NCBI GenBank assembly: GCA_016184305.1
Contig: JACPCX010000032.1
Location: 1-10,455 of the forward strand
DNA from: Candidatus Rokuibacteriota bacterium
Lineage (GTDB): Bacteria > Methylomirabilota > Methylomirabilia > Rokubacteriales > CSP1-6
Direction of reading: 5' to 3'
Length of the DNA: 10,455 bases
The position numbers and the translations under genes are program-made. The first letter of the stretch is position 1, and each line of letters begins with the position of its first letter. Positions 1 through 10,455 of the stretch are shown in pieces. Below the pieces are notes generated by a model, which was not told the DNA's origin, did no database searches, and was given only the letters and a program-made list of their open reading frames with translations.

Positions 1-670
1 TGACGATCACGCCGAAGGAGAGCGCCTTCCAGAAGCCGGTCATGATGTCGGTCATGTCCACGAAGTTCTGCATCTCGCCGAAGTACGTGCCGGACGAGAG
101 GCCCAGGAGCTCCACGCTCACCAGGTACCCGCCGAAGATGCCCACCACGTCGAAGAGGGCGGTCATCAGCGGGAAGGTGAGGAGCCCCGCCACGATGGGC
201 GGCACCACGAGGTAGCGGGTCGGGTTCAGCGCCATCACCGTCAGCGCGTCGATTTGCTCCGAGATCCGCATGATGCCGATCTCCGCCGTCAGCGCGGAGC
301 CTGCCCGCCCGGTGACGATGAGGGCGCAGAGCACGGGGCCCAGCTCGCGGATCAGGGTCAGCGCCACGGCCGGACCGAGGAACGCCTCCGAGCCGAAGCG
401 TGACAGGGTCAGGAAGACCTGGAGGCCCAGCACCATGCCCGTGAAGGCGCCGGTGAGGATCACGATGGTGAGGGAGCGGAAGCCGATGAAGTGGATCCGG
501 TCCAGCAGCTGGCGCAGCTTGAACGGCGGGATGAACAGGTGGGCGACGGCGTCACCGAGGAAGGCGCCGAAGCGTCCCAGCGCGGCCATCACGTCGAGCG
601 TGACGGCCCCCACCGTGCCCACGAGACGAACCGGGAGGGCCTGGGGCGCGGGCGCGGCGGGCTCGCTCAT
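1..670 (-). CDS. mlaE: MlaE/YrbE-family (MCE/Ttg2B) lipid ABC transporter permease, 3' end truncated by the window edge
   Basis: Manual translation from ATG at 670 (absent from the ORF track because there is no stop in the window): MSEPAAPAPQ...FIGFRSLTIVILTGAFTGMVLGLQ...LIRELGPVLCALIVTGRAGSALTAEIGIMRISEQIDALTVMALNPTRYLVVP. The RELGP, GRxGSAxxAEIG and EQIDAL motifs are characteristic of MlaE. The start overlaps the shc stop (ATGA, 670-667). Confidence 0.93.
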   Translation of the reverse strand, partial: MSEPAAPAPQALPVRLVGTVGAVTLDVMAALGRFGAFLGDAVAHLFIPPFKLRQLLDRIHFIGFRSLTIVILTGAFTGMVLGLQVFLTLSRFGSEAFLGPAVALTLIRELGPVLCALIVTGRAGSALTAEIGIMRISEQIDALTVMALNPTRYLVVPPIVAGLLTFPLMTALFDVVGIFGGYLVSVELLGLSSGTYFGEMQNFVDMTDIMTGFWKALSFGVIV

Positions 671-2625
671 CCGCGGGTATTCCGGTAGACGCCGAGCGCC
701 CAGAGCGGGAAGTACCGGGCGTAGAGGTGGTACTTCAGGTAGAACACGCGCGGGAACCCCGTGCCGTTCCAGAGCCGGTCCTCCCACGACCCGTCCCCCC
801 GTTGCGTCTCGAGGAGGAAGGCGATACCCCGCTCGACGGCGCGCCCCTGGGTGTGCCCGACGGCGAAGAGGCCCAGGAGCGCCCATGCGGTCTGGCTGGG
901 GATGGAGTCCCCTCGGCCGGCCACCGTGGGGTCCTCGTAAGAGGCCAGCGTCTCGCCCCAGCCGCCGTCGGCGTTCTGTCGTGCCTCGAGCCAGGTCGCC
1001 GCGCGCCGCACGTACTCCTGGGAGCTGCTCTCCCCGATGGCGCCGAGCCCGCGCAGCACGGACCATGTGCCGTAGATGTAGTTCACGCCCCAGCGGCCGT
1101 ACCACGGACCGTCCTCACGCTGGGTCCGTCTCACGAAGTCCAGGGCGCGTCGGGCCGCTGGATTGTCGGGCCGGTACCCGAGGGTGCCGAGCAGCTCGAG
1201 CCCGCGCCCCGTGAGGTCCTCCGTGGATGGATCCAGCAGGGCGCCGTGGTCGGCGAAGGGGATGTTGTTGAAGATGAGCCGGTTGTTGTCGGCATCGAAA
1301 GAGCCCCAGCCTCCGTCCGACCCCTGCATCCCCACGAACCACTCGAGTCCCCGCGTCAGCGCCCGCCGCCGCCGCTCCGGATCCAGCCCCTGGATCTTCC
1401 AGAGGGCCATCATGACCATGGCCGAGTCGTCGAGATCCGGGTAGAAGTCGTTGGTGTACTGGAAAGGCCAGCCCCCGGGGGTGACATGGGGCCGCTTGGC
1501 CTGCCAGTCGCCCGGGACGGTCACCTGATGGTCGATCATCCACTCGCCAGAGCGAACGAGCGCGGGGTCATCGGCGGGGAGCCCGGACTCGATCAGTGCA
1601 TTGACCGCGATGGAGGTGTCCCACACGGGGGAGACGCACGGCTGGTAGTGGAGCGACTGGCCGTCCTCGACGCCGAGCGCCTCGATCTCCTTCACCTGCC
1701 CGCGGAACAGCGGGTGATCGTCCGGGTAGCCCAGACAGCGCAGCGCAAGGACCGCGTTCACCATGGCGGGGAAGATGCCGCCGAGCCCTCCGGGCACGGC
1801 CAGCCGCTCCTCCAGCCACTGGCGCGCCGACTGGATGGCCCGTCCGCGGAAGGGCCGCGGACCGAGCCGCTCCCAGCCCTTGAGGCAGTCGTCCACGCCG
1901 ATGAAAATGTTCTTCCACAGGAAGGTCTTTGGCGCGAAGGGCCGGGGCACCCGGTGGAAGCGGAGGCTGGCGCGCTCCCGCGGAACCGGCCAGAGCTCGT
2001 CCAGGTGACGGTTGAACGCCAGGCGCTTCACCGGCTTGACGTCCATCAGGACGAGGAGCGGCACGATGACGGTGCGCGACCAGTAGGAGACCTCGAGCAG
2101 GTTGAAGTACGACCACCGGGGCAGGAGCATGATCTCCACGGGCATGGCCGGGATGCCCGACCAGTCGTACTCGCCGAAGAGCGCGAGCAGGATCTTCGTG
2201 AACACGTTGGCCTCGACAGGGCCGCCCCGGCCGCGGATGAGCGCCCGGGCGGCCGCCATGGCGGGATCCTCGGGCGCCACCCCCGCCGCCTTCATGGCGA
2301 AGTACGCCTTGATGGTGGCCGAGAGGTCCGCGGGGCCGCCCTCGTAGAGGCTGAAGCCGCCGTCGGGCAGCTGCTGCCGCCGGAGGTAATGCACCATCTT
2401 TTGCTCGCGCTCCCGGTCCACCCGATCCAGCAGGTGACAGAGGAGGAGGTACTCGCTGGTGATGGTGCTGTCGGCTTCCAGCTCGCCGACCCAGTGCCCG
2501 TCCGGCGCCTGGCTCGAGAGGAGATGCTGCTGGGCGCGCTCGATGACGGCGTCGACCTCGCGGGACACCGTACCCGATGACGACGCCCGAGATAGCCCCG
2601 CTGAATTGGTTCTCGGGGAAAACAC
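667..2625 (-). CDS. shc: Squalene-hopene cyclase
   Basis: 652 aa with the catalytic DxDD motif (YPDLDDSA), repeated QW motifs (QAPDGHW, QGSDGGW, QREDGPW, QNADGGW, QRGDGSW), QPCVSPVWDT, IPFADHGALLDP, GRWGVNYIYGTW and C-terminal GTGFPRVFYLKYHLY. The GTG start at 2625 is uncertain. Confidence 0.98.
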   Translation of the reverse strand: MFSPRTNSAGLSRASSSGTVSREVDAVIERAQQHLLSSQAPDGHWVGELEADSTITSEYLLLCHLLDRVDREREQKMVHYLRRQQLPDGGFSLYEGGPADLSATIKAYFAMKAAGVAPEDPAMAAARALIRGRGGPVEANVFTKILLALFGEYDWSGIPAMPVEIMLLPRWSYFNLLEVSYWSRTVIVPLLVLMDVKPVKRLAFNRHLDELWPVPRERASLRFHRVPRPFAPKTFLWKNIFIGVDDCLKGWERLGPRPFRGRAIQSARQWLEERLAVPGGLGGIFPAMVNAVLALRCLGYPDDHPLFRGQVKEIEALGVEDGQSLHYQPCVSPVWDTSIAVNALIESGLPADDPALVRSGEWMIDHQVTVPGDWQAKRPHVTPGGWPFQYTNDFYPDLDDSAMVMMALWKIQGLDPERRRRALTRGLEWFVGMQGSDGGWGSFDADNNRLIFNNIPFADHGALLDPSTEDLTGRGLELLGTLGYRPDNPAARRALDFVRRTQREDGPWYGRWGVNYIYGTWSVLRGLGAIGESSSQEYVRRAATWLEARQNADGGWGETLASYEDPTVAGRGDSIPSQTAWALLGLFAVGHTQGRAVERGIAFLLETQRGDGSWEDRLWNGTGFPRVFYLKYHLYARYFPLWALGVYRNTRG

Positions 2626-2631
2626 CGCTAC

Positions 2632-2640
2632 ATACTAGCA
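2632..2640 (-). promoter_or_regulatory. Putative extended -10 promoter element for shc (TGC-TAGTAT)
   Basis: The minus strand reads TGCTAGTAT (2640-2632), then 6 nt, then the GTG at 2625. It lies in an AT-rich patch, with no good -35 and no Shine-Dalgarno before the GTG. Confidence 0.4.
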
Positions 2641-2672
2641 TAGCGTCCGGGCAATCCCTAAGAGCCCAAGAG

Positions 2673-2703
2673 CCCAAACCTTGAAAAATCTCAAGGGCTT
2701 GGG
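2673..2703. promoter_or_regulatory. Inverted repeat with a TTGA-N6-TCAA core; possible CRP/FNR-family binding site
   Basis: CCTTGA (2679-2684) AAAATC TCAAGG (2691-2696), with outer arms CCCAA (2673-2677) and TTGGG (2699-2703). AAGAGCCC occurs twice in tandem at 2660-2675. Confidence 0.4.
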
Positions 2704-2709
2704 TAACGT
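2681..2709 (+). promoter_or_regulatory. Putative sigma70-type promoter for the hpnH operon
   Basis: TTGAAA (2681-2686), a 17-nt spacer and TAACGT (2704-2709), in an AT-rich island within GC-rich sequence. Confidence 0.5.
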
Positions 2710-2817
2710 GACGCATCGGCCCAATTCCACCCTGGGTCGGCCGCTGACCCGGGCGGGTGCCACGGGGGGCATTGCCGGTGAGCGAGGTGGCGACGGTCGG
2801 CGCGCCTAGGCGCGGGC

Positions 2818-2934
2818 CTCCACTACGGGCTCTTCCTCTTCACCCGGACCCTGACGCTCTGGATCGGCGAACCCCTGCTGGCAGCGGCCGGATTCCTGAT
2901 CCACGACGCCCCCTTTCTGGTACCCTATCTCGCG
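2818..2934 (+). pseudogene. Possible remnant of a membrane-protein gene (resembles a DedA N-terminus)
   Basis: Translates as LHYGLFLFTRTLTLWIGEPLLAAAGFLIHDAPFLVPYLA, with 33 of 39 codons ending in G/C. There is no in-frame ATG/GTG after the upstream TGA at 2779. GEPLLAAAGFLIH resembles DedA GExxLxxAGFL. Confidence 0.25.
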
Positions 2935-3106
2935 TGTGTTCGACGCGCCGTGGTGCTGACGGAGGAGCCCAGCGCATGGCGAGACGAGGCGGGTCCCGTC
3001 GCGACCGACGGCTCCAGCTTTACCTCATGGGCCGGTCGCGAGCCCGATGCGGGCCAGCGGCCCGAAGAGGCTCCGGTGATGCGGACGTCCCGATGAGCCC
3101 GATGAG

Positions 3107-3234
3107 GGCGAAGAGGCCACACCGCCACCCGATGTCATTCACATTCAGGCGAGATACTCGATGAGCCGCGCAGCGGCGAAGAGGCCACACCGCCACCCGA
3201 TGTCATTCACATTCAGGCGAGATAATAGATGAGC
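3107..3234 (+). repeat. Two-copy direct repeat, period 68 bp
   Basis: GGCGAAGAGGCCACACCGCCACCCGATGTCATTCACATTCAGGCGAGATA is identical at 3107-3156 and 3175-3224. The match extends to 58/60 through the following (C/A)T(C/A)GATGAGC, and the second copy contains the hpnH ATG. Confidence 0.97.
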
Positions 3235-4245
3235 GTACCGCTGTCCCAGGTGGTCACGGTGGCCTCCTACATCATCAGGCAGAAGCTCGCCCGCCGGCAG
3301 CGCTACCCGCTGGTGCTCATGCTGGAGCCCCTCTTCCGCTGCAACCTCGCCTGCGCCGGGTGCGGGAAGATCCAGTACCCGGCCCAGATCCTCCGGAAGC
3401 ACTTGACGGTGGAGCAGTGCGTGAAGGCGGTGGAGGAATGCGGGGCCCCCATCGTCAGCATCCCGGGAGGCGAGCCGCTCATGCACCCGGAGATGGACAA
3501 GATCGTGGCGGCGCTGGTGGCGAAGCGGAAGTACGTGTACCTCTGCACCAACGCGCTCCTCCTGAAGGAGAAGCTCTCGCTGTTCACGCCGTCCAGGTAC
3601 CTGACCTTCAGCGTCCACATGGACGGGCTCCGCGAGGAGCACGACGACGCCGTCTGCCGCGAGGGCGTCTACGACAGGGCGGTGGAGGCGATCCGCGAAG
3701 CCCTGGCGCGCGGGTTCCGCGTGACCACCAACACGACGCTGTTCGACGGGGCCTCGCCGCTCCGGATGCGGGAGTTCTTCGACGAGATGATGAGCCTGGG
3801 GGTGGAGGGCATGATGCTCTCGCCAGGCTACAGCTACTCCAAGGCACCCGATCAGGAGCACTTCCTGCGCCGGACCAAGACCCAGGCGCTGTTCACGCGG
3901 ATGCTCGCCCACCCCAAGCGGCGCTGGAGGTTCAACCAGTCACCGCTTTTCCTGCGCTTCCTCATGGGCAAGCACGACTTCGAGTGCACGCCCTGGGGCA
4001 ACCCGACGTACAACATGTTCGGCTGGCAGCGCCCCTGCTATCTCCTCCAGGACGGGTATGCCGCCACCTTCCGCGAGCTGATGGACACCACCGAGTGGCA
4101 GCGGTATGGCCGCCGGAGCGGCAACGAGAAGTGCCAGGACTGCATGGTGCACTGCGGGTTCGAGGCGACGGCAGTGGACCATACCTTCGGCTCCCTCAAG
4201 GGGCTCGTCGAGACCGTTGCGGTCACGCTGACCGGCAGGCTCTAG
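3229..4245 (+). CDS. hpnH: Adenosylhopane synthase, radical SAM (hopanoid C35 side-chain formation)
   Basis: YPLVLMLEPLFRCNLACAGCGKI (CxxxCxxC), SIPGGEPL, YLCTNA, CTPWGNPT, GWQRPCYL and KCQDCMVHCGFEATAV are typical of HpnH. It is divergent from shc. Confidence 0.96.
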   Translation: MSVPLSQVVTVASYIIRQKLARRQRYPLVLMLEPLFRCNLACAGCGKIQYPAQILRKHLTVEQCVKAVEECGAPIVSIPGGEPLMHPEMDKIVAALVAKRKYVYLCTNALLLKEKLSLFTPSRYLTFSVHMDGLREEHDDAVCREGVYDRAVEAIREALARGFRVTTNTTLFDGASPLRMREFFDEMMSLGVEGMMLSPGYSYSKAPDQEHFLRRTKTQALFTRMLAHPKRRWRFNQSPLFLRFLMGKHDFECTPWGNPTYNMFGWQRPCYLLQDGYAATFRELMDTTEWQRYGRRSGNEKCQDCMVHCGFEATAVDHTFGSLKGLVETVAVTLTGRL

Positions 4246-4246
4246 C

Positions 4247-4579
4247 ATGTCCCTCGAGGGCTGGACGCCCCAGATCGGGCCGTACCTGACGCTGGAAGAA
4301 GTGATCGAGCATGCCTTCGATTATCGCGGCAACATCACGGTGGTCAGGACGGACGGGACCGACATCGTCGGCTACCTCTTCAATCGCAACGCGAGCGCGC
4401 CGGAGTCCTTTGTCGAGATCTTCGACGAGACGGGCGAGGGTCCCATCAGGATCCGCTGTGCCGACATCGCGACCATCACGTTCACCGGGAAAGACACGGC
4501 AGCCGGGAATGCGTGGACTGCCTGGCTCGAGCGCAAAGACAAGGACAGAGCCGAGAACGCCGCCGCCTCCGGCGCCTAG
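4247..4579 (+). CDS. Hypothetical protein, 110 aa, possibly Sm/LSm-like beta fold
   Basis: Starts 1 nt after the hpnH stop and ends 4 nt before hpnG. Codon usage is coding-like and the composition is protein-like (AFDYRGNITV..DG..IVGYLFNR..FTGKDTAAGNAWTAW). Confidence 0.85.
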   Translation: MSLEGWTPQIGPYLTLEEVIEHAFDYRGNITVVRTDGTDIVGYLFNRNASAPESFVEIFDETGEGPIRIRCADIATITFTGKDTAAGNAWTAWLERKDKDRAENAAASGA

Positions 4580-4583
4580 CGCG

Positions 4584-5291
4584 GTGAGCGGAATCCTGAT
4601 CCTGACGGCCGTGGAGCTCGAAACCACGGCCCTGGCGCGCCACCTCGATCTCCCGCTCCTCCCGGCCTTCCCCTTTCGTGCCTACGGGCGTGGCGACGTC
4701 CGGATCGCTCCGGTGGGCCCCCGGGCCGGCCGCCTCCACGAGCGCTGGCCGCGACTCTTCCAGGGCTTCTCGTCGGCGCTCGTGGTGTCGGCAGGCCTCT
4801 GCGGAGGGCTCGCCCCGTGCCTGAGGGTCGGCGATCTCGTCGTGCCGGACACGGTGCTCGCCCCATCGGGCGAGATCCTGCGCGTGAACGGGCCGGCGCG
4901 CGAGCGGCTCCTCGCCCAGGCGGGCGGATGCGCCCACACGGGGTGCCTCGTCACGACTCGCGAGGTCGCCGCCACGCCCGAGGGGAAGGCCCTCCTCCAC
5001 GCCGAGACCGGGGCCGCCGCCGTGGACATGGAGTCGGCCCCGATCCTGAGTCACGCTACCGCCGCGGGCTGCCCCGCGCTCGTGGTGCGCGCTGTCTGCG
5101 ACGATGCGGCACACGCCGTGCCGCCAGCGCTGAGCCGGCTGGTCACGGCCGATGGGCGTGTCCACGGGGGCCGGACGCTCGCCTTGGCGTGGACCCACCC
5201 GGGGAGCATCGCCCACGCCGTGGCGCTCCGACGGGGCAGCCGGCTGGCGCTCGGGGCCGTGGCCCGAGCGCTCGCCACGCTCGCGGGTTAG
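4584..5291 (+). CDS. hpnG: Hopanoid-associated nucleoside phosphorylase/nucleosidase (PNP_UDP family)
   Basis: GTG start at 4584 inside track ORF 4311..5291, giving 235 aa: ILILTAVELE, SAGLCGGL..LRVGDLVV, AVDMESA, VRAVCD. The position after hpnH supports the hpnG call. Confidence 0.88.
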   Translation: MSGILILTAVELETTALARHLDLPLLPAFPFRAYGRGDVRIAPVGPRAGRLHERWPRLFQGFSSALVVSAGLCGGLAPCLRVGDLVVPDTVLAPSGEILRVNGPARERLLAQAGGCAHTGCLVTTREVAATPEGKALLHAETGAAAVDMESAPILSHATAAGCPALVVRAVCDDAAHAVPPALSRLVTADGRVHGGRTLALAWTHPGSIAHAVALRRGSRLALGAVARALATLAG

Positions 5292-5302
5292 GCGGGGAGC
5301 GC

Positions 5303-6316
5303 ATGGACGTCCTGGTCACGGGCGGCACGGGCTTCGTCGGCGCGAACCTGGTTCGCGCGCTCCTGGCGGACGGGCAGACGGTGCGCGTTCTCGCCCGGCC
5401 CGGGGGTGACCGCAGGGCTCTCGAGGGCTGCATGGTCGAGATCGTCGAGGGGGACCTGCTGGACCGCGACTCGCTGGTCCGAGCGGTACGTGGCGCCCGG
5501 CGCGTCTATCACGTGGCGGCCGACTACCGTCTGTGGGCGGCGGACCCGTCGGCGCTCTTCCGCGCCAACGTGGATGGCACGCGCCACGTGCTGGAGGCGG
5601 CCGCGGCCGCCGGCGTGGAGCGGATCGTCTACACCTCGACCGTCGGGGCCCTGGGCATCCCGGAGGACGGGACTCCGGGCGACGAGCGGACACCCGTGTC
5701 GCTCGTGGACATGGTCGGCCCCTACAAGGCGTCGAAGTTCCTGGCCGAGGAAGTCGCCCGGGAGTACGCGGCGCGCGGTGCGCCCGTGATCATCGTCAAC
5801 CCCTCGGCACCGGTGGGGCCGTGGGACGTCAAGCCGACCCCGACGGGCAAGATGATCGTCGACTTCCTCAGGGGCAAGATGGTGGCCTCTCTCGACACGG
5901 GACTCAACGTCGTCCATGTCCGTGACGTGGCCCGGGGCCACATCCTCGCCGGCGAGCGGGGGCGCGTCGGGGAGCGCTACGTGCTGGGTCATCAGAACGT
6001 GTCGCTGCTCGAGATCTTCCGCATGCTGGCTCGGCTCACGGGAATCCCCGCGCCCCGCTTCCGCGTTCCCTACGCCGTGGCGTGGCTGGCGGCCGCCGGG
6101 ATGGAGGGCGTCGCCCGGCTGACGGGCACCCCGCCCTCGGTGTCCCTCACGGCGGTGCGCATGGCACGCAAGCGCATGTACTTCAGCCCGGCCCGGGCCG
6201 TCCAGGAGCTGGGGCTGCCCCAGACGCCGGTCGAGGAGGCCCTGCGGGACGGCGTGGAGTGGTTCCTGTCGCGCGGCTTCGTCCGGCGGCCTTCTGCTCG
6301 GAGCCGCGCGGCATGA
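5303..6316 (+). CDS. hpnA: Hopanoid-associated NAD-dependent epimerase/dehydratase (extended SDR)
   Basis: ATG at 5303 after GGGGAG, 337 aa. Motifs VLVTGGTGFVG, HVAADYRLW, YTSTV, YKASK and VNPSAPVGPWDVKPTPTG. Confidence 0.93.
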   Translation: MDVLVTGGTGFVGANLVRALLADGQTVRVLARPGGDRRALEGCMVEIVEGDLLDRDSLVRAVRGARRVYHVAADYRLWAADPSALFRANVDGTRHVLEAAAAAGVERIVYTSTVGALGIPEDGTPGDERTPVSLVDMVGPYKASKFLAEEVAREYAARGAPVIIVNPSAPVGPWDVKPTPTGKMIVDFLRGKMVASLDTGLNVVHVRDVARGHILAGERGRVGERYVLGHQNVSLLEIFRMLARLTGIPAPRFRVPYAVAWLAAAGMEGVARLTGTPPSVSLTAVRMARKRMYFSPARAVQELGLPQTPVEEALRDGVEWFLSRGFVRRPSARSRAA

Positions 6317-7155
6317 ACGCCGAGCGCTTCGTCTCCCGTCTGACCCGCAAGAGCCGCTCCAACTTCTTCTACGCCTTCCTCCTCCTGCCGCGCGCCCAGC
6401 GCGAGGCGATCTTTGCCGTCTACGCCTTCTGCCGCATCGTGGACGACACGGTGGACGTGGGCCAGGACCGACCCGCCCAGCGGCAGGAGCTTCGGCACTG
6501 GCGGGGGGAGATCGGCCGGGTCTTCGAGGGCAGACCCGAGCACCCCGCAGCCCAGCGCCTCCAGCAGGCGATCCGCGCCTTCCCCATCCCTCGCTCCGCG
6601 CTCGAGGACATCATCGACGGCGTCGAGATGGACCTGGACCATCCCACGTACGAGACCTTCGAGGCGCTGTACCCCTACTGCTACCGGGTGGCGTCCGCCG
6701 TCGGGCTGTGCGCCATCGCGATCTTCGGCCACGCCGACCCGCGCGCGCGCGAGTACGCCGTGAACCTCGGCATCGCGCTCCAGCTCACGAACATCCTGCG
6801 CGATGTCCAGCAGGACGCGCGCATGGGGCGCGTCTACCTGCCGCAGGAGGACCTGTCCCGCTTCGGCGTGACGGCGGACCAGCTCCGGGACGGTCGCTAC
6901 ACGCCCGGATTCGTGGAGCTGATGACGTGGGAGGCCGCCCGCGCCCGCGACTTCTACGGTCGTGCCTGGCAGGCCTTTCCGGAGACAGACCGGCGGACGC
7001 TCTTCGCCGCCGAGATCATGGGCCGGACGTACTTCGCCCTCCTGCGGGCGCTGGAGGCAAGCCGCTTCCGGGTGTTCGACCGCCAGGTGACCGTTCCTGC
7101 GGCCCGGCGTCTCGTCATCGCGCTCTCGTGTTGGGCGCGCGCGCGCCTTCCATGA
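6313..7155 (+). CDS. hpnD: Presqualene diphosphate synthase (squalene/phytoene synthase family)
   Basis: ATGA overlap with hpnA, 280 aa. Motifs SNFFYAFLLLP, YAFCRIVDDTVD, YCYRVASAVG, LQLTNILRDV..D and GRVYLP. Confidence 0.9.
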   Translation: MNAERFVSRLTRKSRSNFFYAFLLLPRAQREAIFAVYAFCRIVDDTVDVGQDRPAQRQELRHWRGEIGRVFEGRPEHPAAQRLQQAIRAFPIPRSALEDIIDGVEMDLDHPTYETFEALYPYCYRVASAVGLCAIAIFGHADPRAREYAVNLGIALQLTNILRDVQQDARMGRVYLPQEDLSRFGVTADQLRDGRYTPGFVELMTWEAARARDFYGRAWQAFPETDRRTLFAAEIMGRTYFALLRALEASRFRVFDRQVTVPAARRLVIALSCWARARLP

Positions 7156-8162
7156 AGGCCTCGGTGTCCGTGGGTGACGGGGCGCTGGAGCTCCGCGACT
7201 GGCCGGTCCCGGCCGCCGGCCCCGGCGAGCTCTTGCTGCGGATGCGTGGATGCGGGCTCTGCGGGTCCGACATCGCCAAGCTCATGAGTGGCCGCGCCGC
7301 CCCGCCGGCGGTGCTCGGGCATGAGGTCGTGGGGGACGTCCTGGAGACGGGAGCCGGCGTCTCGCGCTTCGCTCCCGGGGACCGCGTCGTCGTGGCCCAT
7401 CACGTGCCGTGCTTCCAGTGCCACTACTGCCGGCGCGGGAGTCCCTCCATGTGCCGCGTCTTCAAGCGCATCAATCTGGATCCAGGTGGCTTCGCCGAGC
7501 GCGTGCGCGTGCCGGCGCCGAACGTCGAGCACGCCGCCTTCGCGATCCCAACTGACGTCCCCGACGAGACGGCGTCCTTCACCGAGCCCCTGGCGTGCTG
7601 CCTGCGCGCCGTCAAGCGTTGCGGCACGGAGGCCGGCGACACCGTGGTGGTCGTGGGTCTTGGCTCCATCGGCTGTCTGCTCGTCCAGGGCTTCCGGCTG
7701 GCCGGCGCGACGGTGGTGGCCACGGACCTCCTGGCCGAGCGTCGGCGGCTTGGTCTCCTGGCGGGGGCGCAGGTGTTCGAGCGCGACGCGGACCTCGGCG
7801 AGGCGCTGCGGGCCCTCACGGACGGTCGCCTCGCCGACGCCGTGGTCATCACGGCCGGTGGCTCCGGGCTCTTGCCGTGGGCGCGGGCGCGTGTCCGCGA
7901 CGGCGGGACCGTCCACTACTTCGCGGGCGGGGGCGGGGACACACTCCCGCTGGCGCTCGAGGACCTGTACCACCACGAGCTCACGCTGTCGGCCACGTAC
8001 TCGTCGTCGCCCGCCGAGCTCCGGGAGGCCTTCGACCTCCTGGTCCGCGGCGCCGTGACGGTGGACGGGCTCATCACTCATCGGCTGCCGCTCGCGCGGC
8101 TCGCGGAAGGCGTGGATCTCATGAAGCGGCAGCAGGCCGTGAAGGTCTACGTGATCCCGTGA
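7152..8162 (+). CDS. Zn-dependent medium-chain dehydrogenase 1 (sorbitol/threonine dehydrogenase-like)
   Basis: ATGA overlap with hpnD, 336 aa. Catalytic Zn motifs CGSD and GHE, structural Zn CFQCHYC..C, EPLAC, and Rossmann GLGSIG followed by VVATD. Confidence 0.93.
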   Translation: MKASVSVGDGALELRDWPVPAAGPGELLLRMRGCGLCGSDIAKLMSGRAAPPAVLGHEVVGDVLETGAGVSRFAPGDRVVVAHHVPCFQCHYCRRGSPSMCRVFKRINLDPGGFAERVRVPAPNVEHAAFAIPTDVPDETASFTEPLACCLRAVKRCGTEAGDTVVVVGLGSIGCLLVQGFRLAGATVVATDLLAERRRLGLLAGAQVFERDADLGEALRALTDGRLADAVVITAGGSGLLPWARARVRDGGTVHYFAGGGGDTLPLALEDLYHHELTLSATYSSSPAELREAFDLLVRGAVTVDGLITHRLPLARLAEGVDLMKRQQAVKVYVIP

Positions 8163-9190
8163 AGGCCCAGGTCTTCCACGGTCCGGGCGATCTCCGCCTG
8201 GAGGAGATCCCGATCCCGGAGCCCGCGCCGGGCGAGCTCCTCGTGAAGATCGAGGCGGCGCTCACCTGCGGGACGGACGTGAAGACGCTGCGCCGCGGCC
8301 ACCCGGTGATGATGCCGCGGGTCCCGACCGTCTTCGGTCACGAGCTGGCCGGCACCGTGGTGGGCGCCGGCGCCGGTGCCAGGGGCTTCCGCGAGGGCGA
8401 CCGGGTCGTCGCGGCCAACTCCGCCCCGTGTGGCGCCTGCGCGCCGTGCCGTGCCGGCCGGCCCAACCTCTGCGAGGACCTGCTCTTCGTGAACGGGGCC
8501 TACGCGGAGTACATCGCCCTGCCTGCGCGGCTCGTGGAGAGGAACGTGGTCCGCATCGCGCTTGAGGTGCCGGCGGCGCGGGCGGCCTTCGCCGAGCCCC
8601 TGGCGTGCGCGCTGCAAGGGATCGAGCGCGGACGCGTGGAGTCCGGGATGACGGTGGTGGTCTTCGGCCACGGGCCACTGGGTTGTCTCCTCGCCATGGT
8701 GGCCGCGCAGCGGAAGGCGCGGGTGCTGCTCGTGGGCAAAGGGGGATGGCGCCTGGACCGGATCCGCGAGGCGCGGATCGCCGAGTGCATGGACGCGCTG
8801 GTGGAGCCCGACATCCCGGCCACCATCCGGGCGGCCACGGGCGGGCGGGGCGCCGACGTGGCCGTGGACGCCACGGGCCAGCCGGCCGTGTGGGAGCGTG
8901 CCATCGAGGTCACCGGGCGCGGGGGAACCGTGGTCTTCTTCGGGGGCTGCTCTCCAGGGACGACCGTGGCAGTGGACACCCGGCGGGCGCACTACGAGGA
9001 GCTGACCCTGGTGGGCGCCTTCCACCACACGCCCGAGCTGATCCGCCGAGCCGTGGAGCTGCTCGAGTCGCAGGCGCTCGTGCCCGACGGTCTCCTCACC
9101 CACACGATGCGGCTGGACGGAGTGCCGCGCGCCCTCGGGATGATGGCGCGCGGCGAGGCGCTCAAGGTGCTCATCACGCCCGACGGGTGA
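8159..9190 (+). CDS. Zn-dependent medium-chain dehydrogenase 2 (sorbitol/threonine dehydrogenase-like)
   Basis: GTGA overlap with the previous gene, 343 aa. Motifs CGTD, GHE, CGACAPC..C, EPLAC, and GHGPLG followed by LLVGKGGWR. Confidence 0.93.
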   Translation: MKAQVFHGPGDLRLEEIPIPEPAPGELLVKIEAALTCGTDVKTLRRGHPVMMPRVPTVFGHELAGTVVGAGAGARGFREGDRVVAANSAPCGACAPCRAGRPNLCEDLLFVNGAYAEYIALPARLVERNVVRIALEVPAARAAFAEPLACALQGIERGRVESGMTVVVFGHGPLGCLLAMVAAQRKARVLLVGKGGWRLDRIREARIAECMDALVEPDIPATIRAATGGRGADVAVDATGQPAVWERAIEVTGRGGTVVFFGGCSPGTTVAVDTRRAHYEELTLVGAFHHTPELIRRAVELLESQALVPDGLLTHTMRLDGVPRALGMMARGEALKVLITPDG

Positions 9191-9222
9191 GCGTCCGGGG
9201 GTGGGGCGATCGCCCCGCGAAA

Positions 9223-9251
9223 TTGAGCCGTCGGCGCCGGTCCGGTATACT
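9223..9251 (+). promoter_or_regulatory. Sigma70-type promoter for ispH
   Basis: TTGAGC (9223-9228), 17 nt, TATACT (9246-9251). An RBS AGGAGGA at 9264-9270 precedes the ATG at 9275. Confidence 0.7.
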
Positions 9252-9274
9252 GCCGGCATCGCCAGGAGGAGACC

Positions 9275-10170
9275 ATGAGCGTCACGCAGGTCCAGCACAT
9301 CGTCCTCGCCGGCCCCCGGGGCTTCTGCGCCGGCGTGGATCGCGCCATCGACATCGTCGAGCTGGCCCTGCAGGTGTGCGCTCCGGGCCAAGGGGGCGCA
9401 CTTCGTGGACGAGCTGGACGAGGTGCCCGACAACGCCACCGTCATCTTCAGTGCCCACGGGATCTCCCCGGCCGTCCGGGACGAGGGCCAGCGGCGTGGC
9501 CTGCGCGTCATCGACGCGACGTGCCCGCTCGTCACCAAGGTCCACCTCGAGGCGATCCGCTACGCGCGCGAGGGCTACTCGATCATCCTCGTGGGGCACG
9601 CCGACCACGACGAGGTGGTGGGGACCATGGGCGAGGCCCCGGACCGGATGTTCCTCATCGCCCACCCGGAAGAGGTGGAGCGCCTGCGCGTCCCCGATCC
9701 GACCAAGGTCGCCTATCTCACCCAGACGACCCTGTCGGTGGATGATACGCGCGACTGCATCGAGGCGCTCCGCGCGCGCTTCCCGAAGATCGTGGGGCCG
9801 GCCAAGGACGACATCTGCTACGCGACCCAGAACCGGCAGGCCGCGGTGAAGACGGTCGCGGCCGCGGTGGATGTTCTCCTGGTGATCGGGGCGGCCAACA
9901 GCTCCAACGCGAACCGGCTGGTGGAGGTGTCGAAGGGGCTGGGCACGCCGTCCTACCTGATCAACGACAAGCACGACATCCGGACGGAGTGGCTCGACGG
10001 CGCGAGCCGCGTCGGGGTCACCGCGGGCGCCTCGACGCCCGAATTCCTGGTGAGCGAAGTCGTGGAGGCGCTCGGCCGGAGGCAGTCCGTCGCGGTGCAG
10101 GAGGTCCACGTGGTGGAAGAGGACGTGCGGTTCGGGTTGCCGCGGGAGCTCGAGGATGTCGCGAAGGCGG
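9275..10170 (+). pseudogene. ispH: 4-hydroxy-3-methylbut-2-enyl diphosphate reductase, disrupted as given (internal frameshifting deletion, no stop codon; 3' end approximate)
   Basis: 9275-9379 gives LAGPRGFCAGVDRAI. From 9381, in a different frame: LRAKGAHFVDELDEVP, FSAHG, DATCPLVTKVH, GHADHDEV, TQTT, DICYATQNRQ, NSSN, TAGASTP, EEDVRFGLPREL. The conserved PxYVRxExVHN block is missing. Confidence 0.9.
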
Positions 10171-10283
10171 CTGCATCTGGTGACGTTCCTGCGCGGGCGC
10201 TGGCTGGCGGCGCGCCGGGTCGGTTTGCAGGAGTGGGTCCAACGGCGCTACCCGACACACGTAGTGCGGAGGAGGTGAGTGCG

Positions 10284-10455
10284 ATGGCGTGGACGATCAG
10301 AGCGAAGTTCTCGCGGGGAGTCTTCGAACCCCTCGAGCCCGCGGTGGCCGACAGGGTCAGCGAGGGCGAGGAGGTGCTGATCACGATCGCGACGCCGCCG
10401 TCGGCGACCGGGGATCCATTGCGGGATACCGCCGGTGGCTGGAAGGACCTGCTCG
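10284..10455 (+). CDS. DUF104/AF2212-like putative antitoxin, partial
   Basis: Strong RBS GGAGGAGGTG (10268-10277) and ATG at 10284. MAWTIRAKFSRGVFEPLEP...EGEEVLITI matches the IxAxxxxGVFxPLEP..EGxxVxIxI pattern. It runs off the window. Confidence 0.72.
   Translation, partial: MAWTIRAKFSRGVFEPLEPAVADRVSEGEEVLITIATPPSATGDPLRDTAGGWKDLL

Follow-up and report, generated by a model that had tools for sequence, protein, structure and literature searches.

The window analysed here is the whole 10,455-nt stretch at positions 1 to 10,455 (forward strand) of contig JACPCX010000032.1 (assembly GCA_016184305.1), which comes from a Candidatus Rokuibacteriota bacterium of the order Rokubacteriales. It carries a hopanoid gene cluster in which a divergently oriented shc gene lies upstream of the array hpnH-hpnG-hpnA-hpnD-MDR1-MDR2-ispH. 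The product of shc (667..2625, minus strand), squalene-hopene cyclase, scored 783 bits against TIGR01507 (cut-off 431) and also matched PF13243 and PF13249. On the 3' side of shc, and on the same strand, there is an mlaE-like gene for a lipid ABC transporter permease (2..660; PF02405 MlaE, 204 bits; NF033619/TIGR00056), which runs past the contig edge, has an approximate start and adjoins shc in related loci too.

The plus-strand array begins with hpnH (3229..4245), coding for the radical SAM enzyme adenosyl-hopene transferase (TIGR03470, 545 bits; cut-off 225), followed by a gene for an HpnG-like hopanoid-associated phosphorylase (4311..5291; PF01048), which is kept at full length in related loci. 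The preliminary description of this DNA had placed two MDR genes in an operon with hpnH and hpnG, and this assignment holds, with the qualification that the HpnG-like protein scored 119 bits against TIGR03468, below the cut-off of 187. Next come hpnA (5303..6316, with ATG at 5303), which codes for a hopanoid-associated SDR named as a 'sugar epimerase' (TIGR03466, 463 bits; cut-off 368), and hpnD (6313..7155) for presqualene diphosphate synthase (TIGR03465, 324 bits; cut-off 279). These are followed by the genes for two zinc-dependent MDR dehydrogenases, MDR1 (7152..8162; 336 aa) and MDR2 (8159..9190; 343 aa, with a GTG start), whose reading frames are intact and stop-free. As had been claimed, MDR1 is linked to hpnD, and MDR2 to MDR1, by 4-nt overlaps (ATGA at 7152-7155 and GTGA at 8159-8162); with a further ATGA overlap between hpnA and hpnD (6313-6316), the genes hpnA-hpnD-MDR1-MDR2 are chained through three consecutive overlaps of this kind. 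The last gene, ispH (lytB; 9275..10455, plus strand), runs past the contig edge and is split into two frames with a 56-nt gap at ~9378. A pseudogene was considered and rejected, because contigs of three public runs contain the 56 missing letters in the form of loose ends at 9378, so that the frameshift is an assembly artefact.

Family, motifs and folds of the two dehydrogenases

MDR1 and MDR2 are 38% identical to each other. Both contain the Pfam domains PF08240 ADH_N (91.9 bits in MDR1 and 90.1 in MDR2; cut-off 23.5) and PF00107 ADH_zinc_N (54.5 and 66.1 bits; cut-off 31.8), and both retain the GxGxxG motif, the catalytic Cys/His/Glu and the four cysteines of the structural zinc site. The zinc ligands, predicted by alignment to solved enzymes, are C37, H57-E58, E145 and C87/C90/C93/C101 in MDR1 and C37, H61-E62, E146 and C91/C94/C97/C105 in MDR2, and they are invariant among the 14 and 15 sequences compared, respectively. 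AlphaFold2 models (mean pLDDT 90.8 for MDR1 and 97.4 for MDR2) were matched by Foldseek to zinc ADH, TDH and SDH structures with TM-scores of 0.85-0.91, the best matches being Zn-ADH, TDH and 4ej6 folds for MDR1 and 4ej6/4ejm for MDR2. By domains, zinc ligands and fold, both proteins are members of the zinc-dependent MDR superfamily.

In Rossmann domains, NAD is favoured where the second beta strand ends in an acidic residue, and NADP where small plus basic residues stand there instead. Both motifs given in the preliminary description, VVVVGLGSIG...VVATD in MDR1 and VVVFGHGPLG...LLVGKGGWR in MDR2, were recovered letter for letter, and the residues concerned are kept in orthologues: Asp192 of MDR1 is near-invariant (one Glu among 14 sequences), while Gly193 and Arg198 of MDR2 are invariant and Lys194 near-invariant (one Arg among 15). 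In phmmer alignments, Gly193 of MDR2 faces the Asp of VVVTD in human sorbitol dehydrogenase, a Glu in the threonine dehydrogenase of P. horikoshii and the Ser-Thr-Arg of 4ej6. The predicted NAD-type (MDR1) and NADP-type (MDR2) fingerprints are thus real and conserved.

Among enzymes of solved structure, the two proteins come closest to polyol, ketose and threonine dehydrogenases. Sorbitol dehydrogenase, NADP-dependent ketose reductase and L-threonine 3-dehydrogenase (1pl6, 1e3j and 2dfv) share with MDR1 and MDR2 the fold (TM-scores ~0.86-0.91), the Cys-His-Glu zinc site and the Rossmann domain, at an aligned identity of 22-34%, and in this branch the NAD versus NADP switch residue occupies the same position. 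MDR2 differs from sorbitol dehydrogenase in having Lys42 in place of His and His289-His290 in place of Arg-Tyr. The top PDB sequence match of both proteins (E values of 1e-41 to 1e-43), and the top fold match of MDR2 (TM 0.90), is 4ej6/4ejm, a putative zinc-binding dehydrogenase of Sinorhizobium meliloti with Ser-Thr-Arg at the cofactor site; this is an uncharacterised structural-genomics entry, only 30-34% identical and without a known hopanoid link.

Neither protein reached any NCBIfam equivalog cut-off. The scores of MDR1 and MDR2, respectively, were 131.6 and 150.9 bits for L-threonine 3-dehydrogenase TIGR00692 (cut-off 458.35), 133.7 and 142.9 bits for NF003808 of the same name (cut-off 380), 136.3 and 146.4 bits for scyllo-inosose 3-dehydrogenase IolM NF041097 (cut-off 450) and 112.6 and 71.4 bits for galactitol-1-phosphate 5-dehydrogenase GatD NF007642 (cut-off 550). 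In ESM Atlas look-ups, the MDR clusters found were generic ones spanning many phyla and were not discriminating; a protein homologue search with MDR1 yielded close relatives only among the matches listed.

Recurrence of the gene order

In 36 of the order's 41 genomes, G000 among them, an MDR1 orthologue (54-96% identity) was found with an MDR2 match adjoining it, and an MDR2 orthologue is present in 187 of the 251 genomes of the phylum (E <= 1e-70). The metagenome loci were drawn from the best 80 of 451 relatives, all with at least 69% identity. Within this set, hpnD was present in all 40 loci with at least 2300 nt upstream of MDR2, and MDR1 in 46 of the 51 loci with at least 1100 nt upstream, the remaining five having hpnD directly upstream of MDR2. 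The named genome contigs agree: hpnD is upstream in 15 of 15, MDR1 has more than 50% identity in 14, and in the fifteenth (L045), where MDR1 is at 46%, the pair is preceded by ispA-hpnD. A named Ca. Methylomirabilis sp. MAG has the gene order hpnH-hpnG-hpnA-ispA-hpnD-MDR1-MDR2. The scan of genome contigs yielded Methylomirabilota-like loci and a single 29% paralogue. Since the same order is found in all informative related loci, this arrangement is not due to chance.

Losses do occur. In genome G009, and in six metagenome loci from the same best 80 of 451, MDR1 is absent and hpnD stands directly before MDR2, and one of the metagenome loci that lack MDR1 still has 24 residues of its 3' end as a relic; in G006, hpnD is followed by ispH, with both MDR genes missing. 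Three further genomes (G018, G024 and G029), in which the hpn contig stops short of the position of the pair, were not counted as absences. Despite the losses in G009 and G006, the MDR pair is a fixed part of the hopanoid operon in uncultured soil and groundwater Rokubacteria.

Zn-ADH genes in hopanoid clusters are already in print, so the kind is not new, and the statement in the preliminary description that MDRs are not among the named hpn genes needs correcting. As the acidobacterial gene clusters are set out in the relevant part of Sinninghe Damste et al. (2017; PMC5462960), they contain two genes of unknown role, ug1 and ug2, for Zn-ADHs of ~350-370 aa whose function is 'not established' and which lie between the side-chain genes (hpnA and hpnG) and the squalene genes (hpnC/hpnD). 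MDR1 and MDR2 (336 and 343 aa), situated between hpnD and ispH and 3' of hpnG-hpnA, fit that published description, through which the acidobacterial loci are compared here; the differences are that the MDR genes come after hpnD, that their operon lacks hpnC and hpnE, and that they belong to another phylum. The broad clade of MDR2 also includes a Terriglobus protein (cluster of P0008), which shares 47% identity with MDR2 but is not its specific sister, and whose cofactor site, Val-Lys-Arg, is of the NADP type.

Relatives outside the hopanoid operon

Two sister families within the class, f13 and f7, have a related tandem pair at distances of ~1.5 Mb and 0.28 Mb from hpnH, with folD/ymdB/rny/pheT or LacI-type genes, and not hpnD, as its neighbours. 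The upstream gene of these pairs is nested in the MDR1 clade (support 100 in FastTree and 99 in IQ-TREE). The downstream gene sits on a divergent long branch and has Cys37 replaced by Asp and an NAD-type Asp, which suggests that it may have switched function. HpnH was found in 19 of the 21 genomes of f7 and 19 of the 20 of f13, and there is no hpn-linked MDR2 orthologue in either family.

Further afield, the wider MDR2-like clade (41-48% identity) takes in proteins labelled Ktedonobacterales, Bathyarchaeota and Thaumarchaeota, labels that can be wrong for MAGs, and the broad MDR2-like family comprises 1417 representatives at E <= 1e-30, members labelled as archaeal included. The unlinked f13 and f7 pairs beside housekeeping or LacI-regulated genes, together with the breadth of this family, could mean that the pair represents an ancient, self-contained module that interconverts a soluble polyol, sugar (or sugar phosphate) or amino alcohol and is no more than a rider in the hopanoid operon, without acting on hopanoids; the nearest characterised relatives all act on small soluble substrates, and the proteins carry the source name L-iditol 2-dehydrogenase. 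Such a module would hardly explain why the pair is strictly kept in position, and coupled, in the hpn operon across the order and two further families, the unlinked downstream genes have diverged and may have acquired a new function, and the two hopanoid-free genomes of f6 contain no member of either MDR clade. We regard a soluble substrate as somewhat doubtful.

The same survey bears on the idea that MDR2, or the pair, is the missing ribosylhopane to bacteriohopanetetrol (BHT) reductase of hopanoid producers at large. The NADP-type fingerprint of MDR2 and its presence in one operon with hpnH and hpnG would suit such an enzyme. However, at E <= 1e-70 no MDR2 orthologue was found in the HpnH-positive families f7, f9, f11, f12 and f13; f11 has shc and hpnH and no member of the MDR1 or MDR2 clade, its best matches falling outside both, and in f9, which also has shc and hpnH, the best MDR1 match is only 37% identical and was not placed on the tree. 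To our knowledge, no such pair has been reported from the well-studied proteobacterial hpn clusters. A universal reductase is contradicted by this distribution across HpnH-positive families and is highly improbable, even though the step itself, as had been stated before, is without an assigned gene in print, according to the passages on it in two reviews (PMC12583986, Nov 2025; PMC13459092, Aug 2026), in which the origin of BHT stereoisomers is likewise unassigned.

The expected co-occurrence of the MDRs with hpn genes is borne out within the operon-bearing lineages, by hpnD upstream of the pair on every named genome contig and by the absence of both clades from the two hopanoid-free f6 genomes, and fails for the unlinked pairs of f13 and f7 and for HpnH-positive f11. 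Of the earlier interpretation, operon membership, coupling and the NAD/NADP split are supported. The suggested ribosylhopane reductase or epimerising redox relay stays hypothetical, and its general form is weakened by the unlinked pairs, by f11 and probably f9, in which neither clade has a member, and by the loss of MDR1 or of both genes.

Possible roles in squalene synthesis and side-chain finishing

HpnC and HpnE over cut-off were found in none of the 41 genomes of the order. With hpnD as the invariant, overlapping upstream neighbour, and ispA-hpnD before the pair in L045, the pair might work alongside HpnD in the squalene/isoprenoid branch (on an isoprenoid alcohol or aldehyde such as farnesol, presqualene alcohol or hydroxysqualene) or offset the missing HpnC and HpnE. 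Zinc MDRs of the polyol/threonine-dehydrogenase type catalyse alcohol oxidation and carbonyl reduction. From this established chemistry, they would be unable to convert presqualene diphosphate or hydroxysqualene to squalene; moreover, a second SQS_PSY protein, a full-length weak match to squalene synthase, is encoded on contig C61 and in relatives, and the f13 and f7 pairs do not adjoin hpnD. The combination of HpnD and Sqs without HpnC and HpnE has been described for Rokubacteria and NC10 in the pertinent passage of PMC7306690. In the acidobacterial clusters, ug2 precedes hpnC-hpnD-hpnE, in keeping with a squalene-related role, whereas the authors, in the same part of their account, judged it not essential for squalene synthesis (PMC5462960). 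A role in this branch thus appears unlikely, and replacement of HpnC and HpnE by the MDRs was rejected as the main reading because of the unfit chemistry, the second SQS_PSY enzyme and the published HpnD-plus-Sqs pattern.

From the observed gene structure, coupling, locus conservation, metal and cofactor motifs and folds, we infer a substrate, reaction directions and a role in hopanoid synthesis as follows. The pair may be a lineage-restricted accessory redox module acting on the polyol or ribosyl side chain of hopanoids, a tentative proposal that we put short of an even chance. MDR1 and MDR2, from the polyol/threonine-dehydrogenase branch, would form a two-enzyme module, transcribed together with hpnA and hpnD and coupled to them in translation, in Rokubacteriales and in some relatives similar to Methylomirabilis; the target of this module would most likely be the polyol end that C35 hopanoids derive from ribose. 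The NADP(H)-type MDR2, which is the better conserved of the two, would carry out a carbonyl reduction, of the open-chain C-35 aldehyde of ribosylhopane or of a keto intermediate, and a neighbouring hydroxyl of the side chain would be oxidised by MDR1, which is NAD-type and dispensable. The module would thus provide a finishing or tailoring step and would not be the enzyme common to all BHT producers. Bodlenner et al. reportedly described a cell-free reduction in 2015 in which NADPH was used.

In a more specific and rather doubtful version, the pair would be a side-chain finishing system in which MDR2 performs the NADPH-dependent formation of BHT from ribosylhopane, or from a keto/phospho-ketose form that arises from the product of HpnG phosphorolysis, and, together with the NAD-dependent MDR1, sets or inverts the configuration at C-34. 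In Bacillus subtilis, IolG/IolX (NAD+) and IolW (NADPH) form an inositol epimerisation relay that inverts one polyol hydroxyl, the same logic as that of the relay put forward in the preliminary description; these enzymes belong to the Gfo/Idh/MocA family and are not MDRs, so the likeness is by analogy only. Such a finishing system would give a genetic basis to the BHT-forming step and to BHT stereoisomers in Rokubacteria and Acidobacteria. As to gene order, the immediate neighbour of the pair is always hpnD and not hpnG, which counts against a side-chain role.

Bacteriohopanepolyols (BHPs) and fossil hopanes are widely used biomarkers, and this NAD/NADP dehydrogenase pair, conserved within the hopanoid operon in two abundant soil phyla, offers a tangible candidate that can be cloned. 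Should the pair act on the side chain, a pathway gap would be filled for those lineages and a gene marker for particular BHP structures gained; otherwise, it would clearly exemplify a passenger conserved in an operon, and the focus would move to HpnA or to non-specific reductases. HpnA, an NAD(P)-binding SDR encoded in the same operon, occurs in hpn loci much more widely than the pair and rivals it as a candidate.

Gene content of the hopanoid locus

The genome (G000) is metagenome-assembled and 88.8% complete, and the window is its entire contig C164; the encoded proteins are 96–98% identical to those of a contig that bears the name Candidatus Rokubacteria bacterium GWA2_70_23. The gene map was based on a listing of open reading frames and on Pfam and NCBIfam scans, and gene junctions were read directly. 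The minus strand carries an mlaE-like permease gene (2 to about 660; PF02405, NF033619, TIGR00056) and shc (667–2625; 783 bits, cut-off 431). On the plus strand lie hpnH (3229–4245; 545 bits, cut-off 225), an hpnG-like phosphorylase gene (4311–5291; 119 bits, under the cut-off of 187), hpnA (5303–6316; 463 bits, cut-off 368), hpnD (6313–7155; 324 bits, cut-off 279), the two dehydrogenase genes MDR1 (7152–8162) and MDR2 (8159–9190), and ispH, which starts at 9275 and runs past the contig end. The preliminary description placed the two dehydrogenases in an operon with hpnH and hpnG and had them joined to hpnD and to each other by 4-nt overlaps, which agrees with this map: the overlaps read ATGA at hpnD/MDR1 (as also at hpnA/hpnD) and GTGA at MDR1/MDR2.

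In the window, ispH is split into two frames at about 9378 (within 9275–9480), where 56 letters are missing that are present in a 95–98% identical metagenome contig and in the close relatives L061 and L012. In contigs from three public sequencing runs (X1, X2 and X5), the missing letters appear as loose ends at 9378–9379; the frameshift is therefore an artefact of assembly collapse, and an ispH pseudogene is ruled out.

The mlaE-like gene, encoding a lipid ABC transporter permease, follows shc immediately downstream and on the same strand, as it does in most related loci, and at locus L045 mlaE, mlaF-like and pqiB/pqiC-like genes are close by; the arrangement may reflect a link to hopanoid or lipid trafficking. 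The divergent shc–hpnH spacer contains a 135-aa open reading frame (2757–3164) that had no family match and was conserved (87% identity) in a same-genus contig only; it is probably not a gene.

Sequence and structural features of MDR1 and MDR2

Both genes have uninterrupted translations, contain ADH_N and ADH_zinc_N domains over the Pfam cut-offs and are 38% identical to each other at the protein level. In the NCBIfam scan, threonine dehydrogenase, scyllo-inosose dehydrogenase IolM and galactitol-1-phosphate dehydrogenase gave the best matches, at about one third of the required score, and no equivalog cut-off was reached by either protein. No variation was seen at the catalytic Cys/His-Glu/Glu residues or at the four structural-zinc cysteines in the orthologue alignments of MDR1 (14 sequences) and MDR2 (15 sequences), with a mean column identity of 71% for MDR1 versus 76% for MDR2.

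The opposite cofactor fingerprints noted earlier are retained among the orthologues. Position 192 of MDR1 is acidic throughout (13 Asp and one Glu among the 14 sequences), whereas MDR2 has Gly193 and Arg198 in 15 of 15 and Lys194 in 14, with Arg in the remaining one. When MDR2 was compared with solved structures by phmmer, its Gly193 aligned with the Asp that binds NAD in human sorbitol dehydrogenase, with the Glu of a Pyrococcus threonine dehydrogenase and with the Ser-Thr-Arg of 4ej6, a Sinorhizobium structure. As an account of what the sequence shows, the preliminary description was accurate on all points.

AlphaFold2 gave confident models (mean pLDDT 90.8 for MDR1 and 97.4 for MDR2), whose best PDB neighbours were 4ej6/4ejm (Sinorhizobium, uncharacterised), Thermus TADH, threonine and sorbitol dehydrogenases, and the NADP-dependent ketose reductase of whitefly. 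The predicted structures set the fold and the enzyme class of both proteins; they do not set the substrate. All of 75 MDR2-like sequences share Lys42, and His278, Tyr279 and His289 are each kept in 72–74. Lys42 and His289 align with His49 and Arg298 of sorbitol dehydrogenase, a correspondence that would be compatible with a polar, possibly anionic substrate.

Conservation, loss and unlinked occurrence of the pair

MDR1 orthologues (54–96% identity), with an MDR2-like match listed alongside, were found in 36 of the 41 genomes of the order Rokubacteriales, G000 included; of the five exceptions, G018, G024 and G029 have an hpn contig that stops short of the position of the pair. Gene order was compared in 17 named genome contigs (L030–L046; L047, with a 29% paralogue, was left out) and in 79 metagenome loci (L061–L139) from the best 80 of 451 relatives, all at least 69% identical; L060, a 37,452-base contig identical to L030, was left out. 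Among the named contigs, hpnD was upstream of the pair in all 15 with enough flank, 14 of which had MDR1 at >50% identity (46% in the fifteenth, L045), and ispH was nearby in 13 of 13. Among the metagenome loci drawn from the best 80 of 451, hpnD was present in all 40 that extend 2300 nt or more upstream of MDR2, MDR1 in 46/51 with at least 1100 nt upstream and ispH in 56/59 with at least 1000 nt downstream.

Four similarly organised loci (L031, L034, L036 and L039) come from assemblies named Nitrosotalea, Dormiibacterota, Deferrimicrobiaceae and Verrucomicrobiia. Because the proteins they encode are 68–83% identical to those of the window, these phylum names were treated as unreliable; the mismatch points to mislabelled or chimeric bins. 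L045, from an assembly named Ca. Methylomirabilis sp., has the order hpnH-hpnG-hpnA-ispA-hpnD-MDR1-MDR2, with ispH on the opposite strand; an FPP synthase gene thus lies between hpnA and hpnD, and a weak (46–47 bits) homologue of the carotenoid hydratase CruF is found just upstream of hpnH (814–1770).

In one genome of the set (G009, locus L056) and in the metagenome loci L064, L076, L081, L083, L118 and L138, hpnD is followed directly by MDR2. In L138 the gap between hpnD and MDR2 still encodes 24 residues of the MDR1 C-terminus (E = 5e-4), a relic that speaks for secondary deletion. Since MDR1 has been lost where MDR2 is kept, and MDR2 is the better conserved, MDR1 is dispensable and the two proteins do not form an obligate complex. 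In G006 (L054; G006:C44, about 10481–11235), some 750 bases containing neither MDR gene nor any relic of one separate hpnD from ispH. The sequence quality of this contig is doubtful, hpnH and ispH each being in two or three frames, and it may represent an error-prone assembly or a decaying locus.

In the 251 genomes of the phylum Methylomirabilota (families f1–f13), an MDR2 orthologue (E ≤ 1e-70) was found in 187: f1 144/158, f4 20/21, f2, f3 and f5 1/1 each, f8 13/15 and f10 6/6. None was found at this threshold in f6 (0/2), f7 (0/21), f9 (0/1), f11 (0/2), f12 (0/1) or f13 (0/20). The unpublished genomes G012, G079, G089, G120 and G243 are counted here, and no claim depends on these alone. 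HpnH is nevertheless present in f7 (19/21), f13 (19/20), f9 (1/1), f11 (2/2) and f12 (1/1), and absent only from f6 (0/2), where the 100% complete genome G047 has neither shc nor hpnH. Some HpnH-positive relatives thus manage without the pair.

Tandem MDR pairs were found far from hpnH in f13 (G098 and G095; L140 and L143) and f7 (G062 and G066; L141 and L142), at about 1.5 Mb and 0.28 Mb, respectively, in the two single-contig genomes. The pair of G098 neighbours tyrS, a class A PBP gene, folD, ymdB, rny and pheT; that of G062 is flanked by a DEAD-box helicase/TPR gene and a LacI-type regulator. The upstream gene falls inside the MDR1 clade (FastTree support 100, 158 rows; IQ-TREE SH-aLRT 99, 72 rows), and the downstream one is a long-branched member of a broad MDR2-like clade; its replacement of the catalytic Cys37 by Asp, 5–6 residue insertion in the structural-zinc loop and NAD-type Asp at the cofactor site suggest an altered enzyme. 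Neither clade contains the MDRs of f11 or those of the f6 genomes, which are hopanoid-free. The pair is, then, a two-gene module of older origin, and only some lineages have it within the hpn operon. Such a module could act on a soluble substrate and ride in the hopanoid operon, a reading that suits the unlinked pairs and fits less well with the constant, overlapping position behind hpnD; we consider it rather unlikely.

In the complete single-contig f13 genome G098, hpnH (G098:C1:37461–38398; L144) falls into two pieces that overlap but lie in different frames (profile positions 1–173 and 162–316); either a frameshift or an error in sequencing could explain this.

Beyond the phylum, MDR2 was used as the query of an exhaustive HMMER search, which retrieved 43,173 representatives at E ≤ 0.001; 1417 of them passed E ≤ 1e-30. 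The best relatives outside its own cluster are 43–48% identical; by the names of cluster members, they include Terriglobus spp. (Acidobacteriota, 47%), Ktedonobacterales (47%) and Bathyarchaeota (43%), with Thaumarchaeota/Nitrososphaerota at 41%. At the cofactor site, NADP-type residues occur in the proteins from Terriglobus and Ktedonobacterales and Asp in the one from Bathyarchaeota.

Candidate roles of the pair

That no gene has been firmly assigned to the conversion of ribosylhopane to BHT is still the case in two papers: one states that the enzyme is yet to be established (November 2025; PMC12583986), and a review of August 2026 draws the step without an enzyme and adds that the expected phosphorolysis product of HpnG was not observed (PMC13459092). 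The view that MDRs stand outside the hpn literature has to be corrected. Acidobacterial clusters hpnA-hpnG-ug1 and ug2-hpnC-hpnD-hpnE were described by Sinninghe Damsté et al. (2017; PMC5462960), whose Table S1 gives ug1 (about 370 aa) and ug2 (about 350 aa) as Zn-dependent alcohol dehydrogenases with function "not established". This was the only paper found in a full-text search to join an alcohol dehydrogenase with hpnG and hpnH; the available sections of two papers on Rokubacteria hopanoids (PMC12324291, PMC7306690) do not mention the MDR genes of the pair.

That the pair takes part in making hopanoids in these lineages is argued for by its strict, translationally coupled operon position, by its enzyme class, which carries out alcohol/carbonyl redox on polyol-like substrates, and by the NADP-type site of the conserved partner, MDR2. 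A cell-free, NADPH-dependent reduction was reportedly described by Bodlenner et al. in 2015. The ribose-derived side chain is the sole polyol or aldehyde in the pathway. Several observations tell against a general role: in f13 and f7 the pairs are unlinked, some HpnH-positive families have no pair, MDR1 has been lost in places, the family extends widely beyond the phylum, the constant neighbour is hpnD, and HpnA is there as a rival candidate; that the pair is a universal ribosylhopane reductase is accordingly very improbable. Weighing both sets of facts, we tentatively favour an accessory redox function on the side chain as a possible role.

A role tied to the squalene/isoprenoid branch, to which the neighbouring hpnD might point, appears improbable; ug2 was judged by the 2017 authors not to be essential for squalene synthesis (PMC5462960). 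HpnC and HpnE were not found over the cut-off in any of the 41 genomes of the order, nor in the contigs of G000, although hpnD is retained. G000:C61 (L059:9291–10727, minus strand) encodes a second, divergent SQS_PSY protein, which lies beside a PhzF-like gene and gives a weak but full-length match to squalene synthase; the HpnD-plus-Sqs pattern has already been described for Rokubacteria and NC10 (PMC7306690).
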